The position numbers were made by a program, and so were the translations under genes. A DNA stretch of 64,000 bases from Minisyncoccota bacterium (GTDB lineage: Bacteria > Patescibacteriota > Minisyncoccia > Phycocordibacterales > GWA1-40-21), in the NCBI GenBank assembly GCA_041674925.1, contig JBAYUW010000002.1, positions 13,622 through 77,621 on the forward strand. Reading direction: 5' to 3'. Under the pieces are notes generated by a model. That model did no database searches, was not told the origin of the DNA, and saw nothing but the letters and a program-made list of their open reading frames with translations. The first letter of the stretch is position 1; each line of letters opens with the position of its first letter. Shown here in pieces: positions 1 through 64,000 of this stretch.

Positions 1-60
1 CTTAATCTCTACTTCATTGAGACCTATTTGACCGAGCAAGTTTTTAATTTCAATTTTCAT
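1..60 (-). CDS. First 20 codons of a gene running off the left edge; product unknown (N-terminus faintly TrmB/HTH-like)
   Basis: Reverse complement of 1-60 reads ATG... = MKIEIKNLLGQIGLNEVEIK with no stop. Too short for the ORF track. Confidence 0.3.
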   Translation of the reverse strand, partial: MKIEIKNLLGQIGLNEVEIK

Positions 61-210
61 TGTATTGTAGTAGCTATATTACAAAAATTTAGACTTTTTA
101 CACTAATTTAACCTTTACAGATAAGGCTTTTTACAGAACTCGTACAGAAATGACTTATTCTGTAGTTCTAATTATACATAAACAGACAAATATTGTAAAG
201 TATATGTGCC

Positions 211-1425
211 ATGAAAAAAGAAAAAATAAAAGAGGCAGTTAAAAAAATAAATACCCCATTCTTCATCTATGATGAGGCTATTCTTAATCGAAATATTAAT
301 AGAATAATAGAGGCGTCAAAAAATGCTAATATTGGGGGTCGAATACGTTTATTTGCCTCATATTTTACTAACTCCAACCCAAATTTATTCAAATCAATTC
401 AAAATGAGTCTGTTGGAATATTACTGCAAACCCCAGAAGAATGGCACCAACTTAAACCGTTTGGTTTGAACCGAGAGATGATTACATCCCCAAGTTTTTT
501 GTCGAATGAAGAGATTGATTTCTGGACAAACAAAAATATTACTATAAACCTGGCTTCGTTTGAAGAAATTAGATATTTCGTCCAAAAGTATAAAAAAGCT
601 CCTTTAAGTTTTCGTATCGATGCAACATTTTGGCAAAAACAGAGAACCGGTCTAAAGATTAAACAACTTAAGGAAATATCCGAATTTCTAAAAAATCAAT
701 CGGTTACACCATATTCATTTCATATATATTGTGGTACTGGTAGTTCCCTTAAGAAGATTAAGAAATATCTGATAAGAAGTCTAAAAATCTATCGTAAATA
801 TTTCCCAAATGTAAAAGAGATTAATCTTGGGGGCGGGTTTGCCTACGACTATAAGAGTCTACTAGTAGAAGAGAAGCACTTTGACTGGAGTTCCTACTTT
901 GCATATTTAAAACAGAAGATAAAGGAATTTAATATTTCCCCAGAAGTGAGATTTATACTAGAACCAGGCCGGGATATATTTGCTGATATCGGAGTGCAGG
1001 TATTGAAAGTGAAAAGGGTTGTTAATTATCCAAATTTAAAATCGGTATCGACCGATGGTTCATATGTTTTTATGCCTTCGGCCGCGAAACGAAACAGGAA
1101 ACATAATCTTGATTTCTACGATCAAAATTTTAATCTAATTCCAAAGGAAGAGTGTTTCTCTACTAAGCTCTCTGGTTCAACTACCCTATCGAGTGACTAC
1201 ATTATGCCTAACGTCGTTCAGATTCCAGAGCCAATAAAAGAATCAGATTACATCGTAGTAAAAGATCTAGGTGCTTATGGAGCTACCCAGCATATGGAAT
1301 TTTTAAACAAAAAACCTTGCCCTGAGATTTTAATAGATAACGAAGGAAAGCTGAAATTAATTACCACAGAAGGTGTGGAGGCTGATAAAACAAGATACGC
1401 CCTTTTAACTCCAAAGTTGCTATAA
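211..1425 (+). CDS. Fold-type III PLP-dependent decarboxylase homolog (diaminopimelate/ornithine/carboxyspermidine decarboxylase-like), possibly non-canonical active site
   Basis: 404 aa. Motifs TPFFIYDE, HIYCGTGS, INLGGGF, ILEPGRDIFADIGV and DLGAYGAT align by eye with LysA-type enzymes. The position of the Schiff-base Lys reads SYFTNSN. Confidence 0.7.
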   Translation: MKKEKIKEAVKKINTPFFIYDEAILNRNINRIIEASKNANIGGRIRLFASYFTNSNPNLFKSIQNESVGILLQTPEEWHQLKPFGLNREMITSPSFLSNEEIDFWTNKNITINLASFEEIRYFVQKYKKAPLSFRIDATFWQKQRTGLKIKQLKEISEFLKNQSVTPYSFHIYCGTGSSLKKIKKYLIRSLKIYRKYFPNVKEINLGGGFAYDYKSLLVEEKHFDWSSYFAYLKQKIKEFNISPEVRFILEPGRDIFADIGVQVLKVKRVVNYPNLKSVSTDGSYVFMPSAAKRNRKHNLDFYDQNFNLIPKEECFSTKLSGSTTLSSDYIMPNVVQIPEPIKESDYIVVKDLGAYGATQHMEFLNKKPCPEILIDNEGKLKLITTEGVEADKTRYALLTPKLL

Positions 1426-1446
1426 AGTTATAAAATTCTCCACAAA

Positions 1447-2265
1447 ATGAAAACTAAAGATACAAAACTATACACATCGGCCGAATCATATTTCCAAGGT
1501 CCCGATGGTATGAAAAACGAAGTAGCCATGTGGTTTGTTGCCGGTGGTTTACTCTTACAACATTTGGCTAAGAAGTCAGGTCATCGGCCCTTTGGCGGAC
1601 TTAACAGCTCAGACGGTGAAATCGAAAATTCTAGACTTTCACCAGTTGAAGTATTAGATCTTTGCAGTGGACCAGGGAATTTTGTTAACCATCTACAGTT
1701 TGTCTTTCCCAAACTCAAAGCCTTCTGTGTAGACGCTAACAAAATATTCATTGAAAGCGGTGAAAATATTTTTCCGAATTGGGTTTGGAAACATAGCAAC
1801 GCCGTAACTATTGATTTAAAGAGAAAGTTTGAAGTTATAACCATGAGTTCCGCATACCATCATATTTCTGACGAATACAAATGTGCCTTCCTTAAAAATG
1901 CTAAGAAACATTTGGCCAATGATGGAATAATCATTGTTTGTGAAAATTTTTTACCGGACTATCTAAATGTAAAAGAAAGAGCAGCTTCTGTAGAAAAATA
2001 TTACCTTGAATTAAAAAAATACTATAATCAAGGGAATGCGACACCCGAAGCCCTAAAATCAATCGAGGAGGTCTACCAATTAGAAAAATTTGGAGTAGAA
2101 GAGCACAAAGTATCCTACAGGTTATTCACCTTAATGCTAGAAAAAGTAGGGCTTCTAATTGATCAAGACGTAATAGTCTGGCAACCCGACTCACTTAGAA
2201 CTGAAAATGCTGGATCTCACGTTCTTGTATTAAAGAAAATGCCATATAAAAATACATTTTTATGA
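1447..2265 (+). CDS. Class I SAM-dependent methyltransferase
   Basis: 272 aa. Motif I VLDLCSGPGNF; ends in TGA stop at 2263-2265. Confidence 0.75.
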   Translation: MKTKDTKLYTSAESYFQGPDGMKNEVAMWFVAGGLLLQHLAKKSGHRPFGGLNSSDGEIENSRLSPVEVLDLCSGPGNFVNHLQFVFPKLKAFCVDANKIFIESGENIFPNWVWKHSNAVTIDLKRKFEVITMSSAYHHISDEYKCAFLKNAKKHLANDGIIIVCENFLPDYLNVKERAASVEKYYLELKKYYNQGNATPEALKSIEEVYQLEKFGVEEHKVSYRLFTLMLEKVGLLIDQDVIVWQPDSLRTENAGSHVLVLKKMPYKNTFL

Positions 2266-2287
2266 AGCCTCTCGAGCTAACTCTCAA

Positions 2288-2361
2288 TGGTCGGGGCGCC
2301 GGGATTTGAACCCGAACTGCATGCTCCCAAAGCATGTATGCTACCGTTACACCACGCCCCG
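2288..2361 (-). tRNA. tRNA-Pro (anticodon UGG), CCA encoded
   Basis: Hand-folded cloverleaf: acceptor CGGGGCG/CGCCCCG, anticodon loop TTTGGGA, T-loop TTCAAAT, 3' ACCA. TATAAT lies 9 nt upstream of the mature 5' end. Confidence 0.9.
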
Positions 2362-2413
2362 ATATCTTAAATTATAAACAAACCTATTAAAGTCCGAAAA
2401 TATTAGTCTGTTA

Positions 2414-2470
2414 CTACCGTTACATTTACCCGCCAAAGTTTCTGAACGCCGGCGGGCCACGCCCCGATAT
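2414..2470 (-). repeat. Partial duplicate of the tRNA-Pro 5' portion (acceptor + D-arm) interrupted by a 32-nt hairpin-forming insert
   Basis: ccacgccccgatat (2457-2470) equals 2352-2365. ctaccgttaca (2414-2424) equals 2341-2351. The insert contains CCCGCC...GGCGGG. Confidence 0.7.
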
Positions 2471-2487
2471 GGAGAGATATTAGCACA

Positions 2488-3369
2488 TTATACTTTATTT
2501 GGGAAACATTCCTTAAGAAAATCCCAAAACTGAGGCCAGCTTTTACTTACACAGCCTGGATTAGAAAATTTTACTTTTTTATTTTTCAAAACACCAAGCA
2601 TGGCTATTGACTGTACAACTCGGTGATCATTCGTTTCTATCACTTCCCCGCCTTCAAACTGTCGCAAACATTTTTCCATTTCGTCTAGGCGATTCGATTC
2701 ATGTCCTTGTATTGCCGGAAATCTTTTTGCTCCCTCTTCTTTATTGATTAAATTAAAAGCACGGGCGAAACAATAATCATCGGGATTAGAGGCTCTGAAA
2801 CTAGTTTTATTTTTTTCTAATAATTCCAAGAAAGCTTCTGCTTGACGCCCTAAAATTTGATCGTGTCTAATATCATAAACTAACCCCTCTTTTCTCCGAT
2901 CTTGCCAGTGTTTAAGGGCTTCAGAAGTAAGCTTGAGAAAATATGGTGAATTTTCTATTTTCTCCTCGTTCCCCAACAAAACTGCCGCACTTGCCCACTG
3001 ACTAGTTCCCTTATCAAGCTCAAGCAATTTCGCGAGCGGCCATTTCACTATTTCCGGATTATTACACACGTCCCTTTTGATCAATGTCCCCTCTTTAATT
3101 AATTTTTTATTTAATTTCAATTTCCAGATTGCAAATTGTAGATAACGAAAAAGAGTGCCCGATTCCCCAACGGAAATTTCATTCTTTGTCTCCCAATTTT
3201 TTGCTGCATTAAATAGAGCACTCACATCCCCACCCAAATTTTTTCTGTCTTCTTTTTCTAAAATTTTTACAATATCCTTTTTGCCATTCAAAATATCCAA
3301 AACCCCCATCCGTATCATCCAGTATTTATCTAGTGGTATATAATTATCTAAATTTAATTCTCTAGTCAT
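2488..3369 (-). CDS. Short EPSP-synthase-like (enolpyruvyl transferase fold) protein, about 293 aa versus about 430 aa for AroA
   Basis: By-eye matches to AroA motifs: PLDKYWMIR (LPGSKSxxNR), VGESGTLFRYL (GNAGTAMRPL), GTSQWASAAVLL (SSQFLTALL), GHESNRL (KETDRL), NDHRVVQSIAML (NDHRMAM), SKSWPQFWDFL (AKTFPDYF). The central third of AroA seems absent. Confidence 0.6.
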   Translation of the reverse strand: MTRELNLDNYIPLDKYWMIRMGVLDILNGKKDIVKILEKEDRKNLGGDVSALFNAAKNWETKNEISVGESGTLFRYLQFAIWKLKLNKKLIKEGTLIKRDVCNNPEIVKWPLAKLLELDKGTSQWASAAVLLGNEEKIENSPYFLKLTSEALKHWQDRRKEGLVYDIRHDQILGRQAEAFLELLEKNKTSFRASNPDDYCFARAFNLINKEEGAKRFPAIQGHESNRLDEMEKCLRQFEGGEVIETNDHRVVQSIAMLGVLKNKKVKFSNPGCVSKSWPQFWDFLKECFPNKV

Positions 3370-4281
3370 TTATTTAAGAATACAATCACAGAAATCCCCC
3401 AACATACTTTCCACTGTCGCCTCCGCCCCCGCCCCCAGACCAAAAGCTTTCTTTTCACCATTAATATACAAGATATTATCGACTCCGTCCGGCAACCAAT
3501 CAGCTTTTGTGTCTTCGATGAAGCCACAGCGAATTTTTTCTTTATTCAAATCAATAATACATCTTTTCGAAATTAAATCTTTTTGTGTGGATAAAATAAC
3601 TTCAACATTTTCTCTTGTGATAATCTTATCAAACAAACCGGAATGATTTGCGATAATAATTGTTTTCAAAACCACATCATTCATTTCTGCTTTTATAATC
3701 TCCTCCAAAGTTTTTGCTCCCGGCTCAGCAAAACCTTTTTCTAAAACCTCTTTCACGGTTTCCTCAACCGAGTTCCCGTTTTTTAAGTTACATGAAATAT
3801 AATTCAAAGTACCGTTCACCACCCCCTTTATGTTTACAATATCTTTCGATTTATATCTCGAAATCTCCTTCAGCATTTTTGTCCCCCCTCCAACTGACGC
3901 CGTGTATCTTAAAATATTCTTATATTGTCTCAGTGTATCCCAATGATAAGCTATCGAGGCCTTCTCGCAAGTAATTACACTTTTTCTTTTTTCTAGTAGA
4001 GCCAAACTATACTTGAGAGCCTCCTCCCCTTTTCCAATTGTCGGAATGCAGACAAAAGCAACGTCGATATCATCAATAAAATTTTTCCAATTTTCTTTTT
4101 CCGAAATTTTATTTAAACCAAAATCAAATACGCCATCAGATCTCACAATATACTTTATTTCAATTTTTTCCTTAGAAATATTCCTTCTCAGTGTCGATCC
4201 TATATTTCCTAGACCAAAAATCATTCCCTTTTTCATTATTAGAGTATACCAGAAAGATATCTTAAAATCTCTATCGGACAT
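3370..4281 (-). CDS. Homoserine dehydrogenase-like NAD(P)-binding protein
   Basis: 303 aa. GLGNIGS Rossmann motif; VNGTLNYI...GFAEPG...D..LK matches the Homoserine_dh signature. Its stop directly abuts the start of the EPSPS-like gene. An alternative ATG at 4236 would put the Rossmann motif at the N-terminus. Confidence 0.7.
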   Translation of the reverse strand: MSDRDFKISFWYTLIMKKGMIFGLGNIGSTLRRNISKEKIEIKYIVRSDGVFDFGLNKISEKENWKNFIDDIDVAFVCIPTIGKGEEALKYSLALLEKRKSVITCEKASIAYHWDTLRQYKNILRYTASVGGGTKMLKEISRYKSKDIVNIKGVVNGTLNYISCNLKNGNSVEETVKEVLEKGFAEPGAKTLEEIIKAEMNDVVLKTIIIANHSGLFDKIITRENVEVILSTQKDLISKRCIIDLNKEKIRCGFIEDTKADWLPDGVDNILYINGEKKAFGLGAGAEATVESMLGDFCDCILK

Positions 4282-4291
4282 CCAAAGGACA

Positions 4292-4699
4292 TTACAAAAC
4301 TATGTCTTCCAGATGATTAATCTGAGCCTTTTTGGTCATAAAATCTAAATACACCACCACAATATCAAGCTGCCAATCGGTTTTATATGAAACATTGAGC
4401 AGGTAGGTCTGTATCACCCTAGCTAAGCGCCTTAATTTCCAAGGGTGTATGTTATCTTCCGGTCTATATTGATCCAAATCTCCCGTTTCACGCGAAACGT
4501 ATGGATGAGAAACAGTTTTTACCTCAATAAAGTGAAGTTTTTTGTCTTTTTGAGCAATAATATCAATTTCTCCCCACTTCCTGAGATAATTACGTCCAAT
4601 AATCCGAAAACCATGTTTCACAAGAAACCTACACGTAATATTTTCCCCAACATCACCGACCTTTCTTTTTCTTGTTCGATTATCTTTCACGCCGAGCAT
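4292..4699 (-). CDS. yraN: YraN/UPF0102 family endonuclease-like protein
   Basis: 135 aa. GENITCRFLVKHGFRIIGRNYL..GEIDIIA...HFIEVKT. The ATG at 4699 overlaps a TAGGAT -10-like box; a GTG at 4690 would fit a leaderless start. Confidence 0.75.
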   Translation of the reverse strand: MLGVKDNRTRKRKVGDVGENITCRFLVKHGFRIIGRNYLRKWGEIDIIAQKDKKLHFIEVKTVSHPYVSRETGDLDQYRPEDNIHPWKLRRLARVIQTYLLNVSYKTDWQLDIVVVYLDFMTKKAQINHLEDIVL

Positions 4700-4736
4700 C
4701 CTACACCAGATAGGATCCGTCGTGCAACAAGGGCGC

Positions 4737-4745
4737 TGTGGATAA
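4737..4745 (-). promoter_or_regulatory. Perfect DnaA-box-like TTATCCACA(G) motif upstream of yraN
   Basis: Plus strand reads tgtggataa. Lies 42 nt upstream of a TAGGAT box. Confidence 0.5.
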
Positions 4746-4757
4746 CCTGGCCGAGGT

Positions 4758-5387
4758 CTAGGTCTTTCTTAGGGCTAAAGTGAAAGACGGCCCATATTCG
4801 CTGTCATGAATAGTCTTATATACAACTTCAAAATAATTGCCAAGCATCCCAACTAAATCTTCCGGTTTGTATGAATAATAATATTTAGTATCGCCAAGAT
4901 TTACGATCTCCATCTCCTTATAATCTCCGTATTTGCTAGAAATATACAAAATACCTCCTATTTTTAACCATTTACCAGCTTTCTGGAGTAAAACGGCCAA
5001 ATCCTCATGTTTCATATGTAACACGGTGGCAAAAGAGAAAATAATTCCAAATTGATTATCTGAAAACTCTACTTCTCTCAAGTCTTTAACCTGAAACATT
5101 ACACGTGGAACCTTTTTTTTGGCAAAATCAATTAAACCAGCTGAAGCGTCTAATCCATTGTAATTTTCTATCCCGACTTGTGAAACTATGTATTTGGCTT
5201 CCTTGCCATTACCACAGCCAAGCTCTAATACAGCGAGCGAACCAGATTTATTAAAGTTAAACGCTCGATCTATATCATCTTTCCTAACAGCATAAGTATA
5301 AAATTTTTCAGCATAAAAAGCCGCATTTTTATCATAGGCTTCTATTGTTTTCTTGTTTTTATCTAGTTTCATATGTAACCGTTTCAC
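4758..5387 (-). CDS. Class I SAM-dependent methyltransferase
   Basis: 209 aa. Motif I VLELGCGNGKE. The track start is GTG at 5387; the ATG at 5372 (MKLDKNKK...) is an equally plausible start. Confidence 0.75.
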   Translation of the reverse strand: MKRLHMKLDKNKKTIEAYDKNAAFYAEKFYTYAVRKDDIDRAFNFNKSGSLAVLELGCGNGKEAKYIVSQVGIENYNGLDASAGLIDFAKKKVPRVMFQVKDLREVEFSDNQFGIIFSFATVLHMKHEDLAVLLQKAGKWLKIGGILYISSKYGDYKEMEIVNLGDTKYYYSYKPEDLVGMLGNYFEVVYKTIHDSEYGPSFTLALRKT

Positions 5388-5395
5388 GTGAAACG
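5380..5395. promoter_or_regulatory. 16-bp perfect palindrome CGTTTCACGTGAAACG at the 5' end of the methyltransferase gene
   Basis: The sequence is its own reverse complement. A near copy, cgtttcacgcgaaacg, lies at 4484-4499. Confidence 0.35.
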
Positions 5396-5457
5396 TTTGT
5401 TGATTTTATTGGACAAAATGGGTATAAAAGACGTCTTTTATCAACATATCCCCATAG

Positions 5458-5466
5458 TTATCCACA
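5458..5466 (+). promoter_or_regulatory. Perfect TTATCCACA(G) motif upstream of the tRNA-Gly/tRNA-Arg/cca unit
   Basis: agTTATCCACAGttt; a TAGAAT box follows 37 nt downstream. Confidence 0.5.
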
Positions 5467-5624
5467 GTTTAGACAAAATTCATAATCGAGTCTGTAGAAT
5501 AAGGGTTTTCAAAAAGACGCTATATCCCTAAACATTAAAGGACTAGCGATAGTATTGTAACATATTAAATGTTTCGCATTCAAAATTTGTAAAAAAAACA
5601 AAATTAAGTTATAGTGTTTGGGTT

Positions 5625-5695
5625 GCGGGTATGGTTTAATGGTAGAACAGGTCCTTGCCAAGGATCAGATCCGAGTCCGATTCTCGGTACCCGCA
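5625..5695 (+). tRNA. tRNA-Gly (anticodon GCC), no encoded CCA
   Basis: Acceptor GCGGGTA/TACCCGC, anticodon loop TTGCCAA, T-arm CCGAG-TCCGATT-CTCGG. Upstream TTGTAA-N17-TATAGT. Confidence 0.9.
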
Positions 5696-5723
5696 CACCG
5701 AATCGTTTATAAATTAAGTGATT

Positions 5724-5795
5724 GCTCCCATGGTGAAATGGATATCACAACGGTCTTCGGAACCGTTATTGTGGGTTCGAATCCTACTGGGGGCA
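5724..5795 (+). tRNA. tRNA-Arg (anticodon UCG), no encoded CCA
   Basis: Acceptor GCTCCCA/TGGGGGC, anticodon loop CTTCGGA, T-loop TTCGAAT. Confidence 0.9.
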
Positions 5796-5805
5796 CAAAA
5801 AGAAG

Positions 5806-7296
5806 ATGCTCAAAAAGTCTCAAAAATCGGACAACTTGAATATCCCATCTGAAGTTCTAACTGTCGTAAAAACCTTGAAAAATAAGGGTTTTGAAGCGTA
5901 TTTGATTGGTGGTTGTGTGCGCGATATTTTACTTGGGCGCAAGCCAAAAGATTGGGACGTGACGACTGACGCAGTACCGGAAGAAATAATTTCTTCATTC
6001 GAAGATACTTTTTATGAAAATAATTATGGTACGGTTGGTGTGGTAAATGAGGAGGCAAAAGATGAAACTCTAAAAGTGATTGAAGTGACTCCATATAGAC
6101 TAGAGGCGGAATATTCGGATAATAGGAGACCGGATCATGTGACTTTCAGTAAAAAACTGGAAGATGATTTGCAAAGAAGAGATTTCACAATTAATGCCAT
6201 TGCGTTTGATCCAATCGAGGAGAAATATTTCGATTACTATCAAGGACAGGATGATCTGAAAGATAAAATTCTGAGAACAGTGGGGGAACCACATGATCGT
6301 TTTACCGAGGATGGCTTGAGAATCTTGCGAGCGGTGCGAATTGCCACTGAAATTGGCTTTGAAATTGATAAAAAGACCGAAAAAGCCATAATTAGCAACG
6401 CTAATTTGCTGACCAATATCGCCAAGGAACGAATCCGAGACGAATTCGCCAGAATAGTTATGTCAGATAATCCGATGGACGGCCTTGTTTTAAGCCATAA
6501 ATTAGGCCTAATGCCCTATATTGTGCCAGAATTGGAAAAAGCCGTCAGTATTGAGCAAAGCCGGTCCCATGTTTATGATGTCTTTGAGCATAGTTTAAGG
6601 GCCTTACAGCATGCCTCTAGCAAGAAATATACTCTGGAGATGAGATTGGCCGCTCTGTTTCACGATATTGGCAAGCCAGTTTCACGACGCTGGGATAAAG
6701 GACAAAATATCTGGACCTTTTATGGGCATGAAGTGGTCGGAGCAAAAATGGTAGAAAAAATTTTAACAGATTTGAGATTTTCGAAAAAAGTAATTGAAAA
6801 AGTTGTGAAGCTGGTCCGCTGGCATATGTTTTTTGCTGACACCGAACAAATTTCTTTATCGGCAGTGCGAAGAATAATTTCTAGTGTTGGCCGTGACAAT
6901 ATTTGGGACTTAATGAATTTGCGTGGTTGTGATCGAATGGGTATGGGGCGACCAAAAGAAAGTCCATATCGTTTGCGAAAATATCATTCGATGGTGGAAG
7001 AAGCGATGACCGATCCGATTTCGGTTGGTATGCTAAAGCTGGACGGAAAGGGGATCATGGACACCACCAAAGAAGCGCCGGGTCCCAAAATAGGCTTTAT
7101 TTTACACGCTCTTTTGGAAGAAGTGCTGGATAATCCGACCTTAAATACCGAAGAATATCTCAAAAAAAGAGCCAAAGAATTAGCCAAATTGGACATTGCT
7201 GAATTACAAAAACTTGGTGAGTCTGGTAAGGAAACAAAAGAAAAAGAAGAGGAAAAAAAGATTGAAGAGATTCGTAAAAAACATTGGGTGCAATAA
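5806..7296 (+). CDS. cca: CCA-adding tRNA nucleotidyltransferase with HD domain
   Basis: 496 aa. GGCVRDILLGRKPKDWDVTT (pol-beta NTase head), RRDFTINA, HD motif LFHDIGKP. Starts 10 nt after tRNA-Arg. Confidence 0.9.
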   Translation: MLKKSQKSDNLNIPSEVLTVVKTLKNKGFEAYLIGGCVRDILLGRKPKDWDVTTDAVPEEIISSFEDTFYENNYGTVGVVNEEAKDETLKVIEVTPYRLEAEYSDNRRPDHVTFSKKLEDDLQRRDFTINAIAFDPIEEKYFDYYQGQDDLKDKILRTVGEPHDRFTEDGLRILRAVRIATEIGFEIDKKTEKAIISNANLLTNIAKERIRDEFARIVMSDNPMDGLVLSHKLGLMPYIVPELEKAVSIEQSRSHVYDVFEHSLRALQHASSKKYTLEMRLAALFHDIGKPVSRRWDKGQNIWTFYGHEVVGAKMVEKILTDLRFSKKVIEKVVKLVRWHMFFADTEQISLSAVRRIISSVGRDNIWDLMNLRGCDRMGMGRPKESPYRLRKYHSMVEEAMTDPISVGMLKLDGKGIMDTTKEAPGPKIGFILHALLEEVLDNPTLNTEEYLKKRAKELAKLDIAELQKLGESGKETKEKEEEKKIEEIRKKHWVQ

Positions 7297-7302
7297 AATT
7301 TC

Positions 7303-7492
7303 TCCATAAAAAATCACCCGAATCAGGTGTTTCATAGTCGGATGAAAGACGAGCTTCGAGTGATTGTTGAAGCCGTCCATGTTTCAGGAAGCGAGCTTCG
7401 TTGTTATGATGTGGCCAGACATCATGTGGTGAGAAAGAACATTTTTCTTCAAGGCAGAAGCTGGAGAAAATTCGCTTCGGTTACCTTGGTCT
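7303..7492 (-). ncRNA. Candidate ~190-nt small RNA of unknown class
   Basis: Bounded by a canonical minus-strand promoter (7499-7527) and a minus-strand intrinsic terminator (7307-7329). Hairpins ATGATGT-ctggcc-ACATCAT and TTTCAT-ccgact-ATGAAA. About 47 percent G+C in a hand-counted 60-nt sample. No ORF with a credible start inside the predicted transcript. Confidence 0.4.
7307..7329 (-). terminator. Rho-independent terminator (minus orientation)
   Basis: Minus strand reads CACCTG-att-CGGGTG-a-TTTTTT. The U-G wobble on the minus strand becomes a C-A mismatch on the plus strand. Confidence 0.6.
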
Positions 7493-7498
7493 GTTCTT

Positions 7499-7527
7499 AT
7501 TATATGTCCAATAGAAAATACTGTAAA
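7499..7527 (-). promoter_or_regulatory. Sigma70-type promoter TTTACA-N17-TATAAT for the candidate sRNA
   Basis: -35 at 7522-7527 and -10 at 7499-7504 (minus-strand reading). No protein gene lies downstream before the terminator. Confidence 0.5.
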
Positions 7528-7536
7528 GGACATACC

Positions 7537-7545
7537 TGTGGATAA
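7537..7545 (-). promoter_or_regulatory. Perfect TTATCCACA(G) motif upstream of the sRNA promoter
   Basis: Plus strand reads tgtggataa. The motif starts 41 nt upstream of the TATAAT. Confidence 0.5.
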
Positions 7546-7574
7546 CTTTTTTGGTCTGTCCTTTATAAAAACCC

Positions 7575-8354
7575 TTATTTTGCAAGCTCTAATAGCACCG
7601 GGCAATGATCGCTACCAAAAACATCGTTTAGGATTTCAGCTTTTTTTATTTTTTCCTTCAAATTTGACGACACGAAAAAATAATCGATGCGCCAACCGAC
7701 ATTGCGTTCACGCGCAAAAGTTTTCATATCCCACCAACTATATTTAATTTTTTCTGGATATTGAAAACGAAAAGTATCGATCCAGCCGAGAGAAGTAACT
7801 TTATCGAGCCAGTCTCTTTCGATTCTTAAAAAACCTGTGTGATTAGAATTTTCTTTTGGTCGAGCCAAATCAATTTCATTATGCGCGGTATTCACATCGC
7901 CGCAAAAAATAATTTTCTTGTTTTGCTTTTTTAATTTCTCAATATAATTTAAGAATTCCTTATAAAATTTTAGTTTGTATTCGAGACGGGCAGGATCTTC
8001 ACCGCCATTAGGGAAATAGCAGTTGATCAGTGTAAAACCCTTTAAATGCAAGGCTAAAAAGCGCCCCTCCTGATCTAGCTCTTTTTTGCCAAAACCATAA
8101 TCGACAGATAAAATCTCTTTCTCCAAATCTTTTTTTAAAAATATTGCGACACCACTATAACCCTTTCGGACTTTTGAATGATCAAAAAAAGAAAAATATC
8201 CAGCGGGATTTTTTATTTCTTCTGGCAACTGATCGGGGTGTGCTTTAGTTTCTTGCAAGCAAAAAATATCCGAATCAAGTTCAAAAAGTTGATTCCATTT
8301 ATCTTTTTTCACAATCGCCCGTAGGCCGTTTACATTCCAAGATAATATTTTCAT
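7575..8354 (-). CDS. xth: Exodeoxyribonuclease III (AP endonuclease)
   Basis: MKILSWNVNGLRA..., ...GSDHCPV. The track start at 8372 is TTG. The ATG at 8354 is preceded by TGgTATTAT-N6. Confidence 0.9.
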   Translation of the reverse strand: MKILSWNVNGLRAIVKKDKWNQLFELDSDIFCLQETKAHPDQLPEEIKNPAGYFSFFDHSKVRKGYSGVAIFLKKDLEKEILSVDYGFGKKELDQEGRFLALHLKGFTLINCYFPNGGEDPARLEYKLKFYKEFLNYIEKLKKQNKKIIFCGDVNTAHNEIDLARPKENSNHTGFLRIERDWLDKVTSLGWIDTFRFQYPEKIKYSWWDMKTFARERNVGWRIDYFFVSSNLKEKIKKAEILNDVFGSDHCPVLLELAK

Positions 8355-8374
8355 AAAAGAATAATACCACAAAA

Positions 8375-9274
8375 CTAGCTTTTATTATGAAACTTTTTAT
8401 GAGTTTCACGCAAATGTTTGTCGGTTACGTGAGTGTAAATTTGGGTCGTGATGATACTTGAATGACCAAGCATGGTCTGAACTGAGCGAATATCGGCACC
8501 GTTACTGAGCAAATCGGTGGCAAAAACGTGCCGGATGACGTGGGGGGTGACCTTTTTGGTAATGCCAGCGATCGTTGCATAGCGTTTGACGATCCTCTCA
8601 ACAGAACGACTAGTCAAACCTTTGGCTTTCCCAGATACTTTTTGGCCGAGGCGTGTCTTGTCGATTGTCACAAACAAAGCCTCAGACAAATCCTGACGCA
8701 AAGCTAAATACTCTTTGATAATTTTTTTTGCTTCATCTGAAAGAAAAACCACTCGCACCCGACCACCTTTACCACGAATAGAAAATTCATCGAGATTCAG
8801 ATCCAAGTCAGTATTTAATGAGCAAAGTTCGGACACGCGCAGGCCGGTGGAGAAGAGGAGCTCTAAAATAGCCTTATCTCTGGCTCTTCTTTCTGGATTT
8901 TGTTCTTGGTTTGGTGCATCAAGTAAGCGCCTCAATTCTTTTAAAGAAATCAAATCAATCGATCTTTCACCGACTTTGGCTAGTTCAATATTATCCGCCG
9001 GTAGAGAAACAACTCCACGTCTGGCAAGAAATTTTAAAAACACCCTCAGGGCGATCAAATAATAATTCTGGGTTTTTTTATTTAAATTACGGCGATTCAA
9101 CCACAGACGAAATTCCCGAATTTTTTCGTTAGTGATATCTTTGGGGTTGGTAATCTCGGCTTGTTTGAAGAAAAAAGACAAATAACGATTGTATCGATCA
9201 ACAGTTTTGATGGCGCGGCCTTTTTCAATTTCAAGATATTCTAAAAATTGCGTTTTGAGTTCTTTCAGGTCCAT
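8375..9274 (-). CDS. Tyrosine site-specific recombinase XerC/XerD-like
   Basis: 299 aa. C-terminal HVIRHVFATDLL..GADIRSVQTMLGHSSIITTQIYTHV. Confidence 0.85.
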   Translation of the reverse strand: MDLKELKTQFLEYLEIEKGRAIKTVDRYNRYLSFFFKQAEITNPKDITNEKIREFRLWLNRRNLNKKTQNYYLIALRVFLKFLARRGVVSLPADNIELAKVGERSIDLISLKELRRLLDAPNQEQNPERRARDKAILELLFSTGLRVSELCSLNTDLDLNLDEFSIRGKGGRVRVVFLSDEAKKIIKEYLALRQDLSEALFVTIDKTRLGQKVSGKAKGLTSRSVERIVKRYATIAGITKKVTPHVIRHVFATDLLSNGADIRSVQTMLGHSSIITTQIYTHVTDKHLRETHKKFHNKS

Positions 9275-9332
9275 AAATAACAGTATAGCACGAGCCCTTG
9301 CATTTTTAAAAGAAATGTGCTAGACTTCTCAA
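9275..9332. promoter_or_regulatory. 58-bp divergent promoter region giving leaderless xerC-like and rpsO transcripts
   Basis: Minus: TGcTATACT (9282-9287) then N7 then ATG at 9274. Plus: TTGCAT-N17-TAGACT (9321-9326) then N6 then ATG at 9333. Confidence 0.55.
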
Positions 9333-9593
9333 ATGCTTACAAAAACCAAAAAAGCTAAGGTTATAAAGGAAGTGGCTGTTCACGAAGGCGATACCGGCTC
9401 GACCGATGTGCAAATCGCTGTTTTGTCGAAAAGAATTGATGAATTAGCTTCTCATTTAAAGAAAAACCCAAAGGATAATCACTCACGCCGAGGTTTACTT
9501 GGTATGGTGGCTGATCGCCGAACTCATCTTAAATATTTAGAGAAAAGCAATCCAAAACGTTACGCTTCGGTTGTTAAAAAGTTGGGTCTCTAA
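9333..9593 (+). CDS. rpsO: 30S ribosomal protein S15
   Basis: 86 aa. GDTGSTDVQIAVLSKRI..L..HLK.NPKDNHSRRGLL.MV..RR..L.YL. Confidence 0.95.
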   Translation: MLTKTKKAKVIKEVAVHEGDTGSTDVQIAVLSKRIDELASHLKKNPKDNHSRRGLLGMVADRRTHLKYLEKSNPKRYASVVKKLGL

Positions 9594-9673
9594 TTTTTTA
9601 GCCTTTTAATATGTTACAATGTAAGCACGGTCGAGGCTTATTTACTTTTTAATAATTCTTAATAATTTTTTAT

Positions 9674-10198
9674 ATGTTAATCAAACACAAAGATCAAAGA
9701 GTTGGTATTTTTATTGATACCCAAAATATCTATCACTGCGCCAAAAATTTATACGGAGCGAAAGTCAATTTTGCTCAAGTCGTCAAAGACGCCTTGGCTG
9801 GCCGATCATTGATCCGAGCGATTGCCTATGTTATCACCACTGAAAGTGGCGATGAAAAAGGTTTTTTTGAAGCCCTAACTAAAGCGGGAATTGAGACAAA
9901 AACCAAAAATTTGCAAATCTTCGCTGGCGGCGCTAAAAAAGCCGACTGGGATGTCGGTCTCGCTGTCGATGCCATCAAAATGGCGCCCAAGCTTGATACA
10001 GTTATCATCGTATCTGGCGATGGCGACTTCGTTCCTTTAGTAGAGTACTTAAAGATGAACGAGGGTTGCCAAGTCGAAGCTTTATGCTTTGGCAAGAGTA
10101 CTTCTGCCAAATTAATCGAGGTTGTCGATGGTTTCACCGATCTCGATGAAAATGCTCGTAAATATTTACTCGGTTCAGTTGGAGGAAGGGGAAGATAA
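9674..10198 (+). CDS. NYN/LabA-like (DUF88) domain protein
   Basis: 174 aa. VGIFIDTQNIYH ... IIVSGDGDFVPLVEYLK. Confidence 0.8.
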   Translation: MLIKHKDQRVGIFIDTQNIYHCAKNLYGAKVNFAQVVKDALAGRSLIRAIAYVITTESGDEKGFFEALTKAGIETKTKNLQIFAGGAKKADWDVGLAVDAIKMAPKLDTVIIVSGDGDFVPLVEYLKMNEGCQVEALCFGKSTSAKLIEVVDGFTDLDENARKYLLGSVGGRGR

Positions 10199-10223
10199 TA
10201 CTATCCAAACAAAACCCTCGCAC

Positions 10224-10232
10224 TTATCCACA
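10224..10232 (+). promoter_or_regulatory. Perfect TTATCCACA(G) motif upstream of the ORF6N gene
   Basis: TTATCCACAG-N20-TGaTAGTAT-N9-ATG(10272). Confidence 0.5.
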
Positions 10233-10271
10233 GGTGTGTATTTTTTGTATACGTGATAGTATGTCGGCGTT

Positions 10272-10784
10272 ATGAAAAACACTGCACTTGTTTCACTCGA
10301 CAATATCGAGACGAAAATATATTTTATTAGAGGAAAGAAGGTAATGTTAGATAGTGATCTGGCTTTTTTGTACCAAGCTGAAACAAAACACCTTAAGAGA
10401 GCAGTAAAAAGAAACATGGGGAGGTTTCCGGTGGATTTCATGTTCACATTAAATAAACTGGAAGCTGACAACTTAAGGTACCAAATTGGCACCTTAAGTT
10501 GGGGTAAGCATAAAAAGTATTTGCCATATGTTTTCACTGAACAGGGTGTCGCCATGCTATCTAGCGTCTTAAAAAGTGAGCGGGCGATTCAGGTGAATAT
10601 TCAAATTATGCGGACTTTTACTAAGATCAGAGAGATGCTTGCTAGTAATAAAGAACTCCGAGAGAAAATAGAAAAATTAGAGAAGAAATATGATAAAAAT
10701 TTCGCCATTGTCTTTGATGCTATCAAAAACCTCGTCACGGAAAAAGAAAAACCAAAAACAGAGATGGGGTTTAGGCTAAAATAA
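10272..10784 (+). CDS. ORF6N-domain DNA-binding protein
   Basis: 170 aa. IRGKKVMLDSDLAFLYQAETKHLKRAVKRNMGRFPVDFMF is the typical ORF6N signature. Confidence 0.75.
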   Translation: MKNTALVSLDNIETKIYFIRGKKVMLDSDLAFLYQAETKHLKRAVKRNMGRFPVDFMFTLNKLEADNLRYQIGTLSWGKHKKYLPYVFTEQGVAMLSSVLKSERAIQVNIQIMRTFTKIREMLASNKELREKIEKLEKKYDKNFAIVFDAIKNLVTEKEKPKTEMGFRLK

Positions 10785-10926
10785 ATAATCCGAACGACCT
10801 TTTTTTATAGGTAGTTTTATGCTACTCTAATTTCAGCTATTTATTAACCGATTTGCCGGGGGATATGCAGTTTGGAACCTCGAGTTCTGATCTGAAATCT
10901 TCTGACAAGTCTAATTTTATAAAAAG

Positions 10927-13044
10927 ATGAAAAAACAAGAGTTTTCGGTGGAGCTTAATGGTAAAAAATTAAGCGCCGAGTTTAGCGATTTGGTGGAAAA
11001 TGCCAGCGGATCGGTAATTTTGCGTTATGGCAATACTACTATTCTAGCTACAGCCGTAATTAGTAAGGACAGTATTGATAAAGATTATTTACCTTTAACG
11101 GTTGATTATGAAGAAAAATTCTATGCTTCTGGTCAAATCCTCGGTAGCCGTTTCATGAAGCGTGAAGGTAAACCATCCGACGAAGCTATTTTATCTGGCC
11201 GAGTTGTGGATCGAACCATCCGCCCACTATTTGATCAATGGATCAGAAATGAAATTCAAGTCGTTGTGACCATTCTTTCAATCGAAGAAGATGATCCCGA
11301 TGTACTCGCGGTAATCGCGGCGTCCTTGGCTTTGGGTGTGTCAAAAATTCCTTTCCATGGTCCAGTTTCGGCTATTAGAATTGGCAAACACAAGACTGAT
11401 GGTTTTGAAATCAACCCAACTTACACCGAAAGAGAAAATGAAAACTTTGAAATTGATTTGATTGCTTGTGGTAAAGATGGAAATATCAATATGATTGAGT
11501 TAGGGGGTGATGAAGCTCAAGAAAGCGTGATTATCGAGGCGATGAAAAAAGCTTCGGAGGAAATTGAAAAATTAAATGCTTGGCAAAAAGAAGTAATTGC
11601 TAAGATTGGTGTGCCAAAAATGAAACTAGAAGCGCCGGTCATGCCAGAAGAGATTAAAAACCTTTTTGCGACAGAAATCGAACCGAAATTAGAGAGCTAT
11701 GTCATGAGCGGACTTCCTGGCGGGTCAAAAATCGGCGAGATTATGGATATCTGGATGAAATTAGCGAAAGAAAAATGTTCTGATATTAAATCTTCTTTTG
11801 CTGAACATCTTTTTGAAGAAAAAGTGGACGCTTTGATTCACGAGCAAGTCTTGAAACACGACAAACGTGCCGACGGTCGTGGTATTGATGAAATTCGACC
11901 CTTGTTTGCTCAAGCGGGAGGAATTTCTCCAATTCTACACGGTTCTGGAATCTTTTACCGCGGTGGAACTCACATTTTGACGGCTTTGACTTTGGGTGGA
12001 CCAAGTGATGCTCAAATCATAAATGGTATGGAAGAGAGTAGCGATGGAAAAAAATTCATGCATCATTACAATTTCCCACCATATTCAACTGGTGAAACAG
12101 GGAAGATGGGTGGTACCAATCGCCGAATGATTGGTCACGGTGCTTTGGCGGAAAAAGCTTTACAACCGATGATTCCAAAAACAACCGATTTCCCTTACAC
12201 GATCAGATTGGTTTCCGAAGCCATGTCTTCGAACGGCTCGACTTCAATGGGTTCGGTTTGTGCTTCGACGATTGCCTTGATGGACGGTGGGGTGCCGATT
12301 AAATCACCGGTGGCCGGTATTGCTTCTGGTTTGATGATGGATGATAAAGGAAATTACAAAGTTTTAACTGATATTCAAGGTCCGGAAGATCATTACGGTG
12401 ATATGGATTTTAAAGTCGCTGGTACTAAAAATGGCGTGACGGCAATTCAGATGGATGTGAAAGTTTCTGGCGTACCAATCCCCGCACTAGCTGAAGCTTT
12501 TGAAAAAGCCAAAACTGCTCGCTTGAAAATTCTTGATGTTATTATAAAAGAAATTGCTGAGCCAAGAAAAGATATTTCTGTTAATGCACCAAAAATTGTG
12601 GTCTTGAAAATTAAACCAGATCAAATCGGTGGAGTGATTGGCTCGGGTGGAAAAGTGATTAAAGAAATCAAAGAAAAAACTGGCGCTGATATTGATATTG
12701 AAGATGATGGAACTATTTATTGTACCGGTAAAGATGGTAGCGCCGAAAGAGCGAAGGCGGTGATTGAAGCTATGACTCATGAATATAAACCAGGGGAGAG
12801 ATATGAAGGAACAGTGACCAAAATTGCTGAATTCGGGGCCTTTGTTCGACTCCAGGGCGACACCGAAGGCTTGGTACACATTTCCGAGATCGCGCCTTTC
12901 CGAGTGGAGAAAGTTGAAAGCTTGCTCAAGGCTGGTGACAAAGTGCCGGTCATTGTGAAGGAAGTCGATCCAGAAAGAGGACGCATTGCTCTCTCCATAA
13001 AAATGGCCGACCCAGATTTTGCGAAAAATAAATTGGGAAAATAG
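10927..13044 (+). CDS. pnp: Polyribonucleotide nucleotidyltransferase (PNPase)
   Basis: 705 aa. Two RNase PH-like halves plus KH (GGVIGSGGKVIKEI) and S1 (GTVTKIAEFGAFV) domains. Confidence 0.95.
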   Translation: MKKQEFSVELNGKKLSAEFSDLVENASGSVILRYGNTTILATAVISKDSIDKDYLPLTVDYEEKFYASGQILGSRFMKREGKPSDEAILSGRVVDRTIRPLFDQWIRNEIQVVVTILSIEEDDPDVLAVIAASLALGVSKIPFHGPVSAIRIGKHKTDGFEINPTYTERENENFEIDLIACGKDGNINMIELGGDEAQESVIIEAMKKASEEIEKLNAWQKEVIAKIGVPKMKLEAPVMPEEIKNLFATEIEPKLESYVMSGLPGGSKIGEIMDIWMKLAKEKCSDIKSSFAEHLFEEKVDALIHEQVLKHDKRADGRGIDEIRPLFAQAGGISPILHGSGIFYRGGTHILTALTLGGPSDAQIINGMEESSDGKKFMHHYNFPPYSTGETGKMGGTNRRMIGHGALAEKALQPMIPKTTDFPYTIRLVSEAMSSNGSTSMGSVCASTIALMDGGVPIKSPVAGIASGLMMDDKGNYKVLTDIQGPEDHYGDMDFKVAGTKNGVTAIQMDVKVSGVPIPALAEAFEKAKTARLKILDVIIKEIAEPRKDISVNAPKIVVLKIKPDQIGGVIGSGGKVIKEIKEKTGADIDIEDDGTIYCTGKDGSAERAKAVIEAMTHEYKPGERYEGTVTKIAEFGAFVRLQGDTEGLVHISEIAPFRVEKVESLLKAGDKVPVIVKEVDPERGRIALSIKMADPDFAKNKLGK

Positions 13045-13064
13045 GGTCGGATTTATCCACAGTT
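13030..13064 (+). repeat. Direct-repeat copy 1 (last pnp codons + stop + TTATCCACAG motif)
   Basis: 13030-13046 aaattgggaaaataggg recurs at 13586-13602. 13038-13064 recurs at 14720-14746 with 26/27 identity. Confidence 0.8.
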
Positions 13065-13100
13065 TTCATTTCATTGAAATCCTGATAGGATACTGGCGCT

Positions 13101-13494
13101 ATGCAAATTGATTTTGATAAGTGGAACGAAATTAAAAAAGAAATTGAAACAAAATTCGACCCGCCGCCAACTTTTCCTAAAATTGGCGAGGTGTGGATGA
13201 TTAGCCTTGGTCGCAATATTGGTTTTGAGCAAAACGGAATCGGCCTAAACTTCTCTCGCCCTGTCTTGGTGGTCAAAAAATTTAACAATAAGATGTTTTG
13301 GTGTGTGCCACTATCAACTAAGCAAAAGCAGATTGATTTTTATTTTAACTTTACCGATCCAAACAACCAAAAAAGTTTCAGCAATTTTAGCTCAAATGAA
13401 ACTAGTTAGTATTAAGAGGTTTAGAAGAAATTTGTACGAATTAGATTTATCAAATTTCGGGGAAATAAAGACTAAGCTAAAATCGTTTCTTTAA
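13101..13494 (+). pseudogene. PemK/MazF-family toxin homolog split by a frameshift in an A6 run
   Basis: Frame 0 reads GEVWMISLGRNIGFEQNG...RPVLVV... up to 13409. Frame +1 continues VSAILAQMKLVSIKRF...EIKTKLKSFL to 13494. The frames join at aaaaaa 13369-13374; A5 would give one intact 130-aa ORF. Confidence 0.7.
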
Positions 13495-13503
13495 CTAGTC
13501 GAA

Positions 13504-13527
13504 AGCCGCCATCACTGGCGGCTTTCT
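13504..13527 (+). terminator. Hairpin terminator after the mazF-like gene
   Basis: AGCCGCC-atcact-GGCGGCT followed by ttct (weak U tract). Confidence 0.45.
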
Positions 13528-13585
13528 CGGAGCCTTTCGGCACTTTGTAAATTTAGTATAGCAAAGTGGATATAAAAGTCAACAA

Positions 13586-13602
13586 AAATTGGGAAAATAG
13601 GG
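13586..13602 (+). repeat. Direct-repeat copy 2 (17 nt identical to the pnp 3' end)
   Basis: aaattgggaaaataggg, identical to 13030-13046. Confidence 0.8.
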
Positions 13603-13627
13603 AAATTCGGTTATAATAGAGGCAGAT

Positions 13628-14716
13628 ATGCCTCCCGATGAAAATAAAAATAATTCTAATTTCAGTCCATTAAAAGTGGGGATTGATCCGATTTTTAAAA
13701 ACAGTCAAACCAAGACTGAGCCACCTGTCAGCAATAGTGCTTTTGGGGTGTTAAATAATCAACAATACACACCAACCGCCAATCCTATTCCAAATCAAAT
13801 TCCTAATCAAACGACTTTTCCAAAAAAGTCTTTAATTAGGACCTATAAAGGAGACATCGAATCCACCGTTCAAGCCGACCATGTCTCATCGGTTAATATT
13901 GCCATTGCCGAAAATGAAAAGATGCGGGGAAAATTGGAGTCGGGTGAGGTCGTAAATATTCAGACAGAAAATAAGGCTGAGTATTCCAAAAGCAAAATAA
14001 TCATTTTTGTCAGTTTAATTTTGGTCGTTGTCGCAATCGTTGGAATCGGTGTCACCTTGTTTCTTAAAAATAAAACCAGCAGTACGACGGTTGCAACTCA
14101 AACTATACCGACTTTGATTACCACTGAGTATAAAGATGAACTGAATACCGTTGGTCTAAATAAAAATCAGTTTGTGACGACCTTGTCTGGAAAATTAAAT
14201 GATATCAGAATCCCGGTTAATAATTTTTATAATACTTATGTCACGACTGGCACTAGCACGAGCAAAAGGCTAATTACAGCCCAAGAATTCGTGACCCTGT
14301 CTGGACTAAGAATGCCAGACCAAATAAAGAGAACCCTTTTGCCAGATTTTATGGTTGGGATGTTTTCCTTTGATGAAAATATGCCTTTTGTAATTTTTAA
14401 AACTTCTTATTTCGAAAATACTTTCGCGGGCATGTTGGCCTGGGAAAAAGATCTGGAAAAAGATTTTCAAGTTTTATTCCGTCTCAATGGTCTCACTAGT
14501 GGAGGATTATTAGCTGACCTTTCTCCCACAACCGCCAAAAAATTTGAGGACAGTGTGATCATTAATAAAGACGTACGGCAACTAAAAGATACTGATGGAA
14601 ACGTAATTTTGCTTTACAGTATTCTCGACAAGGATACCCTGGTCATCACCACCGACGAAGAAGCTTTTAAGGCGATTGTAGATAGGATAAACAAGGAAAA
14701 GAGCCTAAAAAGGTAA
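13628..14716 (+). CDS. Hypothetical single-pass membrane protein
   Basis: 362 aa. Q/N/P-rich N-terminus, one hydrophobic helix IIIFVSLILVVVAIVGIGVTLFL, no recognisable motif. Confidence 0.65.
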   Translation: MPPDENKNNSNFSPLKVGIDPIFKNSQTKTEPPVSNSAFGVLNNQQYTPTANPIPNQIPNQTTFPKKSLIRTYKGDIESTVQADHVSSVNIAIAENEKMRGKLESGEVVNIQTENKAEYSKSKIIIFVSLILVVVAIVGIGVTLFLKNKTSSTTVATQTIPTLITTEYKDELNTVGLNKNQFVTTLSGKLNDIRIPVNNFYNTYVTTGTSTSKRLITAQEFVTLSGLRMPDQIKRTLLPDFMVGMFSFDENMPFVIFKTSYFENTFAGMLAWEKDLEKDFQVLFRLNGLTSGGLLADLSPTTAKKFEDSVIINKDVRQLKDTDGNVILLYSILDKDTLVITTDEEAFKAIVDRINKEKSLKR

Positions 14717-14719
14717 GAA

Positions 14720-14746
14720 AAAATAGGGTCCGATTTATCCACAGTT
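14720..14746 (+). repeat. Direct-repeat copy 3 including a perfect TTATCCACAG motif (14735-14744)
   Basis: aaaatagggtccgatttatccacagtt versus 13038-13064 (one mismatch). Followed by N20-TGgGATACT. Confidence 0.8.
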
Positions 14747-14803
14747 GTGTTTATTTTTTAATTCTGGGATACTTATACACATATCAGCAATAATAAAAAC
14801 AAC

Positions 14804-15163
14804 ATGTCACAAGACCTAGAAAAGTACAAGAAGTTGCTCGAGGCAGAGAAAGTAAAATTAGTAAAAGAATTGGAAACGGTCGGACGAATTAATCCGGAAA
14901 ATCCAAAAGATTGGGAAGCGACGGAAACCAGTCTGGATGCCGATTCGGCGGATGAAAATGAGGTGGCCGATGAGCTCGAAGAATTTGAAGGTAATTCAGC
15001 GATTTTGAAACAACTTGAGGTTCAACTGATTTCTGTTGAAAGTGCTTTGCAAAAGATAGAAGATGGAACTTACGGTCAGTGTTCAGTTTGTGAAGGAAAA
15101 ATTCCAGAAGATAGATTAAAAGCTAATCCTTCTGCCACGACTTGTGTAGAACATAGCAAGTAG
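14804..15163 (+). CDS. DksA/TraR-family zinc-finger protein
   Basis: 119 aa. Acidic coiled-coil N-terminus and C-terminal GTYGQCSVCEGKIPEDRLKANPSATTCVEH. Confidence 0.75.
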   Translation: MSQDLEKYKKLLEAEKVKLVKELETVGRINPENPKDWEATETSLDADSADENEVADELEEFEGNSAILKQLEVQLISVESALQKIEDGTYGQCSVCEGKIPEDRLKANPSATTCVEHSK

Positions 15164-15186
15164 GAAAACTCTAAAAAAATAAAAAT

Positions 15187-16719
15187 ATGTCGTTTGCCAA
15201 GACTTACAGTGCGCAACCGAGTGTTTTGGGTGCGAAAATAATTGATGTCGAAGTGGATATCTCTAAAGGATTAAACTCTTTTACTGTGGTCGGTCTAGGA
15301 GACAAAAGTGTCGAAGAATCAAAAGACCGTGTCGCCTCGGCAATTAAAAATTCTGGCTTTAAGTCTCCAAAGCAAAGCAATCAAAAAGTCGTCATCTCAC
15401 TAGCGCCGGCCGACCTCCGAAAAGAAGGGCCGGTTTTTGATTTAGCCATGGCCGTAGCTTATCTGACGGCCACCGAAGAAGTATTTTCTGATACTGATCA
15501 TAAATTATTTTTGGGTGAATTGTCGCTCGACGGACAATTGAGAAAAATTAGCGGAGTTTTACCCGCTGTCGCTGAAGCTAAAAAACAAGGTTTTACGGAG
15601 GTGTATTTGCCGAAAGAGAATGTTCGTGAAGCAGCTTTGATTTCTGATATCACAATTTTCGGAGCAGAAAATCTGGAAGAAATCATCGATCATTTAGCAT
15701 CGGATAATAAAAAAATATCGCCGCAGCCAAAAACCGAGATCGAGCAATTAAATATCGAAAATGAAATTGATTTTATTGACGTCGTCGGACAAGAGGGGGC
15801 AAAAAGGGGATTAGAAATCGCCGCCGCTGGGGGTCACAATATCGCGATGTACGGCCCGCCTGGTACCGGCAAAACTATGCTCGCCAAAGCTTTTTCGGGA
15901 ATTTTACCGTCACTTTCTTTTGAAGAAATTATTGAGATTACCAGTATTCATTCGGTCGCAGGGACTTTGAGGGGGGATTTAATCAGCGCTCCGCCAATTC
16001 GCTCACCACACCATACCGCTTCTTATGTCTCACTCGTCGGCGGAGGAACAATTCCCAAACCTGGTGAAGTCACTTTAGCTCATCGTGGGGTATTATTTCT
16101 CGATGAATTTCCCGAGTTCGACAAAAGAGTTTTGGAAACCTTACGACAACCGCTAGAAGAAAGAGAGATCAGCATTTCTCGCGCTCGTGGTTCCATTACC
16201 TTCCCCGCAAATTTTATTCTAATCGCGGCCATGAATCCTTGCCCGTGTGGCAATTTTGGTTCTAAAACTAAGGAATGTATTTGCCGAGCTCTAGATCTAT
16301 TAAAATATCAGCGGAAAATTTCTGGACCAATCATGGATCGCATTGATATGTGGGTCGAGGTTTCACAGATCAATCATACTGATTTATCTGGTCGAAAGAG
16401 TGATCAAGAAAAAAAGAGTAATCCAAAAATTCGAGAACGTATTGCCATCGCCCGTCAGACACAAAAAGAAAGGTTTGCAAAATTAAAAAAGAATATCAAA
16501 ACCAACAGTGAGATGAATTCCAAGGATATTGCAAACTTGATTGATTTGTCAAAAGAAGTAAAAGAAATTTTAGACAAGTCGGCAACTAAATTAGCCCTCT
16601 CAGCTAGAGCTTATCATCGAGTGATAAAATTAGCCCGCACCATTGCGGACTTGGAACAAAAAGATAATATCGAATTACCGCATATCTTGGAAGCCTTGCA
16701 ATACCGTCCCAAAAACTAG
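15187..16719 (+). CDS. comM: YifB/ComM-family Mg-chelatase-like AAA+ ATPase
   Basis: 510 aa. GQEGAKRGLEIAAAGGHNIAMYGPPGTGKTMLAKAF, GVLFLDEFPEF, AAMNPCPCG. Confidence 0.9.
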   Translation: MSFAKTYSAQPSVLGAKIIDVEVDISKGLNSFTVVGLGDKSVEESKDRVASAIKNSGFKSPKQSNQKVVISLAPADLRKEGPVFDLAMAVAYLTATEEVFSDTDHKLFLGELSLDGQLRKISGVLPAVAEAKKQGFTEVYLPKENVREAALISDITIFGAENLEEIIDHLASDNKKISPQPKTEIEQLNIENEIDFIDVVGQEGAKRGLEIAAAGGHNIAMYGPPGTGKTMLAKAFSGILPSLSFEEIIEITSIHSVAGTLRGDLISAPPIRSPHHTASYVSLVGGGTIPKPGEVTLAHRGVLFLDEFPEFDKRVLETLRQPLEEREISISRARGSITFPANFILIAAMNPCPCGNFGSKTKECICRALDLLKYQRKISGPIMDRIDMWVEVSQINHTDLSGRKSDQEKKSNPKIRERIAIARQTQKERFAKLKKNIKTNSEMNSKDIANLIDLSKEVKEILDKSATKLALSARAYHRVIKLARTIADLEQKDNIELPHILEALQYRPKN

Positions 16720-17462
16720 CTTTTGATCTGGTCGCGCTTGATTTCCAAATCCCTTAATTCTTTTTGTTTGCTGTCTCGATCACGAGCTAGACGAGATATC
16801 TCTTGAGAAATGACCTTCTCGTCTCGTTCTAATTCTTCGATTTGACGACCCCTGAAGGTAATCTCTTGAGTCTCTTTTTGAAGTTCTTTTTTCTTATTTT
16901 GTGTTGCTTGAACCGTACGGGTTTTGGTGTTGACGGTGTGTTTTGAATTCGCTTCCAAGCTACGATAATCCTGATCAAGCTTAGTAACCAACACCTTCTG
17001 ATGTTCGATCTTGGCCTGAACTTCAGCTAATTCCGCTTGAAGAATATGAGCTTGGGTCTCTAGAGCGGGGATTTCTCTTTCCGCCGTGGCTAAATTAATT
17101 TTGGCTTGATTAAGTTCAGCAGATGATGTCGTAACTCGACTCTCTTCGGCCTGAACCTGGTCTTTTAAATAATCAACTCCCCCCTCTTCTTGTTTTAGCT
17201 GCCCCTTTAGGACGAACTGCTGGCGTTTAGCTTGATCAAGCTTTAATTTTAATTCATTTAGTCGAGCCTCTTTATTTTTTACCTCTAAGTTTAACCGGTC
17301 GAGCTCTCTCTTGCGATTATCAATCTGTAACTGAAAACGGCTTCTTTCTTGTTGACGTTGAGCAGCCAACCGCATCTCGGTTATTTTTTTTGCCTCATCC
17401 TGTCTCTTTTTTATTTCCGCATCATAAGCCGCGCCACTATTTTGAGATTTATTGTTTAACAT
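16716..17462 (-). CDS. Coiled-coil protein (EnvC-like N-terminal module?)
   Basis: 248 aa. Continuous heptad-like Q/E/K/L-rich sequence. Lies immediately downstream of the M23 peptidase gene. Confidence 0.6.
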   Translation of the reverse strand: MLNNKSQNSGAAYDAEIKKRQDEAKKITEMRLAAQRQQERSRFQLQIDNRKRELDRLNLEVKNKEARLNELKLKLDQAKRQQFVLKGQLKQEEGGVDYLKDQVQAEESRVTTSSAELNQAKINLATAEREIPALETQAHILQAELAEVQAKIEHQKVLVTKLDQDYRSLEANSKHTVNTKTRTVQATQNKKKELQKETQEITFRGRQIEELERDEKVISQEISRLARDRDSKQKELRDLEIKRDQIKS

Positions 17463-17465
17463 TAA

Positions 17466-18542
17466 TTAAAATGGGTTTTTAGCGCCACGAATTTCAAAGT
17501 GAAGATGGGGACCAGTGGAGTTACCGGTGTTTCCAGAATAACCGATTAGCTGACCTTTGGTAACTGTTTGCCCAACCGAAACGACTGTTTTACTCATGTG
17601 ACCGTAAACAGTTTGGGTATTATTTGGATGTTTGATAACGACATAAACACCATAACCTCCATTCCAACCCGCACTCTTACTGATAATTACCTCACCAGCA
17701 GCGGCAGCATAGAGCTGGGTGCCGACTGGTAAACCATAGTCCACAGCGTTATAACCATGCAAGCCTTGGGTTTTTGTCCCACCAACAAATGGCTTCTGAT
17801 AATAACCACCGTAATCAGGTGCCTTATCAGTACCCTTGATCAGAGGTGTCGCTCCGTGATTAGAGGCGGTTGAAGGTCTAATTGAAGACGAGACCTGGCC
17901 GTCGGGGATCATGACTGTTTGTCCGACCAATAATTTATCCGAAACTTTCAAATCATTAAAGAGAGCAATTTCCTCGACATTACCAGTATATTTTTTGGCA
18001 ATAGTATTTAAGGTATCTCCTTTAACGACAGTATGCAAAACCCCAGACATTGGCAAGATGACGAGACTTTGTCCGGCCTTTAAGGCTGAGCCTTTCGCCA
18101 AGTCGTTTGCCCAAAGAATAGTGTTTACGGAAACATCAAACATTTCGGCAATTTTAGCTAAATTATCACCGCTTCGCACTATATAAATGCTAATTTGATC
18201 GCTGGAAACATTGGCCTTTTCTGGTTCCGTATTTGAAGGGCCAACTTCAGCTAATAAAGCTTCATCATCCACCACAGTAATATCACTCGCGATTCTGGCC
18301 GTTGGATTCGGTGTATTGGCCGCGACCAATAATGGCATTGTTTGAGAATTAGACTCAATAATGGTTTCAGTTTCGGCGGAAACCTCCTGGCCAGAAAACA
18401 TCTCGCCGATAAAAGACAGGACATTGGCGTGAGAGATGAAGGGTGTGATCAAAAAGGTCGCAACGAGTATAAAAACAAAAATAGACTTCCAAAATGAAAG
18501 CCAACGATTCTCCACTATTTGAATATTATTTGTAGAATCCAT
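17466..18542 (-). CDS. LysM-domain M23 family metallopeptidase
   Basis: 358 aa. N-terminal TM, two LysM repeats (YIVRSGDNLAKIA..., HTVVKGDTLNTIA...), M23 motif GNTGNSTGPHLHFEIR. Confidence 0.85.
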   Translation of the reverse strand: MDSTNNIQIVENRWLSFWKSIFVFILVATFLITPFISHANVLSFIGEMFSGQEVSAETETIIESNSQTMPLLVAANTPNPTARIASDITVVDDEALLAEVGPSNTEPEKANVSSDQISIYIVRSGDNLAKIAEMFDVSVNTILWANDLAKGSALKAGQSLVILPMSGVLHTVVKGDTLNTIAKKYTGNVEEIALFNDLKVSDKLLVGQTVMIPDGQVSSSIRPSTASNHGATPLIKGTDKAPDYGGYYQKPFVGGTKTQGLHGYNAVDYGLPVGTQLYAAAAGEVIISKSAGWNGGYGVYVVIKHPNNTQTVYGHMSKTVVSVGQTVTKGQLIGYSGNTGNSTGPHLHFEIRGAKNPF

Positions 18543-18702
18543 AATTGAGGTAGTTGTCGAGACGGGAAATCAGCCGAAACACCAGAAGACGGACCAAAAC
18601 AAGTTAAACTACCTACCGAGACAGAATAGCAAAAAATGACCCAAAAATCAACGATTTTGGTGGTTGCCTGTGGATATCTTTATCTGTGTTATAATCAACC
18701 GA

Positions 18703-20598
18703 ATGGAACATTTAAAAGGCTTAAATGACAAGCAAAAAGAGGCAGTTTTATACCAAAATGGCCCTCTTTTGATCTTGGCGGGGGCAGGAGCGGGAAAGAC
18801 TAAAACCGTCACAACACGTATAACCCATCTTATCAAGACTGGTGTCGAACCCAAGAGCATTTTGGCGATTACTTTTACTAATAAGGCCGCTAAGGAGATG
18901 CGAGAGCGATTAATGTTGCCTCAAACAGGGGAAAGGCCTTTTGTGAGCACTTTTCATGCCTTAGGAGTCCACATTCTTAAAGAAAATGTCAGAGAAATCG
19001 GTTTGACTAGACACTTTTCTATTTTCGACAAGAGTGATTCCCAAAAAACCGTCCGTGATATCATTCGTGATTTAGGTTTGGATCCAAAACAGCATGAACC
19101 TGGTAAATATTTAAGTATAATCTCCCGCGAAAAGGGCAATCTGAAAACAGTGGAGGATTTTAATACGACGAATCAGAATGAACTGATTGGTCGAGTTTGG
19201 GCGGCTTATGAAAAAAAATTAAAGGAAGGAAAAGCTCTGGATTTTGACGATTTACTACTTAAAACCTATAAACTTCTAAAAAACAAGCCAGAAATTCTGC
19301 AAAGATATCAGCAAATCTGGACTTATATTCACGTCGATGAATATCAAGACACCAATCAGGTTCAGTATATGATTACCAAACTACTAGCCGAAAAAAACCG
19401 AAATATTTGTGTCGTCGGAGATATTGATCAGAATATCTACAGTTGGCGAGGCGCGGATATTAAAAATATTTTGCATTTTGAAAAAGATTATCCCGAGGCC
19501 AAGATCATTTTACTTGAAGAAAACTATCGCTCAACACAAAATATTCTCGCCGTCGCTAATGCTATTATTAAAAAGAATGTTAATAGGGTAGAGAAAAATC
19601 TTTTCACTAAAAATGCCGAGGGTGAAAAACTGACGCTCTATACCGGCTTTAACGAAAACGAGGAATCACATTTCATTGCTAATAAAAGTAAAGAATTGAT
19701 TGCCTCGGGTGTCGAACCTAGAAATATTGCCGTTTTGTATCGTGCTAATTTTCAATCCAGAGCGATCGAGGAAGCATTTTTGACCAAAAGTGTGCCTTAT
19801 CAAGTCCTGGGAACAAAGTTTTTTGAGAGAAAAGAGGTGAAAGATATAATTTCTTTCCTTCGCGCGGGATTGAATCCTGACAGTTTAACCGATATTAAAA
19901 GAATTATTAATGTGCCGGCTCGAGGTATCGGTAAAGTTACTATTTTAAAAATATTTAGTGGTGAGAGAGAGAGTTTGCCAGCTGGAACAAAAATAAAGAT
20001 AAATCAGTTTTTTAATCTATTAACCGAAATCGGAAAAGTTGCTTTAGAAAAAAAGCCTTCTGAAGTTATTCAATTTATTATCAAAGAAAGTGGTATTGAA
20101 AAAGATCTGAAAGATAGCAATGATGAAGACAAAGAAAGACTGGAAAACATGAGGGAATTAGCCACTTTGGCGATAAAATACGACTATTTACCGATCGGTG
20201 AAGGGATTGAAAAATTAATCGAAGAAGCGGCGCTGGCGACCGATCAAGATAGCCTAGAAAAAAATGATAATGCTGTAAAATTAATGACGGTGCACGCTTC
20301 AAAAGGCTTGGAGTTTGATTATGTTTTTATTACCGGCCTTGAAGAAGGATTGTTTCCCCACGAAAGAATGAATGCTGGGAAGAATAAAGATGATGGGGAA
20401 GAAGAAAGGCGACTATTTTACGTTGCCCTGACCCGTGCCAAGAAAAAAATCTTCTTAACCAATGCCAACAGCCGAACAATTTTTGGTTCGTCTCAGATCT
20501 GCATACCGTCGCAATTTATTTCTGATATTGATGAGGAATTTCTTGAAACAGACGAGACATTTGAATATCGGGAGAAAATAATATATCTTGAACTATAG
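18703..20598 (+). CDS. pcrA: UvrD/PcrA-type ATP-dependent DNA helicase
   Basis: LNDKQKEAV, AGAGAGKTKT, VDEYQDTN, TVHASKGLEF. The track start at 18664 is TTG. The ATG at 18703 is preceded by TGtTATAAT-N7. Confidence 0.9.
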   Translation: MEHLKGLNDKQKEAVLYQNGPLLILAGAGAGKTKTVTTRITHLIKTGVEPKSILAITFTNKAAKEMRERLMLPQTGERPFVSTFHALGVHILKENVREIGLTRHFSIFDKSDSQKTVRDIIRDLGLDPKQHEPGKYLSIISREKGNLKTVEDFNTTNQNELIGRVWAAYEKKLKEGKALDFDDLLLKTYKLLKNKPEILQRYQQIWTYIHVDEYQDTNQVQYMITKLLAEKNRNICVVGDIDQNIYSWRGADIKNILHFEKDYPEAKIILLEENYRSTQNILAVANAIIKKNVNRVEKNLFTKNAEGEKLTLYTGFNENEESHFIANKSKELIASGVEPRNIAVLYRANFQSRAIEEAFLTKSVPYQVLGTKFFERKEVKDIISFLRAGLNPDSLTDIKRIINVPARGIGKVTILKIFSGERESLPAGTKIKINQFFNLLTEIGKVALEKKPSEVIQFIIKESGIEKDLKDSNDEDKERLENMRELATLAIKYDYLPIGEGIEKLIEEAALATDQDSLEKNDNAVKLMTVHASKGLEFDYVFITGLEEGLFPHERMNAGKNKDDGEEERRLFYVALTRAKKKIFLTNANSRTIFGSSQICIPSQFISDIDEEFLETDETFEYREKIIYLEL

Positions 20599-20682
20599 GG
20601 GGAGCTGGTTAATTAAATTTTGAGTGTATGGTTGGGTCCGTACCGAAAAATTTGATTGAACCAGCTTCCCAGAAAATAAAAC

Positions 20683-21459
20683 ATGAGCATACCAGCGAAA
20701 AAATCACTCGGGCAAAACTTTTTGAAATCCAAGGTGGCTTTGGTCAAGATGATTGAGGCGGGGGAGATCGGTCCAGAAGATACCGTCCTCGAAGTCGGGC
20801 CTGGAAAAGGTGTTTTGACTGAAAAACTTTTGGAGAAAGCCGGGAAAGTAATTGCGGTAGAGAAAGATCATCGCCTGATCGAATTATTGCAAGAAAAATT
20901 TGCAGGTGAAATTGCTAATGGTAAATTGGTTTTATTGAATTGGGATATTTTAGATTTGGATTTAAAAGATATTTCCAAGCCATACAAAATCATCGCCAAT
21001 ATTCCTTATTATATTACTGGGCAGTTTTTGCGAAAGTTTTTGGAGACCGATTTTCAGCCCGAGAGAATAATTGTAATGGTGCAGAAAGAGATTGCTCAGG
21101 GAATTATGGCGCATGATAAAAAAGAAAGTTTGCTATCTATTAGTGTAAAAGCGTATGGTCAACCGAAGATGGTTATGAAAGTGGGGAAGGAGAATTTTTC
21201 TCCGGCGCCAAAAGTCGATTCGGCGATTTTAGCGATCACCAATATTTCTAAAAATATATTTACGGAAAATAATATTGATGAGAAAAAGTTTTTTGAAGTT
21301 CTACACGCCGGCTTTGCTCATAAACGTAAAATGCTTTTGGGTAATTTAAAATCCGTGACAGACAAAAACCTAGCGGAGGTTTTCACTACGCTAGGTTTGT
21401 CGGAAAAGATTCGAGCGGAGGATTTAGACTTAGAAAGTTGGACTAAACTCAATTCTTAA
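20683..21459 (+). CDS. rsmA: 16S rRNA (adenine1518/1519-N6)-dimethyltransferase
   Basis: 258 aa. KKSLGQNFL, VLEVGPGKGVLT, ANIPYYIT. Confidence 0.9.
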   Translation: MSIPAKKSLGQNFLKSKVALVKMIEAGEIGPEDTVLEVGPGKGVLTEKLLEKAGKVIAVEKDHRLIELLQEKFAGEIANGKLVLLNWDILDLDLKDISKPYKIIANIPYYITGQFLRKFLETDFQPERIIVMVQKEIAQGIMAHDKKESLLSISVKAYGQPKMVMKVGKENFSPAPKVDSAILAITNISKNIFTENNIDEKKFFEVLHAGFAHKRKMLLGNLKSVTDKNLAEVFTTLGLSEKIRAEDLDLESWTKLNS

Positions 21460-24234
21460 TTAGAAGCGATCAAAAGCATCGCCAATATCAGAACCCCAAT
21501 CTGAAATTGTGTCTCCTGCTGACTCTAGGGAGTTTGCCTGTAACCAGGTCGTGGGGCTAACGTACATCCACCAATCAATACTTGATCCATTTGATGAACC
21601 TCCTTGAACTGAATTAACCAATGACCCAGCACTACCACAATCAGCACCGAGGCCCATTGCCCCAGACATCGTTCCAAAATAACTACCAGTACTGACGGGA
21701 TTACTACACTCTAAACCACCGTCTTCCACCGCAGTACCCATAATAGTCTGTCCCACAGTTGGAATTGCTTGACCATGACCCTCTCTGATCACCACATAAC
21801 CCTCGCTCGCAGATGTCGTCCCTCCTGGAAATTTAGGGTCGGGTGAAGAAATAATGTCCCCCTCTTTACATGGCTTGATTGCAACTTGATATAATTTACC
21901 TGCAAAGCTATTTGTCGGCGTACAGGCATCCACACTAGTCACAAGTCCGGCAACCTGATTTTTTACTTCTGGACCTAATTCCTCCGGAATTTCTTCCTCT
22001 ACAGCTTCACAGTCTCCAGGATTAGCGACTACCTGTCCCAAGGCTACAATCGCGGCCGTATCGATCTTTGAATGTCCCCAAGCATAATACATAAAGCCTT
22101 TGCTATTATCTTCCATGACCTTACAAGCATAAGCTTTTAACTTTTTAGTATTAGCAAAACCAGTAGTGCTACCGTCGGCTAGACCAGTAATTGCTCCTCC
22201 ACAATCAGTGGTTATAATTGCTCCATCTGGACCGTAATCAGTCAGGCTACAAGGGTGATATTCGAAGAACCAATCTTCGTTAATCGGCTCCTCTGGTCGA
22301 GTGCCTTTATTTGAAGAAATCATACCATCCCAACGATCCGCGACCATATCCTCCCATCTCTGAGCTTTATCATCACACTCGTTATTTCTTCCACCGCTCC
22401 ACTCACTCGCTGCTTGCAAGACAATTCGATCAGTACCAATTTCATTGATTAGAAAATCCAAAATACTGCTGAACCAAGCATCACTATATTTTGCTTCACA
22501 AATCGAGACCCCGCCATTATTCCAAGTATTTGATCCCTTATTCCAATTCACAATGTTAATAAGGGTCGTCACATTTTTCGCCCTCATATCCTTCACAAAA
22601 GTTTTTAGTTTAGGATAGATTGACTGTGGATTGTCATAATAACCTTTATTTCCATGTCCCAACATTTCGATATTTGTTGCGGTTAATTTGTTTGTCGACA
22701 ACTGACTAGCCAAAGACACAGAACTGATATTCATCCAGTCATTTACCACACCGTAACCGACAATATTAGCCACATCTTCTGGGCCGTTGATTGTCGAAGG
22801 ATTGGTAGTTGAGGCAGTAGTGGTTCCGAATAGAGAATCGTAGCTGAAAGGGGTAGTGGAAGAGGAAATAATGACATTACAGGTTGTGGAGGCGAGCGCG
22901 GTACCAGAAGTGACCGTCACCTGAGCTGTTTTTGTACCAGTCGTGGCATAAGTCTTTGAAGCAAATGAAGAATTTCCATAAAGACCGTCTGTGCCAGACC
23001 AGGAATAAGCATAGCCACCATTACCACCAGAAATGATCGTCGAAATCCAAGTAATCAAGGTATTGATTGGACCGGTAGATGGACTTGGTAAACAGGAAAC
23101 CTCCAGATTACTACATGATTGAGTGGTACTTGCTGTCACACCACCAGTACAACTTGCAGGAACACTGGTCAATTTATTACGAGTTTGTGTTCCACCCACA
23201 CAGGCCGACCAATCATCATAGGTAAAACTAGTACAAGCCAAGGTGGCTGGGGGAGTGACAGTACAGGTTCTACTGGTCACCGCCGAGACACCTCCAGAAC
23301 AATTACTTGGACTGCTACGTAATTTGCTTCTTGTTTGTGTTCCACCCACACAAGAAGACCAGTCGGAATAGGTATAAGAAGTACAAGAAGAAACTTTTTC
23401 ATTTAAACGAACAGCAACAGAATCAGTGACTGTTCCGTAAGGACCAGTACAAGAAATCACAAACGTACCTGATTCTTCGACATAGAAACTCTCAGAGCCA
23501 GACAAAGGCTTTGTTTTATTTGGGGAAGCACATGAAGTGACGTTTGAAGATGTCCAAGAAACTGTCACATTGCGGGGTGAACTGATGTCCACCGTGCTGT
23601 CCTTGCCGTTCACTTTCACATCAACCCTGGGAGTTTTACCAGTCGAGGTTCCTCCTGCACAACCAAATAAGCCGAGAGCGGTGCTTTCCTGACCTGGCAC
23701 AATAGCGTCAACACTGATCAAAAGCTCGATAAACTGACAGTTTTCGCTCGCTGTGTTTGTATTTGTGGTCGTTGTAGTAGTGGTGGTGATGGTAGAAGCA
23801 CTTGATCCTCGGCTTTCTGGCACACCGACAGAATCACTAGTACTCATAACGCCAATTAGGAGGTTTAGTTTGGTACGAGTCGCCTTGCCGACAATACCAG
23901 TGCCTTTGGTCAAACCATATGGAGTCAAAATAGTATCACGGTGTTTTTCTTGAAATTTAATGACGGCCAGCTTGGTTTTGTCACCAAAATATTTAGTTTC
24001 TTTACCCCGCGAGCCTTCACCCTGTAGGGCAATAGTAGTGTCAACATCGGCATTCAGCACCCTTTGTAATTCGATGACATCGGCATCAGTGTAGCCAGGA
24101 CTTAAATCCATAGTAAAGGAGAAACCGGGAGTAACGACGGATTTAAGACTACCAATATTTTGCGCTAAAGCTTTTGTTGAAAATAAAACCAGCGCCAAAA
24201 CAAAGATAAAAGAGATTATTTTTTTAAAATTCAT
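21460..24234 (-). CDS. Large secreted multidomain protein: signal peptide, peptidoglycan-binding-like domain, poly-Thr linker, Ig/PKD-like modules, two Cys-rich TSP1-like repeats, unassigned C-terminal about 480 aa
   Basis: Signal peptide MNFKKIISFIFVLALVLFSTKALA from the ATG at 24234 (the track start 24252 is also ATG). PG-binding-like DADVIELQRVLN...YFGDKTKLAVIKFQ. Tandem 41-aa CTS[YF]TY.DWS.CVGGTQTR modules. Confidence 0.75.
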   Translation of the reverse strand: MNFKKIISFIFVLALVLFSTKALAQNIGSLKSVVTPGFSFTMDLSPGYTDADVIELQRVLNADVDTTIALQGEGSRGKETKYFGDKTKLAVIKFQEKHRDTILTPYGLTKGTGIVGKATRTKLNLLIGVMSTSDSVGVPESRGSSASTITTTTTTTTNTNTASENCQFIELLISVDAIVPGQESTALGLFGCAGGTSTGKTPRVDVKVNGKDSTVDISSPRNVTVSWTSSNVTSCASPNKTKPLSGSESFYVEESGTFVISCTGPYGTVTDSVAVRLNEKVSSCTSYTYSDWSSCVGGTQTRSKLRSSPSNCSGGVSAVTSRTCTVTPPATLACTSFTYDDWSACVGGTQTRNKLTSVPASCTGGVTASTTQSCSNLEVSCLPSPSTGPINTLITWISTIISGGNGGYAYSWSGTDGLYGNSSFASKTYATTGTKTAQVTVTSGTALASTTCNVIISSSTTPFSYDSLFGTTTASTTNPSTINGPEDVANIVGYGVVNDWMNISSVSLASQLSTNKLTATNIEMLGHGNKGYYDNPQSIYPKLKTFVKDMRAKNVTTLINIVNWNKGSNTWNNGGVSICEAKYSDAWFSSILDFLINEIGTDRIVLQAASEWSGGRNNECDDKAQRWEDMVADRWDGMISSNKGTRPEEPINEDWFFEYHPCSLTDYGPDGAIITTDCGGAITGLADGSTTGFANTKKLKAYACKVMEDNSKGFMYYAWGHSKIDTAAIVALGQVVANPGDCEAVEEEIPEELGPEVKNQVAGLVTSVDACTPTNSFAGKLYQVAIKPCKEGDIISSPDPKFPGGTTSASEGYVVIREGHGQAIPTVGQTIMGTAVEDGGLECSNPVSTGSYFGTMSGAMGLGADCGSAGSLVNSVQGGSSNGSSIDWWMYVSPTTWLQANSLESAGDTISDWGSDIGDAFDRF

Positions 24235-24297
24235 GTTTAATAAAATTACCATTAATAATGTCTGTATTTTATCATAAATGTTTGGTATAATCTACCA

Positions 24298-25290
24298 ATG
24301 GAAAAGTATTTGCCCTCCAAAAAATTCTTATACATAATTGGTTCAATTATTTTGGCCATCTTAATCGTCTGGGGTGTCCCAGTTTTACTAAAAAAACAAG
24401 TCGAAAAACCACTTTCACAACAAACGACAGGTGCCGAACAAAGCGCAAAGATTCAAGAGTTTTTAGCGACTGATACCGATAGTGATGGTTTACGAGATTG
24501 GGAGGAAACCCTCTGGAAAACCGATCCACAAAATACCGACACTGATGGTGACAAAACTAGTGATTTTGAAGAAGTAAAAATTAACCGAGATCCCACCAAA
24601 GCGGCGCCGGGGGATGAAATCGACGAAAAAATTATTGCTAGTCAGCAGCAAAGAGAGGCTGAGTATAATAAATTAACCGAGACTGAAAAATTATCTCGCC
24701 TTCTTTTTTCTCAATATGTTGTCTCCAAACAGGGGGATGAATTAAATCAAACCGATAAACAATTAATCCTAGATTCAGTAATTTTAAACACTAATAGTAG
24801 TGGTATACAAAGTTATACTTTATCGGACATAAAAATAGTCGACGACAACAGCACGTCCACTATCAAAAATTATGTTAATCAGTTGGGTGTTGTCTTAGAT
24901 AATAACAAAAATGAAGAACGTATATATGAATTGAATGTATTAAACGACGCCATTAATAAAAATGACGCCAAGGAATTGTCAAAGCTTGATCCAATTGTTG
25001 GGTCCTATAGAAGCACTGTTGCTGGTTTTCTTTCTGTTACTGTTCCAAGAGAACTGGCGAATTTGCATCTAGATATTGTTAATAACACCTCAAAAATTGG
25101 TTTCAGTATCGAAACTTTCAAGTATTTATATAGCGACACCCTCAAGGCGGTGAATGGCTTGGCTACTTACAAAAAATCTACCACTGATATAATCCAAAAT
25201 ATTACTAATCTAAAAAAATATTTGGAAATAAAGAATGTGGTATTAGTTGAAAGTGATCCTGGATATAAATTAATAAATGTTATAAAATAA
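24298..25290 (+). CDS. Membrane-anchored protein with thrombospondin type-3-like Ca-binding repeats
   Basis: 330 aa. N-terminal TM, then DTDSDGLRDWEE...DPQNTDTDGDKTSDFEE. TGgTATAAT-N6-ATG start context. Confidence 0.7.
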   Translation: MEKYLPSKKFLYIIGSIILAILIVWGVPVLLKKQVEKPLSQQTTGAEQSAKIQEFLATDTDSDGLRDWEETLWKTDPQNTDTDGDKTSDFEEVKINRDPTKAAPGDEIDEKIIASQQQREAEYNKLTETEKLSRLLFSQYVVSKQGDELNQTDKQLILDSVILNTNSSGIQSYTLSDIKIVDDNSTSTIKNYVNQLGVVLDNNKNEERIYELNVLNDAINKNDAKELSKLDPIVGSYRSTVAGFLSVTVPRELANLHLDIVNNTSKIGFSIETFKYLYSDTLKAVNGLATYKKSTTDIIQNITNLKKYLEIKNVVLVESDPGYKLINVIK

Positions 25291-25294
25291 AGTC

Positions 25295-27061
25295 GTGAAA
25301 GCTCGCCTTAAAAATTCAGTCTTAATCCTCTTAATCATTTCCCTCGTTTTTCCATCAGCATTTTTGTCCTTTCCTCAAAAAACAGAAGCTCAATTCGCGG
25401 TTAATGTTGCTTTGGTCACAGATCCAACCTTACTACTGACAATGAGTGTGTTAATTGAGCAATTACTTTTAATTAGCGGAACGCTTACGGGTGTATTACC
25501 TGGAGAGGCTCAAAAAGAATCCTTGTGGGATAAAATTGCCTATGCGGCAGGACGGATTTTGGTCAGGCAATTAACCCAAAGTATAGTGAACTGGATCAAT
25601 ACTGGTTTTGAAGGTAACCCCTCTTTTGTTCAGGACCCCGCGGGTTTTATGTTAGGTGTTGGAGATCGGACTATTGGAGAATTTATTTTCAATAACCCAG
25701 ATCTCGCCTTTTTGTGTGACCCATTTGAGATTAATGTAAAAATTGCCCTTGGCCTGCAGTATTCGCCCTTTAAAGATAAAATAAACTGTACTTTATCAGA
25801 AGTTTTAGCAAATTCAGAAAATGCTTATAATGATTTTGTAAATGGTGACTTTATTAATGGTGGTGGTTGGGATAGTTGGCTAAGTATTACTACCAACCCC
25901 CAGAACAATCAAATTGGAGCAATGCTGATTGCACAAGGAGAACTCGATGCTCAAATTGAAGGAAATAAAGAAAATAAAAAGGATGAGTTGGCTTGGAGTG
26001 GTGGCTTATTATCATGGAAAGATTGTACTACAAGAACAGTAGATGCTAATGGAAATAATGTTGGTTCACCACCGATAACTTCGACAGGTGATCCATATTA
26101 TGGAAAAGTAAATTATACCGCTTCAAGTACCGACGCTCGAGCTGACAGCTATACCCAAATGGGGCCTTCTCAACCATCAGCAAATGGACAACAGACTTAT
26201 ACAAAGACAGACTGTCTGACTCAGACTCCTGGAACAGTAATCGCAGATCAAATGCAGGACATCACGGGTTGGGACGTTGAAAGGCTTGGTATTGCTGATG
26301 AATTCAATGAAATCGTGGGTGCTTTGGCCAATTTTCTTGTGACCAAGGTTCTAGAAAAAGGTTTTGGTGGTGTAAATTCTGAAGAACTATCGCCAGATGA
26401 TCCAGAATGGAGGGCGGGTATTGCAAGTTTACAAGCTCAACAATATAGCGATATCGATTCTTATGAAGGCTCAGGAGATATAAAAGACTTCCGAACTTAT
26501 GAACCAAGCACTGTAGCTTATACCAACCCTGGACGAACCGAGACTTTTGATCAAATGAAAGTTACGATACAGGGGACTATTCAGGCTTTATTGGTACCAG
26601 AACAGACTTACTTTGCTTCTTACAACAATATAAACACCGTAGCTGTTTCAACCGAAAATGATTTCTTGGAAGTAATCAGCTGTTATCAGAATAAAATTTC
26701 CTCAAGCACTCCACCCCTCACCAATTCCGAGTTAAGTGCGGCAAACAATGAAATCAGCGTCGCTTCTACAAGTGCTAGTCAAATGGCTCAGGTGCAAGCT
26801 GGAATCGCGTCTAATCTTTTATCAGGTCAAACAAACGTGACCACCTTGACCAACCTATCAGACCGAACAAACAACGCTTCAACAGTGGGAACTTTGGATA
26901 CTATTCAAGCAGAATTAAATACTCTCACCACTCCACCACTACATACCACCGATCAAGTTGACACCGCCATGAATGTCGCCTCCACCACCGTCACCCAAAT
27001 CATGAATGTCGAGGCTCCAAAGGCAACTAGAATGCTCGAAGAATGTCAGCTGTTTCCGTAA
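25295..27061 (+). CDS. Hypothetical secreted/membrane protein
   Basis: 588 aa. GTG start 4 nt after the previous stop, N-terminal signal/TM. No motif I can name. Confidence 0.65.
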   Translation: MKARLKNSVLILLIISLVFPSAFLSFPQKTEAQFAVNVALVTDPTLLLTMSVLIEQLLLISGTLTGVLPGEAQKESLWDKIAYAAGRILVRQLTQSIVNWINTGFEGNPSFVQDPAGFMLGVGDRTIGEFIFNNPDLAFLCDPFEINVKIALGLQYSPFKDKINCTLSEVLANSENAYNDFVNGDFINGGGWDSWLSITTNPQNNQIGAMLIAQGELDAQIEGNKENKKDELAWSGGLLSWKDCTTRTVDANGNNVGSPPITSTGDPYYGKVNYTASSTDARADSYTQMGPSQPSANGQQTYTKTDCLTQTPGTVIADQMQDITGWDVERLGIADEFNEIVGALANFLVTKVLEKGFGGVNSEELSPDDPEWRAGIASLQAQQYSDIDSYEGSGDIKDFRTYEPSTVAYTNPGRTETFDQMKVTIQGTIQALLVPEQTYFASYNNINTVAVSTENDFLEVISCYQNKISSSTPPLTNSELSAANNEISVASTSASQMAQVQAGIASNLLSGQTNVTTLTNLSDRTNNASTVGTLDTIQAELNTLTTPPLHTTDQVDTAMNVASTTVTQIMNVEAPKATRMLEECQLFP

Positions 27062-27146
27062 ATTAGGGAATAAAAGCGTTATAATTTGACATAGTACCCA
27101 AATTTTGCTAAATTAGGATAGTTAGGTATCCTAATTTAATAAAAAT

Positions 27147-28271
27147 ATGATAGTAAGAATACTAGAAAACCAAATAAAGGAAGCCCTCTTTAAAGGTAAA
27201 ATTATTGTCTTGTACGGAGCCAGACAAGTTGGTAAGACCACTATTCTAAAAAAAATAGCCCAAGAAAACAAGGATCAATCTATGTTTTTAAATTGCGACG
27301 AATTAGATGTTCGCCAAGCCCTGACTGACAAAACGTCCATCGAATTAAAAAGGTACTTGGGAGACAAAAAATTAATATTAATAGATGAGGCTCAAAGAAT
27401 AAGGGATATTGGGCTAACTCTGAAACTCCTAATCGACACTTATCCAGAGATTCAGGTGATCGCCAGTGGCTCATCAAGTTTTGATTTGGCTAATAAAGTA
27501 AATGAACCCTTAACTGGCCGTAAAACAGAATTTTTCTTATTCCCAATTTCCTTGAATGAATTACGTGCTAGTCACAATGAAATTGAGATGGATAGTCTAA
27601 TCAACCATTTATTAATTCGTGGCTCATACCCAAAAGTCATCACTAGTGAAAGTAATACTCTGGCCGAAACGACTATAAATGAAATTACTGGCAGTTATCT
27701 CTATAAGGATATTCTGCAATTTGAAGGTTTAAAGAAACCAGACTTGATTGAGAAGCTTTTGCAAGCGCTGGCGTTTCAACTTGGTCAAGAAGTCTCTTTT
27801 ACTGAATTATCCAGATTATTAAATACTAACAGGAAAACAATAGAAAAGTATGTTTCTCTTCTAGAAAAAGCCTTCGTTATTTTCCGCTTAAATCCCCTAA
27901 GTCGAAACTTGCGAAAGGAAATTGGTAAAAATAAAAAAATATACTTTTACGATCTTGGGGTTAGAAATAGTATAATCCAAAATTTTAATGAGGTGGGGAT
28001 TAGAAATGACCTTGGGGCTTTGTGGGAAAATTTTATGGTTGTCGAGAGGATGAAAAAAAATTACTATGGAAATAATAAGCCAAATATTTTCTTCTGGCGC
28101 ACCTATGATCAGAAAGAGATAGATTATATCGAGGAAAGCGGTGGAAAGATGAGTGGATTTGAATTTAAATGGTCTGATCAAAAATGGAAAAAGCCGTTAG
28201 GCTTTTTGGAGTCATATCAAGATAGTACCGCCACCTTGATTACGAAGAAAAATTACACCGATTTTGTATAG
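27147..28271 (+). CDS. AAA-type ATPase with DUF4143-like C-terminal domain
   Basis: 374 aa. Walker A GARQVGKTT, Walker B LILIDEAQ. Overall AAA_14 + DUF4143 layout judged by eye. Confidence 0.75.
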   Translation: MIVRILENQIKEALFKGKIIVLYGARQVGKTTILKKIAQENKDQSMFLNCDELDVRQALTDKTSIELKRYLGDKKLILIDEAQRIRDIGLTLKLLIDTYPEIQVIASGSSSFDLANKVNEPLTGRKTEFFLFPISLNELRASHNEIEMDSLINHLLIRGSYPKVITSESNTLAETTINEITGSYLYKDILQFEGLKKPDLIEKLLQALAFQLGQEVSFTELSRLLNTNRKTIEKYVSLLEKAFVIFRLNPLSRNLRKEIGKNKKIYFYDLGVRNSIIQNFNEVGIRNDLGALWENFMVVERMKKNYYGNNKPNIFFWRTYDQKEIDYIEESGGKMSGFEFKWSDQKWKKPLGFLESYQDSTATLITKKNYTDFV

Positions 28272-28320
28272 CTCTAAAAAATTAGTCAGCAAAATTTATT
28301 TATGGTAAAATAAAATCAGC

Positions 28321-30462
28321 TTGTCCAAGTTTCATTTAACCATGTTCACATTTTTTTCTAAAACCAAAACCTTCACCCTTTCTTCAAAAATAATCATCTC
28401 TCTTTTGCTGGCTGTGGTGCTGTGGGGTGGGGGTGCGTTAAACAATCTGAGCGGTATTCTTAACACTGATAAAGTTTATGCTGCAGACTTCCCCTCGTCG
28501 GCAGTTACTCCAGAAGGCGAAATTAGATCTGCCCCCGAACGAACCGCGGAAGAAATACAAGCTTCGAAAGAGAAAGCCGATTGGTTTGTGGATGGTCTTG
28601 TCAGTGCTTTTAAAAAACTCGGAAATGGAGTACTGTCTACAGTTTTAAATGTTATTGCGGGGGTTCAAGGATTAGTTGTAGTGCCAGTACTTGGTGTAAT
28701 CATGAGAATCGCTGGTGCCTTATTAAATCTATCTGTGATATATACACTAGACTCAAACAACCTTACCTCAGTTAATACGGCAATACAAACAGTTTGGAAG
28801 ATCGTGAGAGATTTATTTAACATTACATTTATATTTGTGTTACTTTATGCAGCAATTAAAACGATCTTGGGAATTTCAGGATCCAACACAAAAAAAATTA
28901 TTGCCCAGGTTATTGTCGCGGCCTTACTTATAAATTTCAGTCTATTTATCACTCGAGTTTGTATCGATGTGGGAAACCTCTTGGCGGCAAATTTATACAA
29001 CACAGCGACAGCTGACGGAGCAAAATCTATGGGGACAATGATTTTAGATTCCACACAGCTTTCGGGATTATGGGATGTATCAAATTGGAAGAGTCTCAGC
29101 CTTGAAAGCCCGTCCTTGTTTTTTGCTATTAATCTTCAAATCGTATTGCTTTATATCGCTATTGGTACTTTTTTTTATATAACAATCATGTTTTTAACAA
29201 GAAACATCCTGCTAATATTTTTAATGGCCCTATCTCCGATTGGTTTTATGGGCAATGTATTACCAAAGATAGAGGAATACTCAAAAATGTGGAGAGAGAA
29301 TCTTTTTGGACAAATTTCAATTGCTCCAATTTTTCTCTTATTGTTTTACTTAATATCCCTAATCACAGGAACAATAAAAAAAGCAATATTGGCCTCACCG
29401 AACCAAAGCTGGTTTCACGACAGTGATCAAAACTACCTGACGTATTTTCAATACTTAATGGTCATACTATTACTGATAATAGCAACAAAAATTACAAAAA
29501 AACTGTCTGGTGAGGTTGGAAAATTTATCGAATCTGGAGTTAAAGCAGCATTAATAGCTGGCGCGGCGGTGATTAGTGGTGGTGCAGCTATCGCTGTTGG
29601 AGCAAGAGCGGGTGGTGGCATCCTGTCAGCAACAAAGAAATTTGTGAAAGGTACACTTGGTGATGAGCCGGGGGCCGTCGGTGTTGGGGCTCGATTTGCG
29701 AGAAGTAGAATCATGAATACGTTCAAGACTGGGACTGGAGGAAGACTTGATCTACAGAAACTAGAAAAGGACTACAAGCAAAGTAAAAAAGAAAATGAGG
29801 ATAGAGTAATGAAAAAACTCGAAGCTATTGGTCCACAGAAAGCATTTGACGAGGAGAAACGTCTTAATGACACTCTATCAAACATCAATCAGCAGATCTC
29901 TAAACAAAATCCAAATCTGATAACTAAATCTACTCAAGACGGTGAAAAAGTCCAAGAATTGGAAGCAAAAATCAAGGAGTCTGATAAAAAAATTGATGAG
30001 GCGATAAAGGAGAAAGCGGCCGCCACAACAATAGAACAAAAAGCTCTTATTGATGCAAAGATTGCGGCAGCTACAAAAGAGAAAACTGATGCTCAGTCTG
30101 GCCTATCAGGAGCAAAGTTTGCAAAATTAATGTCTGAGAAGGCCCTGACCGACGCACAGGATAAGGTTGCAAAATCAATGGGTACAGATATTAAATCCAT
30201 AACTGATGCTCTGGCAAATACAGGACAGAAGATTCTTGAGGGTATGGAAAGAAAAAATGAATACATAAAAGATTTTGCAGGTAGTGGCATGTTAAGCACT
30301 GGAATGGCACGCGATGACCGTGAAAAAGTTGTCGCTAGAATGAGAGCGCAACAGGGTAAATATACTGGTGATGGTGACTTACGAAAGCAACTCGAGAAAT
30401 TGATGAAAGATGCTAAAATAGCACCAGAGGCAGACAAGCCGGCTGAGAAAAAAACAACATAA
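28321..30462 (+). CDS. Polytopic membrane protein, VirB6/TrbL/PrgH-like candidate, with long K/A/E-rich coiled-coil tail
   Basis: 713 aa. Signal/TM plus at least 6 further hydrophobic helices, then about 250 aa of charged coiled coil. First gene of the T4SS-like operon. TTG start at 28321 (TGgTAAAAT-N9 upstream); alternative ATG at 28342. Confidence 0.5.
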   Translation: MSKFHLTMFTFFSKTKTFTLSSKIIISLLLAVVLWGGGALNNLSGILNTDKVYAADFPSSAVTPEGEIRSAPERTAEEIQASKEKADWFVDGLVSAFKKLGNGVLSTVLNVIAGVQGLVVVPVLGVIMRIAGALLNLSVIYTLDSNNLTSVNTAIQTVWKIVRDLFNITFIFVLLYAAIKTILGISGSNTKKIIAQVIVAALLINFSLFITRVCIDVGNLLAANLYNTATADGAKSMGTMILDSTQLSGLWDVSNWKSLSLESPSLFFAINLQIVLLYIAIGTFFYITIMFLTRNILLIFLMALSPIGFMGNVLPKIEEYSKMWRENLFGQISIAPIFLLLFYLISLITGTIKKAILASPNQSWFHDSDQNYLTYFQYLMVILLLIIATKITKKLSGEVGKFIESGVKAALIAGAAVISGGAAIAVGARAGGGILSATKKFVKGTLGDEPGAVGVGARFARSRIMNTFKTGTGGRLDLQKLEKDYKQSKKENEDRVMKKLEAIGPQKAFDEEKRLNDTLSNINQQISKQNPNLITKSTQDGEKVQELEAKIKESDKKIDEAIKEKAAATTIEQKALIDAKIAAATKEKTDAQSGLSGAKFAKLMSEKALTDAQDKVAKSMGTDIKSITDALANTGQKILEGMERKNEYIKDFAGSGMLSTGMARDDREKVVARMRAQQGKYTGDGDLRKQLEKLMKDAKIAPEADKPAEKKTT

Positions 30463-30468
30463 AATAAC

Positions 30469-31149
30469 ATGGATCAAGAAACAGAAAAAATAATAGCCGA
30501 GCAGATGAAGAAATTGCCGAAAGATGTGATTGCGGCGATTATTTCCGTGGATTACAAAACAAAATTACAAGAGATTACCAAGGCGCAAAAATTGTTGATT
30601 GATCAAGCGGGGAAATTGGAAATGGAGACGACCTTGGTGATGATTGGTCTGGAACCACTCGCTGATTATGTGGCTAATCTTCAGAGAGAATTGGGAGTGG
30701 CCAGGGTCAAGGCTCAGGAAGTTGCGACGATGGTGAGTGAAAATATTTTCAAACCGATTCGCGATTCTTTGTATGCAATGAATAATGGGGAAGTAGAAGA
30801 GAAAGTGGAAGAAAAAATAATTCGCGCTACTGATTCAAATGATTCCAATTTAAACCGAGACCAAATTTTGAACGAAATCGAAGACCCATCACTCATCGGT
30901 AAAAGTGGTGTGACCAAATTTACTCCTGCGGTTAAAGAAGAGACGACAACTGCGATCGAGACTTTGGCCGAAGTACCATATCAGCAAGATATTCAAGCAC
31001 CAAAAGCTAGTCTTCTAGAAACCAAGATGGCTGGAATCACCATTACCTCCCAACAGAAAGTCCAAGCTGAACCAGCCTATAAATTACCAGAAACCGAAAA
31101 AAAGAAACCTTTTGGTGGAGTCGATCCTTATCGCGAGGAAATAAAATAA
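30469..31149 (+). CDS. Hypothetical acidic protein in the T4SS-like operon
   Basis: 226 aa, no TM. Starts 7 nt after the previous stop. Confidence 0.6.
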   Translation: MDQETEKIIAEQMKKLPKDVIAAIISVDYKTKLQEITKAQKLLIDQAGKLEMETTLVMIGLEPLADYVANLQRELGVARVKAQEVATMVSENIFKPIRDSLYAMNNGEVEEKVEEKIIRATDSNDSNLNRDQILNEIEDPSLIGKSGVTKFTPAVKEETTTAIETLAEVPYQQDIQAPKASLLETKMAGITITSQQKVQAEPAYKLPETEKKKPFGGVDPYREEIK

Positions 31150-31150
31150 A

Positions 31151-31582
31151 ATGAGATTTCAAGTACCACAATTCATTGAAATTGAAGATAAAATCTTTGG
31201 TCCATTGACCATCAAACAGTTTATTTATATTGCTGGTAGTGCCGGTTTGTCTTTTATTTTATTTCGCTTTTTATATCTGCCGTTTGCAATTGTTTTGATT
31301 GTGGCCGTGACCATTTTTGCTTTGACTATGGCTTTTTATCGGATAAACAACAAACCCTTTATTGATGTCTTGCAAAGTGCTTTCGGTTATTTCTTTTCTA
31401 GTAAATTGTATTTGTGGAAGAAAAAAGACAAAGTTAAACCAACCCTAAAAGCTCCGGTTTTAAATTCGGCAGTTCAAAAACCTATTTATGTTCCGAAATT
31501 ATCAGAAAGCAAGTTGCACGATTTAACTTGGAGCTTGGACATTAAAGAAAGTCTCAATCCCGGAACACACGAAGAAAGATAA
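31151..31582 (+). CDS. PrgI-family (VirB3-like) membrane protein
   Basis: 143 aa. N-terminus MRFQVPQFIEIEDKIFGPLTIKQFIYIAGSAG matches the PrgI signature (QVP.F...EDKI.GPLT..QF) and is followed by two TM helices. Confidence 0.75.
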   Translation: MRFQVPQFIEIEDKIFGPLTIKQFIYIAGSAGLSFILFRFLYLPFAIVLIVAVTIFALTMAFYRINNKPFIDVLQSAFGYFFSSKLYLWKKKDKVKPTLKAPVLNSAVQKPIYVPKLSESKLHDLTWSLDIKESLNPGTHEER

Positions 31583-31623
31583 TAAGTGCAAGTCATTCGG
31601 TTTTGGGTTATAATAATCAGAGT

Positions 31624-32259
31624 ATGGCTGTTACTAAAACCACACAAGAATTTGTTCCCATCAAAGAAGTCCGCGATGGTGTGATAATAATGAAAGACGG
31701 TTCAATGAAAGCCGTCGTTTTGTCTTCGTCTTTAAACTTTGCTTTAAAATCAGTTGAAGAGCAGGAAGCAATCATCTATCAATTCCAGAATTTTCTAAAC
31801 TCCCTCGACTTTTCAGTACAAATCTCTATTCAATCTCGACAGCTAGACATCAGACCATATCTTTCTTCTTTAGAAAAACAATATACCGAACAGTTGAACG
31901 ATTTAATCAAGATTCAGATCAAAGAATACGTGCAATTCATAAAAAGCTTTACGGAAAATTCCAATATTATGGCTAAAACTTTCTTTATGGTTATTCCTTT
32001 CAGTCCATCAGTTTTGGGGCCTAAAAAAGACAGTTCTTTAGGGAAATTTCTACAAAAAGCAGGAACAAAAGAAAAAGCTGGTCAAAAGAATGACAATTTT
32101 GAGGAGAATCGTACACAATTAGAACAAAGAGTAGCGGTGGTTCAGCAAGGTTTGCTGCGTTGTGGAATCAGAAGTGTCAGTTTGGGAACAGAAGAGACAA
32201 TCGAATTGTTTTATAAATTATTTAATCCTGGCGATACCGAAAAGCCAATTACTCTCTAA
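31624..32259 (+). CDS. Hypothetical protein resembling a stand-alone VirB4/TrsE N-terminal domain
   Basis: 211 aa from the ATG at 31624 (track TTG at 31603). TQEFVPIKEVRDGVIIMKDGSMKAVVLSSSLNFALKSVEEQEAII..F.NFLNSL pattern. No Walker motifs. Confidence 0.55.
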   Translation: MAVTKTTQEFVPIKEVRDGVIIMKDGSMKAVVLSSSLNFALKSVEEQEAIIYQFQNFLNSLDFSVQISIQSRQLDIRPYLSSLEKQYTEQLNDLIKIQIKEYVQFIKSFTENSNIMAKTFFMVIPFSPSVLGPKKDSSLGKFLQKAGTKEKAGQKNDNFEENRTQLEQRVAVVQQGLLRCGIRSVSLGTEETIELFYKLFNPGDTEKPITL

Positions 32260-32264
32260 AAATT

Positions 32265-34079
32265 ATGGCCTTATTTGATTTTTTAAAAAAGAAAACTCCC
32301 GAACCAGAACTAGCTTCTTTCTTGCCCCAAGAAATTTATGAAAGTGGGGTTTTGGAATTGCAGGATATCATCGCCCCTTCGGCCCTAAAAATTACTCCTA
32401 ATGAAATAAATCTGGGTGGAAAAATCGCCCGCACTTTCTTTGTCATTTCTTATCCAAGATTTTTAACCGAAAGCTGGTTTGCACCAATTATCAATCTCGA
32501 TAAAATCTTTAATATTTCTATCTTCATTCACCCAATCGAGACCGCCAAAGTCTTGCGTCAATTCCAGAAAAAAGTGGCGGAGGTTCAAAGCCAGATCAAT
32601 GCTCGAGAAAATAGGGGGTTGGTTCGTGATCCAATGCTCGATACCGCTTACCAAGATTTGGAATCTTTGCGTGATAATCTCCAACAGGCCCAAGAGAAAC
32701 TCTTTGACGTTGGCGTTTATATCACCCTTTATGCTGATAATGATGATGATTTAAGTAAATTAGAGACTGAAATTAAATCTATTTTGGAATCAAAATTAGT
32801 TTATCTTAAACCTGCTCTGTTCCAACAAGAACAAGGTTATAAAAGTATTTTGCCGACCGCCAATGATGAACTGATGGTTCACTCAAAACTCAATTCATCA
32901 CCGCTATCGAGTATTTTCCCATTTGTATCTTTCGATTTAACCTCAGACAAAGGTATCCTTTATGGAATCAACCGCCATAATAATAGCTTGGTGCTTTTTG
33001 ATCGTTTCTCTTTGGACAACTACAACTCAGTTACTTTCGCTAAATCTGGTTCCGGAAAATCTTATGCTACCAAATTGGAAATCTTGCGTTCATTAATGTT
33101 TGAAACCGAAGTGATTGTCATTGACCCAGAAAAAGAATATCAGTTTTTATCTGAAGCGATTGGTGGAAAGAATTTTAATATTTCCCTAAACTCTGAAAGC
33201 CATATCAATCCGTTTGATTTGCCAATTTCTCGTGACGATGAATCACCAGCTGACGTCTTGCGTTCAAATATTATAAACCTGGTTGGTTTGTTTAGAATTA
33301 TGTTTGGTGGTTTAACACCAGAAGAAGACGCTATTATCGACCGCGCCATCAGTGAAACTTACGCCCTCAAAGACATCACCCCGGAATCAGATTTTTCCAA
33401 TCTTGAACCACCGCTGTTATCAGATTTTGAATTAGTTTTGTCTGGTATGGAGGGGGCAGAGGGTTTGGTTCAAAAACTGTCCAAATACACCCGTGGCTCT
33501 TGGGCTGGTTTTATCAACCGACCTACCAATGTCGATATTAACGCCAAATTCGTCGTCTTTTCAATTCGTGATATGGAAGACGAACTCAAACCGGTCGCAA
33601 TGTATATTATTACTCACTATATCTGGACCGCCATCAGACGAGAGCTGAAAAAGAGATTGTTGGTTATTGATGAGGCGTGGTGGATGATGAAAAGTGAAGA
33701 CACCGCCTCTTTCTTGTTTAGTTTGGCAAAACGAGGAAGAAAATATTTCCTCGGTTTGGCCACTATTACCCAAGACGTTGATGACTTTTTGCGTTCACCA
33801 TACGGTCTGCCAATCGTGACAAACTCTTCGATTCAGATTCTTTTGAAACAAAGCCCTTCGACGGTTGATAACTTACAAAGAACATTTAATTTGACTGACG
33901 AGGAAAAGTTTCTTTTGTTGGAATCGGATGTAGGGGAGGGGTTGTTCTTTGTGGGACAAAAACACGTGGCCATCAAGGTTATCGCCTCTTATACCGAAGA
34001 TCAAATCATCACTTCCGACCCATCACAACTTTTGGCAATTAAAAAGGCGCGGGAAGAATTAAACTCTAGTGCACAATAA
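32265..34079 (+). CDS. virB4: VirB4/TrsE/PrgJ-type type IV secretion ATPase
   Basis: 604 aa. Walker A AKSGSGKSYATK, Walker B RLLVIDEAWWMM, TQDVDDF, N-terminal YPRFL..SW domain. Confidence 0.85.
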   Translation: MALFDFLKKKTPEPELASFLPQEIYESGVLELQDIIAPSALKITPNEINLGGKIARTFFVISYPRFLTESWFAPIINLDKIFNISIFIHPIETAKVLRQFQKKVAEVQSQINARENRGLVRDPMLDTAYQDLESLRDNLQQAQEKLFDVGVYITLYADNDDDLSKLETEIKSILESKLVYLKPALFQQEQGYKSILPTANDELMVHSKLNSSPLSSIFPFVSFDLTSDKGILYGINRHNNSLVLFDRFSLDNYNSVTFAKSGSGKSYATKLEILRSLMFETEVIVIDPEKEYQFLSEAIGGKNFNISLNSESHINPFDLPISRDDESPADVLRSNIINLVGLFRIMFGGLTPEEDAIIDRAISETYALKDITPESDFSNLEPPLLSDFELVLSGMEGAEGLVQKLSKYTRGSWAGFINRPTNVDINAKFVVFSIRDMEDELKPVAMYIITHYIWTAIRRELKKRLLVIDEAWWMMKSEDTASFLFSLAKRGRKYFLGLATITQDVDDFLRSPYGLPIVTNSSIQILLKQSPSTVDNLQRTFNLTDEEKFLLLESDVGEGLFFVGQKHVAIKVIASYTEDQIITSDPSQLLAIKKAREELNSSAQ

Positions 34080-34104
34080 ACAAATCTGTTATAATTAAAC
34101 AGAG

Positions 34105-35100
34105 ATGAAAATATCTTTAACTACATTAATCAGCGTTGGTCTGTTTTTGATTTTTCCAGTCTTATTTCTCAATGCTCAAAACAATAATATTAATAGCCTG
34201 ACTAGTATTTCTATCAGTCCCCAAGCTCCCGCTCCAGCGACCCAGGCCAAGGTCAGCCTACAAAGTTTTTCCTCGGATTTAAATCGAGCTAAAATTACCT
34301 GGTTTATCGATGGTCAAGAAAAAAGAACAGAAATTGGTTTAAAAGATTTTTATATTCAGGCCGGACGAGCTGGTAGACTGATGACAGTTGGAGCAAAAGT
34401 TGAATTTTTGGACGGCTCAATTGACAATCGAGAGGTTTCTTTTATTCCAGCCGGAGTTGATTTACTATTTGAGGCGATCTCTTACACCCCACCATTTTAC
34501 AAAGGTAAAGCCCTTAATATCAAGCAGGGAACCGTGGTGGTAGTGGCTTTTCCAGAGCTTTTTGATGAAAATGGTAGAAAATACAGTACCAAGGAATTAA
34601 TTTATAACTGGAGAAGTGGCGGTTTGGTGGTGGCTAGTGCTTCAGGTATTGGAAAAAACTATTTTACCTATACCGGCAGTATTCCAGTTCGTGATGCGGA
34701 AATCGAGGTTTCTGTTAGTTCTCTAGACCAGAAAGTCGTGGCTAATAATTCCATCAATATCACCACCACTGATCCGAAAATTGTATTTTATGAAAACAGT
34801 CCAATCTACGGAATCATGATGAATCGCGCGATAAAAAGTTCAGTTAATATGCTTATTGATGAATTCAGTGTTGTGGCGGTGCCATATTTCTTTAGTGCTG
34901 GTTACGCCAATACTCCTGATTTGGATTATACTTGGAGTTTGAATGGACAAAAAGTTGAAACTCAGGATCAAAAGAATATTTTTACCACGAGAATAGAAAA
35001 GGGAGCGGGAACAGCCAATATTGGTTTAAAAATCAGTAATAATGTCCGCTTTTTCCAATATACCGACAATAATTATTTGATTAATTTTGAAAAACAATAA
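34105..35100 (+). CDS. Hypothetical secreted protein in the T4SS-like operon
   Basis: 331 aa. Signal peptide MKISLTTLISVGLFLIFPVLFLNA. TGtTATAAT-N9-ATG upstream. Confidence 0.65.
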   Translation: MKISLTTLISVGLFLIFPVLFLNAQNNNINSLTSISISPQAPAPATQAKVSLQSFSSDLNRAKITWFIDGQEKRTEIGLKDFYIQAGRAGRLMTVGAKVEFLDGSIDNREVSFIPAGVDLLFEAISYTPPFYKGKALNIKQGTVVVVAFPELFDENGRKYSTKELIYNWRSGGLVVASASGIGKNYFTYTGSIPVRDAEIEVSVSSLDQKVVANNSINITTTDPKIVFYENSPIYGIMMNRAIKSSVNMLIDEFSVVAVPYFFSAGYANTPDLDYTWSLNGQKVETQDQKNIFTTRIEKGAGTANIGLKISNNVRFFQYTDNNYLINFEKQ

Positions 35101-35101
35101 A

Positions 35102-35539
35102 ATGTTTAAGTATTTAATTTTACTAGTCACAGTGTTCCCAATTAAACTATTGGCTTTAGACTACCAACCACTGGAGGGGGATGTTTTCGCTGACTTTACA
35201 ACATCTGGAACAAGCAGTGATTTGGCATTGTTTTTGGCTGGCGCCTTCCAGTTTGGATTGGCTCTGGCGGCCGCTTTAGCGGTAGTTATGATCGTTTGGG
35301 GTGGTGTAGAAATTATGCTTTCTGAATCACTTTTTAAAAAAGAAGATGGTAAAAAGAAAGTCTGGGACGCTGTCTGGGGACTTTTACTGGCTTTGGTATC
35401 CTGGTTAATCCTTTATACAATTAATCCAGCAATTCTCGACTGGAGTGCTGTTTCAACACCAGACGCTGAGTATATTCAAAATCTAGACAGCGAACAACAA
35501 AATGCCAATGATTTAGATATGTCAGTGAGTGGTGGATAA
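35102..35539 (+). CDS. T4SS pilin-like (VirB2/TrbC-like) small membrane protein
   Basis: 145 aa from the ATG at 35102 (track TTG at 35087). Signal peptide plus two hydrophobic helices (LALFLAGAFQFGLALAAALAVVMIVWGG; VWGLLLALVSWLILYTI). Confidence 0.6.
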   Translation: MFKYLILLVTVFPIKLLALDYQPLEGDVFADFTTSGTSSDLALFLAGAFQFGLALAAALAVVMIVWGGVEIMLSESLFKKEDGKKKVWDAVWGLLLALVSWLILYTINPAILDWSAVSTPDAEYIQNLDSEQQNANDLDMSVSGG

Positions 35540-35552
35540 ATTTAAAACAAAG

Positions 35553-36788
35553 ATGAAAATGTCAAAAAAGTCAGCGATAATATTGATTCTAACGGTCTTC
35601 TTGGGAGCCCTCGCGGCTTTGATTTGGTTTTATTTTGCTGGTGTGGGTTTACCAACCAAGGCGCCAATAAAACAGATTTCGACTGGTGAAGTTTATGATC
35701 CTTTCGGCACTATTAGTACCAGTAGCTCAGTTGCAAGTTCAACCGAAGAGATTGTCCCGGTTGAAGGTCAAAATAATTTTATTGTCGAAAACCGATTAAG
35801 AAAGATTTCTGATGATCCAATTTCTGGTTATGCTGTGAATGAAAATTTAATTCATTATATTCTGCGAGCTAATGGAAATATTTACGAGACAAGCAAGGAT
35901 TCTTTGGAAATAAAAAGACTATCTATCACGACAATTCCAAAAGTGTATGAATCAGTTTGGTTGCCTGGTGGTGAAAAATTAATTATTCGTTATTTAAAAG
36001 ATAATACTGAAAATATCGAAACTTTCTCGGTTAAAATTAACCCCGCCACCACCACCTTAAACGAATTTGAAGGGGGGATAGATGGTAATTTCCTACCAGA
36101 GGGTATCTCGACTGTGGTTATCAATCCAGCTGGCGATAAAATCTTTTACTTAACAAACAATTTAAATGGGGCTTCGGGTTTTGTCTCCAAACCAGATGGT
36201 TTAAATAAGAGCTTATTATTTGAATCGCCCTTGATTGAATGGGCTGTTTCTTGGCCAAAAGAAGAGACAATTACCATGAGCACCAAACCCACCGCTAAAA
36301 TTCCAGGTTATCTCTATTTCCTAAACACAAAAACCGGAGATTTTTCTAAAATTTTGGGTGGTATCACCGGATTAACTACAAAAATTAATAAAACTGCCAG
36401 TGAAGTTTTGTATTCTGATAGTGTTCGAAATACCCCAAGATTATATTTGTTTAATATTAAGAATAATGAGAGCAAACTTCTACCCTGGAGCACCTTTCCA
36501 GAAAAGTGTTTGTGGAGCAATGTTGATGCCACGACTGTCTACTGTGCTGTGCCAAAAAGTTTTTCGACGGGCGAGTATCCAGACTTATGGTATCAGGGTC
36601 TAACCAGCTTTACTGACGATATTTGGAGAATCAATACCAATACTGGTGCCTCGACCTTGGTTTTTGATATTCAAAAAGAAACCAAAAATAATCTTGATAT
36701 TGTGGATTTAAATCTAGACCAAAATGATGATTATCTATTTTTCACCAACAAAACTGATCTGACTTTATGGAGTTTAAAACTTAAATAG
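35553..36788 (+). CDS. Hypothetical TM-anchored protein, possibly beta-propeller-like
   Basis: N-terminal TM SAIILILTVFLGALAALIWFYF. Repetitive beta-rich remainder. The track start is GTG at 35529; ATGs at 35553 and 35559. Confidence 0.6.
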   Translation: MKMSKKSAIILILTVFLGALAALIWFYFAGVGLPTKAPIKQISTGEVYDPFGTISTSSSVASSTEEIVPVEGQNNFIVENRLRKISDDPISGYAVNENLIHYILRANGNIYETSKDSLEIKRLSITTIPKVYESVWLPGGEKLIIRYLKDNTENIETFSVKINPATTTLNEFEGGIDGNFLPEGISTVVINPAGDKIFYLTNNLNGASGFVSKPDGLNKSLLFESPLIEWAVSWPKEETITMSTKPTAKIPGYLYFLNTKTGDFSKILGGITGLTTKINKTASEVLYSDSVRNTPRLYLFNIKNNESKLLPWSTFPEKCLWSNVDATTVYCAVPKSFSTGEYPDLWYQGLTSFTDDIWRINTNTGASTLVFDIQKETKNNLDIVDLNLDQNDDYLFFTNKTDLTLWSLKLK

Positions 36789-37245
36789 ACAAGTATTTTA
36801 CTTTCACCCTTCTCTCTCGTCCTTCACCAGCCGATTCGGTGCTGATATCGGGTTGCCCAGCCAAAGTGCTGTGAACCACCATTCTTTCATAAGAAGACAT
36901 TGGGTCCATCAAGACATCGGTTTTTAGATCACGGGCTTCTTGTGCGGCATTTAAAGCTTTTGTTTTGATTCTTTCATCAGATTTTGATTGAAGGTCATTT
37001 ATGTCTATCGTGCATTTGAAGAGCTCCTCGCCCGGTTTGGCATTTTTATTGAAGATTCTTTTTAGAAGAAAAACTAAATCGCGACTCAAATCCTCTCTCT
37101 CTCGAGATAGATTTTCAAAGTCCACACTTTTGATTGAAAAAACGTGACCTCTCTTGTCGTCAAGGCGATAGGCGACTGATTCGGTGGCTACCCCCATTAA
37201 TCGGAAGATATCCTCGATTATTATTTTGGCTTTTTCTGCTTCCAT
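36781..37245 (-). CDS. jag: Jag/KhpB-like RNA-binding protein (KH + R3H)
   Basis: 154 aa. C-terminal R3H-like MSSYERMVVHSTLAGQPDISTESAGEGRERRVKV. Lies downstream of yidC. Confidence 0.75.
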   Translation of the reverse strand: MEAEKAKIIIEDIFRLMGVATESVAYRLDDKRGHVFSIKSVDFENLSREREDLSRDLVFLLKRIFNKNAKPGEELFKCTIDINDLQSKSDERIKTKALNAAQEARDLKTDVLMDPMSSYERMVVHSTLAGQPDISTESAGEGRERRVKVKYLSI

Positions 37246-37249
37246 GTTT

Positions 37250-37978
37250 TTATTTGGCTAACTTTTTTCGTAAATAAAGCTCCTGACCGATGGCAAACAC
37301 ACTCGATGTGATCAAGTATAATGAAACGATTGCGGCAAAACTGCGGGCAATAAAGAACATGAAGATTGGCATGACATATTTCATCTGCATATTCATACTT
37401 TTTGCTAGTTCGTTTTGAAATGACGGTGCCGCCTTATCATTTTCAACCTTTTTCATCGCCGGCAGAGTAAATTTAATCTGTAAATACTGCCCCAGAGCCA
37501 CCACAATGGCCAAGATGGTGTTTTTCTGTGTAATATCAAACATTCCCAAGAAGACCTTATTAATCTCGCCTGGGGCTTTTATAAACGAATACAAGGTTTC
37601 TGTGTGAATAACGTCTAGTCCGCCTTTATAAAAAACCATATATAGGGCGATTAGGATGGGAAGTTGGATTAAAGCGAGAAATATTCCAGAAAAAGGATTG
37701 ATACCCCTTTCTTTGTACAAATTCATTGTCTTTAGCGCTTGTTCTTGTTTATTATCTTTGTATTTAGTTTTAATCTCATCAATTTCCGGCTGAATCTTTC
37801 TCATCTCAATCTGACCTCGAACGGATTTTTGAGATAGGGGAAATAGAACCAATTTAATAAAAATAGTAAACAAAATGACGACGATACCAGCATCAATCCA
37901 AGGAAAAGCCTCAATAAAACCAATAAAGATATTGTAGAGGGGGCGATATAAGACGGCATTAAAAACAGTTGAGAACAT
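37250..37978 (-). CDS. yidC: Membrane protein insertase YidC (short form)
   Basis: 242 aa. Multi-TM, KIQPEIDEIKTKYKDNKQEQ...MNLYKERGINP motif. Confidence 0.9.
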   Translation of the reverse strand: MFSTVFNAVLYRPLYNIFIGFIEAFPWIDAGIVVILFTIFIKLVLFPLSQKSVRGQIEMRKIQPEIDEIKTKYKDNKQEQALKTMNLYKERGINPFSGIFLALIQLPILIALYMVFYKGGLDVIHTETLYSFIKAPGEINKVFLGMFDITQKNTILAIVVALGQYLQIKFTLPAMKKVENDKAAPSFQNELAKSMNMQMKYVMPIFMFFIARSFAAIVSLYLITSSVFAIGQELYLRKKLAK

Positions 37979-38001
37979 TTAGTGAGTATAGCCTAAAAAG
38001 C

Positions 38002-38346
38002 TTACTCTTTCAAGATTTTGGCCTTTTTCAGCAACACCACAACCTCTTTAGCTATTTCTGAATAGGGTAGTTGGGAAATATCTTTCTTAACAAAGACTAG
38101 ACCAGAACTGTCTGTTTTAATGTTTAATAGCTCTTTTTCAACCACCGATGATATTCTTCTTTTGATCCAGTGTCGGCCGACCGAGGTTTTTTTGACTTTG
38201 TTGGGGATAATAAAGGAAAAAGTGGGTATTTTTTGCTCTTTTTTAATCAAAAGACGTAAATACAGGTTTTCCCCATGGAAAAACTGGCCGTTTTTCATAA
38301 TTTCGGCGAAAAACTCTTTCTTAACCCTATTTTTAATGGGAAGCAT
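38002..38346 (-). CDS. rnpA: Ribonuclease P protein component
   Basis: 114 aa. Lies between rpmH and yidC; VGRHWIKRRI (RNR-like) motif. Confidence 0.85.
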   Translation of the reverse strand: MLPIKNRVKKEFFAEIMKNGQFFHGENLYLRLLIKKEQKIPTFSFIIPNKVKKTSVGRHWIKRRISSVVEKELLNIKTDSSGLVFVKKDISQLPYSEIAKEVVVLLKKAKILKE

Positions 38347-38484
38347 TTAAACGGTGCTTAGTCGCTTTCGGCCCTTTTGCATTCGTTTCTTTAAAACTCT
38401 CTTACCATAAGAAGTTCGGCTTCTGGATAAGAAACCGTGCTTTTTTGCTCTTTTAGCTTTTTTAGGTTTATATGTAAATGACAT
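38347..38484 (-). CDS. rpmH: 50S ribosomal protein L34
   Basis: Not in the ORF track (45 aa). Translates to MSFTYKPKKAKRAKKHGFLSRSRTSYGKRVLKKRMQKGRKRLSTV. The stop abuts the rnpA start. Confidence 0.9.
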   Translation of the reverse strand: MSFTYKPKKAKRAKKHGFLSRSRTSYGKRVLKKRMQKGRKRLSTV

Positions 38485-38492
38485 AATTGCAG

Positions 38493-38521
38493 AGTATAGT
38501 TGATTTAAACAGTAATGTCAA
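38493..38521 (-). promoter_or_regulatory. Canonical promoter TTGACA-N17-TATACT, 8 nt upstream of the rpmH ATG
   Basis: -35 at 38516-38521 and -10 at 38493-38498 (minus-strand reading). DnaA-box-like 8/9 matches also lie in 38560-38586. Confidence 0.6.
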
Positions 38522-38626
38522 TCAAATATTAAAAAACTTTTCCCCAAGTTATAAACAACTTATCAACATAAATACCTCTTTTCCACAACTTCTCGATTTT
38601 ATAATTCAGTATATAATCAATGAAGC

Positions 38627-39973
38627 ATGAGTGAAGATAATAAAAAACTTTGGGAAAGTGTTTTGGCGGAAATAGAACTGGCAATCTCTAAGCCAAACTT
38701 TAGTATGTGGTTTAAAGACACTTTAATTACCAAACAAGAGGGTGGGGTGGTTTTTGTTGGTGTGCCAAATGTTTTTGTAAAAGATTGGTTGATAAATAAA
38801 TATCACAAGAATATTCTCAAAAGCCTTCGTGGTTTTGGTGAACATATTCGTGGAGTAGAATATTTGGTTGTTAAACACGAAGCAAAAAAAGAAGCCCCCA
38901 AAGAAGCCGTGCCGACAGTGAACCCAAACGAATTACCACTACAAGACTTTTATATAAACAAGGAAGACAACTTAAACCCTAAATACACCTTTGAGACCTT
39001 TGTGGTTGGTCCTTTTAATGAACTGGCTTATGCGGCAACTCAGGCCATCATCAAACGTACAGCGATCTATAATCCTTTGTTTGTTTATGGTGGCACTGGT
39101 CACGGCAAAACCCATTTAATTCAAGCGGTGGGGAACCATATCAAGCAAGCGTCCCCGAATAAAAAAATATATTACCTAACTTCCGAAAAATTTGCCGTGG
39201 ATTTAATGAACTCGATCTCGGTTGGTAGTGCTAATCTATTCAAAGAAAAATACCGAAAGTATGACGTTTTGATTGTTGATGATATTCAATTCTTTGCTGG
39301 TAAACAAAAAACGGAGGAGGAGTTTTTCCACTTATTCAATAGTTTTTATGACAACAACAAACAAATTATCTTCTCTTCCGACAAACACCCAAATTTCATC
39401 CAAGGCTTGGAAGACCGTTTAAAATCAAGGTTAAATTCCGGTATGATAGTAGAAATACCCAGTCCGGACTTGGAATCTCGGATTCAAATATTTCGAATCA
39501 AGTCTAATATGATGAACTTTTCTATCTCCCCCGAGACGACCGAGTACCTCGCTTCTTCTGTGGAGGGAAATATTAGAGAGCTCGAGGGAGTATTAAACTC
39601 TATTATTTGCCAATCAAAACTAAAAGGACGAGACCTAACTATTAATGAAATTAAGGATTTAATAAAAAACAATTTAAAACCAAAGAAAACCTCCTCAATT
39701 AAGGATGTGGTCAAGACCATCGCGGAATTTTATGGTATTACCGAAGCAGAGGTGTATGAAAAAACCAGAAAAAAGTCGGTGGTTAAACCGAGACAGGTGA
39801 TTATGTATCTTTTGCGTGAGGATTTTGACGTTTCTTATCCTACAATTGGTGAAAAGTTGGGTGGAAAAGATCACACGACTGTTATGCACTCTTACGAGAA
39901 GGTAAAAGAAGACCTAAAAACTGATTCGTCTTTAATTAGAGAGATTAGTCAATTACGGTCAATGTTGAATTAG
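38627..39973 (+). CDS. dnaA: Chromosomal replication initiator DnaA
   Basis: 448 aa. GGTGHGKTHL, VDDIQFF, C-terminal DNA-binding EKLGGKDHTTVMHS. TATAAT lies 9 nt upstream of the ATG. Confidence 0.95.
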   Translation: MSEDNKKLWESVLAEIELAISKPNFSMWFKDTLITKQEGGVVFVGVPNVFVKDWLINKYHKNILKSLRGFGEHIRGVEYLVVKHEAKKEAPKEAVPTVNPNELPLQDFYINKEDNLNPKYTFETFVVGPFNELAYAATQAIIKRTAIYNPLFVYGGTGHGKTHLIQAVGNHIKQASPNKKIYYLTSEKFAVDLMNSISVGSANLFKEKYRKYDVLIVDDIQFFAGKQKTEEEFFHLFNSFYDNNKQIIFSSDKHPNFIQGLEDRLKSRLNSGMIVEIPSPDLESRIQIFRIKSNMMNFSISPETTEYLASSVEGNIRELEGVLNSIICQSKLKGRDLTINEIKDLIKNNLKPKKTSSIKDVVKTIAEFYGITEAEVYEKTRKKSVVKPRQVIMYLLREDFDVSYPTIGEKLGGKDHTTVMHSYEKVKEDLKTDSSLIREISQLRSMLN

Positions 39974-40191
39974 GAAAAGCTGTGGAAAAAACAAAATAAA
40001 CTGTGAGAAAATAAAATGAAAAAGTGGATAAAAAAAGAAAATAGAAAAGAAGAAGAAAGTAATAAAATTTTTATCAACAGCTTAAATAAAAATATTAAGA
40101 AATAATGAAGAAGAATAAGAGTATAAAAAGTTATCAACTTATCCACAACACTAATAATAATATCTTTTATAAGTTTAATAAATAAAAAAAC
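39974..40191. other. Candidate oriC (dnaA-dnaN intergenic region with a DnaA-box cluster and AT-rich unwinding stretch)
   Basis: Perfect TTATCCACA at 40139-40147. 8/9 boxes at 39981-39989, 40023-40031 and 40071-40079. 7/9 boxes at 40002-40010 and 40131-40139. Nearly pure A/T run at 40153-40190. Confidence 0.75.
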
Positions 40192-41292
40192 ATGAAAGTC
40201 GAATGTTCTAAAGAAAAATTCTGTTCTGCAGTTTCAAAATCAGAAAAGGTAACTGGAAAGAATATGACCCTACCGATTTTGTCTTGTATTTTAATTGAAG
40301 CCAAGAACAACCTAATGATTTTTAAAGCCACCAATCTAGATTTAGGTATCGAGGTTAGTATTCCCGCGAAAGTCTCAAAAGAGGGCCTGGTGGCCGTCCC
40401 AGGCTCTGTTTTGAATGGTTTTTTAGCTAATCTATCTAGCGACAATAACTTATTAATAGAAGAAAAAGATGGTAATTTACATATTTCTAACGGCAGTAGT
40501 CAGGCAACGATTAAAAGTCACCCAACAGATGATTTTCCAAGTATTCCTAGGGTTAAAGATGGCAAAAGTCATGAAATAAGCTCGTCGGAATTTGTTAAGG
40601 GATTAAAGGCTGTAAATTACAGCGCCTCTTTTTCAAGTATTAAACCAGAATTATCTAGTGTTTATATACACGCCGACAGCGAAGGTTTACTATTTGTCGC
40701 CACCGACTCGTTTCGTTTGGCGGAAAAAAGAATTAAGGGTAAAAAAACCGAAGATTTTGGTCAAATACTGATTCCATTTAAAAACGTCAACGATCTTTTA
40801 AAAATCATCGGCGATGAAAAAGATCTTTTGGAGATTAATTTTACTAAAAATCAAATATCTTTAACTTACAAAGATACCTACATTGTTTCTCGGGTAATCG
40901 ACGGTATTTTCCCAGATTATAAACAAATTATTCCAAAAGAATTCAAAACCGAGGTGGTACTATTAAAACAAGACCTAATCAACACCTTGAAAATCTCCAA
41001 CATATTCTCTGATAGTTTTAATCAAATAAATATCAAGGTTTCACCAAGTGATAAAAAACTAGAATTAAAAACTAAAAACACGAATATTGGAGAAAATGTG
41101 AATAAACTATCAGCAGTTATCACCGGTGAAGCAATCGAGATTAACTTTAATTACAAGTATATTATTGATTGTTTCCAATCCATTGATTCCGACAGTGTTT
41201 CTTTGTCTTTTAATGGCCTAAATAAACCAATGGTAATCCGTGGAGTGTCTGATAAAACCTTCACCTACCTTGTAATGCCAATGAATAGATAG
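40192..41292 (+). CDS. dnaN: DNA polymerase III beta sliding clamp
   Basis: 366 aa, immediately after dnaA/oriC. LLFVATDSFRLA and C-terminal MPM motifs. Confidence 0.9.
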   Translation: MKVECSKEKFCSAVSKSEKVTGKNMTLPILSCILIEAKNNLMIFKATNLDLGIEVSIPAKVSKEGLVAVPGSVLNGFLANLSSDNNLLIEEKDGNLHISNGSSQATIKSHPTDDFPSIPRVKDGKSHEISSSEFVKGLKAVNYSASFSSIKPELSSVYIHADSEGLLFVATDSFRLAEKRIKGKKTEDFGQILIPFKNVNDLLKIIGDEKDLLEINFTKNQISLTYKDTYIVSRVIDGIFPDYKQIIPKEFKTEVVLLKQDLINTLKISNIFSDSFNQINIKVSPSDKKLELKTKNTNIGENVNKLSAVITGEAIEINFNYKYIIDCFQSIDSDSVSLSFNGLNKPMVIRGVSDKTFTYLVMPMNR

Positions 41293-41294
41293 TT

Positions 41295-41552
41295 ATGTTT
41301 AATATTTCTTCTTATTTAGAAAAGTTTAAAAACATTGGGCAGAGTGAAAGATTACTAAAAGAGACTATCCTGTCTATAATTAAAGAGGTAACTGGTATTG
41401 TCTTGGGCGTTGGAAATATTAAAGTGAAAAACAACAGCGAAGTACTTTTAAGTGTTTCACCAGCTGTTAAAAATACTATTTATATCAAAAAAGAGTTAAT
41501 TTTAAATAAAATTAAAGAAAAAAGCGGACAAAATATTATCTCGTTACGGTAA
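41295..41552 (+). CDS. Small protein, possibly DUF721/DciA-like
   Basis: 85 aa. NIKVKNNSEVLLSVSPAVKNTIYIKKELILNKIKEKSGQNIISLR parallels the DUF721 pattern (...L.V.V.S......L......L...L......I..I.F). Sits next to dnaN. Confidence 0.4.
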   Translation: MFNISSYLEKFKNIGQSERLLKETILSIIKEVTGIVLGVGNIKVKNNSEVLLSVSPAVKNTIYIKKELILNKIKEKSGQNIISLR

Positions 41553-44037
41553 ACTCAATTTCTTCCTCGCTACGATTATAGGCTGAATCGGTTGCGACTA
41601 TTTTTAGGGTATTTTTTCCACGAGAAACAGCACTTATTTCGTTTGGCATAAAGGAAAAAAGAAATGGTGCTAAACTTGATGAACCAAGATAGTTTTCGTT
41701 TATATAAAAATCCATTTTTGATACCGGGTAGCTACTTTGAAGTGAGGTCTGAATTGTAATTTTTTGATCCGGGGCGTATCGCTCGTCCGTGTTTGGGGAA
41801 ATGATTTTTATTTTTGGTTTTTTGGAGTTGGTGTGAACATCGTCTCTATCTGTTGGTTTTACAGGGCTGGGCAAATACTGAGTTTTAAGCCACTGCTCTA
41901 CTGGATATTCCCAATATTTAAATTGCGGGTCATTGGCTGGGTTTTGGGGTATTTCTCCGTGCGGGTCGCTTTTATTAACCCAGTAAAGTATTTCATGGAC
42001 ATTTGTCTCATAAACTTCTTTTTGAGTTTCTGGGGGTGTTAGGTCTGTTGCTAGTTTTCCAGATACCGTGTCGATGGTGAAATAATTATAACCCTGCCAA
42101 ATTCCACGAAAAACCGGCTTGATTTCTTTAGGGGTTGGCTCTGGCTCGGTGAAATATTCTTTAGGTAGTGTTTTTAAGGCCTCGTTCATAAAAGCGTGCC
42201 ATAAGGGCGCCACCACCATTCCCGAAGTTTTTTTATCAACCGGACGGTTGTCGTTGTTTCCCGCCCATGCCCCAACCACTAAGTTTGGGGTATAACCCAC
42301 TACCCAAGAGTCACGGAAATCGTTTGAGGTACCAGTTTTTACCGCCACAGGCCGATCGGCAAAATATAATGAAGAGTTCGCTCCAAACATCGGTGTTCTA
42401 GCCACATTGTCAGATAAAATACTGGATATTTTATTAGTTATCTCTTCAGCTATTACTTGTTCCGATCGAAGAGAAAACTCCTCAAGAATCTTTCCGCTCG
42501 CATCCTCAATTTTTAAAATCGGGGTGTGAGAGTTTTTAATCCCCTGGGTCGCAAAAACACCATAAGCACTAGTCATCTCTAGTGGTGAAACTTCACCACC
42601 TCCCAAAACCAAAGTTAAACCATACTGATTTTTATCACCTAAGCTGGTGATCCCCATTTTCTCGGCTGTCTTGATTGAATCGGTAATACCGGCAAGATAC
42701 AAAACTTTAATTGCGGGGATGTTTCTAGATTGTGCCAGAGCGTTCCTGAAGGTAATTGGACCAACAAATTTACCGTCGTAATTATTTGGCATATAGCATT
42801 CGTCAGAACTTCCTCCACCGATCGCCACCCCTTGATAATTACAGGTGGTTTGAAATTGTGTTGGTAAATCAAAGACAACCGTGTCTGGTGTATAGCCTTT
42901 TTCAAAAGCGGTTGCATAAACAAAAGGCTTGAAGGCCGAACCAGGTTGTCGGTGGGCGACAGCTACATTAAAATTTCCATCAATTTCTTTATCAAAGTAA
43001 TCCCTCGAGCCAACCATTACCAAGATTTGCCCCGTTTTTGGATCAATTGCCACCACCGCAGCATTCTCGGCGTCGAAAGTCTTTTTGTTTTCTAAGGCAT
43101 ATTTTTTAGCAATTTCTTCAGCTTTACTTTGCAAACTGTAATCCAAAGTCGTGATAATTTTTAAACCACCCTCACGCACCATCTTTTCTCCATATTTATC
43201 TTCCAGATATTGCCTAACAAAATCGACAAAATGAGGGGCTTTGATGCTATTTCCTTCACGGGTTTTAAATACCACCACTTCATTTTTAGATGAACCGTAT
43301 TCTTTCTCTGTGATAAAGTGATGCTCTAACATTTTTTCCAATACCAAATTCTTTCGATTGTCTAAGCGGTCTTTGTTGTTTCCGTAAGGTGAATAGAAGG
43401 TCGGGGCATTGGGAATCGCGGCTAAATAAGCCGCCTCGGCCAGGGTCACATCGGCAGACTTTTTCCCAAAAAATGTCTGAGACGCCTCTTCAACCCCATA
43501 AATGCTTCCACCATAAGGACTTTCATTTAAATAAATTTCCAGAATTTCTTCTTTTGTCATCACCTTTTCAAGTTTAATTGCTAGTACCCACTCTTTAATC
43601 TTTCTCGAGATAATTTTTTCGGATGTTAACAAAGAGTTTTTGATTACTTGCTGGGTAATTGTCGAACCACCTTGGGTTGACCCACCAGTTAAGTTAGATA
43701 AAACCGCTCGAACGATCGCGGTGACTTTAATTCCACCATGTTCATAAAAATCAGCATCCTCAATCGCCACCGTCGCTTTTTTGACATAATTAGAGATCTC
43801 CTCATAAGGGACAACTTTTCTCTTAATGTCTTGATTTACATCGAAGAGTAAGATTTCACCTGTCCGGTCGTATATTTTTGTGCTTTGGAGAACAATTCGA
43901 TCATCAAAAGATTTCAAATCCGGCACCCTAAAAGTCGCAAACCAGAAAGTAATTAAACCCAAACAAATAAAAACGAAACTGATAACGGAAATAACGATCG
44001 TTTTCAGGTGTTTTTTAACAAACTTTAATTTTTTCAT
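41536..44037 (-). CDS. Class A penicillin-binding protein (transglycosylase + transpeptidase) with C-terminal extension
   Basis: 833 aa. EDADFYEHGG, GGSTITQQ, RKIKEW (GT51); SAFKPF, SRN, KTGT (TPase). Confidence 0.9.
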   Translation of the reverse strand: MKKLKFVKKHLKTIVISVISFVFICLGLITFWFATFRVPDLKSFDDRIVLQSTKIYDRTGEILLFDVNQDIKRKVVPYEEISNYVKKATVAIEDADFYEHGGIKVTAIVRAVLSNLTGGSTQGGSTITQQVIKNSLLTSEKIISRKIKEWVLAIKLEKVMTKEEILEIYLNESPYGGSIYGVEEASQTFFGKKSADVTLAEAAYLAAIPNAPTFYSPYGNNKDRLDNRKNLVLEKMLEHHFITEKEYGSSKNEVVVFKTREGNSIKAPHFVDFVRQYLEDKYGEKMVREGGLKIITTLDYSLQSKAEEIAKKYALENKKTFDAENAAVVAIDPKTGQILVMVGSRDYFDKEIDGNFNVAVAHRQPGSAFKPFVYATAFEKGYTPDTVVFDLPTQFQTTCNYQGVAIGGGSSDECYMPNNYDGKFVGPITFRNALAQSRNIPAIKVLYLAGITDSIKTAEKMGITSLGDKNQYGLTLVLGGGEVSPLEMTSAYGVFATQGIKNSHTPILKIEDASGKILEEFSLRSEQVIAEEITNKISSILSDNVARTPMFGANSSLYFADRPVAVKTGTSNDFRDSWVVGYTPNLVVGAWAGNNDNRPVDKKTSGMVVAPLWHAFMNEALKTLPKEYFTEPEPTPKEIKPVFRGIWQGYNYFTIDTVSGKLATDLTPPETQKEVYETNVHEILYWVNKSDPHGEIPQNPANDPQFKYWEYPVEQWLKTQYLPSPVKPTDRDDVHTNSKKPKIKIISPNTDERYAPDQKITIQTSLQSSYPVSKMDFYINENYLGSSSLAPFLFSFMPNEISAVSRGKNTLKIVATDSAYNRSEEEIEFTVTR

Positions 44038-44077
44038 ATTTTGGTCATTATAACATAAATATGCTATATTTTAAGGT

Positions 44078-45292
44078 ATGAAAATAGATACCGATCCCAA
44101 AAAAATCGAGGAGATTTTATCACGAAGTGTGGTAAATATTTACCCAACCAGCGACTTTCTTAAAAAACAGCTTTTAAGTGGTAAAAAATTAAGAATTTAT
44201 TCTGGGGCTGATGCCACTGGACCAAAGCTTCACCTTGGGCACTCAACTAATTTTATGATTTTAGAGAAGTTGAGACAATTGGGTCACGAGGTAATAATTT
44301 TATTTGGTGATTTTACCGCGAGAATCGGTGATCCAACCGGCAAAGATATGGCCAGAAAATCATTAACCAAAACGGAGGTAGAAAAAAATATAAAAACCTG
44401 GAAAAAACAACTCAGTAGAATTATAAAAATAAGCAAGTTTGGTGATGGTGCAAAAATTGTAAAAAATAGTCATTGGTTATCGAAGTTGGATTTTGAAGAT
44501 GTGGTCAAACTTGCCTCGAATTTCACCCTTCAACAAATGGTGGAAAGAGATATGTTCCAAAAGAGAATGGTAGAAAAAAAGCCGATCTATCTTCACGAAT
44601 TTTTATATCCTTTAATGCAGGGCCAGGACTCAGTCGCCTTAGATGTCGATATGGAGATTGGTGGTAATGATCAAACCTTTAACATGCTTACCGGTCGTAC
44701 GCTACAAAAAATCGCTAGAAATAAGGAAAAAATAGTGATGACGACTACTTTATTGATTAACTCTAAAACGGGGGGGAAATTAATGAATAAAAGTGAGGGT
44801 AATGTAATTGGCTTGGATGATGAAGTGTCTGACATGTTTGGTAAGGTTATGTCTCTACCAGATGAGGCAATAATTCCAATTTTTACAGACTGTACTCATG
44901 TTTCTCTAGAAGAAATTAGTAAAATTAAACAAGATTTAGAAACCGGCGTTAACCCAAGAGATTTAAAAGTTCGATTAGCGAAAGAGATTGTGACTATTTA
45001 TCACAGCAAAGAAAAAGCTGATCAAGCCGAGAAAAATTTTATTGAAACATTTAAAAACGGGGGACTACCCGAAAAAATCGACGAGATCGGCGCTGCGAAT
45101 GGAGACTTACTTTCCGAGCTTACGGTTAAATCTGGACTTGTTAAATCCAAAGGCGAATTCCGACGTTTAGTTGAAGAGGGCGCTGTCAGCAATCAAGAAA
45201 CCAATAAAAAAATCACTGACCCTAATTTTAAGGTAATCAGCACCTCTATTTTTAAGATTGGAAAGAGAAGATTTCTAAAAATTAAAATCTAG
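44078..45292 (+). CDS. tyrS: Tyrosyl-tRNA synthetase
   Basis: 404 aa. HLGH, KMSKS-like KLMNKS, C-terminal S4-like KSKGEFRRLVEEGAV. TGcTATATT-N7-ATG. Confidence 0.85.
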   Translation: MKIDTDPKKIEEILSRSVVNIYPTSDFLKKQLLSGKKLRIYSGADATGPKLHLGHSTNFMILEKLRQLGHEVIILFGDFTARIGDPTGKDMARKSLTKTEVEKNIKTWKKQLSRIIKISKFGDGAKIVKNSHWLSKLDFEDVVKLASNFTLQQMVERDMFQKRMVEKKPIYLHEFLYPLMQGQDSVALDVDMEIGGNDQTFNMLTGRTLQKIARNKEKIVMTTTLLINSKTGGKLMNKSEGNVIGLDDEVSDMFGKVMSLPDEAIIPIFTDCTHVSLEEISKIKQDLETGVNPRDLKVRLAKEIVTIYHSKEKADQAEKNFIETFKNGGLPEKIDEIGAANGDLLSELTVKSGLVKSKGEFRRLVEEGAVSNQETNKKITDPNFKVISTSIFKIGKRRFLKIKI

Positions 45293-45465
45293 AAGTTATC
45301 AACGTCGTTGTATTCGCTGAATTCTTCGATAAAAGTATCTTCGATAATTGCCGGGTCGATCATTGCATCCTCACTACCCAGCGCTTCATCTTCTAAAGAA
45401 TCACCCCCTTTCTTTTTTGGGGCCACTTCCTCGTCTTTAATTTTGCTATTTTTTTTCTTCGCCAT
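45289..45465 (-). CDS. Possible 58-aa acidic protein (not in ORF track)
   Basis: ATG at 45465. MAKKKNSKIKDEEVAPKKKGGDSLEDEALGSEDAMIDPAIIEDTFIEEFSEYNDVDNF. Last gene after yebC-ruvC on the same strand. Antisense to the low-complexity TTG ORF 45308-45493. Confidence 0.3.
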   Translation of the reverse strand: MAKKKNSKIKDEEVAPKKKGGDSLEDEALGSEDAMIDPAIIEDTFIEEFSEYNDVDNF

Positions 45466-45516
45466 AATTTTTATATTAATAGCACGGCTGTAAAAGTTTG
45501 CAAGGGGTCAAAAGGC

Positions 45517-46005
45517 TTAGGCCTGTGGAAAACTTTTAATCGTGGCGAAATAAGTCAGCCCCACCGCGATCGCATCGTATTCGTCGTCGTGTTTTATTTC
45601 TTTTTTTATTTCAATCAAACGGTCGACCATATCAATAATCTGTCTTTTATCACTCTTTCCATAGCCGGTCACCGCAACTTTTATTTCCAATGGGGTAAAC
45701 TCCCTCACTGTTAAACCGTTTTTAGCCGCTTCATATAAAATCACTCCTCTTGCCTCACTAACCTTCATGGCCGTCTTAGCGTTTGTTTCAAAAAAAAGTG
45801 TTTCTATCGCCAGCGCCCCGGGTTTATATTTTTTAATTATCTTAGAAACCTCAGCGCCAATCAAATTTAATCTTTTTTCATGTTTCTCTATTGCTAAGGT
45901 TTTAAAGCATTCAGAAAAAAGCAAAGTCTCTCTACTTCCAGAAACTTTTTCTAATATCGCGACCCCCAATCTTTCATAACCAGGATCAATGGCAACAATT
46001 TTCAT
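45517..46005 (-). CDS. ruvC: Holliday junction resolvase RuvC
   Basis: 162 aa. MKIVAIDPGYERLGVAIL ... DAIAVG. Confidence 0.9.
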   Translation of the reverse strand: MKIVAIDPGYERLGVAILEKVSGSRETLLFSECFKTLAIEKHEKRLNLIGAEVSKIIKKYKPGALAIETLFFETNAKTAMKVSEARGVILYEAAKNGLTVREFTPLEIKVAVTGYGKSDKRQIIDMVDRLIEIKKEIKHDDEYDAIAVGLTYFATIKSFPQA

Positions 46006-46007
46006 CT

Positions 46008-46541
46008 TTATTCAGCGTTAGTATAAACTTCCTGCACCTCATCATTGTCCTCCAGGTTTTCGATTAAAGCTTCAAGTTTGGTTCCATCTTCTTCAGAAAT
46101 CGGCGTCATCATCTTTGGCACAAAACCCTCCTCCACACTTTTTTCAAAAGCCCAAGAAGCACTACCGGGTGCGGCCAAAGCCGAACCATTTTCAGTTAGA
46201 ATATGTTTCACCTCGGCCGCCGCTTTGTTTCGATTGTCGGTCAAAACCTCAATCATCACCGCCACACCACCTGGGCCATAAGCTTCGTATAAGATAGATT
46301 CCATCGCCGCAGTATTTTTGTCGGCACCTTTTTTCAATGCTCTTTCAATATTATCATTCGGTACATTGTATTCACGTGCCTTTTTGACCGCGGCCTGTAC
46401 TCCTGGCGAGTTTACGTTTCCACCCGCTTTTTTCACTTCAATTGCAATAACCTTGGCCATCTTGGTATAAATTTTACCCTTTTTGGCATCCGTCACCGCT
46501 TTCTTATTCTTCACCTTTGACCATTTATTATGTCCGCTCAT
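46008..46541 (-). CDS. yebC: YebC/PmpR-family protein, shortened (about 177 aa)
   Basis: From the ATG at 46541: MSGHNKWSKVKNKK..., YEAYGPGGVAVMIEVLTDNRNKAAAEV, DNDEVQEVYTN. About 60 aa of the usual middle region appear absent. The upstream part of the track ORF is implausible. Confidence 0.8.
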   Translation of the reverse strand: MSGHNKWSKVKNKKAVTDAKKGKIYTKMAKVIAIEVKKAGGNVNSPGVQAAVKKAREYNVPNDNIERALKKGADKNTAAMESILYEAYGPGGVAVMIEVLTDNRNKAAAEVKHILTENGSALAAPGSASWAFEKSVEEGFVPKMMTPISEEDGTKLEALIENLEDNDEVQEVYTNAE

Positions 46542-46582
46542 ATTGGGTTTAATATAGCCTAAAATAAAGGGAAAAAATAGGC

Positions 46583-46611
46583 TTGACAAAAAAGGTGGTT
46601 GGGTGTATAAT
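46583..46611 (+). promoter_or_regulatory. Canonical promoter TTGACA-N17-TATAAT of cassette A
   Basis: -35 at 46583-46588 and -10 at 46606-46611. 32-nt module 46581-46612 is 29/32 identical to 50696-50727. Confidence 0.65.
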
Positions 46612-46645
46612 TCATGGGAAACTGTACACACAAAGGAGGTTTAAG

Positions 46646-46825
46646 ATGAGTGGGAAGACGTACGCGGTTATTGTTCTGTTTGTCTTGGTTGGGGCGATCG
46701 TCGCTTTTACCCCAAGTCTACGTACAGCGAACGAGGCAGAGCGCCTTATGCTCAAGTTCGGAAGACAGATACCGAGCGCCCCGATGGGGCCAACCATCGC
46801 CTGGCATCTGCGCCGTGGAGACTGA
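46646..46825 (+). CDS. 59-aa small membrane/secreted protein (cassette A)
   Basis: AAGGAGG 6 nt upstream of the ATG. MSGKTYAVIVLFVLVGAIVAFTPSLRTANEAERLMLKFGRQIPSAPMGPTIAWHLRRGD. 102/180 = 57 percent G+C by hand count. Confidence 0.55.
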   Translation: MSGKTYAVIVLFVLVGAIVAFTPSLRTANEAERLMLKFGRQIPSAPMGPTIAWHLRRGD

Positions 46826-46836
46826 GCAATCATCAT

Positions 46837-46878
46837 CCGCCCAGAAGACCGCCCGGAGGTCAACTGGGCGGTTTTTTT
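46837..46878 (+). terminator. Rho-independent terminator of cassette A
   Basis: CCGCCCAG...CTGGGCGG followed by TTTTTTT. An alternative 5' arm ACCGCCC lies at 46848-46854. Confidence 0.7.
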
Positions 46879-46949
46879 ATGGGGGGATGGGGACCTCGGC
46901 TCGGTTATACACAGCTAATTATGGGGTTAAAAAACAATAAAGTGCTAGA

Positions 46950-47600
46950 ATGCCAGACGTGCAAAATAAAAAGAGAAAAGCAATTTATGTTTTTATTGAC
47001 GCTTCCAATCTGTTTTATGAAGGAGAAAAAAGTTTAGGTTGGAAGATTGATTATAAAAAACTGTATGTTTATCTCCACAAAAAATATCAGGCCAGTAAGA
47101 TTTTTTATTTTGGCGGGGTGGAGATTCATAATTATCAGTATGATTATTTAGCCAATGATACAGTACCTATTTTTAAATTAAAACTTTATCTAGAAGGTCT
47201 TTTAAAAAATAAGACTAAAAGCTTAAGTCGAGACAATCTTGATTTAATTAATAAACACTTACAACGAATTAGTTTTTATGCAAAGCTCTCCACTTTTGGT
47301 TATGAACTTTTTCTAAAACCAGTAAAACTTTACAATCTTGGGGACGGGTTAATGAAGCGTAAGGCTAATTGTGATGTTGATATGAGTTTTCAAATAATGA
47401 AAGTAGTCGATAATTTTGATATGGTCATTTTTCTTTCGGGTGATGGAGATTTTTTACCAATATTGAAGTATCTAAGAAAAATCGGGAAAGAGGTAATCGT
47501 TTTAAGTCGTGGCCCCAGAACAGCCAAGGAAATAAAGCAACTAGCCGGAGGAAATTTTAGGGATTTTGAATATATCCGTAAATATATTGAGTATAAATAA
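46950..47600 (+). CDS. NYN/LabA-like domain protein (second paralog)
   Basis: 216 aa. IYVFIDASNLFY ... IFLSGDGDFLPILKYLRK. Confidence 0.8.
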   Translation: MPDVQNKKRKAIYVFIDASNLFYEGEKSLGWKIDYKKLYVYLHKKYQASKIFYFGGVEIHNYQYDYLANDTVPIFKLKLYLEGLLKNKTKSLSRDNLDLINKHLQRISFYAKLSTFGYELFLKPVKLYNLGDGLMKRKANCDVDMSFQIMKVVDNFDMVIFLSGDGDFLPILKYLRKIGKEVIVLSRGPRTAKEIKQLAGGNFRDFEYIRKYIEYK

Positions 47601-47601
47601 C

Positions 47602-47628
47602 GAACGGCACCCGCGAAGGATGCCGTTC
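47602..47628. terminator. 8-bp hairpin between convergent NYN and ruvB genes
   Basis: GAACGGCA-cccgcgaagga-TGCCGTTC. No clear U tract on either strand. Confidence 0.35.
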
Positions 47629-47672
47629 ATGTTTAGTGCCTAGATTATAGCATGGGTGTTTTTGAATGCAAG

Positions 47673-48713
47673 TTAAAGTAATTTATTCCTACTCTTCAAA
47701 TTCAAATGCTTCTTCGCCCTTTCGGTGACCACTCGTCCACGCGAAGTCCTTTCAATGAAACCAAGTTGTAGGAGGTATGGCTCGTAAACATCTTCGATGG
47801 TGGCTTGTTCTTCCGACAGGGCGGCGGCCAGGGTATTGAGTCCGACTGGTCCACCATTAAACTTTTCTTCAATTACTGTCAGTAAAGCACGGTCGGTTGG
47901 GTTTAAACCAACTTCGTCAATGCCAAGTAAATCAATTGCTTCCATCACAATTTCTTTTGACAAATCACTTTCACGAATTTGCGCCAAGTCGCGGCTTCTT
48001 TTTAAGAGATAATTGGCAGTGCGGGGGGTAAAGCGACTTCTTTTGGCAATTTCCTTTTTTGCTTCGTCAGCGATTTCTATTCCCAAGATTTTTGCCGAGC
48101 GTTTGATTATCTCTTCTATTTCTTTGTCCGAGTAAAATTCCAGTTTAAAAACTCCACCAGAGAATCTGGAGCGTAGGGGAGCGGACAGCATCGCAATGCG
48201 GGTTGTGGCGGCAATTAAAGTGAATTTAGGTAGGTCAAGCTGAATGGTGCGGGCCGACGGACCTTTACCAATAATAATATCCAGTGACCCACTTTCCATT
48301 GCGGGGTACAAAACCTCTTCAATCGTTTTATTTAGACGGTGAATTTCATCAATAAATAAAATATCGCCGGGAGAAAGATTGGTTAAGATGGACGCGAGGT
48401 CGCCAACTTTTTCAATTGCTGGGCCAGAGGTGGATTTCAGTTGAGCGCGCGTTTCGTGAGCAATTAAATGAGCGAGAGTAGTCTTACCAAGCCCTGGAGG
48501 ACCGTAAAAAAGTAAATGTTCGGGCGGATGCTGTCTTTGAGCGGCGGCCGTCAGTAAAATATGCAAATTGTCTTTAATGTTTTTCTGACCGATATAGTCG
48601 GCCCAAACGGTAGGGCGTAGGGTTTGATCTAAAAAATTAACGTCGCCCTTTTCGGGGCTAGTTTGCTGGTTTTTTAGGGAATTAGCTTGGGAATCTTGTT
48701 TTTTGCTTGACAT
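47673..48713 (-). CDS. ruvB: Holliday junction branch-migration helicase RuvB
   Basis: 346 aa. [20 protein letters not shown], winged-helix C-terminus. Confidence 0.95.
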
Positions 48714-48779
48714 ATTTTTTGTTTTATGCTAAGCTTACTAGTAGAAGCCTTTCACAATTTCTGGGGCTTTTTTTGTAAG

Positions 48780-48951
48780 TCCAGAATATAAATCTCTAAG
48801 CAATTGGATCGTTTGCGCGGTTTACGAATTTTTCCTAGAGGACGGCCTGGTTCACACCTTCGGGTGATTTGCGAGACCTATCCTTGAAGAACTATTTAAC
48901 TTTTGGTATCTAATATTAAAAGTATTGCTTAGAGATTTATCTTCTGGATCC
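48780..48951 (-). ncRNA. Candidate structured RNA (independent sRNA or ruvB 5' leader) closed by a 25-bp stem
   Basis: TCCAGAAtATAAATCTCTAAGCAAT (48780-48804) is the reverse complement of ATTGCTTAGAGATTTATcTTCTGGA (48924-48948) with one mismatch. The 119-nt GC-richer core has a CACC-TTCG-GGTG hairpin. A promoter lies immediately upstream on the minus strand. Confidence 0.4.
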
Positions 48952-48957
48952 TTTTTA

Positions 48958-48986
48958 ATCCTATCCCTCCACCGTTTCAATGTCAA
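48958..48986 (-). promoter_or_regulatory. Promoter TTGACA-N17-TAGGAT firing into the 25-bp-stem element
   Basis: -35 at 48981-48986 and -10 at 48958-48963 (minus-strand reading), inside the last codons of the pilB-like gene. The stem arm begins 9 nt after the -10. Confidence 0.5.
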
Positions 48987-50649
48987 TGACGCGACCAAGT
49001 TCAGGAAGAGAACTGACACCTGTCAAGACGCGGATAACACCATCTTGTTTCATATCTAATAAATTTTGTGAGGCGGCGGCCAGACGAATATCTCGATCGG
49101 AAGGATTATTTATTATTGCTTCCTCAATTTCTTTTTTCATTAAAATAACTTCCGTGATAGCAATTCGTCCGCGATAGCCAGTTTTGTGACACTTTTCACA
49201 ACCAACCGCCTCCCACACTTTTTCGGTCTGAAGGCCGGCCAAATAAGTCTTATCAGTAATTGATTCTAATGTTCTGTCTAAGAAGATACGCTCTTTAACG
49301 GTGGGAACTTTTTCGGTCTTACAATCAGGACATAATTTTCGAATCAATCTTTGGGCCATCGCCACATTAATCGCTGAGGAAATAATTTTTGGATTAACTC
49401 CAAGGTCAATCAGGCGGGGGAAGGCACCAGCTGCTGTGTTGGTGTGCAATGTAGAAAAGACCAAGTGTCCAGTTAAGGCAGAATTAATAGCGATATTCGC
49501 AGTTTCGCCGTCTCGGATCTCACCAACCATGATTACATCTGGATCTTGACGCAAGGCGGAACGCAAACCAGACAAGAAAGTATATTCTTTTTCTTCTTCC
49601 ACTTGCGTCTGTACAATTCCTGGTAGATGATACTCAATCGGATCTTCAATCGTAATAATTTTAATATCAGGGGAGTGAATCTTTTTCATGAAAGCATAAA
49701 GGGTGGTTGTTTTTCCTGAACCAGTCGGACCGGTAATTAAAAGCATACCGTTTGGTCTTTTGATCTGTTCCATCAGTGTCTCTAAAGTCCTTTTTTCAAT
49801 ACCCAAATCTTCAATCGGCACAGAAATAGATTTTGGGTTCAGTAACCTCATCACAATTGATTCATTGTATGCGCCTGGGAGAATAGAAGAACGAATTTCA
49901 ATATCATTATTTAATATTTTCACGCTAAAACGCCCGTCTTGTGAGGTGTTCTTGATATTTAATTTCATTCCCGACAGTAACTTTATTCGAGATAAAAGTA
50001 ATTCATAAGTTTCTGTGTCGAAAGTGCTGACATTGATCAACACACCATCCAAACGAAATCGAATATTCACGTCGTTCTCTTCTGGCTCGATATGAATGTC
50101 TGACGCCGATAAAGCCAAGGCCCCGGCGATCATCGCCTCCATCATTCTAGAGATTTTATAAGCTTTCTTTAGTGTGAGTATTTCTTTAATAATAACAGTG
50201 ATATCATCGATTTTTTTAATTTTATTAACAAATTCAGCAACTTGTTCAGAGGAAATATCGAAAGTTCCAGCCGTTGAGGTGGTGGCATAAGAAAGATCTT
50301 TATAGCGATCCCAAGCTTTTTCCAAACTCATGGTGGTCGCCATATTTATCTGAATTTTATAACCCTCAGCCTCCAAATTTTTCAAAATAATAACTGCTTT
50401 TTCGTTTTTAGGAGAGAAAAGAGCGACTTGAATTTTTTTGCCGACACGGGCAAAAGCGGCGATCTTGGCTTCGCGGGCCAAATCTTCAGGAATCAATCTC
50501 AAAGCTTCGGTATTGATAGGAATCGGTTTTAAATCAATGAAATTTAAACCATATTTGGTGGATAAGACCCGAATCAGTTCCTCCTCTTCTTTTTTGTAGA
50601 GGTCTTCAAGCCGTCTCTCTTGTTTTTCTTCATTGTCAAAAGTCGTCAT
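48961..50649 (-). CDS. pilB: GspE/PilB-family secretion/type IV pilus assembly ATPase
   Basis: 562 aa. Walker A GPTGSGKTTT, Asp box, Walker B VIMVGEIRD, His box TGHLVFSTLHTN, tetracysteine CPDC...CEKC. Confidence 0.9.
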   Translation of the reverse strand: MTTFDNEEKQERRLEDLYKKEEEELIRVLSTKYGLNFIDLKPIPINTEALRLIPEDLAREAKIAAFARVGKKIQVALFSPKNEKAVIILKNLEAEGYKIQINMATTMSLEKAWDRYKDLSYATTSTAGTFDISSEQVAEFVNKIKKIDDITVIIKEILTLKKAYKISRMMEAMIAGALALSASDIHIEPEENDVNIRFRLDGVLINVSTFDTETYELLLSRIKLLSGMKLNIKNTSQDGRFSVKILNNDIEIRSSILPGAYNESIVMRLLNPKSISVPIEDLGIEKRTLETLMEQIKRPNGMLLITGPTGSGKTTTLYAFMKKIHSPDIKIITIEDPIEYHLPGIVQTQVEEEKEYTFLSGLRSALRQDPDVIMVGEIRDGETANIAINSALTGHLVFSTLHTNTAAGAFPRLIDLGVNPKIISSAINVAMAQRLIRKLCPDCKTEKVPTVKERIFLDRTLESITDKTYLAGLQTEKVWEAVGCEKCHKTGYRGRIAITEVILMKKEIEEAIINNPSDRDIRLAAASQNLLDMKQDGVIRVLTGVSSLPELGRVIDIETVEG

Positions 50650-50697
50650 ATGAAAACATTATAACATAAACCATAAAAACTGAGTGGAATTTTATGC

Positions 50698-50726
50698 TTG
50701 ACAAGAAAGATGTTTGGGTGTATAAT
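50698..50726 (+). promoter_or_regulatory. Canonical promoter TTGACA-N17-TATAAT of cassette B
   Basis: -35 at 50698-50703 and -10 at 50721-50726. The ATG lies 7 nt after the -10 (leaderless). Confidence 0.65.
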
Positions 50727-50733
50727 TGTGGTT

Positions 50734-50880
50734 ATGAAGATCTTTCTGCTGGTGCTCGTTTTGGTTCTAAACATCGGCTGTGTAACGACAGGAAAAAAGG
50801 AAGAAAAAAGCGGTGAGCTGAACCTTGGAACCTTTCGGATCTGGGGTGAGGCGGAGATTGGATTGGAAACGTCCAATTGA
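50734..50880 (+). CDS. 48-aa small lipoprotein-like peptide (cassette B)
   Basis: MKIFLLVLVLVLNIGCVTTGKKEEKSGELNLGTFRIWGEAEIGLETSN. Hydrophobic signal ending in the lipobox-like LNIGC. About 46 percent G+C by hand count. Confidence 0.5.
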   Translation: MKIFLLVLVLVLNIGCVTTGKKEEKSGELNLGTFRIWGEAEIGLETSN

Positions 50881-50889
50881 GAAGGTGGT

Positions 50890-50932
50890 GGCGCGCGACG
50901 TGGACAGGTGTTCACAAAGCGCGCCTTTTTTT
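50890..50932 (+). terminator. Rho-independent terminator of cassette B
   Basis: GGCGCGC...GCGCGCC with an inner GTGGAC/GTTCAC extension, then TTTTTTT. Confidence 0.7.
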
Positions 50933-50953
50933 ATTTATGCTAATATATAAAGT

Positions 50954-51391
50954 ATGAAATTTTTAAGTAAGAATGTAGAGGAAACCAATAAGATTGCGCA
51001 AGATTTCTTGCAGAATTTAAAAGCTAATAAAAACAAGGCTACCTTAGTTGGTTTGTTTGGTGATCTGGGCTCTGGTAAAACTACTTTCACCCAAGCCGTC
51101 GGTCGGGAATTAGGAATCACTGATTTTATCACCAGTCCAACTTTTGTGATCGAGAAAATTTATCAACTCGACGGGAAATTTAATTTTAAAAATCTAATCC
51201 ATATCGATGCTTATCGTCTCGACTCCGGAAGAGAATTACAGGTTTTGGGATTTGAAGAAATTTTGAAAGATTCTCAGAATTTGATTTTATTAGAGTGGCC
51301 AGAGCGAGTAATCGATATCCTCCCAACCGACCTAGTTAAACTTAATTTTAAATTTATTTCAGAAAACGAACGGGAGATAGAAGTGTTATAA
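50954..51391 (+). CDS. tsaE: tRNA t6A biosynthesis ATPase TsaE
   Basis: 145 aa. GDLGSGKTTFTQ, HIDAYRL, EW. TGcTAATAT-N7-ATG. Confidence 0.85.
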   Translation: MKFLSKNVEETNKIAQDFLQNLKANKNKATLVGLFGDLGSGKTTFTQAVGRELGITDFITSPTFVIEKIYQLDGKFNFKNLIHIDAYRLDSGRELQVLGFEEILKDSQNLILLEWPERVIDILPTDLVKLNFKFISENEREIEVL

Positions 51392-51398
51392 TATCAGT

Positions 51399-53744
51399 AT
51401 GCCTGTCAAAGCCAGCAACAAAATAGTTTTACTCGATGTGCACGCGATTATTCATCGGGCCTATCATGCTCTGCCAGACTTTGCGACGAGTAAGGGCGAG
51501 CCAACCGGGGCTTTGTATGGACTTTCGACCATGCTTTTGAAAATCATTGATGACTTAAAACCGGGCTATATTTTTGCTTGTTACGATTTACCAAAACCCA
51601 CCTATCGCCACGAAGCTTATAAAGATTATAAAGCTGGGCGATCTAAAACCGACGATGAATTAGTCGCACAATTAAAAAAATCCCGCGAAATTTTTGAGGC
51701 TTTAAATATTCCAATTTACGCCAAAGAGGGTTTTGAGGCGGATGATATGATTGGCACTTTAACAGACCTATTAATTAAAGATAAGAACAATGAGGTAGTG
51801 ATTGCCTCTGGCGATATGGATACTCTGCAGTTGGTCGTCGGTGATCAAGTCAGAGTTTATACTTTAAAGAAGGGTATTAAAGACACTATTATCTATAACG
51901 AAAAAGCTGTTCTTGAGCGATTTGGCTTTGGCCCTAAACTTCTGCCAGATTACAAAGGTCTTCGTGGCGACCCATCCGATAACATTATCGGCATCAAAGG
52001 TATTGGCGAAAAAACGGCCGGAATCTTGATTCAAAATTTTGGCTCGATCGAAGAGATTTACAAAAAACTAAAAACAAAAAGTGCGCCGGAAGTCTTTAAG
52101 AAAACTGGAATCACCGAAAGAATCTTCAATCTCTTAAAAGAAGGAGAAGAAGAGGCTTTATTTTCTAAAATGCTCGGCACGATTCGTCGTGATGCGCCGA
52201 TTGATTTTGTTTTACCAAAGAAAAATTGGAAAGAAGAATTAGATTTTGAAAAGATTTCTCAGGTGTGGATGAATTTGGAGTTTAGAACGTTGAGTGCGAG
52301 GCTTAAAGAGATAATAAATGAAAAAGAGGTAGAAATAAAGGAGGAAATTGTAGACCCAATTTTATTAAAAGAATCGGCGGTGGCTTTGTGGCTTATTAAT
52401 TCTACTTTAACTAATCCAGAGATCGGAGATATTTTGGGTTTTGTTGGTAAAAAAACCTTGAAGGAGGCGCATGAATCTTTATTGTTGGAGATAAAAGAAA
52501 AAAAATTAGATAGAGTTTTTGATTTAATTGAAAAACCACTCATTCCAATCGTCGAGAAAATGGAAAAAAGAGGAATCGTGGTGGATAAAGAGTTACTAAA
52601 TAGACTTTCTGTTATTCACCACAAAGAATTGGCTAGTTTAGAGAAACAGATTTGGACTTTGGCGGGTGAAGAATTTAATATTAATTCACCAAAACAAATG
52701 GGGGAGATTTTGTTTGTTAAAATGGGTTTGAAAGTTAAAAATCAGAAAAAAACCGCGGGAGGAAAAGTCTCAACCAAAGAAAGCGAACTGGAGAAAATGA
52801 AAGATTTAAGTCCAATTATTCCGCTAATTTTGGAGTATCGAGAATTGCAGAAAATGCTCTCAACTTATATTGATAATATTCCAAACATGGTCACAGAAGA
52901 CGGTCGCTTGCATGCGAAATTCTTGCAAGCGGGAACGACTACCGGACGTATGTCTTCCGCTGATCCCAACCTTCAAAATATTCCAAACAGAACAGATTTG
53001 GGACGGGAAATTAGGCAAGCTTTTCAAGCTAGCCCTGGGTATAAATTAGTCGCTTTTGATTATTCACAGATCGAACTGAGGATCGCGGCTTTTTTATCGG
53101 GCGATAAAAAATTGATAGAGATTTTTAGAAACGGCGAAGACGTACACACCGCTGTGGCCTCGGAAGTCTTTGGTGTGCCGTTTGAAAAAGTTGATAAAGA
53201 GATGAGGAGAAGAGCCAAGATTATAAATTTCGGCATTATGTATGGTATGGGTGTCTCAGCCTTAAAACAAAATCTGGGCACCGATCGAGCGGAAGCACAA
53301 AAATTTTATGATGATTACTTTGAAAAATTCAACGGTCTAGCGAAATATCTAGATTCCGTGAAGGCAGACGCCTTGCGTACTGGTTATACCGAAACCTTCT
53401 TTGGCAGACGAAGATATTTTGAAGGTCTCAAATCTAAACTACCATTTATGCGGGCGATGGCTGAGAGAATGGCAATCAATGCGCCGGTGCAAGGAACTGG
53501 TGCAGATTTAGTGAAATTATCAATGGTCAAGGTGGATGAATTATTGGGCACAACCGACATTCATTTACTTTTGCAGGTTCATGACGAATTGGTTTATGAA
53601 ATAAAAGAAAACTTAGTCAAAGATTTAATTCCAAAAATTAAAAAAATAATGGAGAGTGTTATTGATCCAAAAGAAACCAGTGGTGTCATTTGTGTCGCCG
53701 AAGCAGCAGTTGGCGACAATTGGGGGGAGATGAAGAGGGTATAA
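51399..53744 (+). CDS. polA: DNA polymerase I (5' nuclease + polymerase; 3'-5' exonuclease region reduced)
   Basis: 781 aa. 5' nuclease LLDVHAIIHRAYHA, GIKGIGEKTA. Pol motifs DYSQIELR, RRRAKIINFGIMYG, QVHDEL. TGtTATAAT-N6-ATG. Confidence 0.95.
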   Translation: MPVKASNKIVLLDVHAIIHRAYHALPDFATSKGEPTGALYGLSTMLLKIIDDLKPGYIFACYDLPKPTYRHEAYKDYKAGRSKTDDELVAQLKKSREIFEALNIPIYAKEGFEADDMIGTLTDLLIKDKNNEVVIASGDMDTLQLVVGDQVRVYTLKKGIKDTIIYNEKAVLERFGFGPKLLPDYKGLRGDPSDNIIGIKGIGEKTAGILIQNFGSIEEIYKKLKTKSAPEVFKKTGITERIFNLLKEGEEEALFSKMLGTIRRDAPIDFVLPKKNWKEELDFEKISQVWMNLEFRTLSARLKEIINEKEVEIKEEIVDPILLKESAVALWLINSTLTNPEIGDILGFVGKKTLKEAHESLLLEIKEKKLDRVFDLIEKPLIPIVEKMEKRGIVVDKELLNRLSVIHHKELASLEKQIWTLAGEEFNINSPKQMGEILFVKMGLKVKNQKKTAGGKVSTKESELEKMKDLSPIIPLILEYRELQKMLSTYIDNIPNMVTEDGRLHAKFLQAGTTTGRMSSADPNLQNIPNRTDLGREIRQAFQASPGYKLVAFDYSQIELRIAAFLSGDKKLIEIFRNGEDVHTAVASEVFGVPFEKVDKEMRRRAKIINFGIMYGMGVSALKQNLGTDRAEAQKFYDDYFEKFNGLAKYLDSVKADALRTGYTETFFGRRRYFEGLKSKLPFMRAMAERMAINAPVQGTGADLVKLSMVKVDELLGTTDIHLLLQVHDELVYEIKENLVKDLIPKIKKIMESVIDPKETSGVICVAEAAVGDNWGEMKRV

Positions 53745-53771
53745 AAAACCCCACGCGCTGATGCACGTGGG
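53743..53771 (-). terminator. Rho-independent terminator of cassette C (minus orientation)
   Basis: Minus strand reads CCCCACG-tgcatcagcg-CGTGGGG-TTTTTT. On the plus strand the A-run precedes the stem. Confidence 0.7.
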
Positions 53772-53786
53772 GGGGGCTGGCTAGAA

Positions 53787-53915
53787 CTATTTATACCAGC
53801 CCTTCTCACCCGTCCGAGACAGTTGCAACTCCCACCTTCTGGCTCTGTGGGCCAGGGCGTCCTCACGCCTCTTGAACCACCTTTTCAGCCTAGACATCAA
53901 AGTTGTCGTAGCCAT
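53787..53915 (-). CDS. 42-aa basic Arg/Trp-rich peptide (cassette C, second gene)
   Basis: AAGGAGG 4 nt upstream. MATTTLMSRLKRWFKRREDALAHRARRWELQLSRTGEKGWYK. 70/129 = 54 percent G+C by hand count. Confidence 0.45.
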   Translation of the reverse strand: MATTTLMSRLKRWFKRREDALAHRARRWELQLSRTGEKGWYK

Positions 53916-53930
53916 AGAACCTCCTTGTTT

Positions 53931-54041
53931 TCACCAACTCTCGGGAATCCATTCGGTTATGTATTTCAACATCCCAATTACGAGTGCTACGATCACGAGC
54001 ACCACAACCAGAATGGTAACAATCACTGCGAATGTTTGCAT
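53931..54041 (-). CDS. 36-aa hydrophobic single-TM peptide (cassette C, first gene)
   Basis: GGAGAG upstream. MQTFAVIVTILVVVLVIVALVIGMLKYITEWIPESW. Resembles type I toxin-like/small membrane peptides in composition only. Confidence 0.45.
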   Translation of the reverse strand: MQTFAVIVTILVVVLVIVALVIGMLKYITEWIPESW

Positions 54042-54084
54042 GAGACTCTCCATGCCCTTGTTGACCAATACCTATCCAGATAGT

Positions 54085-54112
54085 ATATTACAGATTAGTT
54101 TTAATTAGTCAA
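54085..54112 (-). promoter_or_regulatory. Promoter TTGACT-N16-TAATAT of cassette C
   Basis: -35 at 54107-54112 and -10 at 54085-54090 (minus-strand reading). Palindrome CTATC-tg-GATAG at the predicted start site. Confidence 0.5.
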
Positions 54113-54121
54113 ATAATAACA

Positions 54122-54805
54122 ATGATTTTTTTATTTCACGGAGACGATACAGCGAAGGCCCGAAAGGTTGCTCAAAAAAACATTGAAGCAGCCAAGAAGA
54201 AGCATCTCAAGGCTGAATTTTTTAAACTGAACAACGAAAACTTTTCGGAGAATCGACTCGACGAACTGATCGCCAGTCAGGGATTGTTTTATTCCGGTTC
54301 TATAATCTTTGCCGACAATCTTTTGGAAGAAGATGAGGTTTCTGAGATTGTAATCAAGAAGATGAAAGAAATTTCTACTTCCCCCAACCTCTTTATTTTC
54401 TTAGAAAAGAAATTAAACAAAAAAGAATTAGAAACTTTCAAAAAATATTCTCAAAAAATCGAAGAACTTAAAAAATTAGAAAAGAAACTAAACAAAAAAG
54501 AAGCCCTCGCTCTAAAAGGCGAAAAAATAGACTTTTTCGAATTTGCTAATGCTTTGGGTGATCGAAACAAAAAATTACTTTGGACTTTATATCAAGACGC
54601 CCTCGCGGAAAAGGTTCCCTCCGAAGAAGTGCATGGTATTTTTTTCTGGAAAGTAAAAAGCTTGCTTTCTTCTGGTTATACCAATCGTTATGATAAAAAG
54701 ACTCTGAAAGAAATGTCCACCAAACTTTTCAATATGTATCATCTAGCCCACCGTGGCGAAATCGATTTCCCGACAGCTTTAGAGAGATTTATTTTGGAAA
54801 TCTGA
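54122..54805 (+). CDS. Hypothetical protein, possibly a short DNA polymerase III delta (HolA)-like subunit
   Basis: 227 aa. N-terminus MIFLFHGDDTAKA recalls the holA start (..L.YGED.). Contains an internal in-frame 27-nt duplication. Confidence 0.35.
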   Translation: MIFLFHGDDTAKARKVAQKNIEAAKKKHLKAEFFKLNNENFSENRLDELIASQGLFYSGSIIFADNLLEEDEVSEIVIKKMKEISTSPNLFIFLEKKLNKKELETFKKYSQKIEELKKLEKKLNKKEALALKGEKIDFFEFANALGDRNKKLLWTLYQDALAEKVPSEEVHGIFFWKVKSLLSSGYTNRYDKKTLKEMSTKLFNMYHLAHRGEIDFPTALERFILEI

Positions 54806-54819
54806 TATAATCAAAAGGT

Positions 54820-55242
54820 ATGACTTACATTAAAAAATACAGTTTATATTTGATTTTTACTATCGCACTTGTTGGAACCCTGGTGAGCATTTATTTTAGC
54901 GACATTTTAGGCTGGGCGCCGTGCGTCTTGTGCTGGTACCAAAGGATATTTTTGTATCCAATTGTGATCATAAGCCTCGTTGGTATTTTACGTAAAGATC
55001 CACAGGTTCATGCTTATATTGTTCCCATGGCTATTATTGGAGCCTTAATTTCACTTTTCCATAATTTTCTTTATTGGGGGATAGTGCCAGAGAGTGCCGC
55101 ACCTTGTCAGGCTGGAGTTTCTTGCACCGCTGAATATTTGAAACTTTATGGCTTTGTGACCATCCCTCTTTTGTGTTTAGTAGCATTTGTACTGATTATT
55201 ATTCTTGCCTTTTTAAATAAAAAAAATTATGAAAATCAATAG
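54820..55242 (+). CDS. Disulfide bond formation protein DsbB/BdbC family
   Basis: 140 aa. 4 TM, CVLCWYQRIFLYP and a second Cys pair CQAGVSC. TGaTATAAT-N8-ATG. Confidence 0.8.
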   Translation: MTYIKKYSLYLIFTIALVGTLVSIYFSDILGWAPCVLCWYQRIFLYPIVIISLVGILRKDPQVHAYIVPMAIIGALISLFHNFLYWGIVPESAAPCQAGVSCTAEYLKLYGFVTIPLLCLVAFVLIIILAFLNKKNYENQ

Positions 55243-55870
55243 TGAACTAAAAATGATTATCGGAATTGTGATGGTCTGTGCTGTCTTACTCGGCGCGTTT
55301 ATCTGGTTTGCACCGAAAGGTGGAAACGGTGTGACGGCTGACTTGAATTTATTGGTTCGAGAAAATAGTGAGATGACTGGAAAATTTGGCGCGAAGGTAA
55401 CTCTGGTTGAGTTTGCTGATTTTGAATGTCCAGCTTGCGCCACGGTTTCTCCGTATGTAAAAAAAGTAGCTGATCTTTACAAAGATAATCCAGATTTTAA
55501 TTTTGTTTATCGTCACTTTCCACTTTCTCAGCATGCTAACGCTGTAATTTCTGCGGAAGCGTCTGAGGCCGCCGGTGCTCAAGGAAAATTCTGGGAAATG
55601 GCCGAAATGCTCTACAAAAATCAGGCCGAATGGTCTGCTGTCTCAAATCCAACAGAAATTTTTGTTGGCTATGCCAAGATCCTGAATCTTGATACGACAA
55701 AGTTTAAATCTGATCTTGATCAGCATCTATTTCTCTCCAAAGTTCAAGCCGATCTGAAAGATGCTGTATCTTTAAATCTGAGACAAACCCCATCGCTATT
55801 TTTGAATGGCGTCGAGGTGACAGATATAGGTTCACTTCAATCACAAATTGATATTGAATTAGTCAAGTAG
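55229..55870 (+). CDS. DsbA-like thioredoxin-fold thiol:disulfide oxidoreductase
   Basis: 213 aa. N-terminal TM, active site FECPAC. Overlaps the dsbB-like gene by 14 nt. Confidence 0.8.
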   Translation: MKINSELKMIIGIVMVCAVLLGAFIWFAPKGGNGVTADLNLLVRENSEMTGKFGAKVTLVEFADFECPACATVSPYVKKVADLYKDNPDFNFVYRHFPLSQHANAVISAEASEAAGAQGKFWEMAEMLYKNQAEWSAVSNPTEIFVGYAKILNLDTTKFKSDLDQHLFLSKVQADLKDAVSLNLRQTPSLFLNGVEVTDIGSLQSQIDIELVK

Positions 55871-55916
55871 TTTCATTGGACATTTTGGTTTTTTCTTGTT
55901 ATATTCTTTGGCATAT

Positions 55917-55989
55917 CCGCCCGTAGCTCAGTCGGTAGAGCAGCTCCCTTTTAAGGAGACGGTCGTAGGTTCGATTCCTACCGGGCGGA
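55917..55989 (+). tRNA. tRNA-Lys (anticodon UUU), no encoded CCA
   Basis: Acceptor CCGCCCG/CGGGCGG, D-arm GCTCAGTCGGTAGAGC, anticodon loop CTTTTAA, T-arm GTAGG-TTCGATT-CCTAC. Confidence 0.9.
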
Positions 55990-56020
55990 CATTAAGTAAA
56001 TTATTCGTGACGACAATCGC

Positions 56021-56048
56021 TAGACAACCGGAGAATAAAGCATATAAT
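56021..56048 (+). promoter_or_regulatory. Promoter TAGACA-N16-TATAAT of cassette D
   Basis: -35 at 56021-56026 and -10 at 56043-56048, about 30 nt after the tRNA-Lys 3' end. Confidence 0.45.
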
Positions 56049-56116
56049 CTACCCTGGAGTAATTTGTTCCTTATCGTTACGAAACCGTCAGAACTAGAAC
56101 AGAAGAGGAGAAGAGC

Positions 56117-56548
56117 ATGAAGGTGATTGCACCTGCGGCAACATCCAAGATAGTCTTTGGACATATCACGCTTTCGCCGCCGGTAATCTCGGAAGCGGAA
56201 TATGGGGGGCTGATCAAAGACACCCGTATGCACTCGCGTGAAATTGAGAAGGAGTCCGGTCGTCGTTTGGTGTGTGATGTCGCCATGGGCTTGGAAAACC
56301 TGTTTCAAGCGATGCGTGATACGCCGCCAGAGATTAGCAAGATCGGAGTGGTATTCGTCTCGCGTCGGCTGGAAGATCAAGCCGTTGCGACTGTCAAATA
56401 CCTCGAAGACCTGCACCGGGAGGGATTGGTTTTTTTGTGTGATTTTGAACACAACAAGGAAGCCCTTGTGAGGGGAGGGAAAGGATTTTACCTCGCCCAT
56501 CACAGACATTTGCGACGTGGTGCCATTGTGAGCATGTTGGTGAGTTGA
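56117..56548 (+). CDS. 143-aa hypothetical protein in a GC-enriched segment next to tRNA-Lys (cassette D)
   Basis: GAGGAG 6 nt upstream of the ATG. MKVIAPAATSKIVFGHITLSPPVISEAEYGG... No motif recognised. Followed by a strong terminator. Confidence 0.5.
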   Translation: MKVIAPAATSKIVFGHITLSPPVISEAEYGGLIKDTRMHSREIEKESGRRLVCDVAMGLENLFQAMRDTPPEISKIGVVFVSRRLEDQAVATVKYLEDLHREGLVFLCDFEHNKEALVRGGKGFYLAHHRHLRRGAIVSMLVS

Positions 56549-56574
56549 GACGAGGGGGTGACGAACGGTAGACG

Positions 56575-56605
56575 GACTGCTGGCGGGTGCTGGCAGTCTT
56601 TTTTT
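56575..56605 (+). terminator. Rho-independent terminator of cassette D
   Basis: GACTGCTGGC-gggt-GCTGGCAGTC (10 bp including two G-U pairs) then TTTTTTT. Confidence 0.7.
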
Positions 56606-56623
56606 ATTTAAATTTTAAAATTA

Positions 56624-57040
56624 TTAAAGTAGTGGAATATCAACCGCAAACAAACCTGCGCCAGTGAGTAATAGTGAAAGACAAATTGTAGTCAACAAAA
56701 GATAAAAAACAAAATCTCTCTTCAAGATTGATTCTTCTTTGTATTCGATAAAAAGCTCGCATAAAGCAATTATGGCCAAGACCAGAGCGGTGATTTGAGT
56801 ATAGGCTCCAACGATAAGCAGGAGACCTCCAACTATTTCAATAATTCCTAACAGGCTGGCGAAAAAACTCGCTGGATGAATATTTAAAATATTGAGGGCG
56901 CTGATCCAGCCTGGGCGTTCTTTGCTTAATTTTAATAAACCGAGGTTTAGAAAGATGAAACCTAAAACTACCCTTAAAATGAAAGGGGAAATCAGGCTAA
57001 AGGCAAATAATTCCGGGAAAAGATTAAAGGTCTCTGGCAT
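56624..57040 (-). CDS. DoxX-like small membrane protein
   Basis: 138 aa from the ATG at 57040 (MPETFNLFPELFAF...). 4 hydrophobic helices. The longer track ORF would overlap the trmH-like gene and its promoter. Confidence 0.55.
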   Translation of the reverse strand: MPETFNLFPELFAFSLISPFILRVVLGFIFLNLGLLKLSKERPGWISALNILNIHPASFFASLLGIIEIVGGLLLIVGAYTQITALVLAIIALCELFIEYKEESILKRDFVFYLLLTTICLSLLLTGAGLFAVDIPLL

Positions 57041-57113
57041 GAAAATATTATAACATAAAATTTGCCCTAGAACTCCCTTGCCAATATTTTTACAAGGTTT
57101 AGAATGTAACCCC

Positions 57114-57599
57114 ATGTTTAAAAAGAAAGAAACAATTGTCGTCCTAGATAATATCCGAAGCACCTTTAATGTCGGCTCGATTTTCCGCACGGCTGATTGT
57201 TTGGATGTTAGTAAAATAATTTTATGTGGCGTGACACCAACACCCCGCGATCGGTTTGGAAGACTTCGAGACGACATCAGCAAAGTCGCTTTAGGCGCCG
57301 AAAAAAATCTTGATTGGGAATATTTTCCTAAAATTTTTTGGACAATTAAACAATTAAAAAAAGAAGGTTATAAAATTATTGCGATTGAACAATCGGAGAA
57401 ATCAGTCGATTATAAAAAAATAAATTTAAAAAAAGAAAAGAAAGTTGTCTTTATTATCGGCAATGAAGTGAATGGCATCTCCAAACCAGTTTTGAAGCTA
57501 GCCGACAAAATCGCCGAAATCCCTATGCTTGGTAACAAAGAATCATTGAATGTTTCAGTCGCTTTTGGTGTGGCGATGTTTCGGCTGCTGGAGGTTTAA
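57114..57599 (+). CDS. SpoU/TrmH-family RNA 2'-O-methyltransferase
   Basis: LDNIRSTFNVGSIFRTAD, IGNEVNGIS, IPMLGNKESLNVSVAFGVAMF. ATG at 57114 preceded by TAGAAT-N8 (track start TTG at 57078). Confidence 0.85.
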   Translation: MFKKKETIVVLDNIRSTFNVGSIFRTADCLDVSKIILCGVTPTPRDRFGRLRDDISKVALGAEKNLDWEYFPKIFWTIKQLKKEGYKIIAIEQSEKSVDYKKINLKKEKKVVFIIGNEVNGISKPVLKLADKIAEIPMLGNKESLNVSVAFGVAMFRLLEV

Positions 57600-58460
57600 T
57601 TATTTCTGACACTTAGGACAAAAGTGCGTGCCTCGGCCGGCGTGTTTTATTTTCTCAATTTGTGTTTTGCAGTTTTTACACACCTGATTAGCTCGTCCAT
57701 AAACATTCAAATGTTTCACGAAGTTTCCTTTTTCACCTGTACTTCGGCGATAATTTCGAGAGGAAGTACCTTTATGTTTGATTGATAAGTTTAAAACATC
57801 GATAATCTTTTGATGTAGTTTTTTACTTTCCGAATTAGTAATCTTTCCAGCTTTTCTATTTGGCAAAATTCCAGCCAGGAAACAAGCTTCATCGGCATAA
57901 ATATTACCAATCCCGGCAATCAAAGTCTGATCTAAAAGAATTTGTTTCACCGTACGCTTGGGATATTTAGAGAAAAGATTTTCTAGATAATTTTGCGTGA
58001 AATCTTTTTCTAAAGGCTCTGGACCGTAATGCTCAATACTCGAAATTAATTCATCTTTGTTTAGTAATCTCGCCCAGCCGAATTTTCTTAAATCATTGAA
58101 ATACAAAACATCGCCGTTTTGAAAATGAAAAATTAAGCGGGTGTGTCGCCCCGGTGTCTGAACATCGTTGGTTGGATGACCACCAGAAATTAGATTTCCT
58201 ATTTTAGGTACAAAAATTAGTTGCCCGGTCATTTTTAAATGAAAAGCCACATGCTGATCTTCACCCAATTCCAAAATCAACATTTTAGCTCGTCGAGACA
58301 GACCAGAAATTTTCTGATTCGCCAATCTCTCTTGAAAGGTAAGAGGGGATAACGGCTTAATCGTTTTTGGCCACAAGACTTGGACTTTCGCGATCCTTTG
58401 ACCGGACAGCGATTTTTGTAGCTCTCTTTTAAGGGTTTCTACCTCTGGTAATTCAGGCAT
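57600..58460 (-). CDS. mutM: Formamidopyrimidine-DNA glycosylase
   Basis: 286 aa. MPELPEVE, H2TH region, C-terminal zinc finger CKNC...CPKC. Confidence 0.9.
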   Translation of the reverse strand: MPELPEVETLKRELQKSLSGQRIAKVQVLWPKTIKPLSPLTFQERLANQKISGLSRRAKMLILELGEDQHVAFHLKMTGQLIFVPKIGNLISGGHPTNDVQTPGRHTRLIFHFQNGDVLYFNDLRKFGWARLLNKDELISSIEHYGPEPLEKDFTQNYLENLFSKYPKRTVKQILLDQTLIAGIGNIYADEACFLAGILPNRKAGKITNSESKKLHQKIIDVLNLSIKHKGTSSRNYRRSTGEKGNFVKHLNVYGRANQVCKNCKTQIEKIKHAGRGTHFCPKCQK

Positions 58461-59734
58461 TATTTTATCTTAGCAATCTCTTCCTCGGCCACTCGGGCAT
58501 CACTCCAAGGCTCTTTTTGGCCATTGGCGCGCATGATATATGGATCAGTGCCTTTTCCCGTGATCAAAACGACCACGTTTTGATCAGCCTGAGCGAGCTT
58601 GGCGAGTCGAATGGCTTCCGAGATAGCCACCCGGCGATCAATAATCAGTTTTGGTTTTTTGTTTTTTATCTCCCCCGCCATTTGCTCGGCAATTTCCAGT
58701 GGATCATCATCATAAGGATCTTCGTCAGTGACAATAATTTCATCGCAATAATTATCGGCAATGGCAGACATTTCTTTTCTTTTCCATTTATCGCGTCCAC
58801 CTCCACAGTTTCCCAGAACACAAATTTTCTTTTTGTTGGGGAAAGTTTCATAAATAGCTTTCAAAGAATCTGGGGTGTGAGCATAATCAACAATTACCTC
58901 AATCCCTAAATTATTAGGAATTTTTTGCGCCCGGCCTTTTATTTCCGTCACTTTTTCTAAACCCGCCTTAATCGTTTCCAAGCTAATGCCAAGGGCTCGA
59001 GCATAAGATGTTGCCGCCAGCATATTATAAACATTAAATTTTCCCAGCAGTTTTGATTCTATTTCCATTTCTTCGCAGACAAATTTTACTCCATCATCAT
59101 GACAGACAATTGGCTCACCATCTTTGAGGGAGTAGGGGGCTTTTTTCTCGACATTAATATTCAAAAATTTATGTCCCTCTTTATCATCAATATTAGCCAC
59201 AATAATTTTCCCCTTCTTGGGCGAACTTTCCAAAGCCTTGGCAATTTTTAATTTAGCCTCGAGATACTTTTCGAAAGAACCGTGTGATTCGATATGCTCC
59301 GGGGCTATGTTTGTAAAAATTAAGGCATCCAGATCAATAAATTTGTGGCGATATTGTTTGGCCGCTTCCGAAGAAATCTCAACCACCGCATAATCGCAAT
59401 GAGCATCCACGGCCTGTCGTAGAAATTTCTGTGTGAAAAATCGTCCTGGCATGGTCATTTTCAACATATTTGGCTTGGAAATGTCACGAATTTTGAAACG
59501 CAAGGTGCTCGCTAATGCGGTAATGAAACCGGCTTCTTCCAAAATTGCATTCACAAATTCCACGGTCGAAGTTTTGCCTTTAGTGCCAGTCACCGCCACC
59601 ACTTTTATTTTTCGAGAAGGGAAGCGGTAAATAATTGCCCCAAGCAAAGCTAATAGGTAATGATAAACCGGCTGAAAAAAAGTAAAAACTTTCTTGGGTA
59701 TAAACTTTTTAATTGGTCTTAATATTTTGTCCAT
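58460..59734 (-). CDS. Mur ligase family protein (MurE-like, lacking the usual N-terminal domain)
   Basis: 424 aa. VTGTKGKTST P-loop, DYAHTPDSL. Hydrophobic N-terminal segment. Confidence 0.75.
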   Translation of the reverse strand: MDKILRPIKKFIPKKVFTFFQPVYHYLLALLGAIIYRFPSRKIKVVAVTGTKGKTSTVEFVNAILEEAGFITALASTLRFKIRDISKPNMLKMTMPGRFFTQKFLRQAVDAHCDYAVVEISSEAAKQYRHKFIDLDALIFTNIAPEHIESHGSFEKYLEAKLKIAKALESSPKKGKIIVANIDDKEGHKFLNINVEKKAPYSLKDGEPIVCHDDGVKFVCEEMEIESKLLGKFNVYNMLAATSYARALGISLETIKAGLEKVTEIKGRAQKIPNNLGIEVIVDYAHTPDSLKAIYETFPNKKKICVLGNCGGGRDKWKRKEMSAIADNYCDEIIVTDEDPYDDDPLEIAEQMAGEIKNKKPKLIIDRRVAISEAIRLAKLAQADQNVVVLITGKGTDPYIMRANGQKEPWSDARVAEEEIAKIK

Positions 59735-59737
59735 TTT

Positions 59738-60304
59738 TTATTTACCTAAATGTTTTAAAGCCGCTTTCACTTTTGCCCCAGTCTCTTTTATATTGGAATC
59801 AATATCTTTGAGTGCCTCACGAGCTTCTTTGTGGGAATAACCAAGCGATTTCAAAGCTTCCAGCGCATCAACTTCTTCTTTAATACTGTGTGCGGTTTCT
59901 TCTTCTGATGATAACTTGCCTTTTAATTCCAAAACTAATTTATCAGCCATTTTTTTACCGAGACCAGAAACTTTGGTCAGATGCGCTGTCTCGCCGGTGG
60001 AAATGGCTTTTTTCAGAGAGCTAATCGTCGCGACATTCAGTATCCCCATCGCGGTTTTGGGTCCGATACCCGAAACGGTGATGAGTAGTTCAAATAAATT
60101 CAATTCTTCGGCGGTTTTGAAGCCATAAAGATCGAGGGCATTTTCTCGGACGGCTAAATATGTCCACACACTTATTTCTTCTTTTTCTTTGACTGAGGAA
60201 ATTAGCTCGGTGGTCGCAAAAACCTTGTAGCCCAAACCGCTAGCCTCAATAATTAGAAACTTGTCTCGGCAACTCATGACCGACCCTTTTATATGTGAAA
60301 TCAT
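59738..60304 (-). CDS. ruvA: Holliday junction DNA-binding protein RuvA
   Basis: 188 aa. MISHIKGSV, two HhH motifs (VSGIGPKTA, VSGLGKKMA). Confidence 0.9.
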   Translation of the reverse strand: MISHIKGSVMSCRDKFLIIEASGLGYKVFATTELISSVKEKEEISVWTYLAVRENALDLYGFKTAEELNLFELLITVSGIGPKTAMGILNVATISSLKKAISTGETAHLTKVSGLGKKMADKLVLELKGKLSSEEETAHSIKEEVDALEALKSLGYSHKEAREALKDIDSNIKETGAKVKAALKHLGK

Positions 60305-60382
60305 CGTTTAATTATACATAAATTTGCATTTTATAAAAGTTTGTGGTAAGTTAGGCAGACAAGTTAAGTATTAAACAAATCA

Positions 60383-60649
60383 ATGCCAATCACTTCATCA
60401 GCCAAAAAAGCACTCCGCGCCTCAAAAAATAAGGCTCTTTATAATGCGCGCCGAAAGGACGCGGTTTCTAGTGTTGTCAAAAAGATCAAAAAGCTTGTTT
60501 CTGACAAGAAAGTAAAAGAAGCTGAGGCCTTACTCGCTACTGCTTATCAAGCAATCGACAAAGCTTATAAAACCAAACTAATTCACAAAAACACCGCCGC
60601 CCGCAAGAAATCTCGTTTAGCTAAGCTATTAGCAAAAGCCGCCAAATAG
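60383..60649 (+). CDS. rpsT: 30S ribosomal protein S20
   Basis: 88 aa. MPITSSAKKALRAS.K....N....; basic helical protein. Confidence 0.9.
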   Translation: MPITSSAKKALRASKNKALYNARRKDAVSSVVKKIKKLVSDKKVKEAEALLATAYQAIDKAYKTKLIHKNTAARKKSRLAKLLAKAAK

Positions 60650-60659
60650 GCGGTTTTTT
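60639..60659 (+). terminator. Rho-independent terminator of rpsT (overlaps its stop)
   Basis: CCGCC-aaata-GGCGG then TTTTTT. Confidence 0.6.
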
Positions 60660-60664
60660 GTTTG

Positions 60665-60736
60665 TGCCCCCACCAGGAATCGAACCTGGATTTCTTCCTT
60701 CGCAGGGAAGTGTCCTATCCATTGAACGACGAGAGC
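60665..60736 (-). tRNA. tRNA-Arg (anticodon GCG), no encoded CCA
   Basis: Acceptor GCTCTCG/TGGGGGC (three G-U pairs), anticodon loop CTGCGAA, T-arm CCAGG-TTCGATT-CCTGG. Confidence 0.8.
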
Positions 60737-60774
60737 AGTGACGAGCGCGTCAAGAAGACTTTAGCATAAGTCGC

Positions 60775-61236
60775 CTAAAATCCCAAGTACTCCATGATTT
60801 TATGAGCGGCGGGTTCTTGGAGTTCTTTTTCTTCGAGAAACTCTGCCAAGACATTAGCCACCTCATCGACGCTTTCTTCGTGAATCGGAATGATGATATA
60901 AGGCAGTAAATTTTTCTTAGACTTTAAAATTATTTTTGGTTCACCTTGGCGAGTTTCAATCCAAAAAGATTCGATGGTCAAATAAGGGTGCAAATCTTTA
61001 CCGACGATAACTCCACGTTGATTGATTTCATAATCCACCATTGATGGCTCGCGGAAAGTGTAGAAAACCAAAATTCCAGCCGATAGTAAAATCAAAATTC
61101 CAAACAAAGCATTGTTGTAGATAAAAGCTAAAACCGCAATACAAACGGTGATAATCCCAACTGCCCAAAACCAATCAGTACTTCTTTCATAATGATTGTA
61201 TTCCGGCGCTTGCCAAGTGAGCGACATTTTTTCCAT
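60775..61236 (-). CDS. Hypothetical two-TM membrane protein
   Basis: 153 aa from the ATG at 61236 (MEKMSLTWQAPEY...), preceded by TGcTATAAT-N9. The track start at 61257 is TTG. Confidence 0.65.
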   Translation of the reverse strand: MEKMSLTWQAPEYNHYERSTDWFWAVGIITVCIAVLAFIYNNALFGILILLSAGILVFYTFREPSMVDYEINQRGVIVGKDLHPYLTIESFWIETRQGEPKIILKSKKNLLPYIIIPIHEESVDEVANVLAEFLEEKELQEPAAHKIMEYLGF

Positions 61237-61302
61237 ACTGAGATTATTATAGCACAAATTTTGGTAGCAAGAAGTGTCTTAATAAGGTAAAATTACTTTT
61301 AT

Positions 61303-62697
61303 ATGAATTCGGAAAAAAATTTAACCTTTGTAATTATGGGGGCGACAGGAGATTTAGCTAAACTCAAGCTTATTCCAGCTCTGTACAAACTATTAAAACT
61401 CAATGTTGTATCCAGGGTTTCACTTATCGGTGTCGCTCGTTCGGTAGTGACGATTCAATCTATTTTAGACGAAGCAAAAAATAATATAAAAGATTTGGAT
61501 TTGGCGGTTTGGGATAATCTATGTCAGTCGGCTTACTATCAAAAACTAGATTTTGATAATATTGCTGATTTTGAAAATTTACACGTCAAGATAAAAGAAG
61601 TTGAACAAAAGCACGGTCTGTCTGGTAACCGATTATTTTACCTCGCCACCTTGCCCGAACATTTTGCTCGGGCGAGTGAAAATTTAGCCAAAGTCGGCTT
61701 GGTCAATAGTAAAGACAACAAGTGGGAAAGGGTTTTATATGAGAAACCTTTTGGCGACAATCATTCTTCTGCCAGACAAATAAATAAAAGTATTGATAAA
61801 GTCTTTGAAGAAAAGAATGTCTTTCGTGTCGATCATTATTTAGGTAAAGAACTGGTGGGGAATATCGCTTTACTTCGTTTCACTAATCGGATTCTAGAGC
61901 CATTGTGGAATAATAAGCACTTAGACTCGGTTCAAATTATTTGTGATGAGAATTTTGGAATAAAAAATCGTGGTAATTATTTTGATAAATATGGCGCCGT
62001 CAAAGATATGTTGCAAAATCATCTTTTGCAAATCTTGTCGCTGATTGCCATGGAATCACCAAAATTTTTGGCGGGAGAATATCTGCGTGATCAAAAAGTG
62101 AAGGTTTTGAAAAAAACTAAAGTGAAAGATATTATTCTTGGTCAGTATGATGGCTATACTCAAGAAAAAGGGGTGAGCGCTGATTCGACGACGGAAACCT
62201 TTTTCGCCGCGCGTTTGGAAATCAATAATAAAAGATGGCGGGGCGTACCGTTTTTTATTCGTTCTGGTAAAAACTTAAATAAAAAAGAAACTGTAATCCA
62301 TCTTCGTTTCAAAGCGGTGGATTGTCTCTTGTCAAAATCTTGCCCATCTGACAGTAATTATTTAACCATCAGAATCGAACCAAATGAAGGTTATTCCTTT
62401 GAATTAAATTCTAAATCTTTACGTCAGGGTTTTGAAATTGAAACTGTTGATATGGATTATTGTCATCACTGTCAGCATGGTGTTAATACTCCCGAAGCTT
62501 ATGAAATTTTACTTGAACAAGCGATCGCTGGAGAACAATCTGTCTTTGTGCGTAATGATGAAGTGGAATTAGCTTGGAAAATCGTCGATCGAATCCAAAT
62601 GAAAGATCAAGTCGTTTATAAATACCCAGTTGGCAGTTCTGGTCCAAAAGAATTAGCCGATTGGAATAAAAAAAATAATATTATATGGAAAAGCTAA
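61303..62697 (+). CDS. zwf: Glucose-6-phosphate 1-dehydrogenase
   Basis: 464 aa. GATGDLAKLKLIPALY, RVDHYLGKE, MLQNHLLQIL. Confidence 0.9.
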   Translation: MNSEKNLTFVIMGATGDLAKLKLIPALYKLLKLNVVSRVSLIGVARSVVTIQSILDEAKNNIKDLDLAVWDNLCQSAYYQKLDFDNIADFENLHVKIKEVEQKHGLSGNRLFYLATLPEHFARASENLAKVGLVNSKDNKWERVLYEKPFGDNHSSARQINKSIDKVFEEKNVFRVDHYLGKELVGNIALLRFTNRILEPLWNNKHLDSVQIICDENFGIKNRGNYFDKYGAVKDMLQNHLLQILSLIAMESPKFLAGEYLRDQKVKVLKKTKVKDIILGQYDGYTQEKGVSADSTTETFFAARLEINNKRWRGVPFFIRSGKNLNKKETVIHLRFKAVDCLLSKSCPSDSNYLTIRIEPNEGYSFELNSKSLRQGFEIETVDMDYCHHCQHGVNTPEAYEILLEQAIAGEQSVFVRNDEVELAWKIVDRIQMKDQVVYKYPVGSSGPKELADWNKKNNIIWKS

Positions 62698-63593
62698 AAA
62701 TCGGTTTTGTCGGCTTGGGTCGCATGGGCTCAAATATGGTTTTAAACCTTCTCGATCATGATTATGAGGTGGTGGTCTATAATCGTACCAAAGAAAAGAT
62801 GACCGAGACAGTAAATTATGGCGCCACTCCCGCCTCAACACTTTCCGAATTGGTGAGACTGTTACCGGACAGAAAAGTAATTTGGCTGATGGTGAATGCT
62901 GGTGAAGCTTTGGATCAGGTCTTGGCTGAACTCACTCCTTTATTAAATGCAGGTGATATTGTGATTGATGGTGGAAATTCTTATTATCAAGATTCACAAG
63001 CGCGTTACAGAAAATTAAAAGAAAAGGGTATAAGTTTTATGGATTGTGGCACTTCAGGCGGAATGGGTGGGGCGCGACACGGTGCTTGCTTGATGATTGG
63101 CGGTGATAAAGAGAGTTTTGACTATATAAGAAATATTTTCCGAGATTTAGCGATCACTGACGGCTTTGCTTATTTAGGAAATTCTGGCGCCGGTCATTAT
63201 GTAAAAATGGTGCACAACGGTATTGAGTACGGCATGATGTCGGCTTTAGGAGAGGGTTTTGAGGTAATAAAAAAATCTAATTTAAATATTGATTTAAAAG
63301 AAGTAGCCAAAGTCTATTCACACGGCAGTATTGTCGAAAGTAAATTGATGGGCTGGCTGGCGGAAAGTTTTAATGAAGAGGGCTATCTCGACAGTATTTC
63401 TGGGAATGTTCCAAAAGGAGAAACCGAAGAAGAAATGAAAAAATTATTAGTCGAAGCGGGTGGTGTAATGCCGACTTTGGATGTGGCGATAAAAGTCCGC
63501 GAGCAATCTCGTGTTTCATCTTCATACACTGGCAAACTGATTTCAGCGATGCGTAATAAATTTGGTGGACATAAGGTGAATAAGGCTGAGTAA
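62685..63593 (+). CDS. gnd: 6-phosphogluconate dehydrogenase (short, decarboxylating type)
   Basis: 302 aa. IGFVGLGRMGSNMVLNL, GNSGAGHYVKMVHNGIEYG. Overlaps zwf by 13 nt. Confidence 0.85.
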   Translation: MEKLKIGFVGLGRMGSNMVLNLLDHDYEVVVYNRTKEKMTETVNYGATPASTLSELVRLLPDRKVIWLMVNAGEALDQVLAELTPLLNAGDIVIDGGNSYYQDSQARYRKLKEKGISFMDCGTSGGMGGARHGACLMIGGDKESFDYIRNIFRDLAITDGFAYLGNSGAGHYVKMVHNGIEYGMMSALGEGFEVIKKSNLNIDLKEVAKVYSHGSIVESKLMGWLAESFNEEGYLDSISGNVPKGETEEEMKKLLVEAGGVMPTLDVAIKVREQSRVSSSYTGKLISAMRNKFGGHKVNKAE

Positions 63594-63603
63594 TATTTTA
63601 AAT

Positions 63604-63628
63604 AAAAAACCCACGTTGGTTGCGTGGG
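63604..63628 (-). terminator. Rho-independent terminator of cassette E (minus orientation)
   Basis: Minus strand reads CCCACG-caaccaa-CGTGGG-TTTTTT. Confidence 0.65.
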
Positions 63629-63635
63629 GAAGCGT

Positions 63636-63833
63636 CTAGGAATGAAAACTCAACTCTACTCGGTCAAATGACCCAGGCGCAGAACGATTCTCCACCGCAT
63701 GGCTCATCCCACGGGCTTGAGATTCGCAAACCATCGACTCCAGTTCTTCTTGGTCGCTTTTAGTCTGGGCGACAAGGATTATTCGAGCAAGGTTACGAAA
63801 ACTGCCTTCTGTGAATTCGTGTGTCACGATCAT
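63636..63833 (-). CDS. 65-aa hypothetical soluble protein (cassette E)
   Basis: GGGAG 5 nt upstream of the ATG at 63833. MIVTHEFTEGSFRNLARIILVAQTKSDQEELESMVCESQARGMSHAVENRSAPGSFDRVELSFHS. The track ORF begins at an upstream GTG (63863). Confidence 0.45.
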   Translation of the reverse strand: MIVTHEFTEGSFRNLARIILVAQTKSDQEELESMVCESQARGMSHAVENRSAPGSFDRVELSFHS

Positions 63834-63867
63834 ATATACTCCCATCACTTTACTTTTACCCACTTTC

Positions 63868-63896
63868 AGACTAACTCAGACGATTGACTCTGTCAA
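63868..63896 (-). promoter_or_regulatory. Promoter TTGACA-N17-TAGTCT of cassette E
   Basis: -35 at 63891-63896 lies inside the palindrome TTGAC-tct-GTCAA. -10 at 63868-63873 (minus-strand reading). Confidence 0.45.
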
Positions 63897-63900
63897 TCAA

Positions 63901-64000
63901 TTACTTGTAATACTTTTTATAGACAGATCTTAATTCCTTGGTTAATCCGTCTGGAATTCGCACTTTCAGTTTTGAGTTTGTGGCTAAACAATAAGCATGA
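63901..64000 (-). CDS. 3' end (last 32 codons + stop) of a gene entering from the right edge; product unknown
   Basis: Reverse complement reads ...HAYCLATNSKLKVRIPDGLTKELRSVYKKYYK-stop in an open frame to the window edge. Confidence 0.35.
   Translation of the reverse strand, partial: HAYCLATNSKLKVRIPDGLTKELRSVYKKYYK

Follow-up and report, generated by a model that had tools for sequence, protein, structure and literature searches.

The region between the pilB-like gene and ruvB in the 64-kb stretch of DNA analyzed here (the window, 64,000 nucleotides [nt] in all) very probably encodes a structured small RNA (sRNA) of a new family, which is read from the plus strand, opposite to both neighboring genes. 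The best overall explanation of our data, to which we assign a probability of about 0.6, is a stand-alone structured sRNA gene whose product binds protein and whose promoter competes with ruvB. Since more than 100 divergent genomes have retained the element at one and the same location, together with an extremely conserved promoter, the element is very likely to be important to the organisms that carry it. The genomes of Saccharibacteria and of CPR bacteria in general are tiny, and their intergenic regions are very short; the analysis yielded, for one such region, a covariance model, a strand prediction, a predicted promoter and predicted transcript ends, as well as a hypothesis that ties a stable-RNA promoter to the expression of ruvB. 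According to a transcriptome study of TM7x, a cultured strain, small RNAs have yet to be validated in that organism.

An inverted repeat between pilB and ruvB

Two arms of 25 nt each, located at positions 48780-48804 and 48924-48948 of the window, are 96% complementary to each other, with one mismatch and a spacing of 119 nt. The original prediction had described this near-perfect inverted repeat with its 119-nt core, and no arm pair of such a kind appeared in 100 shuffles. The same prediction had suggested that the copy number be checked by BLAST; when the 247-nt region was searched against the window, it matched only itself, and a second copy of the arms was not found within the 64-kb window even when three mismatches were allowed. 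The core had also been called GC-richer than its surroundings, which is true to a marginal extent (41% versus 38.7% for the window) but does not extend to the whole 169 nt (37.9%). Compared with shuffled controls, the region folds with a z-score of −6.6 on the minus strand and −6.7 on the plus strand.

The element is bordered by two genes of the minus strand. One is ruvB (47673-48713), which encodes the RuvB_N, AAA lid, and RuvB_C domains and whose ATG falls within the −35 box of P_R, the promoter described below; the other is the pilB-like gene for a type II/IV secretion ATPase (T2SSE; 48961-50649), which is convergent with the RNA gene. There is no codirectional gene after the element on the plus strand. 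No conserved open reading frame (ORF) was found in the element, in which ORFs of at least 12 amino acids start at scattered positions on both strands. A type I toxin-antitoxin locus was ruled out, as there is no conserved small ORF on either strand.

Rfam 15 scans returned nothing for the element, neither at the gathering score across the window nor at an E value of ≤10 on positions 48600-49100, which agrees with the earlier statement that it belongs to no recognized RNA family. Nothing relevant was obtained with 16 other family members at an E value of ≤5, and the models of SRP RNA, tmRNA, RNase P RNA, and Y RNA had no match in the window, in the element, or in these 16 members. Five tRNAs were the only Rfam matches in the 64-kb window. 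Literature searches for an earlier description of the element found none.

Conservation, synteny, and copy number

A degenerate pattern assembled from conserved pieces of the element had matches in at least 120 metagenome contigs, and a family set of at least 112 distinct homologues was retained after 12 chance matches had been discarded. The identity of the element is 86 to 89% in close relatives, and it can still be recognized in loci whose PilB is about 59% identical. Species genomes scanned by way of PilB yielded loci that are mostly labeled Candidatus Saccharibacteria, and the best 120 matches of the RuvB homology search all came from close relatives (identity of at least 77%). At NCBI, the identical RuvB carries the label Candidatus Paceibacterota; under either label, the organism belongs to the CPR/Patescibacteria.

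Among the matches listed, all loci with enough flanking sequence show the order pilB (upstream), element, ruvB (downstream), with both genes on one strand. When 831 kb of related loci was searched with the covariance model, exactly one copy was found per locus, and no copy was found in the loci of other phyla outside the Saccharibacteria. IMG/VR viral contigs were free of the element as well. In one related genome (L012), pilB and ruvB abut directly with no RNA gene between them, and the covariance model finds none there. We regard the RNA as a new family, described neither in Rfam 15 nor in the literature searched and restricted to Saccharibacteria-type (CPR) bacteria.

Because there is one copy per locus at a constant position between pilB and ruvB, the sequences indicate a single-site, vertically inherited element and rule out a MITE. 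The element does share with MITEs a core, here of about 120 bp, between terminal inverted repeats, here of 25 bp, and a MITE-like origin had been raised as an alternative in the original prediction. It differs from MITEs in being single copy at a constant locus, in its inner covariation, and in strand-specific selection at the RNA level; target-site duplications or direct repeats beside the arms were not noted in the flanks read, as had also been remarked before. Thus, given the single copy in the window and per locus in the 831 kb, the constant synteny, and the covariation described below, the earlier choice of a dedicated structured RNA element over a MITE was right. A retron noncoding RNA (ncRNA) was also rejected, since no reverse transcriptase gene is adjacent and the neighbors encode the T2SSE ATPase and RuvB at all loci with enough flank.

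Fold and covariation of the RNA

The covariance model was built from 52 representatives with less than 80% identity, and 100 sequences were realigned to it (alignment A4). The 52 modeled pairs were paired in 93.5% of the alignment cells versus 83.8% in column shuffles, two-sided changes affected 36 pairs and 541 cells versus 23 pairs and 164 cells, and the covariation score was 0.379 versus 0.186; not one of 500 shuffles reached the observed value on any of these measures. When the partners were slid by 1 to 3 columns, pairing fell to 35 to 48%. Covariation of the closing helix P1 was already visible in a plain MAFFT alignment, in which one pair is U-A in 57 sequences and C-G in 47, while another is A-U in 38, U-A in 36, C-G in 12, and G-C in 8. 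In an independent mutual-information scan, nearly all top pairs fell on the model, and the few extra ones extend Pa, Pb-ext, and the apical stem; a pseudoknot search by mutual information gave no signal beyond the nested model. A covariation test in relatives had been proposed along with the original prediction, and both the long stem and the core helices indeed covary.

The resulting architecture consists of a long P1 and three arms, Pa, Pb, and Pc, that meet in a four-way junction, with a P1-to-P1 length of 155 to 176 nt across the family. The 5′ strand of P1 (48779-48804, plus strand), of which the inner 16 nt AUAAAUCUCUAAGCAA is nearly invariant, pairs with the 3′ strand (48924-48949, plus strand) in a helix of 25 to 26 bp. 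P1 is paired in 96.1% of the cells and shows two-sided changes in 16 of its 22 pairs, and its outer part is variable in sequence and covaries. These data indicated that the 25-bp stem is the closing helix of a conserved structured RNA. A dif/Xer site was rejected as an identity for the stem: the outer part of P1 changes together on both sides, and no XerD-arm consensus was seen in the alignment.

Pa is a hairpin (UGGAUCGU paired with GCGGUUUA; 48805-48824, plus strand) of variable sequence that covaries in all five of its pairs and is often GC rich with a UNCG cap. The Pb arm (48826-48897, plus strand) is composed of Pb-ext (48826-48834 with 48889-48897), the conserved helix GAGGA/UCCUU (48838-48842 with 48881-48885) with a conserved C/UA internal loop, a CUGG helix in which a tandem U·G/G·U is conserved, and the apical stem, the sub-helices adding up to roughly 25 to 30 bp. 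The apical stem ends in CACC-UUCG-GGUG (48855-48866), and a cUUCGg cap is frequent at this place in the family. This hairpin had been pointed out in the original prediction as CACC-TTCG-GGTG, and it is present; nevertheless, the UUCG loop exists on the plus strand only, and a transcript of the minus strand, to which the structure had been attributed, would read CGAA. The Pc hairpin (ACUUUUGGUAU paired with AUAUUAAAAGU; 48899-48923, plus strand) contains an invariant CUUU/AAAG and two conserved G·U pairs, the minus-strand equivalents of which are A·C mismatches. Conservation sits in helices, namely in the inner 16 bp of P1, in GAGGA/UCCUU with its C/UA loop, in the tandem G·U of Pb and Pc, and in CUUU/AAAG, and it includes few single-stranded bases.

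The functional strand

The pair statistics argue that the functional strand is the plus strand of the window, antisense to pilB and ruvB. In the plus orientation of alignment A4, G·U pairs outnumber A·C pairs by 763 to 70 over all helices, and the excess holds in each of them (75 to 20 in P1, 86 to 6 in Pa, 64 to 5 in Pb-ext, 343 to 36 in Pb, and 195 to 3 in Pc). Since A4 had been fitted to the plus-strand model, the count was repeated on a structure-agnostic MAFFT alignment. There, in the minus orientation, A·C outnumbered G·U by 88 to 3 in the six outer pairs of Pc and by 99 to 58, a modest asymmetry, in P1. With the G·U excess of P1 being modest in the unbiased alignment, the constraint on this helix could also stem from the DNA or apply to both strands.

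Consensus folding with RNAalifold, on one alignment, yielded −33.1 kcal/mol for the plus strand versus −25.1 kcal/mol for the minus strand, whose consensus fold retains P1 and two 4-bp stems only. The predicted tetraloops of the plus strand comprise 45 of the UNCG type (30 of them C(UUCG)G), 9 CUUG, and 9 GNRA, versus 11 GNRA loops and no others on the minus strand. Minimum free energies were better for the plus strand in 106 of 108 sequences, by a mean of 12 kcal/mol. We set this gap aside as a deciding argument because the plus strand is rich in G and U, a composition that by itself favors folding, so that the gap is partly compositional, and because the two strands of the window have equal z-scores.

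The original prediction had placed the RNA on the minus strand, transcribed from a TTGACA-N17-TAGGAT promoter (48986-48958) as a long structured ruvB leader or a processed sRNA. The promoter sequence is there as described, similar sites are enriched in relatives, the element always lies upstream of ruvB in the orientation of that gene, and P1 would form on this strand too. Yet a minus-strand transcript would carry A·C mismatches throughout the inner helices at the places where the plus strand has G·U, its consensus fold would be the reduced one, with loops reading CGAA, and the minus-strand site, here termed P_L, has counterparts in about half of the loci versus 97% for P_R. The G·U bias, the UNCG loops, the promoter, and the U-tracts all favor the plus strand, and we consider a minus-strand RNA very improbable. 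A palindromic closing stem, which folds alike on both strands, can mislead strand assignment. Because the structure was selected on the plus strand (763 G·U versus 70 A·C), the element is no cis-acting RNA structure of the ruvB transcript; neither the leader function once proposed for it nor a riboswitch of ruvB is sustained.

These statistics also bear on a purely DNA-level origin, in which the arms would belong to a MITE or a relic of a transposon, serve as a pair of inverted binding sites for a protein, or form a cruciform beside ruvB. The sequence conservation of the inner 16 bp in both P1 arms and the modest P1 asymmetry in the unbiased alignment fit such an element. Selection on DNA does not, however, explain the covariation of Pa, Pb, and Pc, the strand-specific G·U pairs, or the UNCG loops, and the element is single copy in constant synteny, with no dispersed copies in the window or the 831 kb and none in viral contigs. 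We thus hold a DNA-level element to be extremely improbable.

Promoter, leader, and 3′ end

A near-consensus sigma-70 promoter, P_R, precedes the structured region on the plus strand (48707-48735). It consists of a −35 hexamer TTGACA (48707-48712), a 17-bp spacer, and a −10 hexamer TAAGCT (48730-48735), with an extended −10 of the TRTG type (TG at 48727-48728); the position-wise profile of relatives likewise has this −16 motif. The pattern TTGACA-17-TGnTAnnnT was found before P1 at 104 of 107 loci; among these 104, TTGACA is perfect in 103 and the spacer measures 17 bp in 99. The distance from P_R to P1 ranges from 10 to 107 nt, with a median of about 44. The exact pattern occurs twice in the 64-kb window, versus 0.05 occurrences expected.

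From P_R, transcription is predicted to start at about position 48742. The transcript would then begin, at about +1/+2, with a leader hairpin (AGAAGCCUU paired with GGGGCUUUU; stem 48743-48751 with 48763-48771) followed by U7, the whole spanning 48743-48776 on the plus strand in the predicted fold. This hairpin resembles a terminator, and in close relatives its stem is conserved and its loop variable. A GC hairpin with a T-run lies between P_R and P1 at 37 of 104 loci, including that of the window. Candidate roles for it are protection of the 5′ end as a stem-loop, a signal for processing, and attenuation; efficient termination at this site would end most transcripts ahead of the structured part, and little full-length RNA would be made.

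Directly after P1 comes a U-rich tail, CCUUUUUA (48950-48957, plus strand), which stops 3 nt short of the stop codon of pilB (48961-48963) and is the probable point of intrinsic termination. On the plus strand, 49 of 105 loci have either a T-run immediately following P1 or, within 80 nt, a GC hairpin plus T-run, versus 6 of 107 loci on the minus strand; a recognizable 3′ terminator on the plus strand is thus present in only about half of the loci. With an end at the U-tract, at about 48957, the RNA would be about 215 nt long; trimming of the 5′ hairpin would leave about 170 nt.

Interlocking with the ruvB start and the facing minus-strand site

The −35 hexamer of P_R contains the start codon of ruvB (CAT at 48711-48713 on the plus strand), the opposite strand reading ATGTCAA. 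At 68 of the 94 loci that could be assessed (about 72%), RuvB starts in frame at this ATG. In the remaining 26 loci, ruvB starts further downstream, in some of them with a leaderless promoter of its own, and TTGACA is retained; the hexamer is thus kept as a promoter element and not for its codons alone.

Leaderless mRNAs are typical of the window: in pilB, polA, and tsaE, the −10 box lies 7 to 9 nt ahead of the ATG. The spacer of P_R shows extra A-rich conservation where a −10 box of ruvB would fall. The ruvB mRNA may therefore be leaderless and have no overlap with the RNA. As P_R and the ruvB promoter are interlocked, RNA polymerase cannot occupy both, and we infer from this geometry that the strong sRNA promoter limits the transcription of ruvB. 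A polymerase at P_R would exclude or block those making ruvB mRNA, and the supply of RuvB would be coupled inversely to the activity of the sRNA promoter. The coupling could also be mere genome compaction; in L012, pilB and ruvB are adjacent in the absence of the RNA gene.

The promoter-like site P_L (TTGACA-N17-TAGGAT; 48958-48986, minus strand) lies in the last codons of pilB and is convergent with the RNA gene. Minus-strand promoter-like motifs with a score of at least 9 are present at 51 of 102 loci versus 6 of 102 in a reverse-complement control, and those of relatives often read TTGCnn-N16-AATAAT. The minus-strand promoter of the original prediction is thus backed as a sequence match and by this enrichment in relatives, but the structure that it was thought to transcribe was not selected on that strand. 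In the cases inspected (the window, L053, L058, and L096), no start codon follows such a site. No minus-strand terminator was detected ahead of ruvB, as had been stated before; hence, if P_L fires, its transcripts would cover the entire sRNA in antisense and run on into ruvB. P_L may serve ruvB as a second promoter, or it may act to control the sRNA. A transcript entering from pilB or from P_L would be fully complementary to the RNA.

This arrangement could be read as that of a pure cis-antisense regulator, a plus-strand RNA that pairs or collides with minus-strand transcripts (from pilB or from P_L into ruvB) and has no function in trans. The strict linkage to ruvB, the overlap of P_R with the ruvB start, and the enrichment of convergent minus-strand promoter-like sites upstream of the element fit this well, and complementary transcripts are unavoidable if both promoters fire, with no minus-strand terminator before ruvB. 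The antisense position between co-oriented genes, a promoter overlapping the ruvB start, and the facing promoter-like site are indeed features shared with cis-antisense RNAs and with overlapping or convergent promoter pairs that work through transcriptional interference. However, perfect complementarity requires no fold, whereas here the junction, the tandem G·U, the UNCG loops, and the compensatory changes have been kept across more than 100 divergent sequences, structure being the most strongly selected feature of the element. Typical cis-antisense RNAs are not known to show deep conservation of an elaborate fold. Moreover, the RNA and P_R are unchanged in the 26 of 94 loci with a downstream ruvB start, and a ruvB mRNA that is leaderless would not overlap the RNA at all. 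We therefore consider it unlikely that the RNA is a cis-antisense regulator and nothing else.

Comparison with known RNAs and proposed mode of action

By shape and size, 6S RNA (ssrS; RF00013 and related) remains the closest named analogue. The two have in common a size class of about 155 to 215 nt, paired ends in a long closing stem, a rod shape with a second long arm, a stand-alone gene with a strong promoter, and a conserved genomic neighborhood. A function of this kind, with the RNA binding and sequestering sigma-70 RNA polymerase as an open-promoter mimic, is in keeping with the very strong conserved promoter, which resembles those of other stable RNAs, and with the P1-to-P1 length of 155 to 176 nt; furthermore, no 6S match was found in the window, and no paper joining Saccharibacteria and 6S RNA came up in the literature search. 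On the other hand, covariance-model similarity is absent, with no 6S match at an E value of ≤10 for the element of the window or ≤5 for the 16 other members. In place of a large single-stranded bubble, the molecule has at its center a four-way junction from which two stable, covarying hairpins project, and its closing stem shows sequence conservation, which is atypical of 6S RNAs. A 6S-like function thus appears quite improbable.

The element also resembles orphan structured bacterial ncRNAs that have a promoter and a terminator of their own, such as the raiA motif RNA, OLE, and the Y RNAs, in its phylum restriction and its complex, covariation-rich fold. In those RNAs as in this one, sequence conservation in helices suggests protein partners, and the neighboring genes do not reveal the function. 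It is distinct from them in having no Rfam 15 match to any, in its architecture of P1 plus three arms, and in a promoter interlocked with the start of ruvB.

For the stand-alone sRNA gene that we favor, we envisage the following. The RNA would fold as a rod in which the 25-bp P1 is continued by the long Pb with its cUUCGg cap, and Pa and Pc would branch off at the four-way junction midway. It would be abundant and stable, and it would act through one or more bound proteins, as an RNP, rather than as a base-pairing regulator. Protein binding is favored because the conserved positions belong to helices, to internal loops, and to G·U pairs and not to single-stranded, seed-like regions. The family stands a fair chance of representing a new RNP. 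The combination of protein binding with interference in cis at ruvB is a mechanism that we put forward tentatively, as a proposal with less than even odds.

A bolder version, which we consider rather unlikely in its entirety, is that the RNA forms the core of a new RNP specific to Saccharibacteria-type CPR bacteria, in which a lineage-specific protein would read the duplexes and the tandem G·U, and in which a promoter of the stable-RNA type would be wired to the start of ruvB. If it were true, recombination repair (RuvB) would be switched inversely to growth-dependent transcription of the sRNA, a regulatory design without description elsewhere.

A role in replacing RuvA or in mimicking a Holliday junction was also considered. 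A search with the E. coli RuvA sequence as the query located a RuvA homologue at about 59.9 to 60.3 kb of the window, some 11 kb from the element. Since RuvA is encoded in the window, the RNA is not a substitute for it.

Surroundings of the RNA gene in related genomes

The RNA gene between pilB and ruvB differs among relatives in what lies on its pilB side. As seen in L006, L061, L080, L052, L078, and L064, 0.8 to 2 kb of additional DNA separates the pilB stop codon from the RNA gene (L006:5684-7200 in the first of these loci), while the distance from the RNA gene to ruvB is still short in the relatives with an enlarged pilB side. The pilB side seems, judging from sequence, to be an insertion hot spot. 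By eye, the L006 insert contains long stretches resembling reverse-strand coding sequence.

In one related Saccharibacteria genome (L012), pilB directly abuts ruvB (L012:5659-5728); the RNA gene is absent between the two genes, and the covariance model of the RNA has no match within 9.6 kb of this locus sequence. Either the RNA gene was naturally lost from this genome, or it is placed elsewhere in it. At four further loci (L041, L056, L075, and L081), the metagenome contig ends within the element, short of a full extractable arm of the closing helix P1, and these ends may be assembly breaks at the inverted repeat.

Promoters of the RNA gene and of ruvB

A terminator-like GC hairpin followed by a U-run lies between the sRNA promoter P_R and P1 in the window (48743-48776) and at 36 other loci, and it begins at the predicted transcription start of the sRNA. 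In lineages whose ruvB start lies outside the −35 hexamer, exemplified by L126, L073, and L062, a separate TAGTATAAT box is located 6 to 7 nt 5′ of the new ruvB ATG, downstream of the P_R motif. Since the shifted ATG is preceded by a box of its own, the predicted promoters at these loci are back-to-back and divergent rather than overlapping.

Related promoters and ruv genes in the window

Besides P_R, the exact pattern TTGACA-N14-TGnTAnnnT has one match in the window, at 27086-27146. The inverted repeat TAGGATAGTTAGGTATCCTA lies 3′ of this promoter and is followed by an ATG at 27147 that opens a 374-aa ORF; this repeat could be an operator that overlaps the transcription start. TGnTAnAAT-type −10 boxes were also observed 7 to 9 nt 5′ of the start codons of pilB, polA, tsaE, and other genes (sites at window 50650-50680, 51370-51398, 50925-50953, and 27117-27146), and no Shine-Dalgarno sequence was visible at these start codons. 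From their sequences, these window genes look leaderless.

Downstream of ruvB, the minus strand of the window carries yebC and ruvC, and a plus-strand NYN-domain gene (46950-47600) is situated between ruvB and yebC. The gene for the RuvA homologue (59912-60304, minus strand) is not a neighbor of ruvB and lies about 11 kb away from it.
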